Shown piece after piece: positions 1 to 64,000 of a DNA stretch of 64,000 bases; the stretch's first letter is position 1, and each line of letters starts with the position of its first letter. The notes under the pieces were generated by a model. The model saw only the letters and a program-made list of their open reading frames with translations. It was not told the origin of the DNA and did not search any database. Location: assembly GCA_027491915.1 (NCBI GenBank), contig JAOZGC010000003.1, positions 1-64,000 on the forward strand. The letters run 5' to 3'. The position numbers were made by a program, and so were the translations under genes. The stretch is from Thermoproteota archaeon. Lineage in GTDB: Archaea; Korarchaeota; Korarchaeia; Korarchaeales; Korarchaeaceae.

Positions 1-667
1 CGGTCTGATACCCCACTTCTACCCGGGAGAGATGGAGGGCAGGGTGGAGGTGGACGGGGTCGACACGAGGGAGGTCCCGGTGTCGGAGATGGCCAGGAGG
101 GTGGGGTTGGTGTTCCAGAACCCGGAACGCATGTTCTTCTCGGACACGGTGTTAGAAGAGGTCAGGTTCGGCCCGGAGAACTTGGGTCTCCCCGACCCGG
201 CTGCGGCAGCCGTCGAGGCCATGGAGGAGGTTGGGGTCGCTCACCTCTCGGACAGGCCCCCATGGGGCCTCAGCGGGGGGGAGAAGAAGAGGGTGGCCAT
301 AGCGGCGGTGCTCGCCATGATGCCGGATTACCTGGCCCTGGACGAGCCCACCATCGGGCAGGATTGGGAGTCCAAGCTCAGGATAGCGGAGGTGTTGAGG
401 GACCTCGCGGGCCGCGGGAGGGGGGTCGTGGTCGTCACCCACGACGTGGAGTGGGTGGTGGACCTATCTCCCGATAGGATCCTGCTGCTATCCGAAGGGA
501 GGTTGATCGCCGAGGGGGGGGCCAGAGAGATCTTAACGGATGAGGGCCTGCTGGACGCGGCGGCCGTAACCCCTCCCGTCTCGTACAGGGTGTCCAAGCT
601 GGCCGAGATACCACCGTGCCTCTCCCCGGAGGAGGTGGCGAGAGAGGTCCTGAGGCGAGCGAGATGA
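1..667 (+). CDS. ECF/ABC transporter ATPase (CbiO/EcfA-like), 5'-truncated by window edge
   Basis: Q-loop GLVFQNPE, signature LSGGEKKRVAIA, Walker B LALDEPT, H-loop VVTHD; Walker A lies upstream of the window. Confidence 0.9.
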   Translation, partial: GLIPHFYPGEMEGRVEVDGVDTREVPVSEMARRVGLVFQNPERMFFSDTVLEEVRFGPENLGLPDPAAAAVEAMEEVGVAHLSDRPPWGLSGGEKKRVAIAAVLAMMPDYLALDEPTIGQDWESKLRIAEVLRDLAGRGRGVVVVTHDVEWVVDLSPDRILLLSEGRLIAEGGAREILTDEGLLDAAAVTPPVSYRVSKLAEIPPCLSPEEVAREVLRRAR

Positions 668-1401
668 GCGATCCCTCCAAGATCCTGGCGGCCTTCAGAC
701 CGGGCGAGGGAGGGAGACTGGGCCGTCTCCACCCGGCGACCAAACTCTGGTTGCTGACAGCAATGGTCGCCACCCCCCTGCTAAGCCCCAGCGTGGCCTA
801 CGAGGCGGCCTGCCTCTTCCAGTCGATCCTGCTATCTGCGATCGCTGGATCCAGAGACAGGATTGGAGAGGCCCTGAGGGGGTCCTACTTCTTCATAGCC
901 CTGATATTCGTCATAAATTATGTCTTCTCCGGAGATCTGGGGCTGTCGGCTTCGATGGTCATCAGGTTCCTGTCCATGCTGGTGGTTTCCATAGCCCTGC
1001 TGACCTCCATGGATCCGGCGGAGTTGGGAGATCTGCTCGGCATGCTCCGCCTGCCGAAGTCGGTGACCTTCTCCCTCGTCATCGCGCTCAGGTTTATACC
1101 AGTCATGGCGGACGACATACAGACCATATCGGCTGCCCAGGCGAGCAGGGGCTATAGGGGGGACGTCGGTGGGCCGCTGGAGAGGATAAGGAGGTTCGCC
1201 CCCATCCTGTTGCCAGCCATAGTTTCGGCCGTGAGGCGCAGTCAAATCCTGGCCGAGGCGATGGAGAGCCGGTGCTTCGGATCCCCCGCCAGGAGGACCT
1301 CCCTCGTCTCGTACGAATTTGGGGTGGAGGACCTCCTCTGGGTGGCCTACCCGCTGGCCCCCCTGGCGGCCCTCGCGCTGGTCGGGTGGAACCCCACCTG
1401 A
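664..1401 (+). CDS. ECF transporter transmembrane T component (CbiQ/EcfT)
   Basis: LHPATKL, ALRFIP, QASRG and AMESRCF motifs; hydrophobic; ATGA overlap with the ATPase stop. Confidence 0.88.
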   Translation: MSDPSKILAAFRPGEGGRLGRLHPATKLWLLTAMVATPLLSPSVAYEAACLFQSILLSAIAGSRDRIGEALRGSYFFIALIFVINYVFSGDLGLSASMVIRFLSMLVVSIALLTSMDPAELGDLLGMLRLPKSVTFSLVIALRFIPVMADDIQTISAAQASRGYRGDVGGPLERIRRFAPILLPAIVSAVRRSQILAEAMESRCFGSPARRTSLVSYEFGVEDLLWVAYPLAPLAALALVGWNPT

Positions 1402-1665
1402 GACACAGAGACCGGTCCTTCTCCTCCGTCATCTCGGCCCCTCCGCCGGAGAGGGCGAACCTCTGCTTCCACTCTGCTCCCCAGGAGATTAGAGGAGATG
1501 GAGAAGAAATCGCGCGGGGAGTGTCCCCCCAGCACGTCGGGTTAGACGCTGGTCGACCAGCGCTATTGGAGGAAGCGCTCGGGTGCTAGCGCTCTCTAGA
1601 GCTGCGGCTTCCCTTTTTTTTGATATGACCGGCTTATTACTGCGCACCCCCCCACTCCTTCCGGT

Positions 1666-2949
1666 GTGGGAGGAGTGGTCACCTGGCGCCTCGCCCCCGG
1701 ATCGGATCCCTCCCGACCTAGCCCCTACATCTCGCCAAGGATCGGCAGGGGTAGAATCACCTCCCGACCTAGCCCCTACATCTCGCCAAGGATCGGCAGG
1801 GGTAGAATCATAAGGAACAGGAAAGTGCTCACGGACTCGTACCTCCCGCCTCACCTCCCGGGCCGGGACTTCCAGATAACCACCTTCGACGAGTACTTGG
1901 AGCCGCTCCTGTACGACGAACAGCCCTTCGACCTGGCATTCACAGGCAAGACCGGCACCGGAAAGACCGCCGTCGCTAGACACGTCCTGGTCAGGAAGAT
2001 GGAGGAGCTGGCCGGGGCACCGGTCAAGTTCCTCTACCTGAATTGTTCGCAGGCCAACACCGCTTATCGGGTCATGTACCACCTGAACAGGGCCTTCGGC
2101 ATACTCGTGCCCCCGAGCGGATACCCATTCGACGTCCTGTTCAACAACTTCAAGTCCGTCTTCGAGGGGGGCAGGCTCAGGGTAGTTCTGGTCTTGGATG
2201 AGCTGGACCTCTTGGTTAAGAGGGATGGGGGCAGGCTCCTGTATGGCCTCACGAGGCTCAACGGAGATCTGATAGAGAGATCGAGCTCGCTGACCATAGT
2301 GGGTATAGCCAACACCCCGGACTTCTTGGAGAGGCTGGAGGAGAGGACCAGAAGCTCGTTCAAGCCGAAGAGGATATACTTCCCACCGTACGGGGCCGGG
2401 GAACTCCTGGACATCCTGAGGGAGAGGGCCAAGCTTGGCCTCGTCGAGGGAACCTGGAGCGAGGAGGCCCTGTCTCACATAGCGGCCGCCGTGGCCAGGG
2501 AGAGCGGGGACGCCAGGAGGGCCATAGATCTACTTAGGCTGGCAGCAGAGCTGGCTGAGAAGGACGGATCCTCCGCGAGGTTGGAGGTGAGGCACGCCGA
2601 GGCCGCGCTCGACTACGTCGACGAGGGAGAGATAGAGATCGTGATCCGCACCCTGCCCTTCCACCACCGGCTGGTCCTCCAGGCCGCGGCGGAACTCCTG
2701 CACAGGGGGGATCCCCGCCCGGGGACCGGCGCCGTTTACTCGAGGTACTCGGCCCTGGCCCGCAGGTGGCAGATGAGGCCGCTCACCCTCAGGAGGGTGA
2801 GCGGCATCCTCAGGGAGCTTGAGTCTCAGGGCGTTATCTCACTGGAAATGAGCTATGGGGGGGCGAGGGGCAACACCAAGGTAGTCACGGGAATGGCCCT
2901 CCGCCCCGACAGGATGCTCGCGAAGCTCTCCAAGTTGGGGGTGAGGTGA
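1666..2949 (+). CDS. cdc6: Orc1/Cdc6 replication initiator (start uncertain)
   Basis: Walker A GKTGTGKT, YLNC, Walker B VLDELD, FPPY, GDARRAIDLLR, C-terminal winged helix. Confidence 0.93.
   Translation: MGGVVTWRLAPGSDPSRPSPYISPRIGRGRITSRPSPYISPRIGRGRIIRNRKVLTDSYLPPHLPGRDFQITTFDEYLEPLLYDEQPFDLAFTGKTGTGKTAVARHVLVRKMEELAGAPVKFLYLNCSQANTAYRVMYHLNRAFGILVPPSGYPFDVLFNNFKSVFEGGRLRVVLVLDELDLLVKRDGGRLLYGLTRLNGDLIERSSSLTIVGIANTPDFLERLEERTRSSFKPKRIYFPPYGAGELLDILRERAKLGLVEGTWSEEALSHIAAAVARESGDARRAIDLLRLAAELAEKDGSSARLEVRHAEAALDYVDEGEIEIVIRTLPFHHRLVLQAAAELLHRGDPRPGTGAVYSRYSALARRWQMRPLTLRRVSGILRELESQGVISLEMSYGGARGNTKVVTGMALRPDRMLAKLSKLGVR
1709..1810 (+). repeat. Perfect 2 x 51-bp in-frame tandem duplication in the cdc6 5' region
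   Basis: cctcccgacctagcccctacatctcgccaaggatcggcaggggtagaatca at 1709-1759 and 1760-1810. Confidence 0.97.
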
Positions 2950-2950
2950 G

Positions 2951-4399
2951 TCACCCCCCAAACCTCAGGGTCCTGACCTCCAGCGTGTCCAGCCTGACCA
3001 CCGGCACGAGCCCCGGGGTTGGCTCTATCCCCAGCCCCCTTATGTAGGGGGTGGCCCCCTGGAACGTCCCGGAGTTCACCAACCTGACGTTCTTGTAGGT
3101 TCCCACCCCGTAGACGTGGACGTGGCCGGAGTGAACGACGTCCGGTACTCTCTCTATCACCATCAAGTCCTCGGGCCCGGGCATGAGCGGGTGCTCCCCG
3201 TAAACCGGGGCCAGGTGTCTCGATTTCAGGTATTCTGCCATCGCCCTGATCACGGAGTCTGCGGTCGGAGGCTGGAGTCCGGGCACGTACTTGAATATGG
3301 CGTTGAGGCTCCGCCCGTGATACAGCAGGAATCTGACTCCAGAGAGCCTCACGACCGCCGGGTTCCCCAAGACCGTGATCTTCGGGTGGGCTCTCACCAC
3401 CGGACCGAGGTACCTATCCGGGACCCTCGGTTGGGGCTCCGCCTGCCTGACCGGCTCGTGGTTCCCCGGGACGTACACGATCGAGACGTCGGGGGGAACC
3501 TTGCTCAAGAACTCCGAGGCCAGCTCGAACTGGGCGTATATGTCGGGCACGTCCAGCTCCTCCTCCTGGGAGGGGTACACCCCTATGCCGTCCACCAGAT
3601 CCCCGCAGACGACGAGGTATCTGACCCCCCTGGCCTCTCCAGACCTCAACCAGTCCAAGAACTCGTCCATGATCTCGGCCAAGAAGTACCTGCTTCCCGC
3701 GTGAACGTCCGATATCAACACCGCCGACTCTCCTTCCCGGGGGGAGAGGGAAGGCTCGCGCTCCCCCACGTCCGGTCGATAGATGGCCTCTGCCACCAGC
3801 GTCCCCCTCTGAGATAGGACTCCTCTGACGGCGACAACCTGATCCATCAGGAGTGAGCCGACGAGTCCCGTTAGCTGACGTCTGTCGGGGGGAACGTAGA
3901 CCGGTATCTGCCCCCCAGGATCTTCCAACACGAGGACGAACCCGTTCTTCGAACTCCTCTTCTTATCCCTAATCATCCCTATCAACGTGACTTCCTGTCC
4001 GTAGTCGGCCGACGTGATCTGAGACGGAACCCGGGCCGACGGACCCACCCTCTTCCTCAGGATGGGTGTCAGCTTCTCGAACCTGTTGACGAAGAGCGAG
4101 ACGAAGTCACCCACCTCGCCGCTGACCGGTTCCGCCACCGGATCGAACTCCACTATCACCTCCCCTCCTTCCCGCCCTCCCCCCGTCCCGATCCCCGGCC
4201 CCGACAGGTCGGCCACGATGGACCTGACCAGGGCCGCGGAGACCACGGTGGGCCTGGGATCCATCTCCTCCAGCCTACTCAGGATCTCCCCTCGATCGGC
4301 TCTGGAAATCAGGTCGAGGGCCTCCGGGGAAAGGAGGAACCCCCTCTCCCTGAACGCCTCTAAGATCTCCCTGATTCTCCCCTCTTCCTCTAACCTCAC
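2951..4399 (-). CDS. polB: DNA polymerase D small subunit DP1
   Basis: OB fold (LEDPGG) plus phosphoesterase motifs ISDVHAGS, GDLVDGIGVYPSQ, PGNHE, YHGRS, HSGHVH, NSGTFQ. Confidence 0.93.
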   Translation of the reverse strand: MRLEEEGRIREILEAFRERGFLLSPEALDLISRADRGEILSRLEEMDPRPTVVSAALVRSIVADLSGPGIGTGGGREGGEVIVEFDPVAEPVSGEVGDFVSLFVNRFEKLTPILRKRVGPSARVPSQITSADYGQEVTLIGMIRDKKRSSKNGFVLVLEDPGGQIPVYVPPDRRQLTGLVGSLLMDQVVAVRGVLSQRGTLVAEAIYRPDVGEREPSLSPREGESAVLISDVHAGSRYFLAEIMDEFLDWLRSGEARGVRYLVVCGDLVDGIGVYPSQEEELDVPDIYAQFELASEFLSKVPPDVSIVYVPGNHEPVRQAEPQPRVPDRYLGPVVRAHPKITVLGNPAVVRLSGVRFLLYHGRSLNAIFKYVPGLQPPTADSVIRAMAEYLKSRHLAPVYGEHPLMPGPEDLMVIERVPDVVHSGHVHVYGVGTYKNVRLVNSGTFQGATPYIRGLGIEPTPGLVPVVRLDTLEVRTLRFGG

Positions 4400-4417
4400 A
4401 GGATCTTCGGATCCCCC

Positions 4418-4993
4418 TCAACGATAAAAATTGGTCCGCTCCCCGCCCGCGATCTCGTCCAGGAGCTTCAAGACCAGGTTCCCATCCTCCGGGGAGGGGA
4501 GGATCATCTTCCTCCCCCACAGCCTGGCGCGGCCCATCGCAGCCAGAACCCCAACCAGGGCCGCCGTGAGCGCGTCCACCTCGTCCTCATTGGCCTCACC
4601 GCCAAGAGCGCCGGATATCTCATCTGGGCCGACCCCGAGCATCTTCCTCGCCGACGATGGATGGGTCTCCAGGGCCCGGATCCCCTCTTCCTCCAGCAGG
4701 GAGGATAGAGCTATACCCCTCATTCCCAGCAGCCTCATGGATCGCAGGTTCAGCGGCAGGGGGCGCAGCCCCGAGGACAGCATCTCCCTCTCCTCATCCC
4801 TCCAGGCCTCCCCCGGTGGGGGGAGGGAGAGGGGGGCGTCGACCACGACCAGTTCGGTCTCCGAGGATACCAGGACGTTGACTATATCGATCAGGCCCGC
4901 GGCCGCCGCGGTGGAGATTTCCCCCTCCCCGAGGACTGCGATCCAGGATCTCCTGCCGGGGCTGGCGGTCAGATCCACCCCGGCCACGATCAG
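4418..4993 (-). CDS. DUF429-family protein (RNase H-like fold); start probably CTG 4993
   Basis: IVAGVDL, VDAPLSLP, ETHPSS, DEVDAL motifs. Confidence 0.7.
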   Translation of the reverse strand: MIVAGVDLTASPGRRSWIAVLGEGEISTAAAAGLIDIVNVLVSSETELVVVDAPLSLPPPGEAWRDEEREMLSSGLRPLPLNLRSMRLLGMRGIALSSLLEEEGIRALETHPSSARKMLGVGPDEISGALGGEANEDEVDALTAALVGVLAAMGRARLWGRKMILPSPEDGNLVLKLLDEIAGGERTNFYR

Positions 4994-5760
4994 GTCAGGT
5001 CCCCACAACTGCACCAGACCTCTCTCACGAGGTCGATCAACTCGTCCACCCCTTCGCCAGTCAGGGCCGACACTATCGGTATCCTGATGGGGGTTCTGAA
5101 ACTGGAGAGCGCCTTTATCATGTCGAGGAGGGCCTCCGAGGCCACGCCGCCCTCTAAAGAGAGCCCGGGTTCGACCTCTTCGATCTCCCCCCTCAAGACG
5201 GCCTCCCAAATCTTTCCTGCCTCCCCCGACCCGGCCAGATCCGCCTTATTCATGACCGGTATCACGGGAACGGAGAGCATCATCTCCACGACCTTGGCCA
5301 GCATGGCCGTCCCCACCGCGTCCGCGATGCTCCGGCCGGGGCCGTGGTCGCCCAAGAAGACCCCCACGGCCGCCGCCTCGGTCGATATCTCCCCGGTTAT
5401 CTTCCTCCCCTCGGGCCTGAAGGCGAAGACCTCCATCTGTCCCGGGGTGTCGATCAGGATCCTGTCGCACGGGCTGTCCCTGATCCAATCCACCAGTTCC
5501 TCCACCGAGGCGGCGGCGATCTCCATGGCCCTCATCAGGGCCCCGTTGGGGCCCAGCCCCTCCCTCTCCATGATCTCCCTCACGGTCACCCTATACCTTA
5601 TGTCGAACTCGGGCGAGTAGGGTATCGAGGAGACCCCTGGATCCAGGTTCGCGGCGCATACCCCGCCGGGCTCGCTCGCCAGGATCTCGACGAGCCTCGC
5701 GGTCAGCGTGGTCTTGCCGGCGCCCGCCAGCCCCATGACTAGGAGCGCCTCTTTAGTCAG
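4990..5760 (-). CDS. GPN-loop GTPase; probable CTG start at 5760
   Basis: GLAGAGKTT, NLDPG, LGPNGA, DTPGQME, NKAD, VSALTGEG. Confidence 0.92.
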   Translation of the reverse strand: MTKEALLVMGLAGAGKTTLTARLVEILASEPGGVCAANLDPGVSSIPYSPEFDIRYRVTVREIMEREGLGPNGALMRAMEIAAASVEELVDWIRDSPCDRILIDTPGQMEVFAFRPEGRKITGEISTEAAAVGVFLGDHGPGRSIADAVGTAMLAKVVEMMLSVPVIPVMNKADLAGSGEAGKIWEAVLRGEIEEVEPGLSLEGGVASEALLDMIKALSSFRTPIRIPIVSALTGEGVDELIDLVREVWCSCGDLT

Positions 5761-7106
5761 TCGCCCTCACCCCCCATCGCTGCCAGCACCGCCCCCCTCC
5801 CCATATCCGCGAGCTCGACCGCGCGCCGTCGGCTCTTAGATTCGGAGTACACCCTGACCTTCGGCTCCGTCCCGCTGTCCCTTATCAGGATCCAGCCGTC
5901 CCTCGTCAGCACCTTCGCGCCGTCCGTCCTGTCCACCCCCAGGACCAATTCTCCCAGCTCGGACGCGAGTCTGGCCGCGGCCCGCTCGGCCACCGGGCCG
6001 CCCACCCGGGGGATCGAGATCCTGACCTGGTGGTATTCCGGGACCCCCTCGAGCGCCTCCTCCAGGCCGCCGGCCCGCTCGATCTCGCCGGCGATCACCA
6101 GCGCGGCTGCCGCGCCGTCGAAGAAGGGCCCCCAGCTCGGCAGCATCACCTTCCAGGGCTCGACCACCAGGTCCGCCCTCCACCCGGAACCCTCTCTTCT
6201 CCTGAACTCGCTGGGGAGATCCCCTATCTTCCACTCCACCACCTCTCCCCCCCGGCCCCTGACCTCCTCCGCAAGTCCCTCTCCCACGTCCACCGATGAT
6301 ATCACCCGCTCGGCCCCGGCGGCCCGCGCCACCAAGATCGCCACCTTGTAGTGGGCGACGAAGTTTCCCCTATCGTCCACGACCGCCACCCTGTCGCCGT
6401 CCCCATCCCAAGCGAAGCCTGCATCCGCTCCAATCCTCCTCACCAGCGAAGACAGGAGGGACAGGTTCTCGGGGGACGGTTCAGGGGGGCGGCCCGGGAA
6501 CCGGCCGTCTGGGTGGCCATTGATCACGATCGTGGAGGCCCCTGCCCGGGAGAAAACCTCGTCCACCAGGCCGCACATAGCCCCGTTCGCCGGGTCCAGC
6601 ACGTAGGATCCTCGGAGCTGACGTCCAAACTTGCGAAGCAGATCCTCCACGTAACCCTCCTCGATCCCCCTGACTACCTCGAGGCCGCCGGGATCCCCTG
6701 AATAAACAACGCCGTCCAGGGCCAGCCTCTCAATCTCCACCTCGAGATCTCTGGGTATCTCTCCCCCGTCCGCCCATACGACCTTGAACCCGTTGTACTC
6801 CGGCGGGTTGTGGGAAGCCGTTACGTATATCCCGACCTTTCCCCGGTGGCGGCACGCCCAGCAGAACGCGGGCAGGGGGATGTTGCCGGCCCAACCTACG
6901 TCGGCCCCGGAGGCCATCGCCCCGGCGGCCGCGGCAGCGGCGAGGGACGGACCGCTGATCCTGTGATCCGCCCCCAGGAGGACGGCGCCTTCGGCCAGAC
7001 GGGCCACCGCCGACCCCAGCGCGGCGGCGTCGGCCAACCCTATCTCCGTCCCAAACCTGCCGCGGATGCCCGCCGTCCCGAACCTTATCCTCCCCATACC
7101 CGGCAT
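5757..7106 (-). CDS. Phosphohexomutase (PGM/PMM/GlmM family)
   Basis: FGTAGIRG, TASHNP, DGDGDR, RDSGTEP. Confidence 0.9.
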   Translation of the reverse strand: MPGMGRIRFGTAGIRGRFGTEIGLADAAALGSAVARLAEGAVLLGADHRISGPSLAAAAAAGAMASGADVGWAGNIPLPAFCWACRHRGKVGIYVTASHNPPEYNGFKVVWADGGEIPRDLEVEIERLALDGVVYSGDPGGLEVVRGIEEGYVEDLLRKFGRQLRGSYVLDPANGAMCGLVDEVFSRAGASTIVINGHPDGRFPGRPPEPSPENLSLLSSLVRRIGADAGFAWDGDGDRVAVVDDRGNFVAHYKVAILVARAAGAERVISSVDVGEGLAEEVRGRGGEVVEWKIGDLPSEFRRREGSGWRADLVVEPWKVMLPSWGPFFDGAAAALVIAGEIERAGGLEEALEGVPEYHQVRISIPRVGGPVAERAAARLASELGELVLGVDRTDGAKVLTRDGWILIRDSGTEPKVRVYSESKSRRRAVELADMGRGAVLAAMGGEGD

Positions 7107-7140
7107 CGTTATATAACCGAGCCTATAATGAATTTCTGGT

Positions 7141-7251
7141 GCCGGGGTACCCTAGCCAGAGGGCCTCCGGCCCGGCGAAGCCAAGGGGCCGGACTCGAGA
7201 TCCGGTGGCCCCGAGCGGGCCACGAGGGTTCGAATCCCTCCCCCGGCGCCA
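7141..7251 (+). tRNA. tRNA-Ser(CGA) with 20-nt D-loop intron (7160-7179), CCA encoded
   Basis: Acceptor GCCGGGG/CCCCGGC, anticodon arm CCGGA CT CGA GA TCCGG, long variable arm, T-loop TTCGAAT; intron AGCC AG|A GGGCC TCC GGCCC GGCG AA|G. Confidence 0.92.
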
Positions 7252-7271
7252 TCTCGGGGGCGGTGAACGGA

Positions 7272-8249
7272 TTGAGACCACCCTGCGAGGTGGTGACCAA
7301 ATACCTGCTTCCCTCCGTGAGGAGGAGGGTCGCCAGGGGGTTAAGCGAGAGGGGGGTCACCCAGAGGGATATAGCGGCCCTTTTGGGAGTTTCTCAACCG
7401 GTGGTGAGCGATCTCATAAGGGGAGATTCCTCTTCGAGCCCCCTGGATCGCGAAGCCGCCAGGATAGCCGAGGAGATACTCTCCATTCCCCTCTCTGGCG
7501 AGGGCCTGTTCACCGAGAGGGCCATCGAGGTGATATGCGCATCCTGCAAGGGCCTGAAGCTGTCGGGGAGACTGTGTCCCCCCCACAAATCCATCCTTCC
7601 GATCCTGCCCGACGTGTGCAGGGCCTGCTCCAGGACCGAGGTCGGCCCCTCCGCCGGCGAATTCACCTCCGCCGTGAACGACGTCAGAGACGCCGTATCC
7701 ATCCTGTCATCTTCCTCTAGGGACCTCCTCCCCTTCTACCCAGAGGTTGGAATCAACGTCGTGAGGGTCTTGGGGGGCGAAGACGGGGAGAAAGAGGAAG
7801 GAGGGGGGAGAGAGGATCTCATGGTGGGAATCCCCGGCAGGGTGGTGAGGTACAGGGACAGACTGGTCGCCTTCACGGAGCCGGAGGTCGGCAGCGGGTT
7901 CCACAACGGGGGGGTACTATCGGCGGCCAGGAGGGCCAGGGGGTATCTGCGGGCCATAATCAACCTGAGGTGGAGGGAGGAGCTGGGGCCCGCGCTTACG
8001 GGCCTCGGGGTGAGTCTCGCGGAGGCGGTCAGGGATCGTGATATTCCGATAGACGAGCGGGAGGCAGAGCTCCTCTCTCAGGTCGAATATCTGGTCTCAC
8101 GAGTACCTCCTGGGTCTAGAGCAGTCGCCCTGGTGGATCCGGGGGCCTTCGGCATAGAGCCAGCCATCTACATACTCGCATCGACCGCCTCCGAGGCCGC
8201 CAGGGTGGCCGCGGCGGCGGCCGAGTCGGCCCTGATCAGGACCCCCTGA
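7272..8249 (+). CDS. HTH plus ThiN-like domain protein (ThiR-type regulator / thiamine-phosphate synthase family)
   Basis: RPPCE..K..LP..R and TQRDIAALLGVSQPVVS HTH; Cys/His cluster; PEVGIN, GIPGR, DPGAFGIEP. Confidence 0.75.
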   Translation: MRPPCEVVTKYLLPSVRRRVARGLSERGVTQRDIAALLGVSQPVVSDLIRGDSSSSPLDREAARIAEEILSIPLSGEGLFTERAIEVICASCKGLKLSGRLCPPHKSILPILPDVCRACSRTEVGPSAGEFTSAVNDVRDAVSILSSSSRDLLPFYPEVGINVVRVLGGEDGEKEEGGGREDLMVGIPGRVVRYRDRLVAFTEPEVGSGFHNGGVLSAARRARGYLRAIINLRWREELGPALTGLGVSLAEAVRDRDIPIDEREAELLSQVEYLVSRVPPGSRAVALVDPGAFGIEPAIYILASTASEAARVAAAAAESALIRTP

Positions 8250-10584
8250 TCCTGTGCAGGGCGACCAGGTCCGCTCTGAACGGCTCCAACTCCCCCGGTA
8301 TTGGGTACTCTATTTCTGTCTTAAGCGAAATGCCCCTCTCCTTTTTAAATTTCCACACCTCACTGTTGAATTTCATTAGCCTCTGTCCCAGCCTCAGGTA
8401 TTCCGTGTCCCAGTCCGGGTTAGGGGTCGGCAGGGACTGAAGGTGGACGCTCTTCTCCCTCCCATAGATGGACCTCCAGATCACATCGGTTATGTGGGGC
8501 ACTATTGGCGCCGCCAGCCTGAGGACTCCCCTCAGCACGGTGTGGAGGGTCCACCAGGCGGCCCTCTGTCCCTCCCCCTCCACATCCCCGTAGGCCCTCG
8601 ACTTGACCAGCTCCACGTAGTGGGGGGCGAATACCTCCCAGACGAAGTGCCTGATCTCGCGCGCCGGCGGGAAGAAGTCGAAATCCTCGTATCCGCGGAG
8701 GGCCCTCTCGACGGCCCCGTTTAGCTCCCCCAAGATCCACAGATCTGTCGGGCGCAACTCTGGTCTCTCATCGGGCATTGGGAAGGAGGAGACAAACCTA
8801 GCAACGTTCCATAGCTTCTGGAGGAACTTGAAGGCCCCCTCTATCCTAGCCCCCGATATTCTGTAGTCCGACCCGTGGTGGGCCTCGGCCGCGCCGAACA
8901 TCCTGAGGGCGTCTGCCCCATACTTCTCGAATATGGGCCACGGGTATACGACGTTGCCGAGGGACTTGTGCATGGCCCTCCCCCTCTCGTCCAGTCCCAG
9001 GCCGGAGATCCATATGTGCCTGAAGGCCGGCTTTCCGAGGGCGTGCCACACCCTGAGCAAGGTGTAGAAGAGCCAGGTCCTCACTATATCCTTACCTTGG
9101 GGCCTTATGTCGCTGGTCCCCAGCGCCGAGTAGAGTTTCTCGTTCCACCCAAACCCGTTGTAGACCAGAGGGGAGATGCTGGAGTCCATCCAGGTGTCGA
9201 ACACCCTGGTCTCGCCGACGAAGCCCTCGGCTGATCCACAGTGGGGACACCGATCCACCGGCGGATCGTCCCTCCAGGGCCTGTAGTATTTGCCGGGCTC
9301 CGGGAGGACCGGCTTGCCGCAGGACTTGCAGTACCACACCGGTATCTCTGTGGCGTAGTACCTCCTCCTCGAGATCGGCCAGTCCGTCTCGATGGAATCT
9401 ATCCAGTCGAGCAGGTACCTTATCGCCCAATTCGGGTGGAACCTCACCTGCTCCTCGACGGCCTCCCTTATCGCGTCCTTGAAGTCCACCTGCCTGAGGT
9501 AGTACTCCCTCATTGGGACTATCTCTATCGGGGTCTTGCACCTCCAGCACACCGGAGTCCTGTGTACCAACCTCTCTATCCGGGCGACGGCCCCCATCTC
9601 CTCCAGATCCCTTATTATAACCTTCCTGGCCTCCTCAACGGTCATCCCGGCGTACTTCCCCGCGGCCTCGGTCATCTTCCCGTTCTCGTCGATGAGTATC
9701 GTCGGTTCGAGCTTCAGCTCCCTGAACAACCGAACGTCGGCCTTGTCCCCGTAGGAGCACACCATCACAAGACCTGTGCCGAACTCCGGATCGGCGTAGG
9801 GGTGCTCCGCAACCGGAATGACCCTCCCCAGAGGGGTCCTGACCCTCCTCCCCCTGAGCCAAGCGTGCCTCTCGTCCTCAGGGTTGAATATCACCGCGGC
9901 GCAGGCTGGCAGGAGCTCTGGCCTGGTGGTGGCCACCAGGACCTCCCTGCCGGACTCATCCTCCCTGAACCTCAGGTAGACCAGGAGGGTCTCCATGTCT
10001 CTGTACTCTATCTCGGCGTCCGCCAGGGTGGTGCCGCACCTCGGGCAGTAGTTGTTCGGTCTGTAGTCCTCGTAGACCAATCCCCTCCTCCAGGCTTCTA
10101 TGAAGGTCGCCTGGGTCTGGGTCCTCCACATCTCGCTGTCCGTCTGGAAGTAGTTCCTGAAGTCCGCGCTTATTCCGAGCCTCCTCCCTATCCCCAATAT
10201 GTCCTTCTCCGCCTCGTCCAGGAATTTCCTGCAGAGACCCAGGAACTCCTCTCTCGGATACTCGGACATCTTTATGCCGTACTTCTTCTCGGTCTCCACC
10301 TCGACGGGGAGGCCGTTCCTGTCCACGCCCCACGGGAAGTAGACCTCGTACCCCCTCATCCTCATGGTCCGGGCTATCATGTCTATCTGGGCGTAGTGGA
10401 TGACCGCCGCGGCGTGCCACTTTCCGCTGGCGTAGGGGGGAGGCGTGTCTATAGAGAACTTCGGCTTTTCGGAGTTCGGATCGAATCTGTAGAGATCCTC
10501 CTCCTCCCAAACCCTCTGAATCTCCAACTCCAGGCTCGGAGCCCAGTGTTTCTCGGAGATCTTCGGTCTCAACCCACGGGTCAA
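8236..10584 (-). CDS. valS: Valyl-tRNA synthetase
   Basis: IDTPPPY, HIGH-like HAAA, ATTRPE, DWPISRRRYY, KMSKS-like AMHKS. Confidence 0.93.
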   Translation of the reverse strand: MTRGLRPKISEKHWAPSLELEIQRVWEEEDLYRFDPNSEKPKFSIDTPPPYASGKWHAAAVIHYAQIDMIARTMRMRGYEVYFPWGVDRNGLPVEVETEKKYGIKMSEYPREEFLGLCRKFLDEAEKDILGIGRRLGISADFRNYFQTDSEMWRTQTQATFIEAWRRGLVYEDYRPNNYCPRCGTTLADAEIEYRDMETLLVYLRFREDESGREVLVATTRPELLPACAAVIFNPEDERHAWLRGRRVRTPLGRVIPVAEHPYADPEFGTGLVMVCSYGDKADVRLFRELKLEPTILIDENGKMTEAAGKYAGMTVEEARKVIIRDLEEMGAVARIERLVHRTPVCWRCKTPIEIVPMREYYLRQVDFKDAIREAVEEQVRFHPNWAIRYLLDWIDSIETDWPISRRRYYATEIPVWYCKSCGKPVLPEPGKYYRPWRDDPPVDRCPHCGSAEGFVGETRVFDTWMDSSISPLVYNGFGWNEKLYSALGTSDIRPQGKDIVRTWLFYTLLRVWHALGKPAFRHIWISGLGLDERGRAMHKSLGNVVYPWPIFEKYGADALRMFGAAEAHHGSDYRISGARIEGAFKFLQKLWNVARFVSSFPMPDERPELRPTDLWILGELNGAVERALRGYEDFDFFPPAREIRHFVWEVFAPHYVELVKSRAYGDVEGEGQRAAWWTLHTVLRGVLRLAAPIVPHITDVIWRSIYGREKSVHLQSLPTPNPDWDTEYLRLGQRLMKFNSEVWKFKKERGISLKTEIEYPIPGELEPFRADLVALHRIRGS

Positions 10585-10590
10585 CCCTCT

Positions 10591-11553
10591 TCACCCCACC
10601 GCATCGTCCAGCATCCCCCCCGAGAGATCCGCCGAGCCCGGACCCACCCTCTCTAAATAATCCTTGAGTCTGCTCAGGACATCGGCCCTTCTGGGCGCTC
10701 CCTCCGCGCCGAACGCCTCGTAGATGAAACTCGACGTGGCCGACGCAAACAGGGCCGACCACACGGCATCCCCCGTCCTGACGAACTCCACCAGGAAGGC
10801 CGCGGCGGAGGAGTCGCCGGCCCCGCCCGGGTCGACCACCCTCTCGGGGGGGATGACGGGGATCTCGGTGATCCTCCCCTCCCAGACCAGGAGGGATGAG
10901 GATGCGCCCCCCTCCCTGGTCATAAGGACCACCTCCGGACCCATGTCCCAGAGGTCCATCAGCATGGAGGCCACGTCCGACCCGCGATCGCCGGTCAGGT
11001 AGCGGATCTCCGGCCTGCTGGTGAACAGCACGCTCGTCATCCCGAGGAACTCTTCCGAATCCTCCCAATCTGAGAAGGATATGTGGCCCCCCTCCCCGGC
11101 CCGCCTGATGTACCCTTGGGGGTCCAGTCCCAAGAGCCCTACCCTCTTGACTATCTCCCTGAAGGTATCTGCCGGCACCTCGTCGTATATGGGCGACACT
11201 AGGGCCGCTTCAGCTCCGTCCAGGCGGGATATGACCTCTTCAGGAGTTATCCTGCGGCATGGCGACCTGAGAAAGAGTTCTCTGTCCTCGCCGGTGTAGT
11301 AGAGTTCATAGCTCGCGGTCTCCCCGTCGTCTATGATGAGCCCGCTCAGGTCTATCCCCTCCGCCCTGAGGGGTCTCAGCTCCTCCTCCCTGACATCTCT
11401 CCCAGCTTTGGCCAATACTCCAGCTGAAGAGCCCAACCTCGCGGCCACCATGGCCGCGTAGAAAGAGGAACCCGCCAGCCTCTCCGCGTAGCCAGCCGGC
11501 GTATGTATCTTGTCGCGGGACAGGTTGCCGGCCGCGAGCAGCCCGACCCTCAT
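10591..11553 (-). CDS. PfkB-family carbohydrate kinase
   Basis: LDPQG, VDPGGAGDS signature. Confidence 0.8.
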   Translation of the reverse strand: MRVGLLAAGNLSRDKIHTPAGYAERLAGSSFYAAMVAARLGSSAGVLAKAGRDVREEELRPLRAEGIDLSGLIIDDGETASYELYYTGEDRELFLRSPCRRITPEEVISRLDGAEAALVSPIYDEVPADTFREIVKRVGLLGLDPQGYIRRAGEGGHISFSDWEDSEEFLGMTSVLFTSRPEIRYLTGDRGSDVASMLMDLWDMGPEVVLMTREGGASSSLLVWEGRITEIPVIPPERVVDPGGAGDSSAAAFLVEFVRTGDAVWSALFASATSSFIYEAFGAEGAPRRADVLSRLKDYLERVGPGSADLSGGMLDDAVG

Positions 11554-11574
11554 GCCGCCGACTCCGCCGACCCG

Positions 11575-12126
11575 TCAGGATATAAGGGGTCGCAGCAGCC
11601 GCGCCACCACGTGGGCCGCCCTGACCGGGTAGGGGAGGCGAGACTCCAAGCAGTACCTCTCTATTAGCCTCCTCACCCCCTCATCCCCCAGGCCCACCTC
11701 AGCGACGTACACCGGGCCGACCGGGGTTTGAAACGCCCTGTACTCCGGGTTGGACCTCGCCACCCCTATTCTATCCCCCAGCCCCGCCGCCTTGAGCGCC
11801 GACTCGACGGCCTCCCGGTCGGGCATCCTCTCCAAGAAGGAGGCGGCCGGTATACCCGCCTCGGATCTCAGCCTCCGGAGGTCCACCAGGTTGAAGCCGC
11901 CGAAGGTCGTGCCGTGCAGGAGCACCACCCTGGCCTCTCCCCTGGCCTCTTTCAACATAGAGAGGATCGCATCAGTCGAGTCAGATCCGTCCACAGCTAT
12001 CTTCTCCCTGTACGCCCCCTCCAGGTAGTTCCCCCTGAACAGGAGCCCGACCAGGTAGGTCTCGTCGTCTATCCCCCTCCTGAACGGGGAGTCGTCCACG
12101 CCCATCGCCCTGGCCCCGCCCTTCAC
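11575..12126 (-). CDS. DUF99 family (endonuclease V-like) protein
   Basis: GVDDSPF, VDGSDST, TFGGFN, PYPVRAAH. Confidence 0.8.
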   Translation of the reverse strand: MKGGARAMGVDDSPFRRGIDDETYLVGLLFRGNYLEGAYREKIAVDGSDSTDAILSMLKEARGEARVVLLHGTTFGGFNLVDLRRLRSEAGIPAASFLERMPDREAVESALKAAGLGDRIGVARSNPEYRAFQTPVGPVYVAEVGLGDEGVRRLIERYCLESRLPYPVRAAHVVARLLRPLIS

Positions 12127-12188
12127 CGGATCCCCGCGCACCGAGGGTGCATCCATATATCGATGTCGCGGCACCTCCCCCGGTACCC

Positions 12189-12929
12189 ATGGGGAGAGTG
12201 GAGGACCTGATGGGGGCCACCGGGGACAGGGCCCGGTTGGCCGTGTTGATAGATCCTTTCTCCACAGATCCGAGAGAGGCTGAGAGAACCGCTTTAGAGG
12301 CCAGGGAGGGCGGAGCAGATTTTATATTCATTGGGGGATCAATAGGAGCCGGATCTAGGCTAACCGCGGTCCTCTCCGCCGTTAAGAGGGGGGCAGACCT
12401 ACCCGTGGTCCTCTTCCCCGGCAACGTGGACGGGGTGGCCGAGGGGGCCGACGCCATACTCTTCATGTCCCTCCTCAACTCCTCCAATCCTTACTGGATA
12501 ATCCAGGCTCAGGCCCTAGCCGCCCCCCTGGTTCGGGCTTTGAGGTTGGAGGCCATCCCGACGGCCTACCTGATAGTCGAACCCGGGGGGTCCAGCGCCG
12601 CCGGGTGGGTGGGATCTGCCAGGGAGATACCCAGGGCCAAGCCCGAGATAGCCGCGGCCTACGCCATGGCGGCCGAGCTCTTGGGCATGAGGTGGATCTA
12701 CCTGGAGGCCGGGAGCGGCGCGGCGGACCCGGTTCCGGCCGAGCTCGTTAAGGCCGTCCGGAGATCGACGGATCTGGGGATCCTGGTTGGGGGAGGGATA
12801 AGATCTCCCGACGAGGTCGCCGAGAGGGTGGCGGCCGGGGCGGACGTGATCGTGGTGGGAACCTACCTCGAGGAGGGGGCGACCCGGGAGAGGGTGGCCT
12901 CCCTAACTCGCGGGCTTGCGCGCGGGTGA
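12189..12929 (+). CDS. Geranylgeranylglyceryl phosphate synthase (group II)
   Basis: LIDP, GGS, LFPGN, SLLNS.NPYWI, YLEAGSGA, GGGIR. Confidence 0.93.
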   Translation: MGRVEDLMGATGDRARLAVLIDPFSTDPREAERTALEAREGGADFIFIGGSIGAGSRLTAVLSAVKRGADLPVVLFPGNVDGVAEGADAILFMSLLNSSNPYWIIQAQALAAPLVRALRLEAIPTAYLIVEPGGSSAAGWVGSAREIPRAKPEIAAAYAMAAELLGMRWIYLEAGSGAADPVPAELVKAVRRSTDLGILVGGGIRSPDEVAERVAAGADVIVVGTYLEEGATRERVASLTRGLARG

Positions 12930-12966
12930 GTAACCCTTATTACCCCGGAGCCCCCCGGCCGCAGCC

Positions 12967-13077
12967 AGCCCCGTGGTGTAGCGGCCAAGCACGTCGGGTT
13001 TTGGCCCCGACGACCCCGGTTCGAATCTCGACAATCGGGTCGAGTCTGGTCGGGCGAGAGTCCGGGCGGGGCTACCA
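12967..13077 (+). tRNA. tRNA-Gln(TTG) with 35-nt T-loop intron at 59/60 (13026-13060)
   Basis: AGCCCCG/CGGGGCT, TCGGG TT TTG GC CCCGA; BHB TTCG AA|T...CGAG AG|T. Confidence 0.92.
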
Positions 13078-13252
13078 ACCCTCCACCGCGGGGCGTCTCC
13101 CCCCACAGGACAGGAGGATCAAGACGAAACGACCGGTGGCGGTCGATTCCGAACCTGCGTCTAGTCGAGACGCCAACGCCCCGGTAGGACGAAGGATCAC
13201 CAGATTGGTGTCGGACGTAGAACAAGGGAGAGCGAGGGCAGACGAGAAAGGG

Positions 13253-13329
13253 TGGCGGGCCCGGAGGGCTTCGAACCCTCGACCTTCCGGTTAAGAGCCG
13301 GACGCTCTACCATTCTGAGCTACGGGCCC
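13253..13329 (-). tRNA. tRNA-Lys(CTT)
   Basis: GGGCCCG acceptor, TCCGG CT CTT AA CCGGA, CCA encoded. Confidence 0.95.
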
Positions 13330-13413
13330 GAACAGATCTGGGGGTTCCGCCTAGAAAAACGTTACGCCTCCGGGGGAAGCACCTTTATATCGACGGCGCC
13401 TCCGATCCACCGG

Positions 13414-13502
13414 GCCGGGGTAGCTCAGTGGGAGAGCGCTCGGCTGAAGGCCGCCGGGCGGAGACCGAGCGGTCGTGGGTTCGAGTCCCACCCCCGGCAC
13501 CA
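13414..13502 (+). tRNA. tRNA-Phe(GAA) with 14-nt canonical intron (13450-13463)
   Basis: GCCGGGG/CCCCGGC, CTCGG CT GAA G|...|A CCGAG; upstream TTTATA at 13384. Confidence 0.92.
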
Positions 13503-13510
13503 CCCATCGG

Positions 13511-14026
13511 GTGGCGTCCTTGATCCGCGTTGGTCCCGGGGTGTTCGTCAGCCTATTCGACCTGACCCTCCCCTCTCCGGTCACCGAGGATTCGCTCGGC
13601 GCGGGGGGCGTTGACGGCGTGTTGGCCGCCCTGCTGATCCCAAACCGGTCCGTGATCTCCGAGCGCCACGCCGCATCTGCGGTACTCAGGGCAATGCGGT
13701 CTTTCGATAGGGGAAACAACATCTCCCCGAGATTTGAGGTCGAAATCCTGCTGTGCCTCGCCGGGGAGAGGCAGGTGTCGGTCGCCCTGAAGAGGCTCAA
13801 TCCACTGGGTCTCCGCAGGGTCTCTCTCCTCCTGGTCCATCGCACGCGGGACGGCGCGGAACTCGCGGCCAGGTGCTTTCCCGGGGCGGAGATCCACCCC
13901 TTCACACCGCCGCGGGATGGGCTACTCTGGGATCTCCGCGGCGTGACCACGTGCACGGGCGATCTCGAGTCCCTCGCCATCGAGAACTCGGTCCGCATGG
14001 AGCTCGAGCGGCCGACTGGCATTTAA
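13511..14026 (+). CDS. cgi121: KEOPS subunit Cgi121-like
   Basis: ERH..A..RA...F.RG.NIS...EVEILLCLAGERQV..AL motif. Confidence 0.7.
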   Translation: MASLIRVGPGVFVSLFDLTLPSPVTEDSLGAGGVDGVLAALLIPNRSVISERHAASAVLRAMRSFDRGNNISPRFEVEILLCLAGERQVSVALKRLNPLGLRRVSLLLVHRTRDGAELAARCFPGAEIHPFTPPRDGLLWDLRGVTTCTGDLESLAIENSVRMELERPTGI

Positions 14027-14052
14027 GTAAGGCCCGATCAAACTCGAGGAGG

Positions 14053-14415
14053 GTGATCCGCCTGCCCGAGGAAGATTACGCCTACGTCGAGGCGCGGTAC
14101 AGGGAGCTGTTGGAGAGGATCGAGAGCCTCAGAACTCAGATTTCCATACTCAGGGCCGAGATATCCTCGATGGAAGGGGCCTTGAAACGGCTCGAGGAGC
14201 TGGACGGGGTGGAGGTGGTCTACGAGAGGGCCGGCCACGTGTTCATTCCGAGAAGTCGCGAAGACGCCTTGAGCGATCTCAAGGACAACCTGCAGGCGAT
14301 GCGGGGATTCCTTGAGAGGTTGGAGAGGGAGGATAAGGAAGTGAGGGCCGAGCTGTCCAGATTGGTGGAATCTCTCAAGTCTAGGCTCTCAACCTCTCCC
14401 GCAGGAGCCGGATGA
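14053..14415 (+). CDS. pfdB: Prefoldin beta subunit
   Basis: Coiled coils flanking VYERAGHVFI hairpin; SD GGAGG before GTG. Confidence 0.75.
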   Translation: MIRLPEEDYAYVEARYRELLERIESLRTQISILRAEISSMEGALKRLEELDGVEVVYERAGHVFIPRSREDALSDLKDNLQAMRGFLERLEREDKEVRAELSRLVESLKSRLSTSPAGAG

Positions 14416-15787
14416 ACCGCTCCAACTCTCCCTCCGGCACGTACCCGCCGGCCGCCACCGGGTGTCCCCCTCCGGAACCGCCGACGGCCTCGGCAGCCGA
14501 CCTGACCGCCTCGTCCAAATTTATCCCGGAGGCGGCCCCCTCTCCAGTAAGTCGGGCCGACACCTTAAGGATCCCCGGGGACGCCTCGGCCCATCCCACC
14601 ACGGCGAGCGCCCCCGCGGCCGCAGACGACTTGGATATTATGGAGGTGACCGTGCCTATCGTGGTGTCCCGGAGCTTCCCCCTACCATCTATCAGCAGCA
14701 CGCCTCCGCCTCCGCCGCCGGAGCTCGTCCGCGAGAACTCTCCGACGAAGCGGGCCACCTCGCTCCTGTATTCGGCCAGCGCCTCCATGGCCTGCTCCAG
14801 GTACTTCCCCCTCAGGCCCAGGCAGAGGAGCACCCCAATCTCCGGCCTCCCCATCCTCCCACAGGCATTCAACACCGTTGCGAATGATCTGAGGTCGCGC
14901 AGGGGAGATCCCCTCGGCTCCCCCACCATCAGATAACTCTTCCCCATGACGCGCTCGGGATCGGCTTCGAGCCCGGCCGAGAGCATCCTCTTGACCACCT
15001 CGCTGGTCAGGGACCTCCTCTCCTCATCGCTCAGATCTGCCAATCTGGTCCAGTCATCCCCCTTCTTGGGCTCTATCCCCAGCCTCTCCAGGAGCTCCAG
15101 CGCCCCTCCCGAAGATCCGCTGACGCCCGGTATGTACGGATCGACGGTCCTCTCCAGGGCCAGCAGGAGGGGGTAATCGGGGCCGCCGAACAGTCTAAGA
15201 TCCGTCCTCTCTGCGATCATCCCCTCCCGAACGGCCAGATCCCTTATCTCGGCGTTCACCCCGGTGAAGCCTCCCACGTCCTGAAGATCCCCGACGGCCC
15301 CCACCAGCGCTATGGGAGCCATGTCCACCCTGCCCGTGAGTTCCCGGTAGAGCAGGAAGGCCACCCCGGAAGAGCTCACCTCGACCGTCCCGTCCAGGCC
15401 AACCAGGTGGGGATTCACCTCCACAACCTCTCCCGGACAGCTTCCGGCTGGCGAGTGGTGGTCCAAGATGATCATCTTCCTCCCCTCGCAGAGCGGAGAC
15501 AGGAGATCCTTGTGACCAGAGCCCAGGTCGGCCGAGATGAAGAAGCTGTACTCCGCCGCCGCCAGCCGCCCCACCACCGGCTCGAATAAACCCTTCTCTC
15601 CGGAGGAGTGAAAGGTGACGTCCATCCGCATTAGGGCGGCCGCCGCTATTGCCCCCGAGGCCAGCCCATCCGCGTCTATGTGGTGAAACAGCCTGACCGG
15701 AGATCCCCGGGCTTCTTCAATGATGAACTCGGCGGCCTCGCGGGCCAACGCGGTCAAGGCTTGAATCCCGCCGGAGTTCGGATCCAA
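14381..15787 (-). CDS. RecJ/GAN-like DHH-DHHA1 phosphoesterase
   Basis: HIDADG, DLGSG, LDHH, GDLQ, NACGR, GGGH..AAG; adjacent to rps15. Confidence 0.88.
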   Translation of the reverse strand: MDPNSGGIQALTALAREAAEFIIEEARGSPVRLFHHIDADGLASGAIAAAALMRMDVTFHSSGEKGLFEPVVGRLAAAEYSFFISADLGSGHKDLLSPLCEGRKMIILDHHSPAGSCPGEVVEVNPHLVGLDGTVEVSSSGVAFLLYRELTGRVDMAPIALVGAVGDLQDVGGFTGVNAEIRDLAVREGMIAERTDLRLFGGPDYPLLLALERTVDPYIPGVSGSSGGALELLERLGIEPKKGDDWTRLADLSDEERRSLTSEVVKRMLSAGLEADPERVMGKSYLMVGEPRGSPLRDLRSFATVLNACGRMGRPEIGVLLCLGLRGKYLEQAMEALAEYRSEVARFVGEFSRTSSGGGGGGVLLIDGRGKLRDTTIGTVTSIISKSSAAAGALAVVGWAEASPGILKVSARLTGEGAASGINLDEAVRSAAEAVGGSGGGHPVAAGGYVPEGELERFIRLLRERLRA

Positions 15788-15797
15788 CGACCCCCCC

Positions 15798-16253
15798 TCA
15801 ACCGGCTATCAACTCCGCCCTCCCGGGCTCGTACTTCCAGTCTGGAGGAAGCCTGCCAACCCTCTTATAGTATTTTACTAGCCTGTGTATTTTGGATTCC
15901 GTTCTCTGAAGTCCCTTCTTGGCCTGTAGGTCTTTCCTGTGGATCTCCAGATGCTTCCTTATTGTGTGGGCCTTCCTGATGAGGGACCTCAGATCTTCCG
16001 GGAGGGGGGGCTCCAATCCCTCCTCCCTCAGTATCTGGGTGATCTTCTTCCCAACGACCCTCTTTACCAGGGGAACCCCATAGGCGTCCCTGAGCTCGAT
16101 GCCTATCTGACTGGGCGGTACCCCCCTCTTGCCCATCTTCACTATGAGCTCCCTCACCTCCTCCGGCGAGAGCGGGACCCAATCTAGGGGGGCGCTCGCC
16201 GGGGGTCTGGTGGACTCGGATTTGCCCCTCTTCCTGCTGTGCATCCGCGCCAA
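15798..16253 (-). CDS. rps15: 30S ribosomal protein S15 (uS15)
   Basis: MARMHSRKRGKS, IG..LRD.YG.P, ESKIHRLVKYYK. Confidence 0.97.
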   Translation of the reverse strand: MARMHSRKRGKSESTRPPASAPLDWVPLSPEEVRELIVKMGKRGVPPSQIGIELRDAYGVPLVKRVVGKKITQILREEGLEPPLPEDLRSLIRKAHTIRKHLEIHRKDLQAKKGLQRTESKIHRLVKYYKRVGRLPPDWKYEPGRAELIAG

Positions 16254-16285
16254 GGGATCCCCTACCGGTGGGGCCGGCCCACCCC

Positions 16286-16849
16286 CTATTTAACGATTTT
16301 CGCGCCGAGTCTATCGGCCAGCAGCTCGAGCGCCCTCCTCCTGTGGGAGATCTCGTTCTTCCTCCTTCCCATCTCGGCGTAGGTGAGTCCCCCACCCCCC
16401 TCGGGAATGAATATCGGGTCGAAGCCCCACCCGATCCCCCGCGGCCTCTCGGCTATCCGGCCCGGGACGCCGGCCCCCATGACCTCCGCCTTCATCCCCC
16501 TCCCAGCCACCAATCCTATCACCGAGTAGAATTTGGCCCTCCTGTTTGATACGCCCTCCATCAGCCTTATTATCCCCTGGTTTCCTATAGTCCTGAAGAC
16601 GTAGGAGGAGTAAGGTCCTGGGAACCCGGACAGAGCGTCGATAAACATCCCCGCGTCCTCTATGAAGAAGGGCGTCTCGACGCGACCCGAGACCCACTCC
16701 AGAGAGAAGGATACTACCTCCTCAAGGGAATCGGCCTGTATCTCCGGATACTCCAGGTCGACCCACTCGACTTCTATCCCCCCAGATCTCAAGATCTCGG
16801 CGGCCTCCTCGGCCTTGTGTTCGTTCGACGTCACGAACCTGATCCTCAT
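16286..16849 (-). CDS. XTP/dITP pyrophosphatase (Ham1/RdgB)
   Basis: TSNEHK, EDAG, GFPGPYS, GFDPIF, SHR. Confidence 0.93.
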   Translation of the reverse strand: MRIRFVTSNEHKAEEAAEILRSGGIEVEWVDLEYPEIQADSLEEVVSFSLEWVSGRVETPFFIEDAGMFIDALSGFPGPYSSYVFRTIGNQGIIRLMEGVSNRRAKFYSVIGLVAGRGMKAEVMGAGVPGRIAERPRGIGWGFDPIFIPEGGGGLTYAEMGRRKNEISHRRRALELLADRLGAKIVK

Positions 16850-16854
16850 GTAAT

Positions 16855-17490
16855 CTACCCCCGCTTCGCCTGCCCCCTCTTGTACCTTCCCCTCCTCCTG
16901 ATATCTTCCACCCTGGATAGGACCGAGGCGGCGTCAGGAGCCTCTCTCGAGTAGGACGAGAAGAAGGTCGAGATGACCTCCGGGGCCGCCGACGGGGCCA
17001 GCCCGGTGACCGACTGCTCGAAGACGTGGAGGTCTACCGCCCTGTCCTCCACCGACCTGGAGTACCTGGCCAGCCCGAAGTCGATGAGGCACACCCTCTC
17101 TCCCTCGCCGAAGATCACATTCAGGGGGGTCAGGTCGTTGTGCACTATACCAGCCGCGTGGAGCTTGGCGACCACCCTGCCCAGCTCGTCCACGCCAACG
17201 GGGGACTCACCCCCCTCGAGCACGCTCGCCAACGTGGTGCCGCGTACCTCCTCCATGACTATGGTATCCCCCCACACGTCCAGGACCGCGGGGCAGGGCA
17301 CGCCCATCCTCTTCGCCTTGATAAGTATGCTCGCCTCGATCCTGGTTCTCCTGATCCTCAGGAGCCTATCAAGGCTGGGGTGTCTGTACCTCTTCTCGGG
17401 CCTGATCTTGATCACGGCTGGCTTCCCTAGGTACTCCCCCCTGTACACCTCAGCCTCGGCCCCTCTGGCCAGGAGCTCCATCACCTCCAT
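16855..17490 (-). CDS. bud32: KEOPS kinase Bud32
   Basis: GAEAEVY, K.YRHP.LD, HNDLT, IDFGL, RGRY. Confidence 0.93.
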   Translation of the reverse strand: MEVMELLARGAEAEVYRGEYLGKPAVIKIRPEKRYRHPSLDRLLRIRRTRIEASILIKAKRMGVPCPAVLDVWGDTIVMEEVRGTTLASVLEGGESPVGVDELGRVVAKLHAAGIVHNDLTPLNVIFGEGERVCLIDFGLARYSRSVEDRAVDLHVFEQSVTGLAPSAAPEVISTFFSSYSREAPDAASVLSRVEDIRRRGRYKRGQAKRG

Positions 17491-18202
17491 CCGAACCTCC
17501 CCCTCATCGGCACGAAGGCCACGTCTGTTATCTCTGCGGTCTCGTAACTCCCCTCATCCAACTTCCTCACCACGACGAGCCTCTGCCCGCCCCACCACGA
17601 GTGCGATCCCACGGGGAGCACCATCCTCCCCCCGGGCCTCAGCTGCCGCAGCAGGGGGGGAGGGGGGGCGGGCGCCGCGGCGGTGATCAGAATCCTGTCT
17701 GGTCTCCTGGAGATCGGTAAACCCCCGCTCCCGTCGCAGGCGAGCACGTGAACCCTGTCGGCGTAGCCAGCCTTCATCAGGTTTGCCCGCGCCCTCTTGG
17801 CGAGGCTCGGTATTATCTCAGAGGTGTACACCCTGCCGCCCCCCCTGGCGGTGGGTCCACCCGGGGAGACTATCTCCGCCAGCGTCGCGGCCTGGTACCC
17901 GCTGCCGGCGCCAACCTCGAAGACCACCATCCCCTCCTCCAGGGCGAGGAGCTCGTCCATCATGAACACCATGTCTCGCCCGGCCCGAGGCCGTGTGGCG
18001 CGCTGATGGTCTGCCCCTCGCCTATTGGAAGGGGAGTGTCCTCGTAGGCCGACGACCTGAGGTGTTCCGGGACGAACATCTCCCTGGGAACCCTCAGCGC
18101 CGCCCTCCTGACCCTATCCGATCTTATTATCCCCCTCATCTCGAGGCTGGCGACCAGATTCCTCCTGGCCTCCTCGAAGTTCGCCATCTTCCAAAGGTTC
18201 AT
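17481..18202 (-). CDS. pcm: Protein-L-isoaspartate O-methyltransferase, two exons (18202-17995, 17974-17481), about 233 aa after splicing
   Basis: Exon 1 [25 protein letters not shown]; exon 2 [42 protein letters not shown]; 722 nt minus 20 nt = 702 nt, in frame. Confidence 0.9.
17975..17994 (-). other. Predicted 20-nt BHB intron in pcm mRNA
   Basis: Sense strand G CGCC AC|A CGGCC TCG GGCCG GGCG AG|A C: 4-bp helix, two 3-nt bulges, 5-bp inner stem; splicing gives GCG CCA CAC ATG (A-P-H-M). Confidence 0.85.
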
Positions 18203-18215
18203 TTATCCGAGGTGG

Positions 18216-18683
18216 ATGATATTAATCGTGGGTTCCCTAGAGATAAGGGCCTTCGGCCACCCCAACGTGACCGCCCGCCACAGGACCACGATGGAGCTCA
18301 CTAGAGAGCGGGAGATAACCCGCAGGGCCGACTGCGTCGTGGGCGTTAGGGCTTCTCACGGGGCCGCGAGCCTCCCAACTTGGCTGCGGCGTCACCTCCT
18401 CTCCGGAGGGTGGATCTCCCTCACCCTGTCGGTCGGAGGCATGGACTTCACCTTCTACGCCCGCGGAGACGGCAGGCTAACCCTCAGGAGCGAGGATGAG
18501 ATAGTCGTGAGGAGGTCCCTCTACGTAGACGACCGTACCGTAGCGGTTGAGGCGACTGCCTCCGCCGCCGACGTCCCCAGGCCCATGGTCAGGGCCCTCC
18601 GCCGGGGGTTACCCCTGATCCTGGTGATAAAACCTAAAGCAGGCCGCACTCCAGGGGATCCACCGGCTTCAACCATTCCCTGA
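18216..18683 (+). CDS. DUF371 family protein
   Basis: GHPNVTARHRTTMELT.E..IT.R.DC, V.RRS.YVDDRT. Confidence 0.85.
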   Translation: MILIVGSLEIRAFGHPNVTARHRTTMELTREREITRRADCVVGVRASHGAASLPTWLRRHLLSGGWISLTLSVGGMDFTFYARGDGRLTLRSEDEIVVRRSLYVDDRTVAVEATASAADVPRPMVRALRRGLPLILVIKPKAGRTPGDPPASTIP

Positions 18684-19785
18684 TCATGGAAGTGGCGTAG
18701 ACCCCTCTCCTCAAGAAGAAGCGCACCACGAGATCGCCGCCGATCGTCCTGACCGATGCGGAGACGGGCTCCTCGAGGACTCTCCTGTAACCTCCCGGGG
18801 CCGCGGCCTCCGGCAGGCCCCTCACCACGAAGTCCTCCGTGGATATTCCCTCCTCCTCCAACAGCGACAGGAGATCCCTGGAGGCAGATCCCGGCGGCAG
18901 CCTGGTCGTGAAACCGGGAATCGGCAGGGTCAGCTTCCCCTCGGCCGGGTATGGGCGGAACGCGCCGCCCTCGATCTCGACCACGTCTCCCTCCTCCGGC
19001 TCCAACCTGCCCTCGAGAATTCTCCGGCTGAGGAGCCTGTTGAACAGGTAGGACTGATATGCGTGGACCATCATCCGGATGACCGTCCTGCCCAGCGATC
19101 TCAGGGCCCTCAGGGGGTCCGAGGGGACCTCCCTCAGCCTCAGGGCGAGCCTCTTCTCCTGCCAGCCCCCGCCACCCTCGGCCGCCTTCTCGGCCAGGGC
19201 CTCCGCCGCCTCGCCAAACCTCCCAGACACGATGAGCTTCCCCAGCTCGTGATTGTATGGCTTCCTGTCTCCGAACCTCTGATATCCGAAGAAGTTTGGG
19301 AATGGAAGGCCGATCTCCTTCAAAACCTCTTCCGCGCCCGACAGTCGCCTCACCCTGATTGAGAAGAGGTTTCCGTCGTTCTGCCCCCTCGCTATGGGCG
19401 ATTCCACCCTCCCGACGAGTGAGGCGTGAAATCGCGGTCCCCTGACCTCGGGGCGACCAGCGGGGGCCGCCATGTATTGGAAGACGACCGCCCTCTTGTC
19501 CTTCAACCCAGCGTAGGAGACGGCCGATTCCCTGATCCCGAGGCCGGAGGCCAGCCGCCCGGCAGCCTCGGGCGTGGTCATCCCCCTCCTAAGCACCGAG
19601 TACAGGTAGAGCCCGCCCCTATCCACACCCACCCACCTCCTCCTGGCCGCCGACGCGGGCAGGCCCCACATGACCTCATCCACCATGAAGTCCCCGGGTT
19701 CCTCCCTAATCCTGAAGGTCCGCGGCCTGCCCGGCCTCAGGTAGGCCTCCATCCCGAGATCCAGATCCACACTCGGCGGCCTCAT
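18634..19785 (-). CDS. truD: tRNA pseudouridine(13) synthase
   Basis: YAGLKDKRA, GNLFSI, PNFFGYQRFG, AYQSYLFN, GVYATS.IRE. Confidence 0.92.
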   Translation of the reverse strand: MRPPSVDLDLGMEAYLRPGRPRTFRIREEPGDFMVDEVMWGLPASAARRRWVGVDRGGLYLYSVLRRGMTTPEAAGRLASGLGIRESAVSYAGLKDKRAVVFQYMAAPAGRPEVRGPRFHASLVGRVESPIARGQNDGNLFSIRVRRLSGAEEVLKEIGLPFPNFFGYQRFGDRKPYNHELGKLIVSGRFGEAAEALAEKAAEGGGGWQEKRLALRLREVPSDPLRALRSLGRTVIRMMVHAYQSYLFNRLLSRRILEGRLEPEEGDVVEIEGGAFRPYPAEGKLTLPIPGFTTRLPPGSASRDLLSLLEEEGISTEDFVVRGLPEAAAPGGYRRVLEEPVSASVRTIGGDLVVRFFLRRGVYATSMIREWLKPVDPLECGLL

Positions 19786-20141
19786 CTCAGAAGCCTCAAC
19801 CCTCCCGTAACCTCATCTACCTTCTCCTCCGGGGCTGGTCCGACGGCCGCCGCGGTCAGAGTTCCCGGGGGGAGCTCGGTGAGGCCAGCGTCCCTTATCA
19901 GGGCCCTGGGGAGCCCCCTCCTGCCGGCCTCCTCGTAGACTTCCAGGAGCTCTTCCTCGGACTCCACGGAGACCACGACCTTCTTTGCTCCCTCCTCCCT
20001 CCACCTCCTCCAGTACTGAGGTCTCTCCTCCCTCGCTCTTTCCGACGCCTCGCATGCCGCATGAGCGGCCTGGGCGGCCAGCTTGCCCCTACTCATTCTC
20101 AAGTCCACCCTGACGACTATGACCTGCTTGTAACCCATCAT
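19782..20141 (-). CDS. pth: Peptidyl-tRNA hydrolase Pth2
   Basis: KQVIVVR.DL.MS.GKLAAQ.AHA, IRDAGLTE.PPGT.T...VGP. Confidence 0.95.
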   Translation of the reverse strand: MMGYKQVIVVRVDLRMSRGKLAAQAAHAACEASERAREERPQYWRRWREEGAKKVVVSVESEEELLEVYEEAGRRGLPRALIRDAGLTELPPGTLTAAAVGPAPEEKVDEVTGGLRLLR

Positions 20142-21229
20142 CAGTCCGCCGTCCCCCCGTACAGCCTCAGGTACTCCCCGACCACGTCCGACCAAGATCG
20201 CCCCATCGCCCTCCGCATCCCCTCTCGGGCCATCGCCAGCCTCAGATCCTCGTCCCCCAAGAGCCTCTCTACGGCAGACGCCAACTCCCTCGGATCTCTC
20301 CCCGTCAGGAGGCCGGTCACCCCGTCCTCCACGACTTCCCCAATGGCCCCCACATCCACGGCCACGGGCGGGGTGCCCGCCGCCATGGACTCCAGTATGG
20401 CGAGCCCCTGGCCCTCGAACCTCGGGGTGTGTATCGACACGTCCGCCGCCCTGAGGTAGAGCGGGACCTCCGCGCGCGGCACCCTGCCGACGGCCAGGAG
20501 CCTGCCCCCCATACCCAGCTCCGCGGCCAGCCTCTCCACTTCCCCCCGCAGGGGTCCGTCCCCCACGATCAGCATGGCGACTCCCTCGACCATGGAGACG
20601 GCCCTGACCGCGGTCAGGGGATCCCTCACCTCGACCAGCGAACCGACGAACGCCACGACCCTGGAGTCCTCCGGTATCCCGACGATCCTCCTACACTCCT
20701 CCCTCTCCGGAAGTGAGCCGAAGACTTCTCTGTCCACAGCCCCGGGGATGATCGTGGGCTCCACCCCGCACCTCTCTCTCACCCTGGACGAGAGGAAGCG
20801 GCTGACCGCGGTCACCGCCGAGGCTCCCCTGGCCACGGCGCAAGTTGCCGCGCGGTCGATCCGCCCCTCGAGGGCGGCGTCGGTCCCGTGGAATGTCAGG
20901 ACGAATCTGGGCCCGCCCAACCTCGCGGAGATCCACGCGGCAGCTCCAGACGTCCGCGCGTAGTGGGCGTGGACGACGTCGAATCTCCACCCCCTCAACC
21001 TCAGCCAGCTCGACGCCTCCAGTATGAAGGACGGGCCCCTGAGGCCGCCGAGCGGGATCGTGGGCAGGGCGACGACCCTTTCTCCTCCGGCTCTTTCTCC
21101 CCCTCCCTCCCTGTAGGTCAGCACGGTCACCCTGTGCCCGAGCCTCTCGAGCTCCCGCGCCAGGGCGCCCATGTGCGCCTGAACCCCCCCGGAGGACGGG
21201 GGATAGGGGCCGACCAGGAGGACCTCCAT
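20141..21229 (-). CDS. Glycosyltransferase family 4
   Basis: YPP..GG, DVVHAH, EGQGLAILESMAAGTP. Confidence 0.88.
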   Translation of the reverse strand: MEVLLVGPYPPSSGGVQAHMGALARELERLGHRVTVLTYREGGGERAGGERVVALPTIPLGGLRGPSFILEASSWLRLRGWRFDVVHAHYARTSGAAAWISARLGGPRFVLTFHGTDAALEGRIDRAATCAVARGASAVTAVSRFLSSRVRERCGVEPTIIPGAVDREVFGSLPEREECRRIVGIPEDSRVVAFVGSLVEVRDPLTAVRAVSMVEGVAMLIVGDGPLRGEVERLAAELGMGGRLLAVGRVPRAEVPLYLRAADVSIHTPRFEGQGLAILESMAAGTPPVAVDVGAIGEVVEDGVTGLLTGRDPRELASAVERLLGDEDLRLAMAREGMRRAMGRSWSDVVGEYLRLYGGTAD

Positions 21230-21290
21230 CCGGCCGCCCGGGGACGCCGCGATTTAATCTGACCGCCGGGCGCGCGCCCCGGCGACCCTC

Positions 21291-22319
21291 ATGGGGGTCA
21301 AGTTGAGAGGGATAGTGCCCGCCCATCCCATCGACCTGGTGGACCTGACCGGGAGGAAGATCGCCCTCGACGCTTACAACGCGATGTACCAATTCATGGC
21401 CAAGATAAGGCAGCCGGACGGTTCTCCGCTCATGACCACGTGGGGAGAGATAACCTCGGTCCACTCCGGCATATTCTACAGGACGGCCAACCTGCTGGCG
21501 ATCGGCATGATCCCAGTTTACGTCTTCGACGGCGAGCCCCCGGCATTCAAATCTGCTACCATAGCCGAGAGGGAGGAGAGGAGGAGGGAGGCCAGAGAAC
21601 TGTGGCTGGAGGCCCGGGAGGCTGGCAACCTGGAGGAAGCCAGAAAGTACGCCCAGCAGGCGGGCTGGCTCACCGAGGACATGGTCGCCGACGCCAAGGA
21701 GATACTGAGGCTCATGGGGGTCCCTGTGGTCCAGGCCCCGAGCGAGGGGGAGGCCCAGGCCGCCCATATGGCCGATAGGGGAGACGTGTGGGCCGCCGGC
21801 TCGCAAGATTACGACTCCCTCCTCTTCGGCGCCCCTCGACTGGTGAGGAACCTGACCCTCAGCGGGCGGAGGAAGCTCCCCGGGAGGAAGGAGTACGCCG
21901 AGATCAGTCCGGAGGTGATCGAGCTCGGTGAGGTCCTCTCCTCCCTCGGGATCACCAGGGAGCAGCTCGTCGTGGTGGGACTCCTGGTAGGGACGGACTA
22001 CAATCCAGGGGGGATAAAGGGGATAGGGCCGAAGAGAGCCGTTCAGCTGGTTAAGAGGGCTGGCACGCTGGAGGGCGTATTGAGGGAGGTGGGTTGGCCG
22101 TTCGACGTGGATCCGACCGAGCTGCTCGAGTTTTTCCTCAACCCACCCGTGACGGACGACTACGAGGTGGGCCTCTCTCCCCCCTCAGAGGAGGACCTTT
22201 TGAAATTCATGGTGGAGGGCCATCAGTTCTCCGAATCCAGGGTCTCCAAGACCTTAGCCATGGTGAGGGAAGCCTACAAGAGGCTCAGGTCGGCCGGCGG
22301 CCTCGAGGAGTGGCTGTGA
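21291..22319 (+). CDS. fen: Flap endonuclease 1
   Basis: MGV, DAYN.MYQF, VFDG, APSEGEAQAA, SQDYD.LLFG, GTDYN, GIGPK. Confidence 0.96.
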   Translation: MGVKLRGIVPAHPIDLVDLTGRKIALDAYNAMYQFMAKIRQPDGSPLMTTWGEITSVHSGIFYRTANLLAIGMIPVYVFDGEPPAFKSATIAEREERRREARELWLEAREAGNLEEARKYAQQAGWLTEDMVADAKEILRLMGVPVVQAPSEGEAQAAHMADRGDVWAAGSQDYDSLLFGAPRLVRNLTLSGRRKLPGRKEYAEISPEVIELGEVLSSLGITREQLVVVGLLVGTDYNPGGIKGIGPKRAVQLVKRAGTLEGVLREVGWPFDVDPTELLEFFLNPPVTDDYEVGLSPPSEEDLLKFMVEGHQFSESRVSKTLAMVREAYKRLRSAGGLEEWL

Positions 22320-22568
22320 TCACTCCTCGTCCGGCAGCGGGAACTCCCTCGAGCCCTCGGCCAGCTCGACCAGCAGCCCCTCCTTGGACCCCCCGTAGAC
22401 CCTGATCAATCCCAGAACCTCCAGCTTGAGGAGGGCCTCTTCCAGCTGGGGGAGTGACACCCAGGGGTTGTTCGACTTCAGCTCCTCGAATATCTCCCTG
22501 TCGGAGAGCGTCCTCTTCAATTTCACCAGGAGCGAGTACACCAGGTACTCCATCGGCAGGTGCGACAT
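22320..22568 (-). CDS. Small hypothetical protein, winged-helix-like
   Basis: In the EF-1beta cluster; LEEALLKLEVLGLIRV pattern. Confidence 0.6.
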   Translation of the reverse strand: MSHLPMEYLVYSLLVKLKRTLSDREIFEELKSNNPWVSLPQLEEALLKLEVLGLIRVYGGSKEGLLVELAEGSREFPLPDEE

Positions 22569-22574
22569 ATCGGA

Positions 22575-22844
22575 TCAGCCAGCCCTCGTGACCCTGAGGA
22601 TCTCCACCGAGCTGACCCCCTCTATCTCGGATAGGGCCCGGGCCAGCCTCTCCGTTATGCCCTCTTCTTCTGGGGCCGCCACCACTATCCTCAGGCTCGT
22701 TATCCCGAACGCCAGGGGGGCGGCCTCGGTCCCCATCAACTCGCCGCCGACCCGGCGGATCGAGTCTCCCACCGCCCCCTCTATGGAATTCACCTCCACC
22801 TCTGGGTCCGCCAGCACCCGGAACTCCGCGATCACCCTTCCCAT
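22575..22844 (-). CDS. ef1b: Elongation factor 1-beta
   Basis: PLAFGI..L, IEGVSSVEI. Confidence 0.88.
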   Translation of the reverse strand: MGRVIAEFRVLADPEVEVNSIEGAVGDSIRRVGGELMGTEAAPLAFGITSLRIVVAAPEEEGITERLARALSEIEGVSSVEILRVTRAG

Positions 22845-22854
22845 GAGGATCGCC

Positions 22855-23058
22855 TCAGGGACCGGTGAATCCGCAGTTGGGGCAGGTGTACTCGTGGGCG
22901 TGCTTCCTGCATATCCTGCACCTCACGATCAGCTGTTCTCCGCAGTTGGGACAGAGGAACTTCACTATCCCCCTCTCGTAGGTTACCCTCCTGCCGCAGG
23001 ATGTGCAGAAGAGTTCCCGCGGAGGCGACAGCCTAGGCTGCTCGAGATCTTGGCTCAT
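22855..23058 (-). CDS. Zinc-finger protein DUF1610 (HVO_2753-like)
   Basis: CTSC, F.CPNCG, RC..CRK, Y.CPNCGF.GP; conserved neighbour of EF-1beta. Confidence 0.9.
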   Translation of the reverse strand: MSQDLEQPRLSPPRELFCTSCGRRVTYERGIVKFLCPNCGEQLIVRCRICRKHAHEYTCPNCGFTGP

Positions 23059-23078
23059 GCGAATCGGACCGAACCGGG

Positions 23079-24089
23079 TTATCGGGCTTTAAAAATCTTG
23101 GCTGGCCTGAGGACGTAGGTTTTTCCCCTCCTCTCCCTCATCACGAGGCCCCTGTCTATTAGATCCTGTACCAGCTTGCTCACCTTCGCCTTGGAGAAGC
23201 CCGTCCTCGCCGGCAGGGAATCCTGAGTCACCTCGCCTTCGGCCAATATCATCCCCACCACCAACCTCTCGTCCGGCATGAGGACGCTGAGCAGCCTATC
23301 CTCAGACCTCCTGCCTACCCGCCTGGCGGCCATAAGGTATCCGACGATGCCCCCTACTAGGATTCCGGCGCCCAGCTTAACGGTCAGTATCTCCCTCGCG
23401 GCTTGGGAGAGCCAGTCTCGGCCGAACCCAATATGAACTCCCGCCTCCTCCGGCTCTATCTCGACGATCTCCACCCCCCTCTCCCTGAGCGCCTCCGCCT
23501 CCGCCCCGGATAGAGAGCCGTCGAGCACGTAAACCTCCCCCAGTCTCGTGAGGTGGGTGTCGAGCGCCCCCCAAAAAGACGATGGAAGCTCTCCGGACGT
23601 GGAAAACAGTATGGGCGCGTTCAACTCCCTCGACAGGAGCAGCGCCGGCATGTACATTCCCGTATCCGAACCGTTGACGACGACCACCCTCTCGCAGTCC
23701 ATCCAGAGCTGGGTCACCACGTTGACTGCCGTATCCGCCCTGGTCGGGCCGCCCACCCTGTCTACGGTCACCCCGAGGGATCTGACCCTCCTCACGAAGT
23801 CCTCCGGCACGGCCAGCCTGTCTCCAATCACCAGAATCCGTGGCCTCTCCTCGTAGGCCGTGAGGCCGGCCAACAGACCGATTACCTCCGGATCGTTCAC
23901 CCCGGGCAGCAGGGTGACGACGGGGGCCCCCACCCTGACCCCGTAAGAGGCGGCCACGACCCAGTCGGCGTATACGTCGCCCCTGACCACTATGGCCCCG
24001 TACCCGTCGACCTCGCCCCGCCCCACCATCGGGAGTAGGGCCTGCAAGGCTATGAGTGAGATGGCGATCAGGTACGACGGTGACCCCAT
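23079..24089 (-). CDS. Membrane-anchored protein: signal peptide, cell-wall-binding-2-like domain, TM helix, C-terminal wHTH
   Basis: RVGGPTRADTA, APIL motifs; GILVGGIVGYLM TM; VTQD.L...TGFSKAKVS..V.DL..RGL. Confidence 0.7.
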   Translation of the reverse strand: MGSPSYLIAISLIALQALLPMVGRGEVDGYGAIVVRGDVYADWVVAASYGVRVGAPVVTLLPGVNDPEVIGLLAGLTAYEERPRILVIGDRLAVPEDFVRRVRSLGVTVDRVGGPTRADTAVNVVTQLWMDCERVVVVNGSDTGMYMPALLLSRELNAPILFSTSGELPSSFWGALDTHLTRLGEVYVLDGSLSGAEAEALRERGVEIVEIEPEEAGVHIGFGRDWLSQAAREILTVKLGAGILVGGIVGYLMAARRVGRRSEDRLLSVLMPDERLVVGMILAEGEVTQDSLPARTGFSKAKVSKLVQDLIDRGLVMRERRGKTYVLRPAKIFKAR

Positions 24090-24115
24090 GAGACCGCCTC
24101 TCCGACGCATCAGGG

Positions 24116-24194
24116 TGGCGGGCCCGGCGGGACTCGAACCCGCGACCTGCGGCTTAGGAGGCCGCCGCTCTGATCCATGCTGAGCTACGGGCCC
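24116..24194 (-). tRNA. tRNA-Arg(CCT)
   Basis: GCGGC CT CCT AA GCCGC; CCA encoded. Confidence 0.95.
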
Positions 24195-24244
24195 GCCGAA
24201 CCAACGGCCGAAGCGTTATATAAGATTATTCCGTGCCGCGCCGG

Positions 24245-25546
24245 ATGGATATAGGGCCGCCTAGGGGATTTCGAGATCTGCTTCCCGAGACCCTGAGGAT
24301 CTACAGGTGGGTCGAGGGCAGGTTCAGGAGGGTGATCTCCTCCTACGGCTTCGAGGAGATCCTAACCCCGACCCTGGAGAGGTTCGAACTGTTCGAGAGG
24401 AAGGCCGGGGAGGAGATAGAGAGGTCCCTCTTCGTGCTGGTGGACAAGTCCGGGAGGAAACTGGTGCTGAGGCCGGAGCTTACCGCCCCCGTCGCGAGGG
24501 TATACGCCTCTGCGCCGGCCAGGTTCCCACTCCCGCTGAAGCTGTTCTACTTGGCGAACGTCTTCAGATACGAGGAGCCTCAGAAGATGAGGTACAGGGA
24601 ATTCTGGCAGGCTGGCGCCGAGATAATAGGTTCAGCCGCTCCTGAGGCCGACGCTGAGATATTGGCGCTCGTCTCCGCCTGCATGGAGTCTGTCGGACTA
24701 AGAGAGGTGACTTTCAAGGTTGGAGACGTCAGGATCATAAGGAGCGTGCTTTCATCGGCGGGACTCGTCGGGTGGGAGGATCAGAACAGGGTCATGCAGG
24801 CCTTGGACAAGCGTGGGAAGCTGCCGCGCGAGACCTTTGAATCAGGGGTGCTGGCGTCGACCGGCGGAGACCGGGAGCTCTCCGGCAGGCTGCTGAACCT
24901 GGTGGACCTCGAGGGTCGAGATCCGTCCGAAGTCACGGATCTTCTCGCTGACGTAGCGGAAGCCGCTTCGGCAGCCGAGAGGGTGGCCCTCGTCATGGAC
25001 CTGGCTAAGTCCCTAGGTCTCAGATCCAACCTAGTCTTCTCTCCCGGTCTGGCCAGGGGGCTCGTGTACTACACCGGCTTCGTGTTCGAGGTCTACCTCC
25101 CCGACCTTCCATACGCCTTGGGAGGGGGGGGAAGGTACGATGAGCTCATCTCCCTCTACGGCGGTCCGAGCACCCCGGCGACGGGCGTTTCCGTGGGCAT
25201 AGACAGGGTGGTCGACGCGGTTCGGGAGAGGGGTCTCGTCCCACGACTCGGTAGAAGTGGGATCTTTGTCGTCAGGGCTCCCGGGGCGGAGCCAACCGAC
25301 GTCGCTTCCATCGCGGCGGCCCTGCGGGCCAGGGGAATAAGGACCGACCTAGATCTCCGGGGCGGGAGGAGCGTCTCCAAGCAGCTGGAGCACGCAGATA
25401 GGATGGACTACGCCTACGCCGCGATCTTCGGCTCCAGGGAGAAGAAGAGAGGGGTGGTCACGTTGCGCAACCTGGAGGATGGGTCGGAGCGGGAGGTCCC
25501 CATCGAATCGCTGCCCGACCTCATGGTCGGGGGCCGCGATCCTTAA
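24245..25546 (+). CDS. hisS: Histidyl-tRNA synthetase
   Basis: PRGFRD, LRPELT, FRYEEPQ..RYREF.Q, RGLVYYTG, GGGRYD. Confidence 0.96.
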   Translation: MDIGPPRGFRDLLPETLRIYRWVEGRFRRVISSYGFEEILTPTLERFELFERKAGEEIERSLFVLVDKSGRKLVLRPELTAPVARVYASAPARFPLPLKLFYLANVFRYEEPQKMRYREFWQAGAEIIGSAAPEADAEILALVSACMESVGLREVTFKVGDVRIIRSVLSSAGLVGWEDQNRVMQALDKRGKLPRETFESGVLASTGGDRELSGRLLNLVDLEGRDPSEVTDLLADVAEAASAAERVALVMDLAKSLGLRSNLVFSPGLARGLVYYTGFVFEVYLPDLPYALGGGGRYDELISLYGGPSTPATGVSVGIDRVVDAVRERGLVPRLGRSGIFVVRAPGAEPTDVASIAAALRARGIRTDLDLRGGRSVSKQLEHADRMDYAYAAIFGSREKKRGVVTLRNLEDGSEREVPIESLPDLMVGGRDP

Positions 25547-25572
25547 ATTGACAGAGCGGCCCGGCGCCCTGG

Positions 25573-25647
25573 GCCGGGATGGCCGAGCGGTTCAGGCAGC
25601 GGGCTGCAGACCCGCGTACGGGGGTTCGAATCCCCCTCCCGGCTCCA
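25573..25647 (+). tRNA. tRNA-Cys(GCA)
   Basis: GCGGG CT GCA GA CCCGC; U73 plus CCA. Confidence 0.95.
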
Positions 25648-25669
25648 AGATCCCCGCGCGTAGGCGCGA

Positions 25670-26932
25670 TCACCCAAACCTTACCCTTCTCCTCGAGACC
25701 CCCGCGGAGATCCTCTCCTCAGAGGTCTCCTCGAATAACCTCGCGAGTGCCTCTTCTTCCCCCTTGGACGGCTCGACCCCCCTCCTGGCCGCCATCCTCC
25801 TGTATGTCCTGATGACCGATTCGAGCTCCACCTCGGCCAGCCCCCAGCCGAGGGTCCGGGCGTACAGGGTGAAGGGAGGAACCCTCTCCGTCACGAAACC
25901 GTGGAGTTGGGCCGCCGCGCCGATCTGAAGCCCGGTGTATATCATGGTCCCTATGGAGCTCTTGGTGTGATCGCCCAAGGCGGCGCCGAGCTTTATCAGA
26001 CCCGTTCTCTCCCTCCCGCCCTTCGCAACCCGGACTCGAATCTCCCCGTACGTGTTCTTGAGGTTGGAGGTCACCGTGCCGGCGCCGAGGTTGACCCAGG
26101 ATCCAACGTAGCTGTGCCCGAGGAAGCCGAAGTGGGCCTTATTTGAGTAGGGGGACACCACAGACGAGAAGACCTCCCCCCCCACCCTCGCCTCTTCTCC
26201 TATGAAGGACCCGGAGATGTGGGAGCAGGGCGAGATCTTGGCCCCCCTCCCAATCAGCAGCGGTCCTCTCAGGGTTGAGCCCGCCCCCACCACGCTGCCC
26301 CTCTCCAAGAGGACCGGTCCCCCCCTGACGTCCACCGTGACCGACCCTTCAACCTCGGCTCCGGGGGATATCATCGCCAGCGCACCATCCCCGAGGACCC
26401 TGTCGGCCCACTCCCCCGACTCCACATCCTCCCGGGCCGCGGCCCGCAGGATCACCGGTTTCAGCTCGGATAAACCCGCCGGACAGATCTCCCATGTCCT
26501 ATTGACGGTCCGGACCGGGGATTCGAGGGTCGATTCCGCCGCCGCCAGGATCTCGGAGTTGACGGTCCTGGCGTCGTACCCCTCCACCACCCCAGCCGCG
26601 GCCTCCCTCCCCAGCCTGGCCACCACCACCCTGCCGTCCTCGGTCAGCGCGGCGCCGCGGCGGAGGCCGCAGATCTCCTCCACCACCCCGGGCGGGGCGG
26701 CCGAGTTGACGAAGACGACCTCGTCGTCCAGGTCGGACGGGTCGATCGTCGGCGCACCGAGTTCCTCAGACTTCCGGCGAACGCGCCGCCTAACCAGGGA
26801 TCTAACATCCCCCTTCCCCTTCGCGCGGTCTATCAGGCGCTCTCCCCCGAACCACAGCGAGAAGGCGGGATTCAGCTCCGTGAGGGGTCTGAGCCCGCTC
26901 ACCAGATCGTCTTCGTAAAGTATAAGGAGCAT
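25670..26932 (-). CDS. GlmU-related sugar nucleotidyltransferase with hexapeptide repeats
   Basis: LRPLT; GGEV, SNKAHFGFLGHSYVGSWVNLGAGT.TSNLKNTY. Confidence 0.82.
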   Translation of the reverse strand: MLLILYEDDLVSGLRPLTELNPAFSLWFGGERLIDRAKGKGDVRSLVRRRVRRKSEELGAPTIDPSDLDDEVVFVNSAAPPGVVEEICGLRRGAALTEDGRVVVARLGREAAAGVVEGYDARTVNSEILAAAESTLESPVRTVNRTWEICPAGLSELKPVILRAAAREDVESGEWADRVLGDGALAMISPGAEVEGSVTVDVRGGPVLLERGSVVGAGSTLRGPLLIGRGAKISPCSHISGSFIGEEARVGGEVFSSVVSPYSNKAHFGFLGHSYVGSWVNLGAGTVTSNLKNTYGEIRVRVAKGGRERTGLIKLGAALGDHTKSSIGTMIYTGLQIGAAAQLHGFVTERVPPFTLYARTLGWGLAEVELESVIRTYRRMAARRGVEPSKGEEEALARLFEETSEERISAGVSRRRVRFG

Positions 26933-26965
26933 TGCGCCGGGCCGGTCGAGGCGACCCTAAAAATT

Positions 26966-28201
26966 GTGGCGGGGGGGTTCGGCTTGGGCCGTTCTTTCAG
27001 GGAATACGAGTTCAAGAAGTTGCTGAGAGAGCTGGGAAGTAAGAAGGGCAGGGGAACCGAGCTGATATCCCTCTACGTCCCACCGGGGAGGAACGTGTAC
27101 GACGTGGTAAAGTACCTGAGGCAAGAGTACGACCAGGCCGGGAACATAAAGGACAAGCTGACCAGGAAGAACGTCCAGGGGGCCATAGAGAGCATAATAC
27201 AGAGGCTAAAACTCTACCGAAAGACCCCCCCAAACGGCCTAGTCGTGTTCTGCGGGGCCATACCGCGGGGGGCTGACCGCGGGACAGAGAAGATAGAGAT
27301 ATACGTCATAGAGCCGCCCGAGCCAGTCCCCTTCTTCAAATACGTCTGCGATCACGAGTTCTTCTTGGATCCCCTGGAGGATATGGTCAGGGAGAAGGCG
27401 GCCTACGGCCTCATAGTGATGGACAGAGGGGGGGCCGTCCTGGCCGTCCTGAGGGGGGCCAACTACAAGATAGTGGACAGGGTTGGCTCCGACATCCCCC
27501 CTAAACACAGCGCGGGCGGGCAGTCTCAGAGGAGATTTGAGAGGATAAGGGAGGAGAGGGTCCACGACTTCTTCAAGAGGCTGGGGGCCAGGGCGACCAA
27601 GGCCTTCCTGCCCCTCATGCCGGAGCTGAGGGGCATAATAATAGGAGGTCCCGGAGACGCCAGGGAGAGGTTCCAGGAGGGGAACTTCCTGCACTACGAG
27701 CTTCAGAAGAAGGTGATAGCCAACGTCCCCCTTTCATACACCGAGGAGCAGGGGGTAAGAGAGCTGATCATGAGGGCCCAGGACCTTCTGAGGGAGGTCT
27801 CCCTCTTCGAGGAGAGGGAGGCGGTCGGCGAGGTCTTCTCCCTGCTGGCCAAGAATCCGGACATGGTGGTCTACGGTATCGGGGAGGTCCACCGGGCGCT
27901 CGTCGCCGGGACTGTGGCCAAACTCCTGATGCTCGAGGACATGGACGAGCGCTACACCCTCAGGAGGTGCTCCTCCTGTGGCCGAGGGTACCTGCTCAGG
28001 GAGGCCCCCCCCGAGTGGACCTGTCCCGATTGCGGCTCCAGCGATTACTCTGACGAGGAGGTTTCCCTGATAGACTACCTGGGAGAGTTGGCCGAACGGA
28101 CCGGGACAGACGTCCTTATACTCACGCCGGGGACCGAGTGGGGCGAGCAGCTGAGGGCGCTGGGCGGGATCGTGGGCATCCTCAGGTACAGGAGCTATTA
28201 G
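26966..28201 (+). CDS. prf1: Peptide chain release factor aRF1 (start 26966 or 26984)
   Basis: GRGTELISLYVP, NIKD, Y.CD..F, GGQS..RF. Confidence 0.96.
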   Translation: MAGGFGLGRSFREYEFKKLLRELGSKKGRGTELISLYVPPGRNVYDVVKYLRQEYDQAGNIKDKLTRKNVQGAIESIIQRLKLYRKTPPNGLVVFCGAIPRGADRGTEKIEIYVIEPPEPVPFFKYVCDHEFFLDPLEDMVREKAAYGLIVMDRGGAVLAVLRGANYKIVDRVGSDIPPKHSAGGQSQRRFERIREERVHDFFKRLGARATKAFLPLMPELRGIIIGGPGDARERFQEGNFLHYELQKKVIANVPLSYTEEQGVRELIMRAQDLLREVSLFEEREAVGEVFSLLAKNPDMVVYGIGEVHRALVAGTVAKLLMLEDMDERYTLRRCSSCGRGYLLREAPPEWTCPDCGSSDYSDEEVSLIDYLGELAERTGTDVLILTPGTEWGEQLRALGGIVGILRYRSY

Positions 28202-28250
28202 CCCCCGGGACCAGAAACTAGATTTTTATGCCAGTCCGTCCGTTGGGCGC

Positions 28251-28343
28251 GGGCCGGTAGCGCAGCCGGTAGTCGGTCCAGGTCCGGCCGAACGCGCCCG
28301 CCTCGCACGCGGGAGGTCGGGGGTTCGAGTCCCCCCCGGTCCA
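28251..28343 (+). tRNA. tRNA-Ala(CGC) with 20-nt D-arm intron at about 22/23 (28273-28292)
   Basis: G3:U70, CCCGC CT CGC AC GCGGG; BHB CGGT AG|T CGG..CCG GCCG AA|C. Confidence 0.9.
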
Positions 28344-28381
28344 TCTCCGAAAAATCTATAATGGCCTAGTCCCACGTGCGT

Positions 28382-28476
28382 GGGCCCGTAGCTCAGCCTG
28401 GTTGGAGCGCCCGGCTGATAGCGGTCTCTGGCCGGTGGAGACCGGGAGGTCCCGGGTTCAAGTCCCGGCGGGCCCA
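28382..28476 (+). tRNA. tRNA-Ile(GAT) with 20-nt canonical intron (28421-28440)
   Basis: CCCGG CT GAT A|GCGGTCTCTGGCCGGTGGAG|A CCGGG. Confidence 0.92.
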
Positions 28477-28496
28477 TGGGATCCGAGGGTCGGGCC

Positions 28497-28880
28497 ATGA
28501 GAAAGATAATCTTGGACACCTCTTTCCTGTTGGCTTCGCTGGAGAAACCCGGCCCCGTGAGCTTCCGGGACCTGGAGGAGATCAGACCGGGATTTTCCCT
28601 CGTCATGCCAGCAGAGTGCTACGAGGAGCTGGTCGCCAAGGTAGGCAGCGCCAAGGCCTCGGATTTGATATCCAAACTATCCATTGAGGTGATCGAGGTG
28701 GGCGCCCAGACCTCCCCGGACGACGCCGTCGTCGCCCTGGCGCGCCGCACCCCGGGGGCCGCGGTCGCCACGCTCGACGTTGAGTTAAAAAACAGGCTCA
28801 GATCCGAGGGAATCCCGGTGATCTACCTGAGGTCCGGCAAGAGGCTGGAGACGGAGGGGCTGTTCCCATACGGGAGGTAG
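28497..28880 (+). CDS. PIN-domain protein (Fcf1/Utp24-like)
   Basis: IILDTSFL, DDAVV, VATLDVELK.RLR..GIPVIYLR; precedes rpoE. Confidence 0.8.
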   Translation: MRKIILDTSFLLASLEKPGPVSFRDLEEIRPGFSLVMPAECYEELVAKVGSAKASDLISKLSIEVIEVGAQTSPDDAVVALARRTPGAAVATLDVELKNRLRSEGIPVIYLRSGKRLETEGLFPYGR

Positions 28881-28886
28881 TGAGCG

Positions 28887-29465
28887 TTGTACTACGTGGT
28901 GGAGATGAGCGACGTGGCCAGGCTCCCGCCTCAGATGATAGGCAGGGATCCCGCCGAAGTCGCGGAGGAGCAGATGAGGTCGAAGTACGTGGGTAGGTAC
29001 CTGGAGGACGCTGGCCTCGTGCTGGAGGTACTGGGGGTGAAGAGCCTCAGCCCCGGGCGAGTCATAATATCCAGCCCCTCCATATACTACAGGGTTGACT
29101 TCGAGGCCCTGACCTTCCTCCCAAAGAGAGAGGAGGTTATAGAGGGCGAGATAAAGGCCGTCTTGGACTACGGGGCGATGGTCACCATAGGTCCAATAGA
29201 CGGCTTCATCCACATCTCCCAGCTGGGGGACGACGTTTTCGTCTTGAGGAGCGGCGTCCTCCAAGGGCGGCGCACCAAGATGACCTTCAGGAGGGGCGAC
29301 GTCGTTAGGGCTAAGGTTAGCTCCGTCAGCGGGCCGAGACCGGCCGGGGTCCTCAGGGGAGAGCCCATAGTGAAGGTTGCCCTCAACTGCAGGACGCCAG
29401 GATTGGGCAAGGTTGGAGAGGGGGGACTGGAAGGTGCCGAGGCTAAAGGCGTGCAAGAGATGTAA
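28887..29465 (+). CDS. rpoE1: RNA polymerase subunit Rpo7 (E')
   Basis: EVIEGE, GPIDGFIHISQ, GDVVRAKV, PGLGK. Confidence 0.93.
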   Translation: MYYVVEMSDVARLPPQMIGRDPAEVAEEQMRSKYVGRYLEDAGLVLEVLGVKSLSPGRVIISSPSIYYRVDFEALTFLPKREEVIEGEIKAVLDYGAMVTIGPIDGFIHISQLGDDVFVLRSGVLQGRRTKMTFRRGDVVRAKVSSVSGPRPAGVLRGEPIVKVALNCRTPGLGKVGEGGLEGAEAKGVQEM

Positions 29466-29625
29466 GGCTCTGACTTCGAAGGAGGTCTGCCCCGTCTGTG
29501 GGTCTAGAGACCTCACCATCAACTGGGAGGGCCTGGTGGCCATAGTGGATCCCGTCAGATCGGAGCTGGCGAAGAGGTTGGGGATAGAGAGCTCCGGTCT
29601 CTACGCGCTCAGGGTCATGGAGTAG
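29434..29625 (+). CDS. spt4: Transcription elongation factor Spt4 (RpoE'')
   Basis: ACKRC, CPVCGS, W.G...DP..SE.AK.LGI...G.YAL. Confidence 0.93.
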   Translation: MPRLKACKRCKALTSKEVCPVCGSRDLTINWEGLVAIVDPVRSELAKRLGIESSGLYALRVME

Positions 29626-29676
29626 GGTGGGCGGTAGACGCACGTTTTATAATCCGGGTCTCGGTCGGATGGGCTG

Positions 29677-29997
29677 GTGGGGGATTTGAGCCCGAAGCTC
29701 ACGATAATCGAGCAGAAACCCAATGCCCTTCTGGGCAGGACGGAGGTGAAGGCCTCCCTGGAATACGAGGCTGGCACTCCCACCAGGGCCGAGGTCAGGA
29801 GGATGCTGGCGGGTATCCTTAACTGCGGCGAATCCCTGGTATTCGTGAGGAAGATCTCACCCGATTATGGGAGGAGGGCGGCTAAGGTCTTTGCGGTCGT
29901 CTACTCAAGCAGGGCGAGGGCCCTTGAGATCGAACCGGATCACATAATCGCCAGGAACGAGGGGGTGAGGGATGTTGGGGAAGCACAAGGTGGTTAG
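29677..29997 (+). CDS. rps24e: 30S ribosomal protein S24e
   Basis: N.LLGR.E, TPTR, VY.S......EP.HII.RN. Confidence 0.9.
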
Positions 29998-30139
29998 GGT
30001 GTCCGACTACTACGAGATATCGGAGGGGAAGATCGTCAGGAAGAAGAGGATATGTCCCAGGTGCGGAGCCTTCATGGCGGACCATCGGGACCGGTGGTCC
30101 TGCGGCAGGTGCGGCTACACCGAATTTAAGAAGGGCTAG
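29972..30139 (+). CDS. rps27ae: 30S ribosomal protein S27ae (not in ORF track)
   Basis: Translated by hand: [38 protein letters not shown]. Confidence 0.92.
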
Positions 30140-30156
30140 GGGGTCCTCCTCACGGT

Positions 30157-30232
30157 GGGCCCGTAGCTCAGCACGGATCAGAGCGGCGGCCTCCGGAGCC
30201 GCAGGTCGCGGGTTCGAATCCCGCCGGGCCCG
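30157..30232 (+). tRNA. tRNA-Arg(CCG)
   Basis: GCGGC CT CCG GA GCCGC; followed by T-run. Confidence 0.95.
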
Positions 30233-30308
30233 CTTTTTGGCGGCCCAATCCCGCTGGCCGAGCATAGCGCCACAACGGTTATTAATGGCGTCCGTCAACT
30301 GTGGACGC

Positions 30309-30385
30309 GCGGCCGTGGTCTAGCCTGGACAGGATGGGGGCCCCCCAAGCCCCAGACCCGGGTTCAAGTCCCGGCGGCCGCACCA
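30309..30385 (+). tRNA. tRNA-Gly(CCC), with C at position 33
   Basis: GCGGCCG/CGGCCGC, GGGGC CC CCC AA GCCCC, CCA encoded. Confidence 0.9.
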
Positions 30386-30389
30386 CATC

Positions 30390-30464
30390 GGCCGGGGTGG
30401 GGTAGCGGCATCCTGGGGGCCTGTGGAGCCCTCGTCGCGGGTTCGAATCCCGCCCCCGGCCCCA
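30390..30464 (+). tRNA. tRNA-His(GTG), G-1 encoded
   Basis: GGGGC CT GTG GA GCCCT; C73 plus CCA. Confidence 0.93.
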
Positions 30465-30505
30465 CCCTCCTTTTGGGATGGCGTCTTACTTCCTCCTTCT
30501 GCCTT

Positions 30506-30581
30506 TGGTGGACCCGGCGGGACTCGAACCCGCGGCCTCCGGCTTGCAAAGCCGGCGCTCCACCACCTGAGCTACGGGCCC
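30506..30581 (-). tRNA. tRNA-Ala(TGC)
   Basis: G3:U70, CCGGC TT TGC AA GCCGG, CCA encoded. Confidence 0.95.
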
Positions 30582-30676
30582 ACGTCTAATTTAGTGAGGC
30601 GCATCGTCGCCCGCGACATCCTATATTAATATACACGGGTAGATGTGGGGCCGCGAGTCCACGGGGTGATATCGGG

Positions 30677-31870
30677 GTGAAGTCTCTGATCAGGAAGGCG
30701 GCGGTGGAGCCGGCCGAGGGGACCCCCAGTAAGGTGGCCCCCGAGGATGAGACGCTGAAGGAGCTGATAGAGGAGGTAAAAGCCAAGATAATGATAATGG
30801 GAGTGGGAGGCGCCGGAAGCAATACGGTGACGAGGCTCAACGCCCTTGGCATAGAGGACGTCGTCACCGTGGCCGCGAACACCGACGGTCAACACCTACT
30901 GGAGTCCGTGGCCGACAGGAAGATCCTTTTGGGCAGGGAACTGTGCGGCGGAAACGGCGCCGGCGGCGACCCGAAGATAGGACAAGAGGCCGCCAAGGAG
31001 AGCGAGAACGAGCTGAGGGAACTGCTCGAAGGAACTGACATACTCTTCCTCATGGCGGGCCTGGGCGGCGGGACGGGGACCGGGGGCGCCCCGGTCATTG
31101 CTAACCTGGCTAGGGAAATGGGGGCGGTGGTCGTCTCCATAGTGACCCTCCCGTTCTCCGCAGAAGGCCGGAGGAAGAAGGAGATAGCCGAGTCAGGTCT
31201 GGAGGAGCTGTCCAACTCCTCCGACACGATCGTCGTGATAAACAACGACAGGATACTTGAGGTGGCCAGTGATCTCCCTCTGCATCAGGCCTTCCTCGTC
31301 TCGGACGAGGTTATGGCGAGGGCGGTCAAGGGGATAGTTGAGCTGGTGACCAAGCCTGGACTGATAAACGTCGATCTGGCAGACCTGCGGTCGGTGCTGG
31401 AGAGGGGAGGCCCGGCCATCATAGCCTTCGGAGAGAGCGATGGGGAGAACAGGGCCACCGAGGCCGTGGAGGACGCCCTGGGGAATCCCCTATTGGAGGC
31501 CGACATATCCGGGGGGACCGCGGCCGTGGTCAACATCTCGTGCGGCTCGGATTTCTCCCTGCATGAGATGGAGCAGGTGGTAGAGACGGTGGTCGGCGTT
31601 CTGGAGCCGGACGCCAACGTCATATGGGGGGCAAGGATAGACGAGGATCTCAGGGGAACCGTCCAGGTCCTTCTTGTGATAACCGGCGTGTCAAGTCCAT
31701 ATCTCCCCGGGATCGAGAGGGCTCCCAAGGCCGCGCCGGCCGTCGAGACGGCAAAACCCATAGCGATCGAGAGATCGGTCAGGCCGACCCTCAGGCGGAG
31801 GGAGAGGGGGGCCGCGAGGTCCCCGTCCGGCGAGGACATCTTGGGAGAGCTGGGCATAGAGGGGCTGTGA
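30677..31870 (+). CDS. ftsZ: Cell division protein FtsZ
   Basis: GVGGAGSN, NTD, GGGTGTG, INVDLAD; ftsZ-secE-spt5-rpl11 context. Confidence 0.97.
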   Translation: MKSLIRKAAVEPAEGTPSKVAPEDETLKELIEEVKAKIMIMGVGGAGSNTVTRLNALGIEDVVTVAANTDGQHLLESVADRKILLGRELCGGNGAGGDPKIGQEAAKESENELRELLEGTDILFLMAGLGGGTGTGGAPVIANLAREMGAVVVSIVTLPFSAEGRRKKEIAESGLEELSNSSDTIVVINNDRILEVASDLPLHQAFLVSDEVMARAVKGIVELVTKPGLINVDLADLRSVLERGGPAIIAFGESDGENRATEAVEDALGNPLLEADISGGTAAVVNISCGSDFSLHEMEQVVETVVGVLEPDANVIWGARIDEDLRGTVQVLLVITGVSSPYLPGIERAPKAAPAVETAKPIAIERSVRPTLRRRERGAARSPSGEDILGELGIEGL

Positions 31871-31882
31871 GGGGTGTCCGCC

Positions 31883-32053
31883 TTGGACCTTGGGGGGTGG
31901 GTGGAGGACCTCAAGAGGACGCTGAAGGTCGCCAGGAAGCCGGGATGGGAAGACCTCTGGACTACCTTCAAGATAACCTTCCTGGGCTTCTCCGTGGTCG
32001 GCCTGGTGGGTTTCGTCATACAGCTGATCGCGGCGGTGATTCCCAGGGGGTGA
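31883..32053 (+). CDS. secE: Protein translocase SecE/Sec61-gamma (not in ORF track)
   Basis: RTLKVARKPGWEDLWTTFKITFLGFSVVGLVGFVI. Confidence 0.9.
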   Translation: MDLGGWVEDLKRTLKVARKPGWEDLWTTFKITFLGFSVVGLVGFVIQLIAAVIPRG

Positions 32054-32057
32054 TCTC

Positions 32058-32585
32058 ACGTCGAAGCCGAGGTCCGCCATCTTCTTCACCGTAAAGGTCC
32101 CAGCGGGGCAGGAGTTCGGCATCACGAGGCTCTTGGTGAAGAGGGCCGAGTACGAGGGGCTCGGGATAAAATCGATAATATCCGTGCCCAGCGTGAGGGG
32201 CTACCTCTTCGTCGAGGCCGACAGGGAATTCGACGTTCGCCGCCTCGTTTCGGCCGTTTCCAGGGCCAAGCTCCTACCGGGAAGTCCGGTTTCAATGGAG
32301 GACATAGAGACCATGCTCAGGAGGGAGCCGGAGAAGATAGAGCTCGAGACCGGGGACATAGTGAAGATTATAAAAGGGAATTTCAAGGGCTACCGGGCCC
32401 TGGTGGTGTCTCCCCCGACCGGGGGGAAGGGCTTCGTCACGGCGAAGCTGCTGGACATAAACAGGGACTGGGAGGTTAGATTACCCGTGGACAGCATACA
32501 GCTGGAGAAGAAGGCCGGGGAGGTAGAAGGAGAGGAAGAGTCGGAGGAAGAGGTGTGGTACTCTGGACTGGGAGAGTCGGCTTGA
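32058..32585 (+). CDS. spt5: Transcription elongation factor Spt5/NusG (true start unclear)
   Basis: NGN FFTVKVPAGQE...GYLFVEA; KOW GDIVKIIKGNFKG. Confidence 0.88.
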   Translation, partial: TSKPRSAIFFTVKVPAGQEFGITRLLVKRAEYEGLGIKSIISVPSVRGYLFVEADREFDVRRLVSAVSRAKLLPGSPVSMEDIETMLRREPEKIELETGDIVKIIKGNFKGYRALVVSPPTGGKGFVTAKLLDINRDWEVRLPVDSIQLEKKAGEVEGEEESEEEVWYSGLGESA

Positions 32586-32605
32586 TCTGAGGGAGGGCTC
32601 CGGAG

Positions 32606-33085
32606 GTGGCGAAGAAGATCGTCAAGGTGTTGGTCGTCGGAGGCCGAGCTAATCCGGGTCCCCCACTGGGGCCTGCACTGGGGGGGCTCGGGCTGGACCT
32701 GGGGAGGGTGGTCGGCGAGATAAACAAGAAGACCGCGGACTACGAGGGGATGAAGGTCCCGGTCGAGATCGAGGTCGACCTGTCCACCAGGGAGTACGAA
32801 ATAAGGGTTGGACTCCCGCCGACCTCGATGCTCCTGGTAAAGGAGGCTATGGCAGAGAAGGGATCCGGCGAGCCGGGAACCAAGTCGGTCGGAGACGTCA
32901 GCATGGAGAAGGTGGTCGAGATAGCGAGGCGGAAGTTGGAGTCCATGAACACCACGAGCCTCAAGTCGGCGGTTAAGTCGATCTTGGGTACTGCCGTCAG
33001 CGCGGGGATCACCGTGGAGGGCAGGAACCCCAGAGAGATCATGGCCGAGGTGGACGAGGGCTGGTGGGACGATCTCCTGAGGTGA
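32606..33085 (+). CDS. rpl11: 50S ribosomal protein L11 (uL11)
   Basis: GGRANPGPPLGPALG, GTAVSAGI. Confidence 0.96.
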   Translation: MAKKIVKVLVVGGRANPGPPLGPALGGLGLDLGRVVGEINKKTADYEGMKVPVEIEVDLSTREYEIRVGLPPTSMLLVKEAMAEKGSGEPGTKSVGDVSMEKVVEIARRKLESMNTTSLKSAVKSILGTAVSAGITVEGRNPREIMAEVDEGWWDDLLR

Positions 33086-33090
33086 TATCC

Positions 33091-33789
33091 TTGTCGGCCA
33101 GGGCCAAGACGACTTTCGAGAAGGGCCTGATCGAGGCTGTCAGAGAGGCGATCGAGTCGGCTCCCAAGAGGAGATTCGTCGAGTCTGTCGACCTGACCGT
33201 CGTGCTCCGGAACGTGGATCTGAAGAGGAACCCCAACCTGAAACTGAATGAAGTCGTGACGCTTCCCAACCCGCCCAAGAATAAGGCGCCCAAGGTGGCG
33301 GTCATTGGGAGGGGGGACTTCTCCTTGAAGGCCAGGGAAGCCGGGGCGGACATCGTGTTGGAGCCGGAGGATGTGGAGAGGATCGCGAAGGATAAGAGGG
33401 AGCTCAAGAAACTCGCCTCCAGGTTCGACTTCTTCGTGAGCCAGGCGGACCTGATACCCAGGCTGGCCAGGTTCCTGGGGCCCGTCCTCGGTCCCAGAAA
33501 CAAGATGCCAATGCCTCTACCGGCTAATCAAGTAGACCGTCTCCCTGAGATCATATCTAAACTCAGGAGATCTGTTAGGATAAGGATGAGGGATCAGCCC
33601 ATGTTCCACGTCAAGGTGGGATCCGCGGACATGACCCCCGAGGAGATTGCTGAAAATGCCGAGGCCGTGATCTCGGCAGTCGAGAAGAAATACGGCGACC
33701 TGAACTACATCGAGAGCATTTATGTGAAGACCACCATGGGACCGGCCGTGAGCGTCCGGTTCACGCCGGGGGCGAGGCGCGGGAGGTGA
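33091..33789 (+). CDS. rpl1: 50S ribosomal protein L1 (uL1)
   Basis: RRFVESVDL, LGPRNKMP, YVKTTMGP. Confidence 0.96.
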   Translation: MSARAKTTFEKGLIEAVREAIESAPKRRFVESVDLTVVLRNVDLKRNPNLKLNEVVTLPNPPKNKAPKVAVIGRGDFSLKAREAGADIVLEPEDVERIAKDKRELKKLASRFDFFVSQADLIPRLARFLGPVLGPRNKMPMPLPANQVDRLPEIISKLRRSVRIRMRDQPMFHVKVGSADMTPEEIAENAEAVISAVEKKYGDLNYIESIYVKTTMGPAVSVRFTPGARRGR

Positions 33790-34595
33790 CTCCATTGCCC
33801 GAGGTGGTGAGGACCGTCCGGGAAACCCCCAGACAGAGAAAGGCCAGGATAATAGGGAGAATAAGGGAGCTCGCTGGGAAATATCCCGTCATAATGTTTG
33901 CAGACTTTGGGGGGATGCCATCTTCTGACTTCCAGAGGCTAAGGAAGCTCTTGGCCGGCCGAGCCAAGATCATGGTCGCCAAGAAGAGGATAGCCAGGGT
34001 GGCCCTCTCGGAGATGGACCGCCCAGGAATGGACAGACTGCTGGACGCGATTCCCGGTCAGCTGGCCATAATATTCACGGAAGAACCGCCTGGGCGGATA
34101 TTCAGGGTGGTCTCTAACTTTCACGCGGAGGTTCCCATAAAGCCCGGCCAGGAGGCCCAGGAGGACGTGGTCATACCAGCTGGGCCGACCGACCTGCCGC
34201 CCGGCCCAGCCCTGTCGGACCTCAAGGCCCTGGACATCCCCACCAAGATCCAGGGCGGAAAGATAGCTGTGACCAAGAGGATAACCATCCTAAAAAAGGG
34301 AGAGAAGGCCTCTCAGCAGGTGGCCGACGTCCTGAAACTCCTGGGAATAAGGCCAATTCGGGTGAGCTTGAGGGTGACCGGGGCCCTGGACGGGACTGGC
34401 CTGTTCTACTCTCCAGAAATCTTAGCGATAGGCCCCGAGGAGGTATCCAAGTGGATCTCGCAGGCCGCGGCCTCGGCGTTGAGACTGGCCGTCGAGGCGG
34501 CCTTCGTGACCCCGGAGACCGTGGGACTCCTGCTGGCCCTCGCCAGGGCCAGGGCCTCAGCCCTGGCGGGGGCGGCCGGCTTCAATAAAACTTGA
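33786..34595 (+). CDS. rpl10: 50S ribosomal protein L10/P0 (short C-terminus)
   Basis: IPAGPTDLPPGP, PTKIQGGKI, LKKGEK, LGIRP. Confidence 0.92.
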   Translation: MTPLPEVVRTVRETPRQRKARIIGRIRELAGKYPVIMFADFGGMPSSDFQRLRKLLAGRAKIMVAKKRIARVALSEMDRPGMDRLLDAIPGQLAIIFTEEPPGRIFRVVSNFHAEVPIKPGQEAQEDVVIPAGPTDLPPGPALSDLKALDIPTKIQGGKIAVTKRITILKKGEKASQQVADVLKLLGIRPIRVSLRVTGALDGTGLFYSPEILAIGPEEVSKWISQAAASALRLAVEAAFVTPETVGLLLALARARASALAGAAGFNKT

Positions 34596-34597
34596 GC

Positions 34598-36079
34598 TCA
34601 ACCGAGGATCTCCCTCAGGACTCTGGGGATCATCTTCAAGACGTCTGAGGCGGTCATGGAGTAAGAGAGCTCAGCCAGGGCCAGGTCTCCAGCCCGCCCA
34701 ACCAAGAAGGCCCCCGCCGCCGACGCGCGAATTGGATCTCCGCACTGGGCCATCAGACCGGCCACCGCTCCGGCCAAGACGTCGCCCGTTCCCCCAACCG
34801 TCATTCCTGGATTCCCGGTCAAGTTGAGCCTAGGCCATTCTTCCGGTCCCGGGGGGCACACCACGTCCACGTGACCCTTCAGCAGGACCGTGGCACCCAG
34901 CTCCCGGGCGCCCCTTAAGCAGACTCCCGCCCTCTCCCAGACGTCCTCCGGCGGCGTCGGGCCAAACATCCTGGAGAACTCGCCGGAGTGGGGTGTGACT
35001 ACCAGCTCTGGCCATCCCCCCACCCTGCCAACCTGCCTGAGCCCGTCCGCATCCACGACAGTCAATTTCCTTGCTTCTTTCAACATTTTAAGCAGCGCCC
35101 GGACCGCCCTCCCGGTTTCCTCGCGCGCCCCGAGTCCGGGTCCGACCACCACGGCGTCGGCCCTCTCAACCTCGGGTATCAACTCGTCCAGGTGGTCCGG
35201 GGTCAGGACTCCCCCGGGCAGGGGGAGGACTATCAGGTTTGGGTCCAGGGACTTCGCGGCGGCCGCCGCCGGGGACGGCGTTGCGAGGATCGCCAGGTCG
35301 GCGCCGGAGGCCAGCGCCGCCTTGGAAGCCAACGTCGGCGCGCCAGAGTACCTCTCGCTGCCGGCTATGATGAGAACCCTGCCGAAATCTCCCTTGTGAG
35401 ACCAGGGCTTCCTCTCGCCGAGCGCTACCCTCAGGTCCCCGGGGCCCGCCACGAACAGGGACTCCGGTGGGGCCCCGACATCGGCCACCACGACCTCTCC
35501 CGCCTCTCTCCTCTCGAGCCCCGACTTCGGACAGTGGAACGTTACGGTGACGTCCGCTCTGACGGCCTCGCCCAGGACCTCTCCGCTGAACGCATCTATC
35601 CCGGTTGGGACGTCGACCGCCACGATCTTGGTGCTGAAGTCGCGAAGTGAATTCAATATTTTTACTGCCTCGAGCACCCTCCCTCTGAGCCTCCCCAAGG
35701 CCCCCGTCCCGAGGAGGGCGTCCACCGCCAGATCCCACCCCAGATCCGGGTCGAAGGACGAGAGATCCTTCACCTCGACCGTCAGCATTCTCCTGAGCCT
35801 GGACAGGTTCTCGGCTGCCTCGGGGGTCTTAGGCTCCCCTATCAGAAAGACGTGGACGTCGGCTCCCAGGGCCGCCAGCCTCCTGGCGGCCACGAATCCG
35901 TCCCCTCCATTGTTTCCCCTTCCTGCAAACACGGCTATTCTCTTTTCGCGCGGATCCCCTCCGAGGAGGCGAACGACCTCTCCCGCCACCGCTCCCCCAG
36001 CGTTCTCCATGAGGGTCAGCCTGTCGATCCCCAGCCACTCGGAATTGTACTCGAGGGCCGTCAGGTCCTCTCTGCTCAG
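34598..36079 (-). CDS. nnr: Bifunctional NAD(P)HX epimerase/dehydratase (start CTG 36079 or ATG 36133)
   Basis: LMENAG, GNNGGDG, DALLGTG, DVPTG, SHKG, DADG, TPH.GEF, GGTGDVLAG. Confidence 0.93.
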   Translation of the reverse strand: MSREDLTALEYNSEWLGIDRLTLMENAGGAVAGEVVRLLGGDPREKRIAVFAGRGNNGGDGFVAARRLAALGADVHVFLIGEPKTPEAAENLSRLRRMLTVEVKDLSSFDPDLGWDLAVDALLGTGALGRLRGRVLEAVKILNSLRDFSTKIVAVDVPTGIDAFSGEVLGEAVRADVTVTFHCPKSGLERREAGEVVVADVGAPPESLFVAGPGDLRVALGERKPWSHKGDFGRVLIIAGSERYSGAPTLASKAALASGADLAILATPSPAAAAAKSLDPNLIVLPLPGGVLTPDHLDELIPEVERADAVVVGPGLGAREETGRAVRALLKMLKEARKLTVVDADGLRQVGRVGGWPELVVTPHSGEFSRMFGPTPPEDVWERAGVCLRGARELGATVLLKGHVDVVCPPGPEEWPRLNLTGNPGMTVGGTGDVLAGAVAGLMAQCGDPIRASAAGAFLVGRAGDLALAELSYSMTASDVLKMIPRVLREILG

Positions 36080-37227
36080 CCCTCGAGAGAACCTCCCAAG
36101 TAATGGGAGTAAGACACCATGGCGTCCCTCCACTCCGCCTCACCCATGAGCCCCCTTTCCATCTGCCACTTCTGCAGCCTGTAGAGCGGCTCCAGAAGGG
36201 AGGGGTCTGCCTCCAGCCTGTCCCTGATTGGCTTAAATCGGTTCGTCAGGTACTCGGCCACGAAGTTCTTCAGGTCCTGGGGGTGCACCAGCCCATTAAC
36301 GTACGCGCTCTCCAAATCGCGGTAGCTGCCGATCTTCAGGTCCCCCCCTCCGGCTGCCTTGGATCTGGGCAGGCTCACCTCACCGAGATCGTGGAGTATG
36401 AAGTACTTGAAGGCCGCCAGGATGGGATTAATCAGCCTTCCGGCCTCGTCGTACTGAGGGGCACCGCCGGGCGGACAGAACGCCATCCGGATCTTTCTTC
36501 TTATCACTTCCGGAGGATCGTGGATGGCAATGTGCGATTTGGGTATCGAGCTGCTCATCTTGCCACCCTCGATCAGCCCCGGGATTAGGGGGGTATGGAG
36601 CGCGACCGGAACCCACTTCTCATGCCTCAGTCGGACCGGCGACGAGAAGAGCTCCCTCGCGAGTGCGTGAATCTTCCTCTGATCCGTTCCGCCTATCGCC
36701 ACGTCGCATCCCAGGTATAATATATCCAGCGCCTGCATTATCGGATAAATGTGCTGTCCCACGGTGGGGTGCTTGGTTTCCCTGGCTATCATGTCCATGG
36801 CCCTCCACGCCCTGGCGGTCGTCACCCTCTGTGAGAGGACCAGGAGATCCATTATGTAGTCGGGCGAGAGCTCGAACTCGCTCCCCAAAACGATCTCGAT
36901 GGACGGGGAACCGAGGGTGCGGAAGGTCTCGGCCCAGTATGTCTCGGACACCTCCTCCAACAATTCCCTCGGTCCCTTCTTGTTGAGGAAGCCGTGAATG
37001 TCGGCCATGAGGGCCTTCGACCTGAATCCAATCTCGGTCAGCTCTGCCAGCTTCTCTATGGTCAGCAGGGTCCCCAGGTGGATCGGCCCCGAGGGCTCGT
37101 ATCCTATGTAGACGGTCGGGTGCTCAACCTCGGTTAGGACCCTCTCGAGATCCGGGAGGGTCATCACGAACTCGTCCAGCGGTTCGGCCACGTTTCTCAG
37201 AACCTTCTGCAGCCTTGATCCGCCCAA
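36076..37227 (-). CDS. tyrS: Tyrosyl-tRNA synthetase
   Basis: YIGYEPSG.IHLG, YPIMQALD, GG.DQRKIH, KMSSS. Confidence 0.95.
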   Translation of the reverse strand: MGGSRLQKVLRNVAEPLDEFVMTLPDLERVLTEVEHPTVYIGYEPSGPIHLGTLLTIEKLAELTEIGFRSKALMADIHGFLNKKGPRELLEEVSETYWAETFRTLGSPSIEIVLGSEFELSPDYIMDLLVLSQRVTTARAWRAMDMIARETKHPTVGQHIYPIMQALDILYLGCDVAIGGTDQRKIHALARELFSSPVRLRHEKWVPVALHTPLIPGLIEGGKMSSSIPKSHIAIHDPPEVIRRKIRMAFCPPGGAPQYDEAGRLINPILAAFKYFILHDLGEVSLPRSKAAGGGDLKIGSYRDLESAYVNGLVHPQDLKNFVAEYLTNRFKPIRDRLEADPSLLEPLYRLQKWQMERGLMGEAEWRDAMVSYSHYLGGSLEG

Positions 37228-37325
37228 CTGGCCTCCGGCGATCCCTCACCCGAAGTTATTAACGATGTCGCCGGGCGCCGACACCGTTAATTTATTGCCG
37301 GTCTCCCTCCGGGCGGTGGCGGCCC

Positions 37326-38786
37326 ATGCTGACCGTCAGCGACACGTTGACCGGTGACAAGAGACCCTTCGAGCCTCTGAACCCGCCGGAGGTCAAGATG
37401 TACGTCTGCGGCCCAACGGTCTACGACTCGCCCCACCTGGGACACGCTAGGGTCGCCGTCTTCTTCGACGTGGTGACCAGGTACCTCTCCCTGTTGGGCT
37501 ACAGGGTTCGTTACGTGTCAAACGTGACCGACGTGGAGGACAAGATAATCAAGAGGGCATCAGAGGAGGGAACTGACTTTTTAGAGGTCGCCCGCAGGTA
37601 CGAGAGGGAGTATTTCGCTGCCATGGCCTCGCTGGGGGTGGCCCCCCCTCTGATAGTGCCCCGGGCCACCGAGTACGTTGAGGACATGGTGGATTTCATA
37701 TCGGGCCTGGTGGAGAAGGGTCACGCGTACGTCTCCGACGGTGACGTCTACTTCGACGTCTCATCCTTTCCGGAGTACGGGAAGCTCTCTAAAGTGAGCG
37801 TAGAGGATCTGGTGGCGGGCGCCAGAGTCGAGCCGGGTGGGGGCAAGAGGAGTCCTGAGGACTTCGCCCTCTGGAAGGCGGCAAAGCCGGGGGAACCAAG
37901 TTGGCCGAGCCCGTGGGGTCCAGGAAGGCCGGGATGGCACATAGAATGCTCTGTAATGATAAACAAGACGCTCGGAGATCAGATAGACATTCACGGAGGA
38001 GGGAGCGATTTGATCTTTCCCCATCACGAGAACGAGATAGCCCAGAGCGAGGCCTACACCGGCAAATCGCCCTACGTGAGGTACTGGATGCACGTGGGCC
38101 TCGTGAGGGTGGCAGGGGAGAAGATGGCCAAATCCCTGAGGAATTACTTCCTCGTTTCCGAGGCCGTGAGGAGATGGGGGGCCGGGGGGGTGAGGCTGTG
38201 GCTCCTCTCCGCCCACTACAGATCTCCCTTAGACTTCGAAGAGTCGGCACTCGACTCTGCGGCCGCCAGGTTCGCCAGACTGAGGTCTGCGGTCCTTAGG
38301 GCCGCAGCCTACGCCGCGAGGCGCCCTCTCCCGGGGAGACTCTCACCAAGAGACGAGGCCGCCATGGCGAGGGTCTGGGAGCTGAGGGACGACTTCCACC
38401 GCGCCATGTTGGACGACTTCGGGACGCCGAGGGCGCTGGCCTCCCTGGACGGGCTGGCTGGGGTGGTCGCCGAGGCGGTTTCGGGGCGGGGGTCCCCCAC
38501 GATCGCCGCGGCGGCCGGATCCGAGCTCGTCCGCCTAGCTTCCATACTCGGCCTCGACCTGACCGCGGCCGAGGTCGGTTCTGTTTCCGGGGAGGCGCCC
38601 GTGGAACTGCTGATCAAGGTTAGGACCGAACTCAGAAAGAGGAAGATGTGGGACTTGGCTGACGAGATAAGAGAGAGGCTCGCTGAGATCGGGGTAAAGA
38701 TCGAGGACGTTGGAGAGGAGACCGTCTGGTGGTTCGAAGGCGGCGGAGGGAAGAAGTTCCCTGAGAGATCCGATCCGGGAGGTTAG
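37326..38786 (+). CDS. cysS: Cysteinyl-tRNA synthetase
   Basis: MYVCGPTVY, HLGHAR, DFALWK, PGWHIEC, FPHHENE, KMAKS. Confidence 0.96.
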   Translation: MLTVSDTLTGDKRPFEPLNPPEVKMYVCGPTVYDSPHLGHARVAVFFDVVTRYLSLLGYRVRYVSNVTDVEDKIIKRASEEGTDFLEVARRYEREYFAAMASLGVAPPLIVPRATEYVEDMVDFISGLVEKGHAYVSDGDVYFDVSSFPEYGKLSKVSVEDLVAGARVEPGGGKRSPEDFALWKAAKPGEPSWPSPWGPGRPGWHIECSVMINKTLGDQIDIHGGGSDLIFPHHENEIAQSEAYTGKSPYVRYWMHVGLVRVAGEKMAKSLRNYFLVSEAVRRWGAGGVRLWLLSAHYRSPLDFEESALDSAAARFARLRSAVLRAAAYAARRPLPGRLSPRDEAAMARVWELRDDFHRAMLDDFGTPRALASLDGLAGVVAEAVSGRGSPTIAAAAGSELVRLASILGLDLTAAEVGSVSGEAPVELLIKVRTELRKRKMWDLADEIRERLAEIGVKIEDVGEETVWWFEGGGGKKFPERSDPGG

Positions 38787-38938
38787 ATCGGCCGCCGAGG
38801 CGGGGCTCGGGCGAGGCTTGGTCGCCAGAGGTGATCTATCTCCATCCTCGCGAGGCTGGCCCTTTTCCCCGCCGATCGTCGGCCGATCTCGGCCGCCTCT
38901 CTCAACCATTTTGGAGTCGAGGAGAACCCTCTCAGGTG

Positions 38939-38999
38939 GGCCTCAGGCTAGGTCAGTGATCTCATGGCGGATCGTCGCCGTCACCAATCATCATCGGCC
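38939..38999 (-). ncRNA. Box C/D 2'-O-methylation guide sRNA
   Basis: GGCC G ATGATGA (C) TTGGTGACGGCG ACGA (D') TCCG CCATGA (C') GATCACTGACCTAGC CTGA (D) GGCC; terminal GGCC/GGCC stem; starts right after the Mut7-C stop. Confidence 0.85.
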
Positions 39000-39000
39000 T

Positions 39001-39498
39001 TCACACGCCCCCGTCGCCAATTTTTAACGATTCTGCGATCTCAGCCGCCCGACTCAACGTCTCCCTCATGTTGGCAGTTTGTCTTCCCTCCCAGTAGGCC
39101 TTGCCGCATGATCTACAGACGTACACTTTCCTGTCCCTGGGGGCGCCCGGAGGAACCGTCCGAGCGCCGCCCGCGACCTCAAGCTCCCCCCCGCATTCTG
39201 GGCACCTGGATCTGTCTGGGTCGAACTCGAGCCTCACGCCAGCCTCTGCAGACAGCCAAGCGAGTACCCTCTCTATCCTATCCTGGGGGACCAGCAAGAC
39301 CTTAACCCCCCTCTTTAGCGCCCTGGCCGCCAGCTCCCTGTCCCGAGTCAGCAGGGTGTAATTCCCCTCGGCGCAGGCCTCGACTACGTCTAGGTCTCCC
39401 CTCAGCCCCATCTGCCGCGGTTCGTGGGCCTCAAACCCCAGGATCCTCAGCCACCTGAGCACATCCCCCAGCATAGAATCGCACAGGAAACTCTCCAA
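39001..39498 (-). CDS. Mut7-C/DUF82 RNase-domain protein
   Basis: FLCDSMLG...RWLRILG, LLTRD, SRCPECGG, C..CGK.YW.G. Confidence 0.88.
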   Translation of the reverse strand: MESFLCDSMLGDVLRWLRILGFEAHEPRQMGLRGDLDVVEACAEGNYTLLTRDRELAARALKRGVKVLLVPQDRIERVLAWLSAEAGVRLEFDPDRSRCPECGGELEVAGGARTVPPGAPRDRKVYVCRSCGKAYWEGRQTANMRETLSRAAEIAESLKIGDGGV

Positions 39499-39725
39499 CT
39501 CTCCGTACCCCTGGCGCACTGCCCAAGGCGGTCTATCCATCTAAAATTCGTCGCGGAGCTACCTGACCGAGTCCACCCGCGCGGGTTCTCCGGACAACCT
39601 CCGGACAGCCCAGCGGGGGCCTCCTCTCCGGGCAGGTTGACTTGACCGGTCTGGAGTCGCGGCAGCCCCGCGGTGCGGCCGGGGGATATCCCGGCCCAAT
39701 CGGGACTCCCCCGGTAAGCTCAGCG

Positions 39726-39827
39726 TGGTAGCCCCGCCCGGATTCTCGCCCGATCCGATCGATCGGGATTCGAACCGGGGTCCCCAGGTCCAGAGCCTGG
39801 TGTGCTTGGCCGCTACACCACGGGGCT
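39726..39827 (-). tRNA. tRNA-Gln(CTG) with 26-nt T-loop intron at 59/60 (39743-39768)
   Basis: CCAGG CT CTG GA CCTGG; BHB TTCG AA|T CCCGATC..GATCGGG CGAG AA|T. Confidence 0.93.
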
Positions 39828-39896
39828 GTGGTGGCGATGTCTCCGTCGGATAAAAATGTTGCCCCGCTCGCCCACGCCTCCCTCGCCCCAGATCTC

Positions 39897-41069
39897 TCAT
39901 CCCCGGCCGGGATCCACCGACGTTTCGGTCCCCCGCCGAGTCCCGGCTATGGCAGACCTGACCGCCTCTACCGGATCCTCAAACACCGTCAGCCCAGCCT
40001 CCCTCAAGATCCTTCTCCCCTCCTCTGCCGCGTTGCCTGACAGCCTGACGTACAACCTGTTACTGCTCAATCCGACGGACTCCACCGCCTCGACTATCCC
40101 CCGGGCGACCTCCTCTCCCGAGGTTATGCCGCAGAGGGCGTTGACCACAACATTCCGGACCCGAGGATTTGACGTTATGATCTCCATGGCGGCGGCCACC
40201 CGGTCGGCCGACGCCCCCCCACCGACGTCGCAGAAGTTCGCGGGTCGCCCGCCCATGAGGCTCACCAGGTCCATCGTCGCCATCGCCAGGCCAGCCCCGT
40301 TGGCGACGGTCCCCACATCCCCGTCCAGCTCGACGTACGCCAATCCAGCCTCCTCGGCCTTCGCCTCCCGTGGATTAGCCCTGACGGAAGGTCTCCTCCC
40401 AAATTCTTTGTGCCTGAAGAGCGCGTTGTCGTCCACCTCCAGGTGGGCGTCCAGGGCCACGGCCGTCCCATCTCCGAGCAGGCCGAGCGGGTTAACCTCG
40501 AGCAGCAGCGCGTCTGTGTCCACGATCAGCCTCCAGAGGGATGATATGACGTCGGCCACGGCCCGGGCGGCAGCCCTCCCCCCATCGCCGACCGCGTTGG
40601 CCGCCAACCTCCTGGCCTGATGGGGCAGCAGGCCCAGGAGGGGATCCACCTCCTCCCTCAGGAGATCGTCTGGGTACCTGCGCGCGGCCTCCTCTATGTC
40701 CATTCCCCCGTGGGGGGTCGTAACGAAGACCATCGACCTGGAGGATCTGTCCAGGACGCACCCCGCGTACACCTCATCCTCGACGTCGATGAACTCCTCC
40801 ACCAGCAGGCCCTCCGGCCTGTGCCCCGAGAACTCTCTGGATAGGAGATCGCGGGCCGTCCTCTCCGCCTCTTCCTCATCCCGCACGATCACCACCCCGC
40901 CGGCCTTCCCCCTGCCTCCCACTGGGACCTGAACCTTGAGGACCGCCGGCCACCCCACCTCGTCCGCCGAGCGAGCGGCTCCCTCTGGATCGGCGGCGAA
41001 CCGGTACCTTGGAGTCGGCACCCCGGCCGCCCTGAGTAGATCCTTGGCCTCCCTCTCCAGCAGCCTCAT
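39897..41069 (-). CDS. sucC: Succinyl-CoA synthetase beta subunit
   Basis: GGRGKAGG, GGMDIE, EVNPL, DDNALFRH, NGAGLAMATMD, PANFCDVGG. Confidence 0.94.
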   Translation of the reverse strand: MRLLEREAKDLLRAAGVPTPRYRFAADPEGAARSADEVGWPAVLKVQVPVGGRGKAGGVVIVRDEEEAERTARDLLSREFSGHRPEGLLVEEFIDVEDEVYAGCVLDRSSRSMVFVTTPHGGMDIEEAARRYPDDLLREEVDPLLGLLPHQARRLAANAVGDGGRAAARAVADVISSLWRLIVDTDALLLEVNPLGLLGDGTAVALDAHLEVDDNALFRHKEFGRRPSVRANPREAKAEEAGLAYVELDGDVGTVANGAGLAMATMDLVSLMGGRPANFCDVGGGASADRVAAAMEIITSNPRVRNVVVNALCGITSGEEVARGIVEAVESVGLSSNRLYVRLSGNAAEEGRRILREAGLTVFEDPVEAVRSAIAGTRRGTETSVDPGRG

Positions 41070-41122
41070 CCGGCCGCGCCGCCCTGAGAAACCGATTTAA
41101 CCTTGAACCGCCGCCCGGCTGG

Positions 41123-41995
41123 ATGCCGGCGATCCTGAGGGGGAACTTGCCCACCCTGGTCCAGGGCATAACCGGAAGGCAGGGGCGGCTCCACACCAGG
41201 CTGATGCTGGACTACGGCACAGAGATCGTCGCGGGGGTCACCCCGGGGAGGGGGGGCTCCAAGGTGGAGGGGGTCCCGGTGTTCGACTCGGTTGCCGAGG
41301 CCCTGGATGAGGTCGGCCCGATCGAGGCCTCCGTAATATTCGTCCCGGCTCCCCACGCCTACGACGCCGTCTTGGAGGCGATCAGATCTGGGATAGGTCT
41401 CGTCGTGGTGATAACCGAGCACATCCCCGTCCATGACGCTATGAGGTTCATCAGGTACGCCAGGCTAGTCGGCGCCACGGTGATCGGACCGAACACCCCG
41501 GGCCTGATAGCCCCCTCCCTGGGGGTCAAGCTGGGGATAGCCCCTTCGTCCGCCTTCTCCCCCGGATCAACGGCCATAATATCCAGGAGCGGGACCTTGA
41601 CCTACGAGGTCTCCCTCTCCCTCTCATCCGCGGGCTACGGCACTTCCATAACCATCGGCCTGGGGGGCGATCCGGTCACCGGATTGGACTTCGTGGACGT
41701 GCTGGAGGAGGTCAGGTGCGATCCAGACACGGACTCCGTAGTCTTGGTGGGTGAGATAGGAGGGACTGCTGAAGAGGAGGCGGCCGAATACCTCTCTAGG
41801 GGATACCCCAAGCCGGTGGTAGCCTACGTGGCCGGGAGGACCGCCCCCCCGGGGAGGACCATGGGGCACGCCGGGGCGATAATCTCCGGGGGGCGGGGCA
41901 CCGCCGAGAGCAAGATCAGGGCCCTAGAGGCCGCCGGAGTCCCCGTCGCCGAGACCCCCTTCGACATCCCCAGGCTGCTCTCCGGCCTCCGCTGA
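41123..41995 (+). CDS. sucD: Succinyl-CoA synthetase alpha subunit
   Basis: QGITG, GPNTPG, SRSGTLTYE, GGDP, GEIGG, MGHAGA. Confidence 0.95.
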   Translation: MPAILRGNLPTLVQGITGRQGRLHTRLMLDYGTEIVAGVTPGRGGSKVEGVPVFDSVAEALDEVGPIEASVIFVPAPHAYDAVLEAIRSGIGLVVVITEHIPVHDAMRFIRYARLVGATVIGPNTPGLIAPSLGVKLGIAPSSAFSPGSTAIISRSGTLTYEVSLSLSSAGYGTSITIGLGGDPVTGLDFVDVLEEVRCDPDTDSVVLVGEIGGTAEEEAAEYLSRGYPKPVVAYVAGRTAPPGRTMGHAGAIISGGRGTAESKIRALEAAGVPVAETPFDIPRLLSGLR

Positions 41996-42268
41996 CTCAC
42001 CGGCCTCCTCCCGAGATTGAGGCCCGCGAACCCCCAGCGGCGGTATGGACACCTCGGCCCTGGACGCCTCCCTCTCTCCCTCCTCCGTCAGAGAGAAGAA
42101 GCTGTATCCTCCGTGCCTGAAGGATCTGATGAGTCCCCTCTTCTCCAGTTCGTCGATCGCCCGCAGGATCCTCCCCACGGAGATGCCCGTCTCCCTGACG
42201 AGCTCCCTCATGTGGACGGTCGTCTTACCCCTGAGCGCCCTAAGCACTGCCTTCTCGACGTCCCCCAT
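41924..42268 (-). CDS. Winged-helix DNA-binding protein
   Basis: ELVRETGIS...I..AI.ELEKRGLI...LTEEG; tail overlaps the sucD 3' end. Confidence 0.6.
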   Translation of the reverse strand: MGDVEKAVLRALRGKTTVHMRELVRETGISVGRILRAIDELEKRGLIRSFRHGGYSFFSLTEEGEREASRAEVSIPPLGVRGPQSREEAGESAEAGEQPGDVEGGLGDGDSGGL

Positions 42269-42363
42269 ATCAGAGGGCACGGGCGAAGCGGCGCCCCGGG
42301 ATAATATAAGATGCGGGCGCAACTTTATGAATGCGCCAGTGAGCCCGGACCGGGGTGAACCCG

Positions 42364-42528
42364 ATGCCGATAGAGGATCCCGTCAAGAGGAGGATAGCGG
42401 CCAAGGCCCTCCTCGAGTACAAGATATGCAGGAAATGCGGCGCGAAGAATCCCATTGGGGCCACCAAGTGCAGGAGGTGCAGGAGCAAGAATCTCAGACT
42501 CAAGAGAACTAAACTCAGCAGGAGGTGA
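42364..42528 (+). CDS. rpl40e: 50S ribosomal protein L40e (not in ORF track)
   Basis: KICRKCGAKNPIGATKCRRCRSKNLRLK. Confidence 0.93.
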   Translation: MPIEDPVKRRIAAKALLEYKICRKCGAKNPIGATKCRRCRSKNLRLKRTKLSRR

Positions 42529-42546
42529 GGTTCACCCTCGTGTTGC

Positions 42547-42622
42547 GGGCCCGTAGCTCAGCACGGATCAGAGCGCCGGCCTGCGGAGCCGGAGGCCGCG
42601 GGTTCGAGTCCCGCCGGGCCCG
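42547..42622 (+). tRNA. tRNA-Arg(GCG)
   Basis: CCGGC CT GCG GA GCCGG. Confidence 0.95.
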
Positions 42623-42715
42623 CTCTCAGGATGGTCGGCGGGCGCAGTTTTAATCTCCCCCGGGGCCGAATTCGGGGTGTGAGCTCTGTCGGAGTCAGAG
42701 CCGGGACGAGGTTCC

Positions 42716-42898
42716 GTGGAACTAGGAGAGTGCTCTGTGATCGGGTGCGGAGAGCCCGCCGTTAAGGTGGTCGGGAGGAGGTACCTGCCGGCCCTGCAGG
42801 CCCTGAAGCTGAGGGTGAACCCCAGGGTCAGGGAGTTTCCGCTCTGCAAGAAGCACTACAAGATGGCCAGGGAGGCCCTCAAGGAGCTCTCCAGGTGA
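42716..42898 (+). CDS. Small Zn-binding hypothetical protein
   Basis: CSVIGC...LCKKHYK motif. Confidence 0.65.
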   Translation: MELGECSVIGCGEPAVKVVGRRYLPALQALKLRVNPRVREFPLCKKHYKMAREALKELSR

Positions 42899-43499
42899 TC
42901 TCCCACACCACCAACTCTTCGAACCTGAGGGCCCTCCTTCCCACGATCCGTCCGGTCAGGCCGATAGACGCGATCTCCTCTATGGTCTCTCTGATTCCGT
43001 TCCTCACCGACTGGAGGATCAGGGCCCTCCCGGCGGGAGAGAGGACTTCGGGCAGGCCGCGCAGGAGCCTGTCCAGGAAGGCCCGGCCCCGCGGGAGTCC
43101 CCCGGCCCACGCGGCCGACTCAACGTCTCTCGGCTCCTCGGCCAGGTATGGCGGGTTTGATATCACCAGGTCGAACTTTTCATCCCTGATCGGGGAGAAC
43201 AAATCCCCCAGACGGGCCTCGAACGATCCGTCCAGCCCGGCCGCTTCTGCGTTTTCCCTGGCGGCCGCCACCGCCGAAGGATTCACGTCCACTCCGACGA
43301 CCATAGCCGCCCCGCGGGCTGACGCCAGTATGCCCAAGATCCCGCATCCGGTGCCCACGTCCAGGACCCTGAGGCCTGAGACCTCCTCACCGAGGAGTAC
43401 CTCCGCCAGGAGCTCCGTGTCCTCGGCTGGCGGATAAACCCCAGGGGGAACTCGGAACCGGAGCCGTCCGAGTTTGAACAGCCTATTCGGCCCGCTCAC
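42879..43499 (-). CDS. HemK2/Mtq2-family methyltransferase
   Basis: VYPPAEDT.LL, LDVGTGCG, SNPPY; GTGA overlap with rsmA. Confidence 0.88.
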   Translation of the reverse strand: MSGPNRLFKLGRLRFRVPPGVYPPAEDTELLAEVLLGEEVSGLRVLDVGTGCGILGILASARGAAMVVGVDVNPSAVAAARENAEAAGLDGSFEARLGDLFSPIRDEKFDLVISNPPYLAEEPRDVESAAWAGGLPRGRAFLDRLLRGLPEVLSPAGRALILQSVRNGIRETIEEIASIGLTGRIVGRRALRFEELVVWEITWRAP

Positions 43500-44350
43500 C
43501 CGACCACCTCCAGGAGATATTCCGCGAGCCTGAGATAATCCCCCGGCGTGAGCTCGTACGCCCTGGACCCCAGGTCCACCGGGGCCATCTCGGCGTCCAA
43601 CTCCGGGTCGCGGCTTCCCATCCTCCTCAACCACGATATCAGGGGGGTCCTGATGAGCCTTCTCTTTTTGAAGAAGACGTGGGGAAGAAACTGCTTCAAC
43701 ACCAGCAGCCTGGGGTCTGAGGGGGGGACCTCCGGCCTCGGCCTCATGCTCAGCACGGCCGCCTCGACGCTGGGCCTGGGATAGAAGACCTGAGGCGCCA
43801 GTATGGCCCTGACCTTCACCTCGAACCTCGCCTGAGTCAACACGCTGAGGCTGCCGTAGTTACCCTCGCCCGGCATCGCGATCAGCCTATGAGCGAATTC
43901 CCTCTGGAGGGACAGACCTATCGACTTAACCTCCCTGAAGATCAGGTGAAGGATCAACCTCGAGGATATCCCGAAGGGAGGATTGGACGCGACCGAATCG
44001 AATTCCAGCCGCCTCAAAACCCGGGGCGCCTCTCCCACGACGACCTCCACTGGTCTGCCGGCGAACCTCTCTCTCAAGCGGGCTCCCAACCTGGGATCCA
44101 CCTCGACGGCAACCACAGAGTCGGCTCCCGCCGCCAGTATGGCCTCGGTCAGGTTCCCCGCCCCGGCGCCCACCTCTAGGACCTTAAGCCCGCGCACGCC
44201 CCCCGCCTCGACTATGATCTCCAGCGCCCTCCTGGATATCAGGTGGTGCTGCCCCAGTTCCCTGGACGGCCTCGCCAGGGTCTCTCTCAGCAGGTCAGTC
44301 ACCTCTTTCCGGAGGTCGGGATCCCACCGCCTCACGTACTCGGGGGGCAC
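43496..44350 (-). CDS. rsmA: 16S rRNA dimethyladenosine transferase
   Basis: LGQH.L, LEVGAG.G.LT, SNPPF.ISS, QREFA.RL, YG.LSV, F.PRP.V. Confidence 0.92.
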   Translation of the reverse strand: MPPEYVRRWDPDLRKEVTDLLRETLARPSRELGQHHLISRRALEIIVEAGGVRGLKVLEVGAGAGNLTEAILAAGADSVVAVEVDPRLGARLRERFAGRPVEVVVGEAPRVLRRLEFDSVASNPPFGISSRLILHLIFREVKSIGLSLQREFAHRLIAMPGEGNYGSLSVLTQARFEVKVRAILAPQVFYPRPSVEAAVLSMRPRPEVPPSDPRLLVLKQFLPHVFFKKRRLIRTPLISWLRRMGSRDPELDAEMAPVDLGSRAYELTPGDYLRLAEYLLEVVG

Positions 44351-44411
44351 GCGACGCCGGCCGCCGCTGCCTATTTATCCCCCTCCCGAGGGAGGGGCGG
44401 GAGGTGCTCGC

Positions 44412-45863
44412 ATGTCGGCGGCCTCCGTCTTGGAGAGGATCGACGAGGTAAGGTGGATGCTGCCTCGGTCTTACAAGAGCGGGATGAGGGTGCCGGGACT
44501 GGTCATCGCGACGGAGAAGCTCTTGCGCCACATAGAGAGAAAGTCCCTGGACCAGCTGGCCAACGTGGCCTCCCTGCCCGGAATATACAGGTACTCCATG
44601 GCCATGCCCGACGTGCACACCGGGTACGGCTTTCCGATAGGGGGCGTCGCGGCGTTCGACGCCTACGACGGTGTGATCAGTCCCGGAGGGGTCGGCTTCG
44701 ACATAAATTGCGGCGTCAGGGTTCTAAGAACAGATCTCCGTGAGGAGGATGTCAGACCACTCCTGTCTCGACTCGTGGAGACGATCTTCTCCATGGTCCC
44801 GTCTGGGCTTGGAAGCAGGGGGAGACTCAGGCTGAGCGAGCCCCAGATAGACGAGGTATTGATGAGAGGGGCAAGGTGGGCGGTCGATCAGGGATACGGG
44901 TGGGATCAGGACCTGGCCCACACCGAGGAGGGCGGATGCATGGAGGGCGCCGATCCCTCTGTCGTGAGCAGCAGGGCCAAGAGGAGGGGGGCTCCTCAGC
45001 TGGGGACGCTGGGAAGCGGAAACCACTTCTTGGAGGTCCAGGTGGTGGATAAGATATACGATGAGGCCGCAGCGCGGGCTCTGGGGATAGAGGGTCCCGG
45101 CCAGGTTACCGTCATGATCCACACCGGCAGCAGGGGGCTTGGCCACCAGGTGGCCTCCGACTTCCTGGAGGAGATGCTCTCCAGGGCCGGTCAACTCGAT
45201 TTCCGGCTCCCCGACAGGCAGCTGATATGCGCCTACGCCGGGACCAAGACCGCGGAGCGGTACTTCGCGGCCATGCGTGGGGCGGCCAACTACGCGTGGG
45301 CCAACCGGCAGATCATAATGCACTGGGTCAGGCAGGCCTTCGAGAGGGTGCTCGGCAGGAGCCCCGAGGACCTCGGCATGAGGTTGATCTACGACGTGGC
45401 CCACAACATAGCCAAGCTCGAGGAGCACGAGGTGGACGGCAGGACGGTTAGAGTTTACGTTCACAGGAAGGGGGCGACCAGAGCCTTCCCCCCAGGGAGA
45501 CCGGAGCTGCCTCCAGACTACAGGGAGGTGGGCCAGCCCGTCTTGATACCGGGATCCGAGGGGACCGCCTCCTACATCCTGATCGGAACTCGGAGGGCCA
45601 TGGAGGAGACCTTCGGCTCCGCGGCCCACGGGGCTGGCAGGATGATGAGCCGCTCGGCAGCCAAGAGGACCTACCGGGGAAGGCAGATAGTGGAGCAGCT
45701 GGCCAGCCGGGGGATAATAGTGAAACCGGCATCCTTCGCGGTGGCTGCCGAGGAGGCTCCCGGGGCCTACAAAGACGTGGACGAGGTCGCCTTGGCCACC
45801 CACAAGGCGGGCATAGCCAGGCTGGTCGTCAGGATGAGACCGATGGGAGTGGTCAAGGGTTGA
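44412..45863 (+). CDS. rtcB: tRNA-splicing ligase RtcB
   Basis: MPDVH.GYGFPIG, GFDINCG, GSGNHF, HTGSRG, HN, HRKGAT, HGAGR. Confidence 0.97.
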   Translation: MSAASVLERIDEVRWMLPRSYKSGMRVPGLVIATEKLLRHIERKSLDQLANVASLPGIYRYSMAMPDVHTGYGFPIGGVAAFDAYDGVISPGGVGFDINCGVRVLRTDLREEDVRPLLSRLVETIFSMVPSGLGSRGRLRLSEPQIDEVLMRGARWAVDQGYGWDQDLAHTEEGGCMEGADPSVVSSRAKRRGAPQLGTLGSGNHFLEVQVVDKIYDEAAARALGIEGPGQVTVMIHTGSRGLGHQVASDFLEEMLSRAGQLDFRLPDRQLICAYAGTKTAERYFAAMRGAANYAWANRQIIMHWVRQAFERVLGRSPEDLGMRLIYDVAHNIAKLEEHEVDGRTVRVYVHRKGATRAFPPGRPELPPDYREVGQPVLIPGSEGTASYILIGTRRAMEETFGSAAHGAGRMMSRSAAKRTYRGRQIVEQLASRGIIVKPASFAVAAEEAPGAYKDVDEVALATHKAGIARLVVRMRPMGVVKG

Positions 45864-45915
45864 GGCGGACCGAGCCTTAATAAACGGGCCGCGTGTCGCG
45901 GGTGGGTGCCCCGGC

Positions 45916-46716
45916 TTGGCCAGGGAAGCGAGGGATGGGGACTTCGTGCTCGTCCACCTCAGCCTGTGGGATGCAGACGGGGGGGATCTGATCTACACCA
46001 CCGACGAGGCGGTGGCGCGGGAGTCCGGCGACTACGACGAGGACAGGATCTACGAGCCGGTACTGATAATCCTCGGAAGGGGGAAATTCTTTCCTGAATT
46101 AGAGTCTCAAATCGTAGGGATGAAACCTGGGGACACTAAAGAGATAATCTTAGAGCCGAGAGAGGCCTTCGGTGAGAGGGACGAATCCAAGGTGAGGACG
46201 ATCCCGCTAGGCAGGCTGAAGAGAGCCGGGCTAGGGGACGTCTTCCCCGGGGACAGGATAAAGATGGGGGGCGAGACAGGCACGATCCTCTCGATAAGCG
46301 GGGGAAGGGTCAAGGTGGATTTCAATCATCCCCTGGCCGGCCGAAGGATAAGGGCGAGGGTGACCCTGCTGTCAGTGCTCGAGGATACCGGGGAGAAGGT
46401 CAGGGCGCTGACCGCCGACGTCTTCGGCGTCCCGATCGACAGGGTGACGGCCGAGTTCTTGGATGGGACGGCCGTGGTGGAGATACCCCCTGCCGCCTAC
46501 ATGAGGCGAGACGCGCTGGACAGGAAGATAAGGATCGCTTCCGTGATGATGAACAGGCTCAAGGAGGTGGAAAAGCTCAGGTTCGTCGAGACCTTTCAAC
46601 TCCCAGGCGAGGGATCGGAAGTGGAGGACGCCGGTTCGGGAGAGGAACCGAGCGGTGGAACCGAGACGGGGGCGGAGGAACGGGGGGGTGGAGGAGAGTC
46701 CCAGCCTTCAGATTAG
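45916..46716 (+). CDS. FKBP-type peptidyl-prolyl isomerase (long archaeal type)
   Basis: GDFV, P..AFGERD, VDFNHPLAG. Confidence 0.9.
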   Translation: MAREARDGDFVLVHLSLWDADGGDLIYTTDEAVARESGDYDEDRIYEPVLIILGRGKFFPELESQIVGMKPGDTKEIILEPREAFGERDESKVRTIPLGRLKRAGLGDVFPGDRIKMGGETGTILSISGGRVKVDFNHPLAGRRIRARVTLLSVLEDTGEKVRALTADVFGVPIDRVTAEFLDGTAVVEIPPAAYMRRDALDRKIRIASVMMNRLKEVEKLRFVETFQLPGEGSEVEDAGSGEEPSGGTETGAEERGGGGESQPSD

Positions 46717-47157
46717 GAGCCTCACCCTGCAGAGCCTGCGATCCTCCCGAGGACAGTCGATCCTCCCTCCGACGGAGATGACCATGATCCTGTCCCCGGC
46801 CAGGAGGCCGGAAGGCCTGCACTCGTCGACCAGATCGCACTCTCCCTCTCGGCACCTGGGGGGCTCGTACTTCACTATCTCCCCCTCCCTGGCCAGCCTG
46901 ACCGGGAGGGCAACCTCCAACTCCGCCAGCTTGACCCTAGCCGGGACGACTACCCCGTGAACCTCGCACGGGAACCTCTTCTTCGCCGCCCTGGAAACCA
47001 CCTCATAGAGCCTGCCCTCCATCAAGCTTCCTGTACAAACAGACCTGAATTTGCAGGACGAGCAGGCGTCCGCTTCCCCGATGAAGAGGAACCTGGCCCC
47101 TCTCTCAATCATGTAGTCGGGAAGCAGGGTAACGATCTCTCTCTCGGGGTGTTCCAC
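46708..47157 (-). CDS. UPF0179-family protein
   Basis: F.F.G....C..C.....C, GR.Y.V, C.VH, CP motif. Confidence 0.8.
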   Translation of the reverse strand: MEHPEREIVTLLPDYMIERGARFLFIGEADACSSCKFRSVCTGSLMEGRLYEVVSRAAKKRFPCEVHGVVVPARVKLAELEVALPVRLAREGEIVKYEPPRCREGECDLVDECRPSGLLAGDRIMVISVGGRIDCPREDRRLCRVRLLI

Positions 47158-47261
47158 CGTCGCCCGGGATCACCACCGGCATGGTTTTAAAATCCTGGCC
47201 GCCCGCAGCCTCGTCGCGGGTTCGAACCCGCGTCCACCTTGGATAAAAGGGGTAGATCCGA

Positions 47262-47939
47262 TTGAGACCGGAGGAACTAGCCGGCGGCCCGCCGAGGCTC
47301 AGAGAGGAGGTAGAGAGGCTGGCCCTGAAGGGGACGACCACCGTGGGGATAAAGGTGGCCGACGGCGTCGTGTTGGCTGCCGACAAGAGGGCCTCATCTC
47401 AGACCTTCGTGGCCAGCAAAAAGGCCAGGAAGATACTGAAGGTCGATGACAAGACGGCCGTCACGATCTCTGGGGTGGTGGCAGATGCGCAGTTTCTCGT
47501 CAACAACCTGAAGGCCTTCTCCGACATTTACAGGGTGGAGCACGGGAGGCCCATGGCTGTCGGGGGGAAGGCCAGGTACCTGTCCCTCCTGCTGAGGTCC
47601 TACGGCAGGCTGTTCCTGATAGCTCACATGCTGGTCGGCGGGATAGACGACGGGGGACCGGCCCTCTTTGGGGTGGATTTCTTTGGCACGGTCTCGGAGG
47701 AGGTATACACCGCGGCCGGATCCGGCTCACCGGTCGCCCTGGCCGTTATAGAGGAGAGGTACGATCCGGCGATGACCCTGGACGAGGCCGAGTTCCTCGC
47801 GCTGGACGCTATGGCCGCAGCCCTGTCCAGGGATACGGCCACCGGGGACGGCATAGACGTCGCCGAGATAAGCGGCTCTGGCCTCCGCCTCCTCTCTCCG
47901 GCCCAGATAGAATCCATTCTGAGATCCCTCAAAAGGTGA
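47262..47939 (+). CDS. psmB: Proteasome beta subunit
   Basis: KG|TTTVG propeptide site, AADKRAS, GSGS, RD.ATGDG. Confidence 0.95.
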   Translation: MRPEELAGGPPRLREEVERLALKGTTTVGIKVADGVVLAADKRASSQTFVASKKARKILKVDDKTAVTISGVVADAQFLVNNLKAFSDIYRVEHGRPMAVGGKARYLSLLLRSYGRLFLIAHMLVGGIDDGGPALFGVDFFGTVSEEVYTAAGSGSPVALAVIEERYDPAMTLDEAEFLALDAMAAALSRDTATGDGIDVAEISGSGLRLLSPAQIESILRSLKR

Positions 47940-47943
47940 CCCC

Positions 47944-49860
47944 ATGGTTCAGAAGACTGCGGCCTTTTTGTCGGCCGATAAGCTGAAGCGTGAGGTCAGG
48001 GAGAGCCTCTCAAAGATAGGAAGCGTATCCAAGGTAGATCTGGAGGGCCCCTTCGTCGTGGTATATGTGGATGATCCGGCGGAGTTCTTGAACGGGGACG
48101 GCGGCCTGGCCGAGGTGGCCAAGAGCCTGAAGAAGAGGATAATCTTGATGTCCAAGGAACCGAAGAAGAATCAGGAAGAGGCACTGAAGATAATTAAAGC
48201 GGTGATTCCGGAGAGGGCCGAGCTAGTCGACGCAATATTCGTTAAGGAGACGAGAGAGGTATACATCATAGCGAAGAGGACCGGATACGTGGTTGGCAAG
48301 GCCGGGTCCAACATAGCCGCCGTTTTGAGGGCCACCGGGTGGCGACCCATAGTGATAAGGGCCCCGGCCCTGAGGTCGCCCTTCTTGGATACCCTCCAGA
48401 GGCTTATAGTGGACGGCGCGGTTGAGAGGAAGAGGAACCTGAAGCGAATCGCGAAGAGGATCTACAGGAAACCCATGGGGGTGAAAAGGGGGGTGTACGC
48501 CTCATTCCTCGGCGGCGCCAGGGAGGTCGGTAGGAGCAGCATACTCCTCCACACGGACGAGAGCTCCGTCCTCCTGGACGCCGGAATAGGGGTTGGGGGA
48601 GGGGGTTTCTTCCCCCGGTACGACTCGCCCGACTTCCACCTGGACGAACTGGACGCCGTCATCGTCACCCACGCCCACCTGGATCACTCCGGCGCCCTCC
48701 CCCTCCTGGCCAAGTACGGGTACAGGGGGCCCATATATGTCACCAAGCCGACCAGGGACCTAGTGGCGCTCCTCCTATACGACTACATCAACCTGAGCGC
48801 CAGGATAGGATCGACCCCCTTCTTCTCGGAGAGGGACGTTAGGACCATAATGAACCACATGGTCACCCTGGATTACGGGGAAACCGTCGACATATCGCCC
48901 GACATAAAGCTCACCCTCTACAAAGCGGGGCACATCCTGGGATCGGCCATGGCCCACCTGAACATAGTCGGGGCCAGGCACAACATCCTCTACACGGGGG
49001 ACTTCAGGTTCAGGGACAGCAAGCTCCTGGATCGGGCCGACAGCAGATTCCCCAGACTGGAGACCCTCATAATGGAGTGCACCTATGGTGGGGAGAAGGA
49101 CGTGCTCCCTCCTCCCTCGGACGCCGAGGCCCAGCTGCTATCCATAATCAACGAGACGATAGAGAGGGGGGGCAAGGTTCTGATACCGGCCCTGTCCGTC
49201 GGCAGGGCCCAGGAGATAATGCTAGTCTTGGTCGAGGCCTTCAACAGGGGGGAGCTCCCCGACGTCCCGGTCTACATAGACGGCATGGCCTACGACGCGA
49301 CGGCGATCCACACGGCCTACCCGGACTACCTGTCCGGCTACGTGCGCAACAAGGTTTTCAAGGAGGATTCCGATCCATTCACCGATCCTCACATATCGGC
49401 AGTAAACAGCCAGGACGACCGCGAATCGGTGATTCAGGGTGGGCCAAGCGTAATAATCTCCCCGTCCGGCATGTTGGCCGGAGGTCCCAGCGTGGAGTAC
49501 TTCAGGGCCCTGGCCGGGCGGCCCGAGAACGCGGTGATACTGGTGAGCTATCAGCCCCAGGGCACCCTGGGTAGGAGGCTCAGGGACGGGGCCAAGGAGG
49601 TTACCATCAGGGACGGGACTTCGGTTGAGAGGATCAAGGTCCAAGCTTGTGTCTGCTCGGTGGAGGGTTTCTCAGCCCACGCGGACAAGGTCCAGCTCCT
49701 GAGCTTCATAACCTCCATATCCCCCAAGCCGAAGAACATATTCCTGGTCCACGGTGAGGAGAGGAAGATGCACTCCTTCAGGCGGCTGGTCTCAAAGGCC
49801 GCCACTAAGCTGTCCCGGCTGGGAATGCCGAGCATCATGGAGAGGGTGAGGATCGTCTGA
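47944..49860 (+). CDS. fttA: aCPSF1/FttA beta-CASP ribonuclease
   Basis: KH domains, GGAREVGRS, THAHLDH, AGHILGS, GFSAHAD, HGE; follows psmB. Confidence 0.94.
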   Translation: MVQKTAAFLSADKLKREVRESLSKIGSVSKVDLEGPFVVVYVDDPAEFLNGDGGLAEVAKSLKKRIILMSKEPKKNQEEALKIIKAVIPERAELVDAIFVKETREVYIIAKRTGYVVGKAGSNIAAVLRATGWRPIVIRAPALRSPFLDTLQRLIVDGAVERKRNLKRIAKRIYRKPMGVKRGVYASFLGGAREVGRSSILLHTDESSVLLDAGIGVGGGGFFPRYDSPDFHLDELDAVIVTHAHLDHSGALPLLAKYGYRGPIYVTKPTRDLVALLLYDYINLSARIGSTPFFSERDVRTIMNHMVTLDYGETVDISPDIKLTLYKAGHILGSAMAHLNIVGARHNILYTGDFRFRDSKLLDRADSRFPRLETLIMECTYGGEKDVLPPPSDAEAQLLSIINETIERGGKVLIPALSVGRAQEIMLVLVEAFNRGELPDVPVYIDGMAYDATAIHTAYPDYLSGYVRNKVFKEDSDPFTDPHISAVNSQDDRESVIQGGPSVIISPSGMLAGGPSVEYFRALAGRPENAVILVSYQPQGTLGRRLRDGAKEVTIRDGTSVERIKVQACVCSVEGFSAHADKVQLLSFITSISPKPKNIFLVHGEERKMHSFRRLVSKAATKLSRLGMPSIMERVRIV

Positions 49861-49872
49861 CCGTCCGAGATC

Positions 49873-50268
49873 TCAGTCTTCGGGTCTCTTCCAGACTGCC
49901 ACAAACCTGGGTACGACCAGCAGAGGGGGAAAGGTCTCCGTTCTCACCACGACGACCTCTCCTCCAACCTCTTGGACCCGATCCTTGAGCTGCCTCAGCG
50001 CGAGTCTGAGCTCCTCCTCGCTCTTGTCCACCAGGTCGTCGTACCTCACTATGACTATATTGTTCTCGTTTATCTCCGTCAGGACCTGACCTATATCGGA
50101 CACGTCTCTCAGGTAGACCGGCTTCACGGCTATTGGTTTTTCCATGATGTCCGGTCCGTACTCCTCTCCTGGGACCGGCTCGTAGTACTCTTCTCCCTCT
50201 CCGTACTCCTCGTACTCCTCGTACTCCTCCTCACCGCCCCTACCCAAGATCCTCCTGAAGAAGCCCAA
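49873..50268 (-). CDS. sepF: Cell division protein SepF
   Basis: N-terminal amphipathic GFFRRILG, acidic linker, NNIVIV, GGEV...LLVVP. Confidence 0.8.
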   Translation of the reverse strand: MGFFRRILGRGGEEEYEEYEEYGEGEEYYEPVPGEEYGPDIMEKPIAVKPVYLRDVSDIGQVLTEINENNIVIVRYDDLVDKSEEELRLALRQLKDRVQEVGGEVVVVRTETFPPLLVVPRFVAVWKRPED

Positions 50269-50403
50269 ACCGCAACCCTCCTTTTCTCGACCCCGATCGG
50301 CCACCCTATTTAAAGCATATCAGGCGTCGGTCTTACCGGGCGGCCGCGTCCCCAACGTTTAATTATGAAGGCGTGGGATACGGAGGGGCCCGAGGCGGTG
50401 GAG

Positions 50404-50649
50404 ATGAGCAACGCCATGGGTTACCTGAACAAGAATGTCGACGAAAATGTGCTCGTCTCCCTCAAGAACGGCTCTTGGGTCAGGGGGGTACTCAGGGCGT
50501 TTGACAGGCACCTCAACCTCATAGTAGACAACGCCGAGGAGATGATGCCCGGTCAGGGCGACCCAGTCGGCAGCGTGATAAGGCTCGGGAAGAGGGTACT
50601 GATAAGGGGCGACACGGTTGTGGCAATATCCGCCCCCAAATCGAGGTGA
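50404..50649 (+). CDS. Sm-like protein (Lsm/SmAP1)
   Basis: G.L.AFD.HLNL, IRGD; upstream of rpl37e. Confidence 0.92.
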   Translation: MSNAMGYLNKNVDENVLVSLKNGSWVRGVLRAFDRHLNLIVDNAEEMMPGQGDPVGSVIRLGKRVLIRGDTVVAISAPKSR

Positions 50650-50694
50650 GTCGGACTTCCGCCCGGGAGATGAGACGGGGGAGGTGAGGGTGAC

Positions 50695-50886
50695 TTGGTC
50701 AAGGGGACTCCCTCCATGGGCAAGAGGGGCCGAGGAAAAACTCACGTGAGATGTAGGAGATGCGGCAGGCACTCTTTCAACGTTAAGAAGGGATATTGCG
50801 CCGCCTGCGGCTTCGGCAGGAGCAGGAGGATTAGGAGGTACTCCTGGCAGAACAAGAAGCCCGTGACCAGGGCGAGGCTGGTCTGA
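50695..50886 (+). CDS. rpl37e: 50S ribosomal protein L37e
   Basis: [20 protein letters not shown]. Confidence 0.96.
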
Positions 50887-50908
50887 GGACCCTCCCCGCC
50901 GAATTCCC

Positions 50909-50997
50909 ATATTTTAATTAATGATTGAAAATAACAGTGGAATAATTCCAAAATCTTTTTAAGTATTTGCCCGGCCTAAAATTAGAGGTTTTTCTTT
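50909..50997 (+). promoter_or_regulatory. AT-rich promoter region with inverted repeat TGGAAT-A-ATTCCA (50938-50950)
   Basis: Markedly AT-rich against the GC-rich background; TTTTTAA TATA-like box downstream of the palindrome. Confidence 0.5.
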
Positions 50998-52305
50998 TTG
51001 TCTCTAAACCATGCGGGAGAGGTCGTTGTGGTGGGTACTGGCCCCGGAGGAGCCACGGTCGCGCGGGAGCTGGCCTCTCGGGGGGTGAGGGTGACGATCT
51101 TGGAGAGCGGCAGACCGGGCGTCAAGTTCGGCACGGAGATGGGGGCGCTCGGTTTCTACGACGGCCGAACCTTCGGGGCAGGCCGCCTGTCCGAGGGCAG
51201 AGAGGTCGAGTTCTTCAGGGCCAAGGTGCTCGGGGGCACGGCCACCGTCTCTCTAGGCTGCGCCCTGTCCCCGCCGGGCGGCCGGCCGAGGGGTATGGGG
51301 TTCGATCTTGGGGGGAACCTATCCGAAGCCCGGAGGGACATGAAGGTAGTTACAACACCGGAGGAGTTCATTGGACCGAGATCCTCCCTGATCCGGCGCG
51401 CGGGGGAGGAGCTCGGCTACGAGTTCAGACCCATGCCCAAATCGGTCAAATTCGACCGATGCACGGGATGCGGGAACTGCGTCTTGGGCTGCGTCGAGGG
51501 GGCCAAGTGGACGCCAGTGAGATACCTGGCCGAGGCCGCCAGGGCGGGCGCGAGGATCATGACGGGTTATTCGGTGACCAGGGTGGCGTCGAAGTCGGGC
51601 GAGGTGACCTCAGTAGCCGCCCGGGGGCCGACCGGCGGGATCAACATCCCGGCGAGCGTCGTGGTGCTGGCGGCCGGGGCCCTGGAAACTCCGGTAATCC
51701 TCCAGAACTCCGGGGTGGATGCAGGCGGCTCCCTGTCGGGCGACCTGTTCGTAAACTGCTACGGTATGATCGACGGCAGGGGCATGGGAGACGAGATGGG
51801 GATGACGACGCTCATGGACGGGATGCTGGATAGGGGCTTCCTACTATCCCCCATCCTGGATACCCCCCTGGACATGTTCCTCTACTTTCCGACGCTCAAG
51901 AAGCTCAGGTCCCTCAGGAGATCGAAGATGATCGGCCTGATGGTCAAGACCTCGGACGACGTCGTTGGAGGGGTTACCAGAGACGGTAGAATAAGAAAGA
52001 CCATAACCCGAAACGACGAGAGGAGGCTTAGGGAGGGAGAAAAGATCGCCAGGGCCGTGCTCGAGGCCGCCGGCTGTAACCCCGGATCGATCATGACCGG
52101 GAGGGTGAGGGCGGCCCACCCGGCATGCACAGCCCCCGTGGGAGAGGTGGTCGACCGAGAGCAGGAGACCGAGATATCAGGCCTCTTCGTCGGGGACGCC
52201 AGCGCCTTTCCGGCGGCCCCTGGGATTCCCCCAATAGTCACGATAGTCGCCATGTCCAAGCGGCTCGGGAGGATCTTGACCGACGACCGACTGAACCCTT
52301 CCTAG
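50998..52305 (+). CDS. GMC-family FAD oxidoreductase with Fe-S motif
   Basis: GTGPGG, LGGT, CTGCGNCVLGC, LAAGALETP, GLFV.DAS.FP...G.PP..TI. Confidence 0.85.
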   Translation: MSLNHAGEVVVVGTGPGGATVARELASRGVRVTILESGRPGVKFGTEMGALGFYDGRTFGAGRLSEGREVEFFRAKVLGGTATVSLGCALSPPGGRPRGMGFDLGGNLSEARRDMKVVTTPEEFIGPRSSLIRRAGEELGYEFRPMPKSVKFDRCTGCGNCVLGCVEGAKWTPVRYLAEAARAGARIMTGYSVTRVASKSGEVTSVAARGPTGGINIPASVVVLAAGALETPVILQNSGVDAGGSLSGDLFVNCYGMIDGRGMGDEMGMTTLMDGMLDRGFLLSPILDTPLDMFLYFPTLKKLRSLRRSKMIGLMVKTSDDVVGGVTRDGRIRKTITRNDERRLREGEKIARAVLEAAGCNPGSIMTGRVRAAHPACTAPVGEVVDREQETEISGLFVGDASAFPAAPGIPPIVTIVAMSKRLGRILTDDRLNPS

Positions 52306-52407
52306 GTCGTCGGGCGGCGACACCTCGGATGATCAGGGAGGTTGCGGGTCGGCACCCTCCCCGACCCCCCACGAGTAATCTTTAATTTCCGGTGGTGTGC
52401 GGGAGCT

Positions 52408-52508
52408 GGGCCGGTGGCGCAGTCTGGTAGCGCGCCCGCTTGGCAAGCGGCGTCCGAATCGCCCAGAGTGCGGGAGGTTCGCGGGTTCGAATCCCGCCCG
52501 GTCCACCA
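52408..52508 (+). tRNA. tRNA-Ala(GGC) with 23-nt canonical intron (52446-52468)
   Basis: G3:U70; BHB TTGG CA|A GCG..CGC CCAG AG|T; CCA encoded. Confidence 0.92.
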
Positions 52509-52560
52509 GATCTATCTTCTCTTCAACGTCCTCAAAGGATCTGATCGAGGGAGAACCATC

Positions 52561-53130
52561 GTGTTCCGAGATTCGAGGTCGTCCCTATCCGGAGAGAGGC
52601 TTCCGAACTACGTCGAGGAGGTCAGGCTGACCCCCCTCATCCCCCTGTTTCTTCTCCTGCCCATGATCGTCATGGCCCCCCTGATCCTCTATCTGGCCCT
52701 CTCCAGGCCGGCCGTTCAACCCCTCCTTCCGGGGGCGGTGGCGATCGCGCTCATACTATCCCTCGTATACTATCTAATCAGGATCTACGGGAAGCTCAGG
52801 TTGGAGGTCTTCGAGGGGGCCATCAGGATCAAGTTCGGCCGATCCGAACTCACCATCCCGGCCGCATCCGTGTCGGCCATAAGCCTGACCAGGGCCGGCG
52901 CCCTGTCCCTCTGGTCCGGGCCCCAGGTCTGGAGGGGGTCCCTAAAATTCCTGCTGCGCGGGGGCGCGGCGGTGGTCTTCCACCTGTCTCGCCCCCAGAG
53001 AGACGTCGCTGGGGAGATCAGGCGGGTATGGGTGTCCACCTCAAATCCAGATGGCCTGGTGGCGGCCCTGATCGGGGCGGGATTTCCCCCTCCCTCCAGA
53101 CCTCCGGAGGGGGACAAATACAGCCTGTAA
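52561..53130 (+). CDS. Hypothetical membrane protein (2 TM plus PH-like domain)
   Basis: Two hydrophobic helices; C-terminal VSTSNPDGLV. Confidence 0.6.
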   Translation: MFRDSRSSLSGERLPNYVEEVRLTPLIPLFLLLPMIVMAPLILYLALSRPAVQPLLPGAVAIALILSLVYYLIRIYGKLRLEVFEGAIRIKFGRSELTIPAASVSAISLTRAGALSLWSGPQVWRGSLKFLLRGGAAVVFHLSRPQRDVAGEIRRVWVSTSNPDGLVAALIGAGFPPPSRPPEGDKYSL

Positions 53131-53146
53131 TTCGGCGGCGCGGGAG

Positions 53147-53235
53147 TGGTGCGGGGGGAGGGATTTGAACCCTCGCGGGCCTGCGCCCACTCGGTCCTGA
53201 GCCGAGCGCCTTGGACCTGGCTTGGCTACCCCCGC
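53147..53235 (-). tRNA. tRNA-Leu(CAG)
   Basis: CTCGG CT CAG GA CCGAG, long variable arm, CCA encoded. Confidence 0.95.
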
Positions 53236-53302
53236 GGGGAGGAAGACCCCTCCCGTCGATATAAAGATTGCAGGCGGGACCCCCTCGCCCCTATCTAAAG
53301 AT

Positions 53303-53380
53303 TGGTGCTCCGGCCGGGATTTGAACCCGGGTCTGGGGCTCGAAAGGCCCCTATGCTTAACCTGGCTACACCACCGGAGC
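53303..53380 (-). tRNA. tRNA-Glu(TTC)
   Basis: GGGGC CT TTC GA GCCCC, CCA encoded. Confidence 0.95.
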
Positions 53381-53419
53381 CCGGGGACCGGTCTACCCCT
53401 CCTCTTATAAAATCAGCAC

Positions 53420-54529
53420 CTATATGGCGATTCCCAGATTCTCGTCCAGCTTCTGCCTCAGGTACTCCACGAAGAGGCCCTTGAGCTCCCTGGCCGACGG
53501 ACTCATCGCCTTGAATATCTCCAACTCCGCCTTCTTCTTTTTCTCTAGAAACCACCTGTTCTCCTCCTGCCAGAACGGATGCTGGAGATTGGGCAGCCTC
53601 ATGTTGTCCTGGGCCGCCTTGAGGTCCATCTGGGTGAGGGGCTCCAGGGCGAACCGGTAGTCAGAGAAGAAACCAGTCTCCACGTCTCCGGTGGTTATTC
53701 CTATGAATCTGGCCTCTGGGGCGGCCAATCCGGGAATGTGAGCCGAGCTTATGCTGTTGTAAACCACGGTGGCGGCTATCCTTATGGACCACGGGGACAG
53801 GTCCGTTAGGATGGCCACCGGCACTCCCTTGTCGCTCAACATCCTCAGGAACCTGCGCATGCTCCTGGAGGCCTGCCCCTTCAGGATGGCCACCGCTATC
53901 CCGTGCTCCTCCGGTATCCCCAACTCTATCATGTTCTTGGCCGGGCCGACCTTCTCCACGGCAACGACCGCCTTGACGCCTATCCTCCCGAATTTTATGT
54001 TCTCTGGCCTCGGGGGAACCGAGTAACCCATCTCCCCGACTTGATCAGCCCTTATCGTCCTTCCCGACCTGTCTGTGAGCTCTATGTCTCCGTATATCCA
54101 CCCCCTGGGGTCGCTCGTTATTGATATGGCCTCGCGCGGCAGTCCAAGCACCAGCTCCATCAAGACGATCCTTGAGTCAGTCTCTCGCTGATCTTTGGGG
54201 AACAGCGTACCCTTGAGCCTCTCTATTTTGTGGATGTAGTAGAAATCCCTCTTGGTCATGGTCAGTCCGTTCTCCAGGTGATCGAGCGCCTTGTCCATTC
54301 CATAGAGTATCCCGGCGAGCGTCTTCAGGCTCTTCAGCCTGGACCCCCTTATCTCGCTGTACACCCTAGGGGAGAAGACGTATCCCTCCTCCTCGCTGAA
54401 CTCTATGTTGCCCGAGGTGTTGGGGGGGTATCTTATCTTCGGGAACCTCCCCATCTCCATATCCCTCTTGATCTTCAGGGCTATCTCCCTTATCCTCTTC
54501 TTGACCTCAACCGCCTCCTCATGAGCCAT
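53420..54529 (-). CDS. top6A: DNA topoisomerase VI subunit A
   Basis: TKRDFYY catalytic Tyr, TOPRIM VEK, KGQ, TD.SP, KAELE. Confidence 0.9.
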   Translation of the reverse strand: MAHEEAVEVKKRIREIALKIKRDMEMGRFPKIRYPPNTSGNIEFSEEEGYVFSPRVYSEIRGSRLKSLKTLAGILYGMDKALDHLENGLTMTKRDFYYIHKIERLKGTLFPKDQRETDSRIVLMELVLGLPREAISITSDPRGWIYGDIELTDRSGRTIRADQVGEMGYSVPPRPENIKFGRIGVKAVVAVEKVGPAKNMIELGIPEEHGIAVAILKGQASRSMRRFLRMLSDKGVPVAILTDLSPWSIRIAATVVYNSISSAHIPGLAAPEARFIGITTGDVETGFFSDYRFALEPLTQMDLKAAQDNMRLPNLQHPFWQEENRWFLEKKKKAELEIFKAMSPSARELKGLFVEYLRQKLDENLGIAI

Positions 54530-56063
54530 TCTTCTTCACCCCCGCGGGCGGGCGAACCTTGGACAGTATCTTCTCCACCGGCGGCCTCTCGCCGGTTAGG
54601 TCCTCTACCACCTCGGATATCAACTCGTAATATCTGGCAAACGCTTCGTACCTGGCCCTGGCCATCTCGGCCCTCCTCTTCCTGTGGAGGAAAGACTTCA
54701 ACTCCCTGGCGCAGATCCTCAACCCAAGCTCGATCTCCCTGGCTATCTCCGGTTTGTTTGCTATGAACTCCTTACCCACGGTCTTAAAGGGTATCTTGGT
54801 GGACACTATGTGCACGAACAGGGCCACGGGTTCTTCCTCCAGCGATCTCAACCCGTAGTTCCCCCAGTCTATCCTCCTAGCCACCGCGTACGAAACGTCG
54901 CTGGAGACATCGTAGAGGAGGGGTATCCGGTTGGCGAACCTGTAGAGCTGGATCTCCCCGGTCGGTCTCAGCTCTCCCCCATAGGCCAGGGCCGTTTCAA
55001 CTATGAACGGGTGGGCCTCGAACACGCTCGGCGGCCTCTGGACTGCCTTGACGAATTCCGGTCTGAGCTCCTTCTTTATTCCCTCCTCCAACAACTCCGG
55101 CGACAGGGGCGACAGGATCGAGGCGTCGGGCGGCAGGAACCGTGGATAGCTTCTCAATGCCCTGAAGAGGGCCCTAATCTCCTCGTCGGTCAGGTTTCTC
55201 GGCCTCTTGATCGGATCGAGCCCGGCCAGCCTCACCACTTCCCTCGCGGTCTTGGATCCCACCCTCTGGAAGTGGGTGGTGAGGAAGGTCACCAGAGTCC
55301 TGGTCTTGGTGGTGGATATGAGCCTCATCAGTATCTCCAGGTCCACCCCTTTGGGGTGGAACTTGGCCTCCCTGGGCAGCGGGGGGATCACGTCGGTGCT
55401 CCTCACGAAAAGGTAGGGGACCCCGTCCGGATCCACGAACAGCATGTCCGCGTATGGGGTGACGATCGCGGTCTGCCTCAGGTACTCAACTATCTTTCTC
55501 CTGGCCTTCCCGTAGCTCCCCTCGAAGTGCATCTCAACCCTGGTGAACGACTCGTCGCACGCGTCCGCCAGCCTCCTCCTCTTCAATACAATCGGTTCAT
55601 TCCTCTTGATGTCTATCTTCATTTCGAACTCCTCCACAGGACCCCCGTCCCGCGCGGTGGTCACCTTGAAGGGCATGTTGGTCGTTATCTGTCCGTAGAG
55701 GAGGGCCATAGTCCCGCCCAATCCGAACGTCCCCCTGCTCTGCATCAACCTGTACTTGGAACTCACGAACACCTTGCCGAAGGCCGCAGGAACGTCGCTC
55801 GGATCCAGACCGATGCCGTTGTCAGACACGGTAAGCCTGTAGATGGTCCCTCTCCCGTCCACCCTCTCTTCAGATCTGGTCATGAAGACCGTTATCCTCG
55901 GCGGCCTCCTGGCCAGCTCGCAGGCGTCCAGCGCGTTCTCGACGAGCTCCCTCACTATGGTGTAGGTGGCCCTAACCGGGTTGTCGAAGCCGGCCAGGGC
56001 CTTGTTCCGGTAGAAGAAGTCCGCCGCGCTTATCTGCTCCAGCTGAACCTCTCTCTCGGCCAT
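54519..56063 (-). CDS. top6B: DNA topoisomerase VI subunit B
   Basis: ELVENALDAC, DNGIG, QSRG.FGLG, RFANRIPLLYD, GKE. Confidence 0.95.
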   Translation of the reverse strand: MAEREVQLEQISAADFFYRNKALAGFDNPVRATYTIVRELVENALDACELARRPPRITVFMTRSEERVDGRGTIYRLTVSDNGIGLDPSDVPAAFGKVFVSSKYRLMQSRGTFGLGGTMALLYGQITTNMPFKVTTARDGGPVEEFEMKIDIKRNEPIVLKRRRLADACDESFTRVEMHFEGSYGKARRKIVEYLRQTAIVTPYADMLFVDPDGVPYLFVRSTDVIPPLPREAKFHPKGVDLEILMRLISTTKTRTLVTFLTTHFQRVGSKTAREVVRLAGLDPIKRPRNLTDEEIRALFRALRSYPRFLPPDASILSPLSPELLEEGIKKELRPEFVKAVQRPPSVFEAHPFIVETALAYGGELRPTGEIQLYRFANRIPLLYDVSSDVSYAVARRIDWGNYGLRSLEEEPVALFVHIVSTKIPFKTVGKEFIANKPEIAREIELGLRICARELKSFLHRKRRAEMARARYEAFARYYELISEVVEDLTGERPPVEKILSKVRPPAGVKKNGS

Positions 56064-56117
56064 CCCTCTCGGGGCCCCCGCCCGGCCCCCGTTTAAAATA
56101 TTGATCGACGCCCATCT

Positions 56118-56702
56118 TTATTCTCCTGTCTCTTTTGAGGCCAATCTCCTCTCTAAGTTCTCTATCTCTCTCATTTCCGCCAGCTTCTTCTCCATAATTC
56201 GATAAGCTGTTGAATGTCGGGCTCCCTTGAGGAGGGCAATCACCGCTTCCTTGGCCGGGATGACCCCGTAGTGCCTTCCTATTATCGACACAGTGTGGCC
56301 ATAGACGGATATGCTGGTCCCCGTCCTCCCCTCTATGTAGGCCCTGGCCCTTCCCCTCTCACCTATCAACCTGCCCCTGATCCTTATGAGGGCGTTCTTC
56401 CTGTCCCCCACGTAGTTCCTCAGGTCTATGACCTCGAGCACGTATTCGTCGTCCAAGAGGTTGAACGCCTTCTCCGGACTGAAGCCCCTCGATATCGCCC
56501 TTATGACGGAGACCAACTTGCTCGGCATGAGGGGATCTCCCGGGGGGGAATCGAACCTTATCGTGACCTCGCCAGTCCGACTGTCCACCGACAACCTGGC
56601 CCCGGTCAGAGACTCCAGCCTCCTCCTGACGGCCCCGCCTTTGCCTATCAAAACCCCTATCCTGGCCCGGGGCATCTTAATCTTGGCCTGGTAGAAGGTC
56701 AT
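56118..56702 (-). CDS. KH-domain ribosome biogenesis protein (Dim2/Pno1-like)
   Basis: RIGVLIGKGG, AI.RGFSPEKA, RGRLIG. Confidence 0.9.
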   Translation of the reverse strand: MTFYQAKIKMPRARIGVLIGKGGAVRRRLESLTGARLSVDSRTGEVTIRFDSPPGDPLMPSKLVSVIRAISRGFSPEKAFNLLDDEYVLEVIDLRNYVGDRKNALIRIRGRLIGERGRARAYIEGRTGTSISVYGHTVSIIGRHYGVIPAKEAVIALLKGARHSTAYRIMEKKLAEMREIENLERRLASKETGE

Positions 56703-56705
56703 TCC

Positions 56706-57506
56706 TCACCCCTCCATGAGGTCCTCCGCCAACCTCTCCGGATCCGGGGTCGCCAGTCCGTACCTGCGCCTAAAGAACCTCGTGATGACCCTCAGGTCCC
56801 TCTCCAAGAGCTCTCGGGCCATCGGATGTGCCAACAGTACGGATTGTGAGCAATCAATTATCCAAGGTAAGTCTTTCCAATACATTATGTTGTACTCAGA
56901 TAGGTCCCCGTGAACCAGATTCGCGCCACGGACGATCCTTCCGACGTCCTCCAGTATGAGCTCCATCGTGCGCCTGGGATCGGGCAGGTCGGTCACCTGC
57001 CTCAGGAGGGGCGCAGGGAACCCCCCCTCCCCTATGAACTCCATCACCAGCACGTTTCCGGCCAGGCCAAGCGGCTCGGGAACCCGAGCGTCCGCCTCCC
57101 TCATTCTGCCCAGGTTCTGGAATTCTTTCCGCGCCCAGGCCATCACCAACTTCGTCTTCCCGCGGGGCGGCCTGAATCGCGGGTCGCCGATCATGTAGTC
57201 CAGGTACCTGGAGAAGTCGGCCGTATCTATCCTGTACACCTTTATTGCCACCTCCCCCCGGGCTCCCTCGCCGGACATGACCAGGGACTCCTTCCCGGCG
57301 CTCACCACCCAGTTGAAGTCCCTTATCACTCCGGCGTTGAACAGTCTGACCAGGGACCTCACGGTCCTCTGATCGAATATCAGGTGCCTTATCTTGTAGT
57401 AATCTCTGTCCTTTATCTTACCCCTCTCGGCCTCCCTGGCCGCCAATCTGTCCAGGCGCTCCTCTATCTCTTCGAACCTCTCCGACCCGGGCGGGTCAGG
57501 AGACAT
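56706..57506 (-). CDS. rio1: Rio1 Ser/Thr kinase
   Basis: S.GKES, W.RKEF.NL, VHGDLSEYN, IID.SQ. Confidence 0.92.
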   Translation of the reverse strand: MSPDPPGSERFEEIEERLDRLAAREAERGKIKDRDYYKIRHLIFDQRTVRSLVRLFNAGVIRDFNWVVSAGKESLVMSGEGARGEVAIKVYRIDTADFSRYLDYMIGDPRFRPPRGKTKLVMAWARKEFQNLGRMREADARVPEPLGLAGNVLVMEFIGEGGFPAPLLRQVTDLPDPRRTMELILEDVGRIVRGANLVHGDLSEYNIMYWKDLPWIIDCSQSVLLAHPMARELLERDLRVITRFFRRRYGLATPDPERLAEDLMEG

Positions 57507-57906
57507 CTCCCATCATCGCCCACTCCTCGTCCAAGTACCCCTTCTTGATGAGCCACTCCACCTGCTGTCTCCTGTACCTCACAACCACGTCGCCGCGGTC
57601 TCTCTGGAACGGCCAGATGGATACCAGTACTATGTCCCCCCTTCTTATCCAGTGTCTCTTCCCCCTGAGCTTCCCCCTGACCCTGACCACCCTGACCTGC
57701 CCGTCGGCGCACTCCACCCGGAATTTCCCCTTGCCCAGCGGATCTAACACTCTGCCGAAGACCTCCAGCTCTGGATCGGCTGGCAGGAGGTCCTCCATCT
57801 CTGCGTCCAGGGAGGATTCAATGCCCTGATCACCCCTCTTCCCCTTGGGCACCTTCTTTCCACCTCCCCTCCTCTTCCTCCTCTTTCCCCCCCTCCTTCT
57901 AACCAA
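57496..57906 (-). CDS. eif1a: Translation initiation factor aIF-1A
   Basis: V.CADG..R..R..GK, WIRRGD.V.V..W.FQ..RGD. Confidence 0.9.
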   Translation of the reverse strand: MVRRRGGKRRKRRGGGKKVPKGKRGDQGIESSLDAEMEDLLPADPELEVFGRVLDPLGKGKFRVECADGQVRVVRVRGKLRGKRHWIRRGDIVLVSIWPFQRDRGDVVVRYRRQQVEWLIKKGYLDEEWAMMGDVS

Positions 57907-57933
57907 ACTTTAACACAACTCCCCCCATTCACA

Positions 57934-58356
57934 TTAGATCTTTGGAACCGGGCTCGTCGCGCCGCAGGCCTCGCACTTGAGGGCCCACCCCCTCCTCACC
58001 TTTACTATCCTGGTGTCCGGCCTGCCGCAAACCGGGCAAAGGACGTACCTCTCTATGAACTTCCTCAGCCTGGCCTCGACCAGCTGGGGATCTATCCTCC
58101 TGCTGAGTATGAGCTTCTTACTCTCTTCGGTTATGAAGTAGGGGCTGCCGAGCTCCTTGGACAGGAACCTGGCCAACAGGTGGGGATCCCTGTTCAGGCC
58201 GCTGGCTATCTCCCTGAAATTCGATATGTGCGTCTGCCTCCCTATGATGACTATGATCGGTCTAGGGGGCCGGAACCTCTCGCCGCTGGCGACGACCGGT
58301 GGTGCCTCCTTCCTGGCCGCCGCCAGCATCTCAAGGTACTCCTCCTCGGAAGCCAA
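57934..58356 (-). CDS. eif2b: Translation initiation factor aIF-2 beta
   Basis: ERF, NF.EI...LNRDP, YV.CPVCGRPDT, CEACGA. Confidence 0.93.
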   Translation of the reverse strand: MASEEEYLEMLAAARKEAPPVVASGERFRPPRPIIVIIGRQTHISNFREIASGLNRDPHLLARFLSKELGSPYFITEESKKLILSRRIDPQLVEARLRKFIERYVLCPVCGRPDTRIVKVRRGWALKCEACGATSPVPKI

Positions 58357-58361
58357 TCAAT

Positions 58362-59009
58362 TTACACCTCCGACCCGCCCGTATCACCCAGCGCGTACCT
58401 CCCCTCCTCATCCACGTATATTAATCCTTCCGAGAGCATCTCGTTTAGCGCCGTCAGCACGTCGTCCGGATCCCCGCCCATCCTGGCCAGGATCTCCTCC
58501 TCCCTCATGGGACCTTCCTCCCTGAGTAGCGATAGGATCCTGTCCTCCACACCCCCGCCCGGCAGGGCGGCCGCCCTCCTGAACCATGATCTCAGTATCT
58601 CCAGTTCCCTGAGCAATATGACGTTTGGATCCTCCACTCGAATGACTATCATCGGCTGGACGTACTTCTCCCCCCTCCACTCTCGGGGCTTCCCCACGAC
58701 GTCCACCACGGTCCCCCTGGGGAGGGGCGACCTGGTGTCCCCGTCCACCAGCAGCTGGACTCCCTCCTCCCAGGCCCTGAGGGATATGGGCCCGGTCCCG
58801 TCGTCCACCGACAGCCTGGCGTGGCCGCCATCCTCGGCCAGGTACCCGTCTATCACGACCCCCATTATCCTGACCTTGGCCACGCTCCTCCCCGACGCCA
58901 GCCTGAAGTACCTGTAACCTCCGGCCGTCAGCTCCTCGAACTCCCCCCCCAATATATCCCCAATCAGGACCTTGACGGCCGGCTGGTACCTCAGCCACCC
59001 GAACGACAC
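58362..59009 (-). CDS. OB-fold plus winged-helix protein (RPA2/RPA32-like)
   Basis: VRIMGVV, VDDGTG.I, VDVVGK.R; C-terminal L..ML.EG.IY. Confidence 0.65.
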   Translation of the reverse strand: MSFGWLRYQPAVKVLIGDILGGEFEELTAGGYRYFRLASGRSVAKVRIMGVVIDGYLAEDGGHARLSVDDGTGPISLRAWEEGVQLLVDGDTRSPLPRGTVVDVVGKPREWRGEKYVQPMIVIRVEDPNVILLRELEILRSWFRRAAALPGGGVEDRILSLLREEGPMREEEILARMGGDPDDVLTALNEMLSEGLIYVDEEGRYALGDTGGSEV

Positions 59010-59058
59010 GGCGCCCCACCCCTCGGCAGATTTATAATTTGGTGCGGCCCCAGGGTCC

Positions 59059-59162
59059 GGGCCCGTGGCTCAGCCTGGAAGAGCGCCCGCCTTATATGGC
59101 GGCTCCCGCCACAAAGCCAGAGGAGAAGCGGGAGGTCCCGGGTTCAAACCCCGGCGGGCCCA
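59059..59162 (+). tRNA. tRNA-Ile(TAT) with 30-nt anticodon-loop intron (59096-59125, best fit 36/37)
   Basis: Ile-type body GGGCCCG..GCTCAGCCTGG..GAGC; mature loop CT TAT AA; CCTT AT|A TGGC..GCCA GAGG AG|A; TTTATAA at 59031. Confidence 0.85.
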
Positions 59163-59191
59163 CTCCCCCCCGCGGGAGAGGTGGGAACCTC

Positions 59192-60271
59192 TTGAGGCTC
59201 TGGATAGACGTCGTCAACGCGCCTCACGTCAGACTCTTCGCGAGGATCGTTGGGATTCTGGGGGAGGCCGTCGAGGACCTCTTGACAACAACGAGATCGT
59301 ACGGATATCTGGAGGAGATGGCCGCGGAGATGTTGAGCTTCCCGGGCTCGGCCCCGATTTCGGTGGGTCAGAGGGCCGGAGGCCGGCTGGAGAAGCTCAT
59401 GGCTCACCTGGACAGGGTGAGGACCCTGGCCGAGATCGTTCACAGGTGGCGGCCGACCGTGGCGGCCGCCAAGGCCTCACCCGAGCTCTCCAGGGTGGCC
59501 TTCGGCCTCGGGATCCCGGCGGTGATAATCAACGACAACGACAAAAGCTATCACGTCAGCAAACTCACCTTCCCCCTGGCCTCGGCCGTCGTCGTTCCAG
59601 AGGCCTTCGGCCGGGAGAGGGCGATCGAGTTGGGGGCAGACCCAGATGCCGTCGTCACCTTCCGCGGGGTCTGCGAGGTGGCCCACGTGTTGGACTACTT
59701 GGAGGGAAGGAGGTGGGGCGACCCGCTCGGCGACCTCGGACTGGAGCCAGGCGGCTACGTGGTGGTCAGGCCGGAGCCCAAGATGGTCGCCTACGGGTCG
59801 TGGAAAGGAGAATCTTCCTCCCTCACGCTGATCAGGTCGATCCGTCGCGGGATCGGAGATCTCAAGTTGGTCGTCTTCCCCAGAGATCAAGATGAGGCCA
59901 AGGCCATGTCGGCGGAGGGCGCAATCGTTCCAGGCGGAGCAGTCGACGCCCTTCAGATCTTAGCGAACTCTACCGCCTTCATCGGGGCGGGCGGGACCAT
60001 GACCAGGGAGGCCGCCCTGCTCGGGGTCAGAACCGTGTCCCTATATCCGGGAGAGGACCTCGCCGTAGACAGAGAGCTGGAGGAGGCTGGGCTCATTAGG
60101 AGACTCCGGGACGTCGCCGCGCTCGGGGAGAAAATCGAAGAGGTTCTGGAGTCACCTCCCCCCCGCTCGGAGGCCGACCTCTATCTCAGGAGGGTAGATG
60201 ATCCCGCCAAGGTCATGGCGAACGTTGTCAGGGAGATCTCGCGGCCTTCAATCTCACGGCGATCCTCTTGA
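59192..60271 (+). CDS. DUF354 family (GT-B fold) protein
   Basis: WID..N.PHV, SPE..RVAFGLGIP, VVVRPEP, GAGGTM.REAALLG. Confidence 0.85.
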   Translation: MRLWIDVVNAPHVRLFARIVGILGEAVEDLLTTTRSYGYLEEMAAEMLSFPGSAPISVGQRAGGRLEKLMAHLDRVRTLAEIVHRWRPTVAAAKASPELSRVAFGLGIPAVIINDNDKSYHVSKLTFPLASAVVVPEAFGRERAIELGADPDAVVTFRGVCEVAHVLDYLEGRRWGDPLGDLGLEPGGYVVVRPEPKMVAYGSWKGESSSLTLIRSIRRGIGDLKLVVFPRDQDEAKAMSAEGAIVPGGAVDALQILANSTAFIGAGGTMTREAALLGVRTVSLYPGEDLAVDRELEEAGLIRRLRDVAALGEKIEEVLESPPPRSEADLYLRRVDDPAKVMANVVREISRPSISRRSS

Positions 60272-60473
60272 CGGCCTCAAACCAGAGAACTAGGAGGCCG
60301 ATTAAAACGACGGTTCCCATAGATAGCTTCAGGACCTCCAGGGTTATCTCCCTCGGCCTGGTAGTCAGCCACGCGGTAAACTCGCCAGCCAGCCAGAATC
60401 CGAGCATCATGAGAAGCCAGCCGACGAGCACGGACGCGAGGGCCAGGGCGCTGCCCCTGTCCAAGCCGGTCAC
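60228..60473 (-). CDS. Small 2-TM membrane protein
   Basis: Two hydrophobic helices; GTGA-coupled to the upstream gene. Confidence 0.55.
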   Translation of the reverse strand: MTGLDRGSALALASVLVGWLLMMLGFWLAGEFTAWLTTRPREITLEVLKLSMGTVVLIGLLVLWFEAVKRIAVRLKAARSP

Positions 60474-61468
60474 CTCGCTGGCGTCGGCGTGAGGACCAGC
60501 AGGGAGATCGTCCCGAGAGCGGAGGAGACGACGGTCAGGGCTATTATCTCCGCGACTATCCTCCTCTCGGTCTTCGCCCTGTCAAGGGCTATCACCGGGA
60601 TGAGGGTTATCGGCGCCCTGGGGTCTGGATTGGCCCTGATCCTGTCCCCCTCCTCAAGTACCGTCGCCTTGACCTCTATCTCCGTGCGGCTCTTCAGGCC
60701 CCGGATGCTGACTATGGTCATGTAACCGGAGACTATCATGGGGAGAGCCGATATCAGCAGGAGGGACTCCAGGCCGTCGAAGGTCGAGGCAGATCCCAGG
60801 GCGGCCCCCAGGGCGAAGGATCCCACGTTGCCGGAGAACACCTCTGCCGGGAACCTGTTGTGCCTGTAGTACGCCGCGCACGCCGCCGCCGACACGGCGG
60901 ACAGCGCAGCCGTGGCCTCCATCCCCATCCAGGCGCCGACAGCCGCCATGGTGGCGGAGATCACCGCGGCCGATCCGACGAGCAGTCCGTTTAGGGCGTC
61001 TATCATGTTGGCGGAGTTCACGATCACCGAGATGAACGCCGGTATGAGGGCTATCAGGGCCAGGTGCATCCTCGCCCTCCCTACCAGGGGGAGGAAGGGT
61101 CTAGGGGAGGCTATCCCGGGCGCCAGCAGCGGGAGGGCTATGAGCGCGGCGCCCAGGGCTTTTTGGAGTGCGTTCAGATCTACTAGATCGTCCACCGCCC
61201 CGATAACAGAGGCTACGCCCACGGCGGCCGAGAAGGCCAGCGCCCGCGGGGTCAGGCTCTGGTCGGCCCACCCGAGGATCGATGCGCCGATCATCATGCC
61301 GAGGGCGAGGGCGGCCCCGACCATCTCCGGCACCTCCGGTCTCCCCGACTTGTGCACGTCCACCCCGGTCACCCCGACCCTCCGGAGCCTGTCGGCCAGG
61401 TGCCTCGTGAGCAGTTCGGTTGCCACCGCGGCGGCGGCAGCGGCCGTCAGGACAGCCCAGATCTCCAC
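60470..61468 (-). CDS. UDP-GlcNAc:dolichyl-phosphate GlcNAc-1-P transferase-like (AglH/GPT family) paralog A
   Basis: GVDVHK...PEM.G, GAVDD, N..NMIDALNGL, N.FPA.VF.GN.G. Confidence 0.8.
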   Translation of the reverse strand: MEIWAVLTAAAAAAVATELLTRHLADRLRRVGVTGVDVHKSGRPEVPEMVGAALALGMMIGASILGWADQSLTPRALAFSAAVGVASVIGAVDDLVDLNALQKALGAALIALPLLAPGIASPRPFLPLVGRARMHLALIALIPAFISVIVNSANMIDALNGLLVGSAAVISATMAAVGAWMGMEATAALSAVSAAACAAYYRHNRFPAEVFSGNVGSFALGAALGSASTFDGLESLLLISALPMIVSGYMTIVSIRGLKSRTEIEVKATVLEEGDRIRANPDPRAPITLIPVIALDRAKTERRIVAEIIALTVVSSALGTISLLVLTPTPAR

Positions 61469-61528
61469 CTTGAGTCCGGTACCGGGTTCGCCGGACAGTT
61501 AAAAAAGGGGATCCACCGAGGGCCACGG

Positions 61529-62452
61529 ATGTCCCCGGAGGCGGTCGCCCCCCTGATAGCCGCGGCGCTATCCGCCCTGGGCATGGGGAGATGGATCTCC
61601 GCCGCGGAGAGGGCCGGATTAATTTCCCTCGACGTCCACAAGAAGAATCGCGTTGAATGCGTTAAGATAGGTGCTCTGCCCGCGGTAGCCGCCTCTTGGA
61701 TGGGCATACTAATCTCCACCAGGATTGACCTCGCGGTGCTGTCCGCCGCCGCGGCGGCCGCGGCCATCGGCCTGATGGACGACGTGGCTTCCCTGAGGAA
61801 CGCCGCCAAGGTGGTGCTGCCAATGATCTTCTTCCTCCCAATGAGATCTCCGTGGAGGGTCGTCCTCGGGGTCCGCGTGCCAGCCTGGCTCTCCTGGATG
61901 TGGGCCCCCCTGATCGGTTCCTACGTGGTCAACGGGGTCAACATATACGCCGGATTCAACGGACTAGAGTCGGGATCCGTTCTGATCATGTCCACCGTGA
62001 TGGCGGCCCACGCCGCCGCGGCGGGCGACCAGGCGGCCGCCGCCGGCTTTCTCTCCCTGGCAGCCGCTTACGCCGCCTTCCTCCCGCTCAATTGGTACCC
62101 GGCCAGGGCCTTCCCGGGGAACGTGTCCACCTTCTTCTCCGGCGCGGCCCTGGCCGCCCTGGCCCTGAAGGAGGGGCTGGAGTGGCCACTGTTGGTGACG
62201 TCCATCCCCCTCCTGGTCGATTTCGTGCTCAAGGTGGGGACGTGGTCCAGGGCCAGGGGCAAGGGGCGGTCGAGGCCCGGCCCCGACGGGAGACTGCTCC
62301 CTCCACCTCACCTGTCGGTCGCCAGCCTGATCCTCAGGGTGAAGCCCATGGGGGAGAGAGATCTGGTCTTGACGATGCTGACCCTCGTCGCCCTATCCGG
62401 GGCCTCGTCCTTCTTCCTCCCTCCTCTTATTCTCGTACATCCTCCAGCTTAG
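61529..62452 (+). CDS. AglH/GPT family paralog B
   Basis: DVHK, GLMDD, NGVNIYAGFNGLE, NWYPARAFPGN. Confidence 0.8.
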   Translation: MSPEAVAPLIAAALSALGMGRWISAAERAGLISLDVHKKNRVECVKIGALPAVAASWMGILISTRIDLAVLSAAAAAAAIGLMDDVASLRNAAKVVLPMIFFLPMRSPWRVVLGVRVPAWLSWMWAPLIGSYVVNGVNIYAGFNGLESGSVLIMSTVMAAHAAAAGDQAAAAGFLSLAAAYAAFLPLNWYPARAFPGNVSTFFSGAALAALALKEGLEWPLLVTSIPLLVDFVLKVGTWSRARGKGRSRPGPDGRLLPPPHLSVASLILRVKPMGERDLVLTMLTLVALSGASSFFLPPLILVHPPA

Positions 62453-63949
62453 GATGGGCCTCTTAGTGGCCAGGGCCTCATCCAACCTACCTATGGCGGT
62501 CCTGCTCGGAGCCGACTTGACGGACTCCGGGTTCTCCGCGGCCTCCTCAAGTATCTCCTCCATGGCCCTGACGTAGTCTTCTATCTCGTCCAGTCCATCC
62601 GACTCGGTCGGCTCCATCATGAAAGCCTCCCTCACGATCGGCGGGAAGTAGATGGTCGGCGGGTGCACGCCGTAGTCCATCAGCCTCTTGGCCACATCCA
62701 GCGCCCTCACCCCCGTCTCCCTCTTCAGAGGTTCCAGACTCAGCACGAACTCGTGCTTGCACGGCTCGCCCCGACCGTATGGGACCTCCACCCCAGGCAA
62801 ACCCTCCAGCCTACTCTTGGCGTAGTTGGCGTTTAGCACGGCCACCCCAGACACAGTTCTCAACCCCTCGGATCCAAGCATCTTCAGATAGGCCCACGCC
62901 TTGACGAGGACGGCGAAGTTCCCGTAGAACGACCTTATCCGTCCGACCGTCTTCGGAACCGAGTAGTCCAGCACGTAGCGATCACCCTCCCTCCTGACCA
63001 CCGGCACGGGGAGGTAGTCCTGGAGTCCCTCCCTCACGCCTACGGCGCCGGCCCCCGGACCGCCGGTGCCGTGAGGGGTTGAGAAGGTCTTGTGGAGGTT
63101 GAGGTGGGCGACGTCGACCCCCATGGAGGACAGCAGCACCCTGCCGAGTATGGCGTTCAGGTTGGCCCCGTCGTAGTACAGGAGCCCTCCGGCCGAGTGG
63201 ACGACCTCGGCCACCTCCAGTATGCCATCCTCGAACAGCCCCAGCGTGTTGGGATTCGTGGTCATGAGTCCAGCCGTCCTCTCCCCCGCGGCAGCCCTGA
63301 GGGCGCCGAGGTCTATCCGGCCCCGACCGTCCGCCGGTATCTTGACGACCTTGAACCCGGCCATCGCGGCGCTCGCGAAGTTGGACCCGTGGGCAGACAC
63401 CGGTATGAGCATCTCGTCTCTCCTCCCCTCTCCCAACTCCTCCAGGTGCCTCCTGATTATCAGGGCCCCGAGGAATTCCCCGTGGGCGCCGGCCGCAGGC
63501 TGGAGCGAGAAGTGCGGGAGACCCGTGATCTCGGCCAGCATCTCCGACAGCTCGAACATGATCTTGAGGGCCCCCTGAACCGTCGACTCGGGTTGATACG
63601 GGTGGATCCGGCTTACCTGGGGTAGAGAGGCTATCTTCTCTGAGATCTTTGGATTGTACTTCATGGTGCACGATCCCAGCCAGTAGGGCCCGCTCTCCAC
63701 CCCATAATTCATTTGGGAGAGCCTGACGAAGTGCCTCGCAACCCTCGGCTCGGTCAGCGAGGGGAGGCCCACCTCGTCCCTCCTCAGGTCCGGGGGGATC
63801 AGCTGCCACGGATCGGACACCCCGAGGTAATCCAAGATCCCCTCCTCTATCCTAAACTTGTAACTCCCCCCTCCTCCCTTCATCTCGAACACCAGCGGCT
63901 CGAGGAAGTCCTCCCCCAAGCGCCACCTGGCCTGCCTGTAATCCCTCAA
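62393..63949 (-). CDS. gcvPB: Glycine decarboxylase subunit 2
   Basis: LGSCTMKYNP, QPAAGAHGE, YYDGANLNA, NLHKTFSTPHG, EPTES. Confidence 0.95.
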   Translation of the reverse strand: MRDYRQARWRLGEDFLEPLVFEMKGGGGSYKFRIEEGILDYLGVSDPWQLIPPDLRRDEVGLPSLTEPRVARHFVRLSQMNYGVESGPYWLGSCTMKYNPKISEKIASLPQVSRIHPYQPESTVQGALKIMFELSEMLAEITGLPHFSLQPAAGAHGEFLGALIIRRHLEELGEGRRDEMLIPVSAHGSNFASAAMAGFKVVKIPADGRGRIDLGALRAAAGERTAGLMTTNPNTLGLFEDGILEVAEVVHSAGGLLYYDGANLNAILGRVLLSSMGVDVAHLNLHKTFSTPHGTGGPGAGAVGVREGLQDYLPVPVVRREGDRYVLDYSVPKTVGRIRSFYGNFAVLVKAWAYLKMLGSEGLRTVSGVAVLNANYAKSRLEGLPGVEVPYGRGEPCKHEFVLSLEPLKRETGVRALDVAKRLMDYGVHPPTIYFPPIVREAFMMEPTESDGLDEIEDYVRAMEEILEEAAENPESVKSAPSRTAIGRLDEALATKRPILSWRMYENKRREEEGRGPG

Positions 63950-64000
63950 GGTCTCACCCCCTCACCGAGGGCGTCCGCGAACGAGTCCATGTCTTCCTTG
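63946..64000 (-). CDS. 3' end of upstream gene, probably glycine decarboxylase subunit 1 (partial)
   Basis: KEDMDSFADALGEGVRP*; TTGA overlap with gcvPB. Confidence 0.55.
   Translation of the reverse strand, partial: KEDMDSFADALGEGVRP

Follow-up and report, generated by a model that had tools for sequence, protein, structure and literature searches.

A putative bulge-helix-bulge intron interrupts the coding sequence of pcm in uncultured archaea

Results

The pcm locus

The window analysed here is a stretch of 64,000 nt, on the minus strand of which the gene for protein-L-isoaspartate methyltransferase (PIMT), pcm, is represented by two ORFs, 18202-17960 (80 aa) and 17972-17481 (163 aa). The two ORFs cover, without a gap, positions 4-65 and 65-211 of TIGR00080, one of the NCBIfam PIMT models; each half alone scores below the model cut-off, and coverage of TIGR00080 and PF01135 was read half by half. 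Solved PIMT structures are likewise matched in adjacent parts by the two ORFs, 2yxe, 4o29 and 1jg1 being those matched by the upstream one. Deletion of nucleotides 17994-17975 yields a single 233-aa frame containing TISAPHMVF, and across the whole-model match (TIGR00080, PF01135) both the TISAPHM motif and the SAM-binding EVGxGxG motif are present. The insert splits the His codon of TISAPHM, and the frame of the unspliced message ends at a stop at 17960. These results agree with the first-pass annotation, which had described pcm as two ORFs parted inside this motif and joined into a single 233-aa ORF by removal of 20 nt. Exon 1 (17995..18202, minus strand) would begin with its start codon at 18202 and end on the first base of the His codon, and exon 2 would extend (17481..17974, minus strand) from the remainder of that codon to the stop. 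As a result of a short repeat at the ends of the insert, the same peptide is obtained from two neighbouring 20-nt registers in this genome. No other full-length PIMT-type gene was found in the genome. A DUF371 gene adjoins pcm and FEN1 is near, both in the window (17481-22319) and in genome G058 (L296), indicating a common neighbourhood.

The TISAPH stretch presumably has a role in substrate binding by PIMT, and we take residue I58 of the human enzyme to be the Ile of this motif. Weaker isoaspartyl binding by the human I58V variant is described in a passage of PMC5983485.

Gene callers begin a protein of 158-166 aa at the Met that follows the insert. Accordingly annotated entries are abundant in protein collections: 101 of the best 120 matches are at most 170 aa long, and 91 of these start at the Met directly after the intron. 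The first-pass annotation expected pipelines to label the gene a pseudogene; what the collections hold is a truncated C-terminal protein and not only a pseudogene. Among the matches listed there was no joined full-length protein at least 88% identical to an intron-bearing pcm; RNA-derived assemblies would be needed for such proteins.

Fold of the insert

The insert (17975..17994, minus strand) was delimited by ORF joining, homology across genomes and fold, and it lies in an element spanning 17968..18010 (all coordinates in this paragraph refer to the minus strand). In the predicted bulge-helix-bulge (BHB) structure, exon bases 17997..18000, which belong to the Ala and Pro codons and are frozen in intron-bearing genes, form a 4-bp central helix with intron bases 17977..17980. 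The helix is flanked by a 5' bulge of 3 nt (17994..17996) and a 3' bulge of 3 nt (17974..17976). According to the passages of PMC2738675 dealing with the tRNA splicing endonuclease EndA, cleavage takes place between bulge bases two and three, which places the predicted cuts between 17995 and 17994 and between 17975 and 17974. The interior of the intron (17981..17993) is a hairpin with a 5-bp helix and a 3-nt loop, whose length varies in relatives. On the exon side, the 3' bulge is closed by just one G-C pair (18001/17973). Next come a 4-nt bulge and a 5-bp exon-exon helix (18010-18006 with 17972-17968), the latter an additional pairing already noticed in the first-pass annotation.

At 37, 75 and 85 C the calculated pairing probabilities of the central and intron helices were 0.97-1.0, 0.82-0.96 and 0.57-0.79, respectively; for the central helix alone the value was 0.99 at 37 C. 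A full central helix combined with a 5-bp intron helix occurred at the site with 35 of 200,000 random genomic 20-mers and with 106 of 200,000 shuffles of the insert. The minimum-energy fold leaves the closing G-C pair open (-19.4 kcal/mol, vs -15.0 kcal/mol for the strict form), and among 45 genomes carrying the insert the number of contiguous exon-side closing pairs was one in 23, two in 12 and three in 10. As modelled, the pcm motif appears to be a slightly relaxed BHB rather than a strict one: of the canonical structure claimed initially, the central helix, the intron helix and the two 3-nt bulges stood, and the exon side seems relaxed. Relaxed BHB forms into which such an exon-side closure fits are described in parts of PMC5829648. 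Because the exon-side closing helix is short (1-3 contiguous pairs in 45/45), cleavage would need a tolerant EndA. An Rfam scan of the window gave tRNAs only. With this result and with inserts of just 20-57 nt, a group I or group II intron and an intron coding for a homing endonuclease, which would call for a ribozyme core or an endonuclease ORF of hundreds of bases, were rejected as candidates.

Distribution of the insert

In a sample of 43 genomes of the phylum, an insert was present at the same site of pcm in 14 (genera g1, g2, g3, g6 and g7); the gene was intact in 28 (21 of g4, 4 of g5 and 3 of other classes) and cut by a contig end in one. Entries that carry the NCBI label Candidatus Korarchaeota archaeon show 99.5-100% identity to the PIMT proteins of g4, and from these labels and the fused type of EndA (see below) we infer that this genome (G000) belongs to the Korarchaeota. 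A PIMT match was obtained in 134 of 151 genomes searched in a second class, that of genome G303. DNA was read for 69 of them, made up of the 30 with the best scores and of 39 selected mainly because of a split or a stop, so that the following counts are no estimate of prevalence: 31 had the insert (30 parsed, plus G184), 29 were intact, and 9 were unparsed or lacked the region. A stop-free in-frame insert could hide among the other 65 PIMT-matching genomes of the class. For PIMT proteins of family f25 of this class, identity to entries named Candidatus Bathyarchaeia archaeon reaches 96%, with one close match labelled Nitrososphaerales, which suggests that the class is Bathyarchaeia. G058, the sole genome of its own class, has a pcm insert at the same site too. 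The alignment across relatives proposed in the first-pass annotation thus located the insert in all three groups, with lengths of 20-57 nt.

A pattern scan of metagenomes returned at least 119 stretches, 76 of which were parsed as pcm with insert; this set is biased by the search pattern and was used as support only. The exact pattern matched 2 of 301 genomes; as variants escape it, prevalence cannot be gauged from this figure.

Covariation, register and stop codons

For comparison, 45 intron-bearing genomes with 44 distinct inserts and 52 intron-less genes were used, and the length of each insert was derived solely from protein homology (a distance of 21 codons to the EVGxGxG motif). All four pairs of the central helix are formed in 44/44 distinct genomic introns. 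Pair 2 is G-C in 40, A-U in 3 and G-U in one, and in the A-U cases the exon Ala codon and the intron base have changed together, i.e. the change is compensatory. Pairs 1-5 of the intron helix are formed in 44, 43, 43, 43 and 43 of the 44, respectively, with three to five pair types each; shuffle means were 28.7-38.6 and none of 1000 shuffles reached the observed values, a contrast that is inflated by kinship. Owing to this covariation, the central helix with its two flanking 3-nt bulges can be regarded as established. The middle base of the 3' bulge is free to vary. Among the metagenome matches listed, an intron helix of at least 4 pairs was present in 52 of 62 distinct pcm inserts vs 7 of 40 non-pcm inserts.

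Codon usage at the site differs between the two kinds of gene: the 45 intron-bearing genes use GCG (42) or GCA (3) for Ala, CCA (40) or CCT (5) for Pro and CAC (45/45) for His, whereas the 52 intron-less genes draw on every Ala and every Pro codon (four each) and on both codons for His. When the deletion was slid along the sequence, the BHB register alone rebuilt A-P-H-M/I in all 45 genomes, and it was the sole working register in eight, G213 and G227 among them. Since this register is unique across the 45, the cut sites are tied to the endonuclease rule (PMC2738675); computationally, this upholds the cut after the second bulge nucleotide that had been postulated from the single sequence.

The 44 distinct introns fall into all three frame classes (17, 14 and 13). 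An in-frame stop is present in 13 of 14 in-frame genomic introns vs 14 of 30 frameshifting ones, and in 26/27 vs 32/76 when the metagenome set (at least 119 stretches) is added, many of these stops being common by descent. The excess of stops in in-frame inserts is suggestive of selection against read-through. Stop-free in-frame pcm inserts were seen in G014 (L024) and in proteins P0158, P0159, P0161 and P0163; read-through proteins in which the motif is longer by 7-9 residues occur in collections, and such inserts could be translated unspliced. The insert is followed by ATG in 44 of 45 genomes, and G001 has Ile there.

The cbf5 intron and genome-wide screens

A second intron of BHB type, 16 nt long, is located outside the window in cbf5 (contig C4 150443-150428, minus strand), between the first and the second base of the catalytic Asp codon, which is the crenarchaeal position given in PMC2738675. 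In the 40 genomes of this genome's class, 13 cbf5 introns were parsed and one more had its start at a contig end; cbf5 was intact in 23 (19 of g4, 4 of g5), cut in one, and without a match in two. Outside the class, 14 of 15 genomes tested carry the intron. The central helix pairs in 26/26 parsed cases, with several pair types, and 15/15 in-frame introns hold a stop. As judged from these genomes, the cbf5 intron reaches far beyond its published range in Desulfurococcales and Sulfolobales. Splicing of cbf5 is experimentally established in crenarchaea, and the cbf5 intron therefore serves as a positive control, indicating that these organisms must splice mRNA. In G064 the cbf5 gene (L414/L415, G064:C11:292017-294374) has, besides the intron, a long in-frame insertion, possibly an intein; the open frame is 797 aa and the model match is split near position 170. 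The Cbf5 proteins of G027 and G028 (L168, L170) have D-P-P-A-S-G after the catalytic Asp, the usual sequence being D-P-K-V-T/S-G.

Both introns were lost in g4 and g5. Strict co-loss was nevertheless rejected, the losses outside g4/g5 being independent: all five Bathyarchaeia-type genomes that have no pcm intron and are nested among intron-bearing ones still possess that of cbf5, and in G058 the intron of pcm is present and that of cbf5 absent. The lengths of the two introns are not correlated in 12 genomes (rho 0.17, p 0.59).

A genome-wide scan of frameshifted genes for BHB inserts had also been proposed, and the cbf5 intron came to light in screening the whole genome. Screens for frameshifts, in-frame inserts and BHB removal, run against the 1,669 ORFs of the intron-less relative G011 (1,037 with a match), found introns in pcm and cbf5 only. 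The strict BHB screen missed the cbf5 intron, whose inner helix is one pair. In 400 kb (of about 1.8 Mb) of G025, the same two introns were detected again, plus one frameshift without a BHB. A frameshift-like break with ~29 extra bases lies in G025:C6 near 368274-368367, in a homologue of a 205-aa G011 ORF, and no BHB was found there. In G000, frameshifts of 1-2 bases occur in C4 near 122705 and 664650 and in C3 near 76340-77350 (a methylase-like gene, an ABC ATPase and transposon-type genes); these are probably assembly errors or decay.

No intron was detected in rnhB and hypD (five relatives each and this genome), nor in ahcY and rtcB (four relatives and this genome; ahcY of G001 is cut by a contig end). 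The motif used to look for carB did not recover that gene. Two intact RNase H-type genes are present, in G000 C2 54603-55241 and C4 444291-444938 (HII; the second with a DEAGKG motif). Intron-bearing tRNAs are present in the genome. Within the window, tRNA genes with extra sequence lie at 7141-7251, 13414-13502, 28251-28343, 28381-28477, 52408-52508 and 59059-59163, and several of the extras resemble short BHB introns, in part placed at unusual positions (7141, 28251).

Splicing enzymes

The gene of the likely ligase, rtcB (44412..45863, plus strand), is intact, a single open frame of 483 aa that starts at 44412 as given in the first-pass annotation. EndA, encoded on contig C1, is intact as well and consists of one protein with two endonuclease (PF01974) units, the catalytic half of which aligns with the catalytic subunit of Aeropyrum, including the extra loop. 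The fused two-unit EndA is described in sections of PMC3239211 and PMC5829648 as peculiar to Korarchaeota and as probably having broad specificity.

History of the pcm intron

A quick maximum-likelihood tree was computed from 107 PIMT proteins, with 9 unparsed genomes left out, and in it genera and families hold together. The intron-less genera g4 and g5 sit within a clade (support 95) with g1, g2, g3 and g6; two intron-less f46 genomes stand beside intron-bearing f46, and three intron-less f25 genomes are inside f25. Because the intron-less groups are nested in intron-bearing ones, the pattern points to vertical descent with repeated, precise loss. The tree does not join the intron-bearing groups with strong support. 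The intron helix starts with CGG in 12 of 14 Korarchaeota and in 9 of 30 genomes of the class of G303; the identical site and the common helix start favour a single gain common to Korarchaeota and Bathyarchaeia. On this comparison, the pcm intron appears to be old, inherited vertically in both groups and precisely lost several times.

Discussion

Proposed mechanism and alternatives

The 20-nt insert is very probably a true intron of the pcm pre-mRNA that is removed by the tRNA-splicing machinery. In the folded pre-mRNA, four bases of the exon would be paired with four close to the 3' end of the intron, with flanking 3-nt bulges. In accordance with the cleavage rule and with the presence of the enzymes, EndA would cut each bulge behind its second base (following 17995 and 17975) and RtcB would join the exons. 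Ligation would rebuild the His codon of TISAPHM and thereby the full protein-L-isoaspartate methyltransferase. As an unspliced message would give a truncated product, output of the enzyme should depend on splicing, and full-length PIMT would be made only from spliced message. A separate C-terminal product translated from the ATG two bases after the intron is possible. Regulation of pcm splicing is a matter of speculation.

The constant position of that ATG (44/45) and the start of the 158-166 aa protein there in gene calls are also what would be expected if pcm were a split gene, in which the hairpin is kept and the enzyme is assembled from two separately made pieces, an N-terminal one and a C-terminal one that starts with the Met of TISAPHM. 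This is highly improbable: the Met is kept in intron-less orthologues too and is replaced by Ile in G001, the N-terminal piece has a tail of varying frame and length, and the frozen exon codons, the exon-intron covariation and the 3-nt bulges are left unexplained. A stable hairpin does lie at the break, and another idea is recoding, the ribosome shifting frame or hopping over the hairpin to yield the full protein without splicing; we give it hardly any credence. Since the inserts are spread over all three frame classes and stops are present in most of the in-frame ones, no one shift would serve for all of them, and no slippery run is conserved at the site.

EndA might also cut the BHB and leave the pieces mostly unligated, the element acting as a decay or shut-off signal with little full-length protein made. 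Endonuclease-initiated mRNA decay is described for yeast in a part of PMC10485636, and unspliced forms of pcm mostly end in early stops. On the other hand, no other full-length gene of PIMT type was found in the genome, conservation persists in both exons, and in 45/45 the motif is restored exactly by the cut register; we consider this reading very unlikely. As for an assembly error or a pseudogene, the assembly does have some 1-2 base frameshifts elsewhere, but inserts at the identical site in 45 other genomes, different in sequence and alike in fold, refute this explanation, which leaves it a negligible likelihood.

Wider meaning

If pcm is spliced as proposed, there is a second conserved coding intron in two large uncultured groups which also have that of cbf5, and this would point to a deeper origin of archaeal mRNA splicing. 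The fused two-unit EndA probably splices mRNA. The pcm intron would explain why so many PIMT entries in protein collections are truncated, and with the pcm and cbf5 introns, gains and precise losses can be studied in a natural series. mRNA splicing inside archaeal protein genes looks commoner than the one well-documented case suggests. A more far-reaching idea, which we put forward tentatively and think somewhat unlikely, is that TACK-related archaea ancestrally use their tRNA machinery to splice coding sequences, and do so in a regulated way. Both introns, that of cbf5 and that of pcm, would then descend from the common ancestor of Korarchaeota and Bathyarchaeia; placed in key codons, they would keep the unspliced message inert by a stop or frameshift, and EndA/RtcB activity or hairpin melting would gate a small set of repair and modification enzymes. 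Were this so, it would be an archaeal counterpart of the regulated non-spliceosomal mRNA splicing of eukaryotes.

Comparison with known systems

For the cbf5 pre-mRNA intron of BHB type, Watanabe 2002 and Yoshinari 2006 are cited. Its occurrence in Desulfurococcales and Sulfolobales is treated in portions of Yokobori et al. 2009 (PMC2738675), where predicted introns in other protein genes are mentioned after a virus paper and a book chapter. Passages of PMC7714728 and PMC10485636 name cbf5, in a small crenarchaeal group, as the only archaeal gene with an intron in the coding sequence, plus one 5'-UTR case. A literature search, with subscription journals and supplements outside its range, found no paper on a pcm intron. 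In the available portions of three further sources, PMC12787533 contains no occurrence of intron or splicing, bioRxiv 10.64898/2026.10.13.758758 none of mRNA, cbf5 or pcm, and PMC5668901 nothing on the motif.

The 5'-UTR case, the BHB intron of HVO_1309 in Haloferax volcanii, is likewise an mRNA substrate of the tRNA splicing endonuclease according to parts of PMC7714728 and PMC10485636, and spliced mRNA is reported as the major product in an excerpt of the latter; it sits in the 5' untranslated region, whereas the pcm intron is in the coding frame. The introns of archaeal tRNAs (BHB, HBh' and BHL) have the same motif and size range as that of pcm, but in pcm the host RNA is an mRNA, and Ala-Pro has to be encoded as well by one of the central helix's strands. 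The pcm intron also resembles that of cbf5. Both introns are short (16-44 nt in published cbf5, 20-57 nt in pcm) and without an ORF, both have BHB or relaxed BHB borders with the cut after the second bulge base, and both interrupt a conserved motif within a codon, following the first of its bases; a variable inner hairpin and repeated lineage-specific loss are further common traits. They differ in lineages and in host gene, pcm coding for a protein-repair methyltransferase and cbf5 for an RNA-modifying enzyme. They differ also in the endonuclease, which is the fused two-unit type here and not the (alpha-beta)2 heterotetramer to which cbf5 splicing is tied, and in the kind of proof, cbf5 splicing in crenarchaea being demonstrated by experiment and that of pcm deduced from sequence. 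By this comparison, the pcm intron would represent the same mechanism as that of cbf5 in a new host gene and over a wide range.
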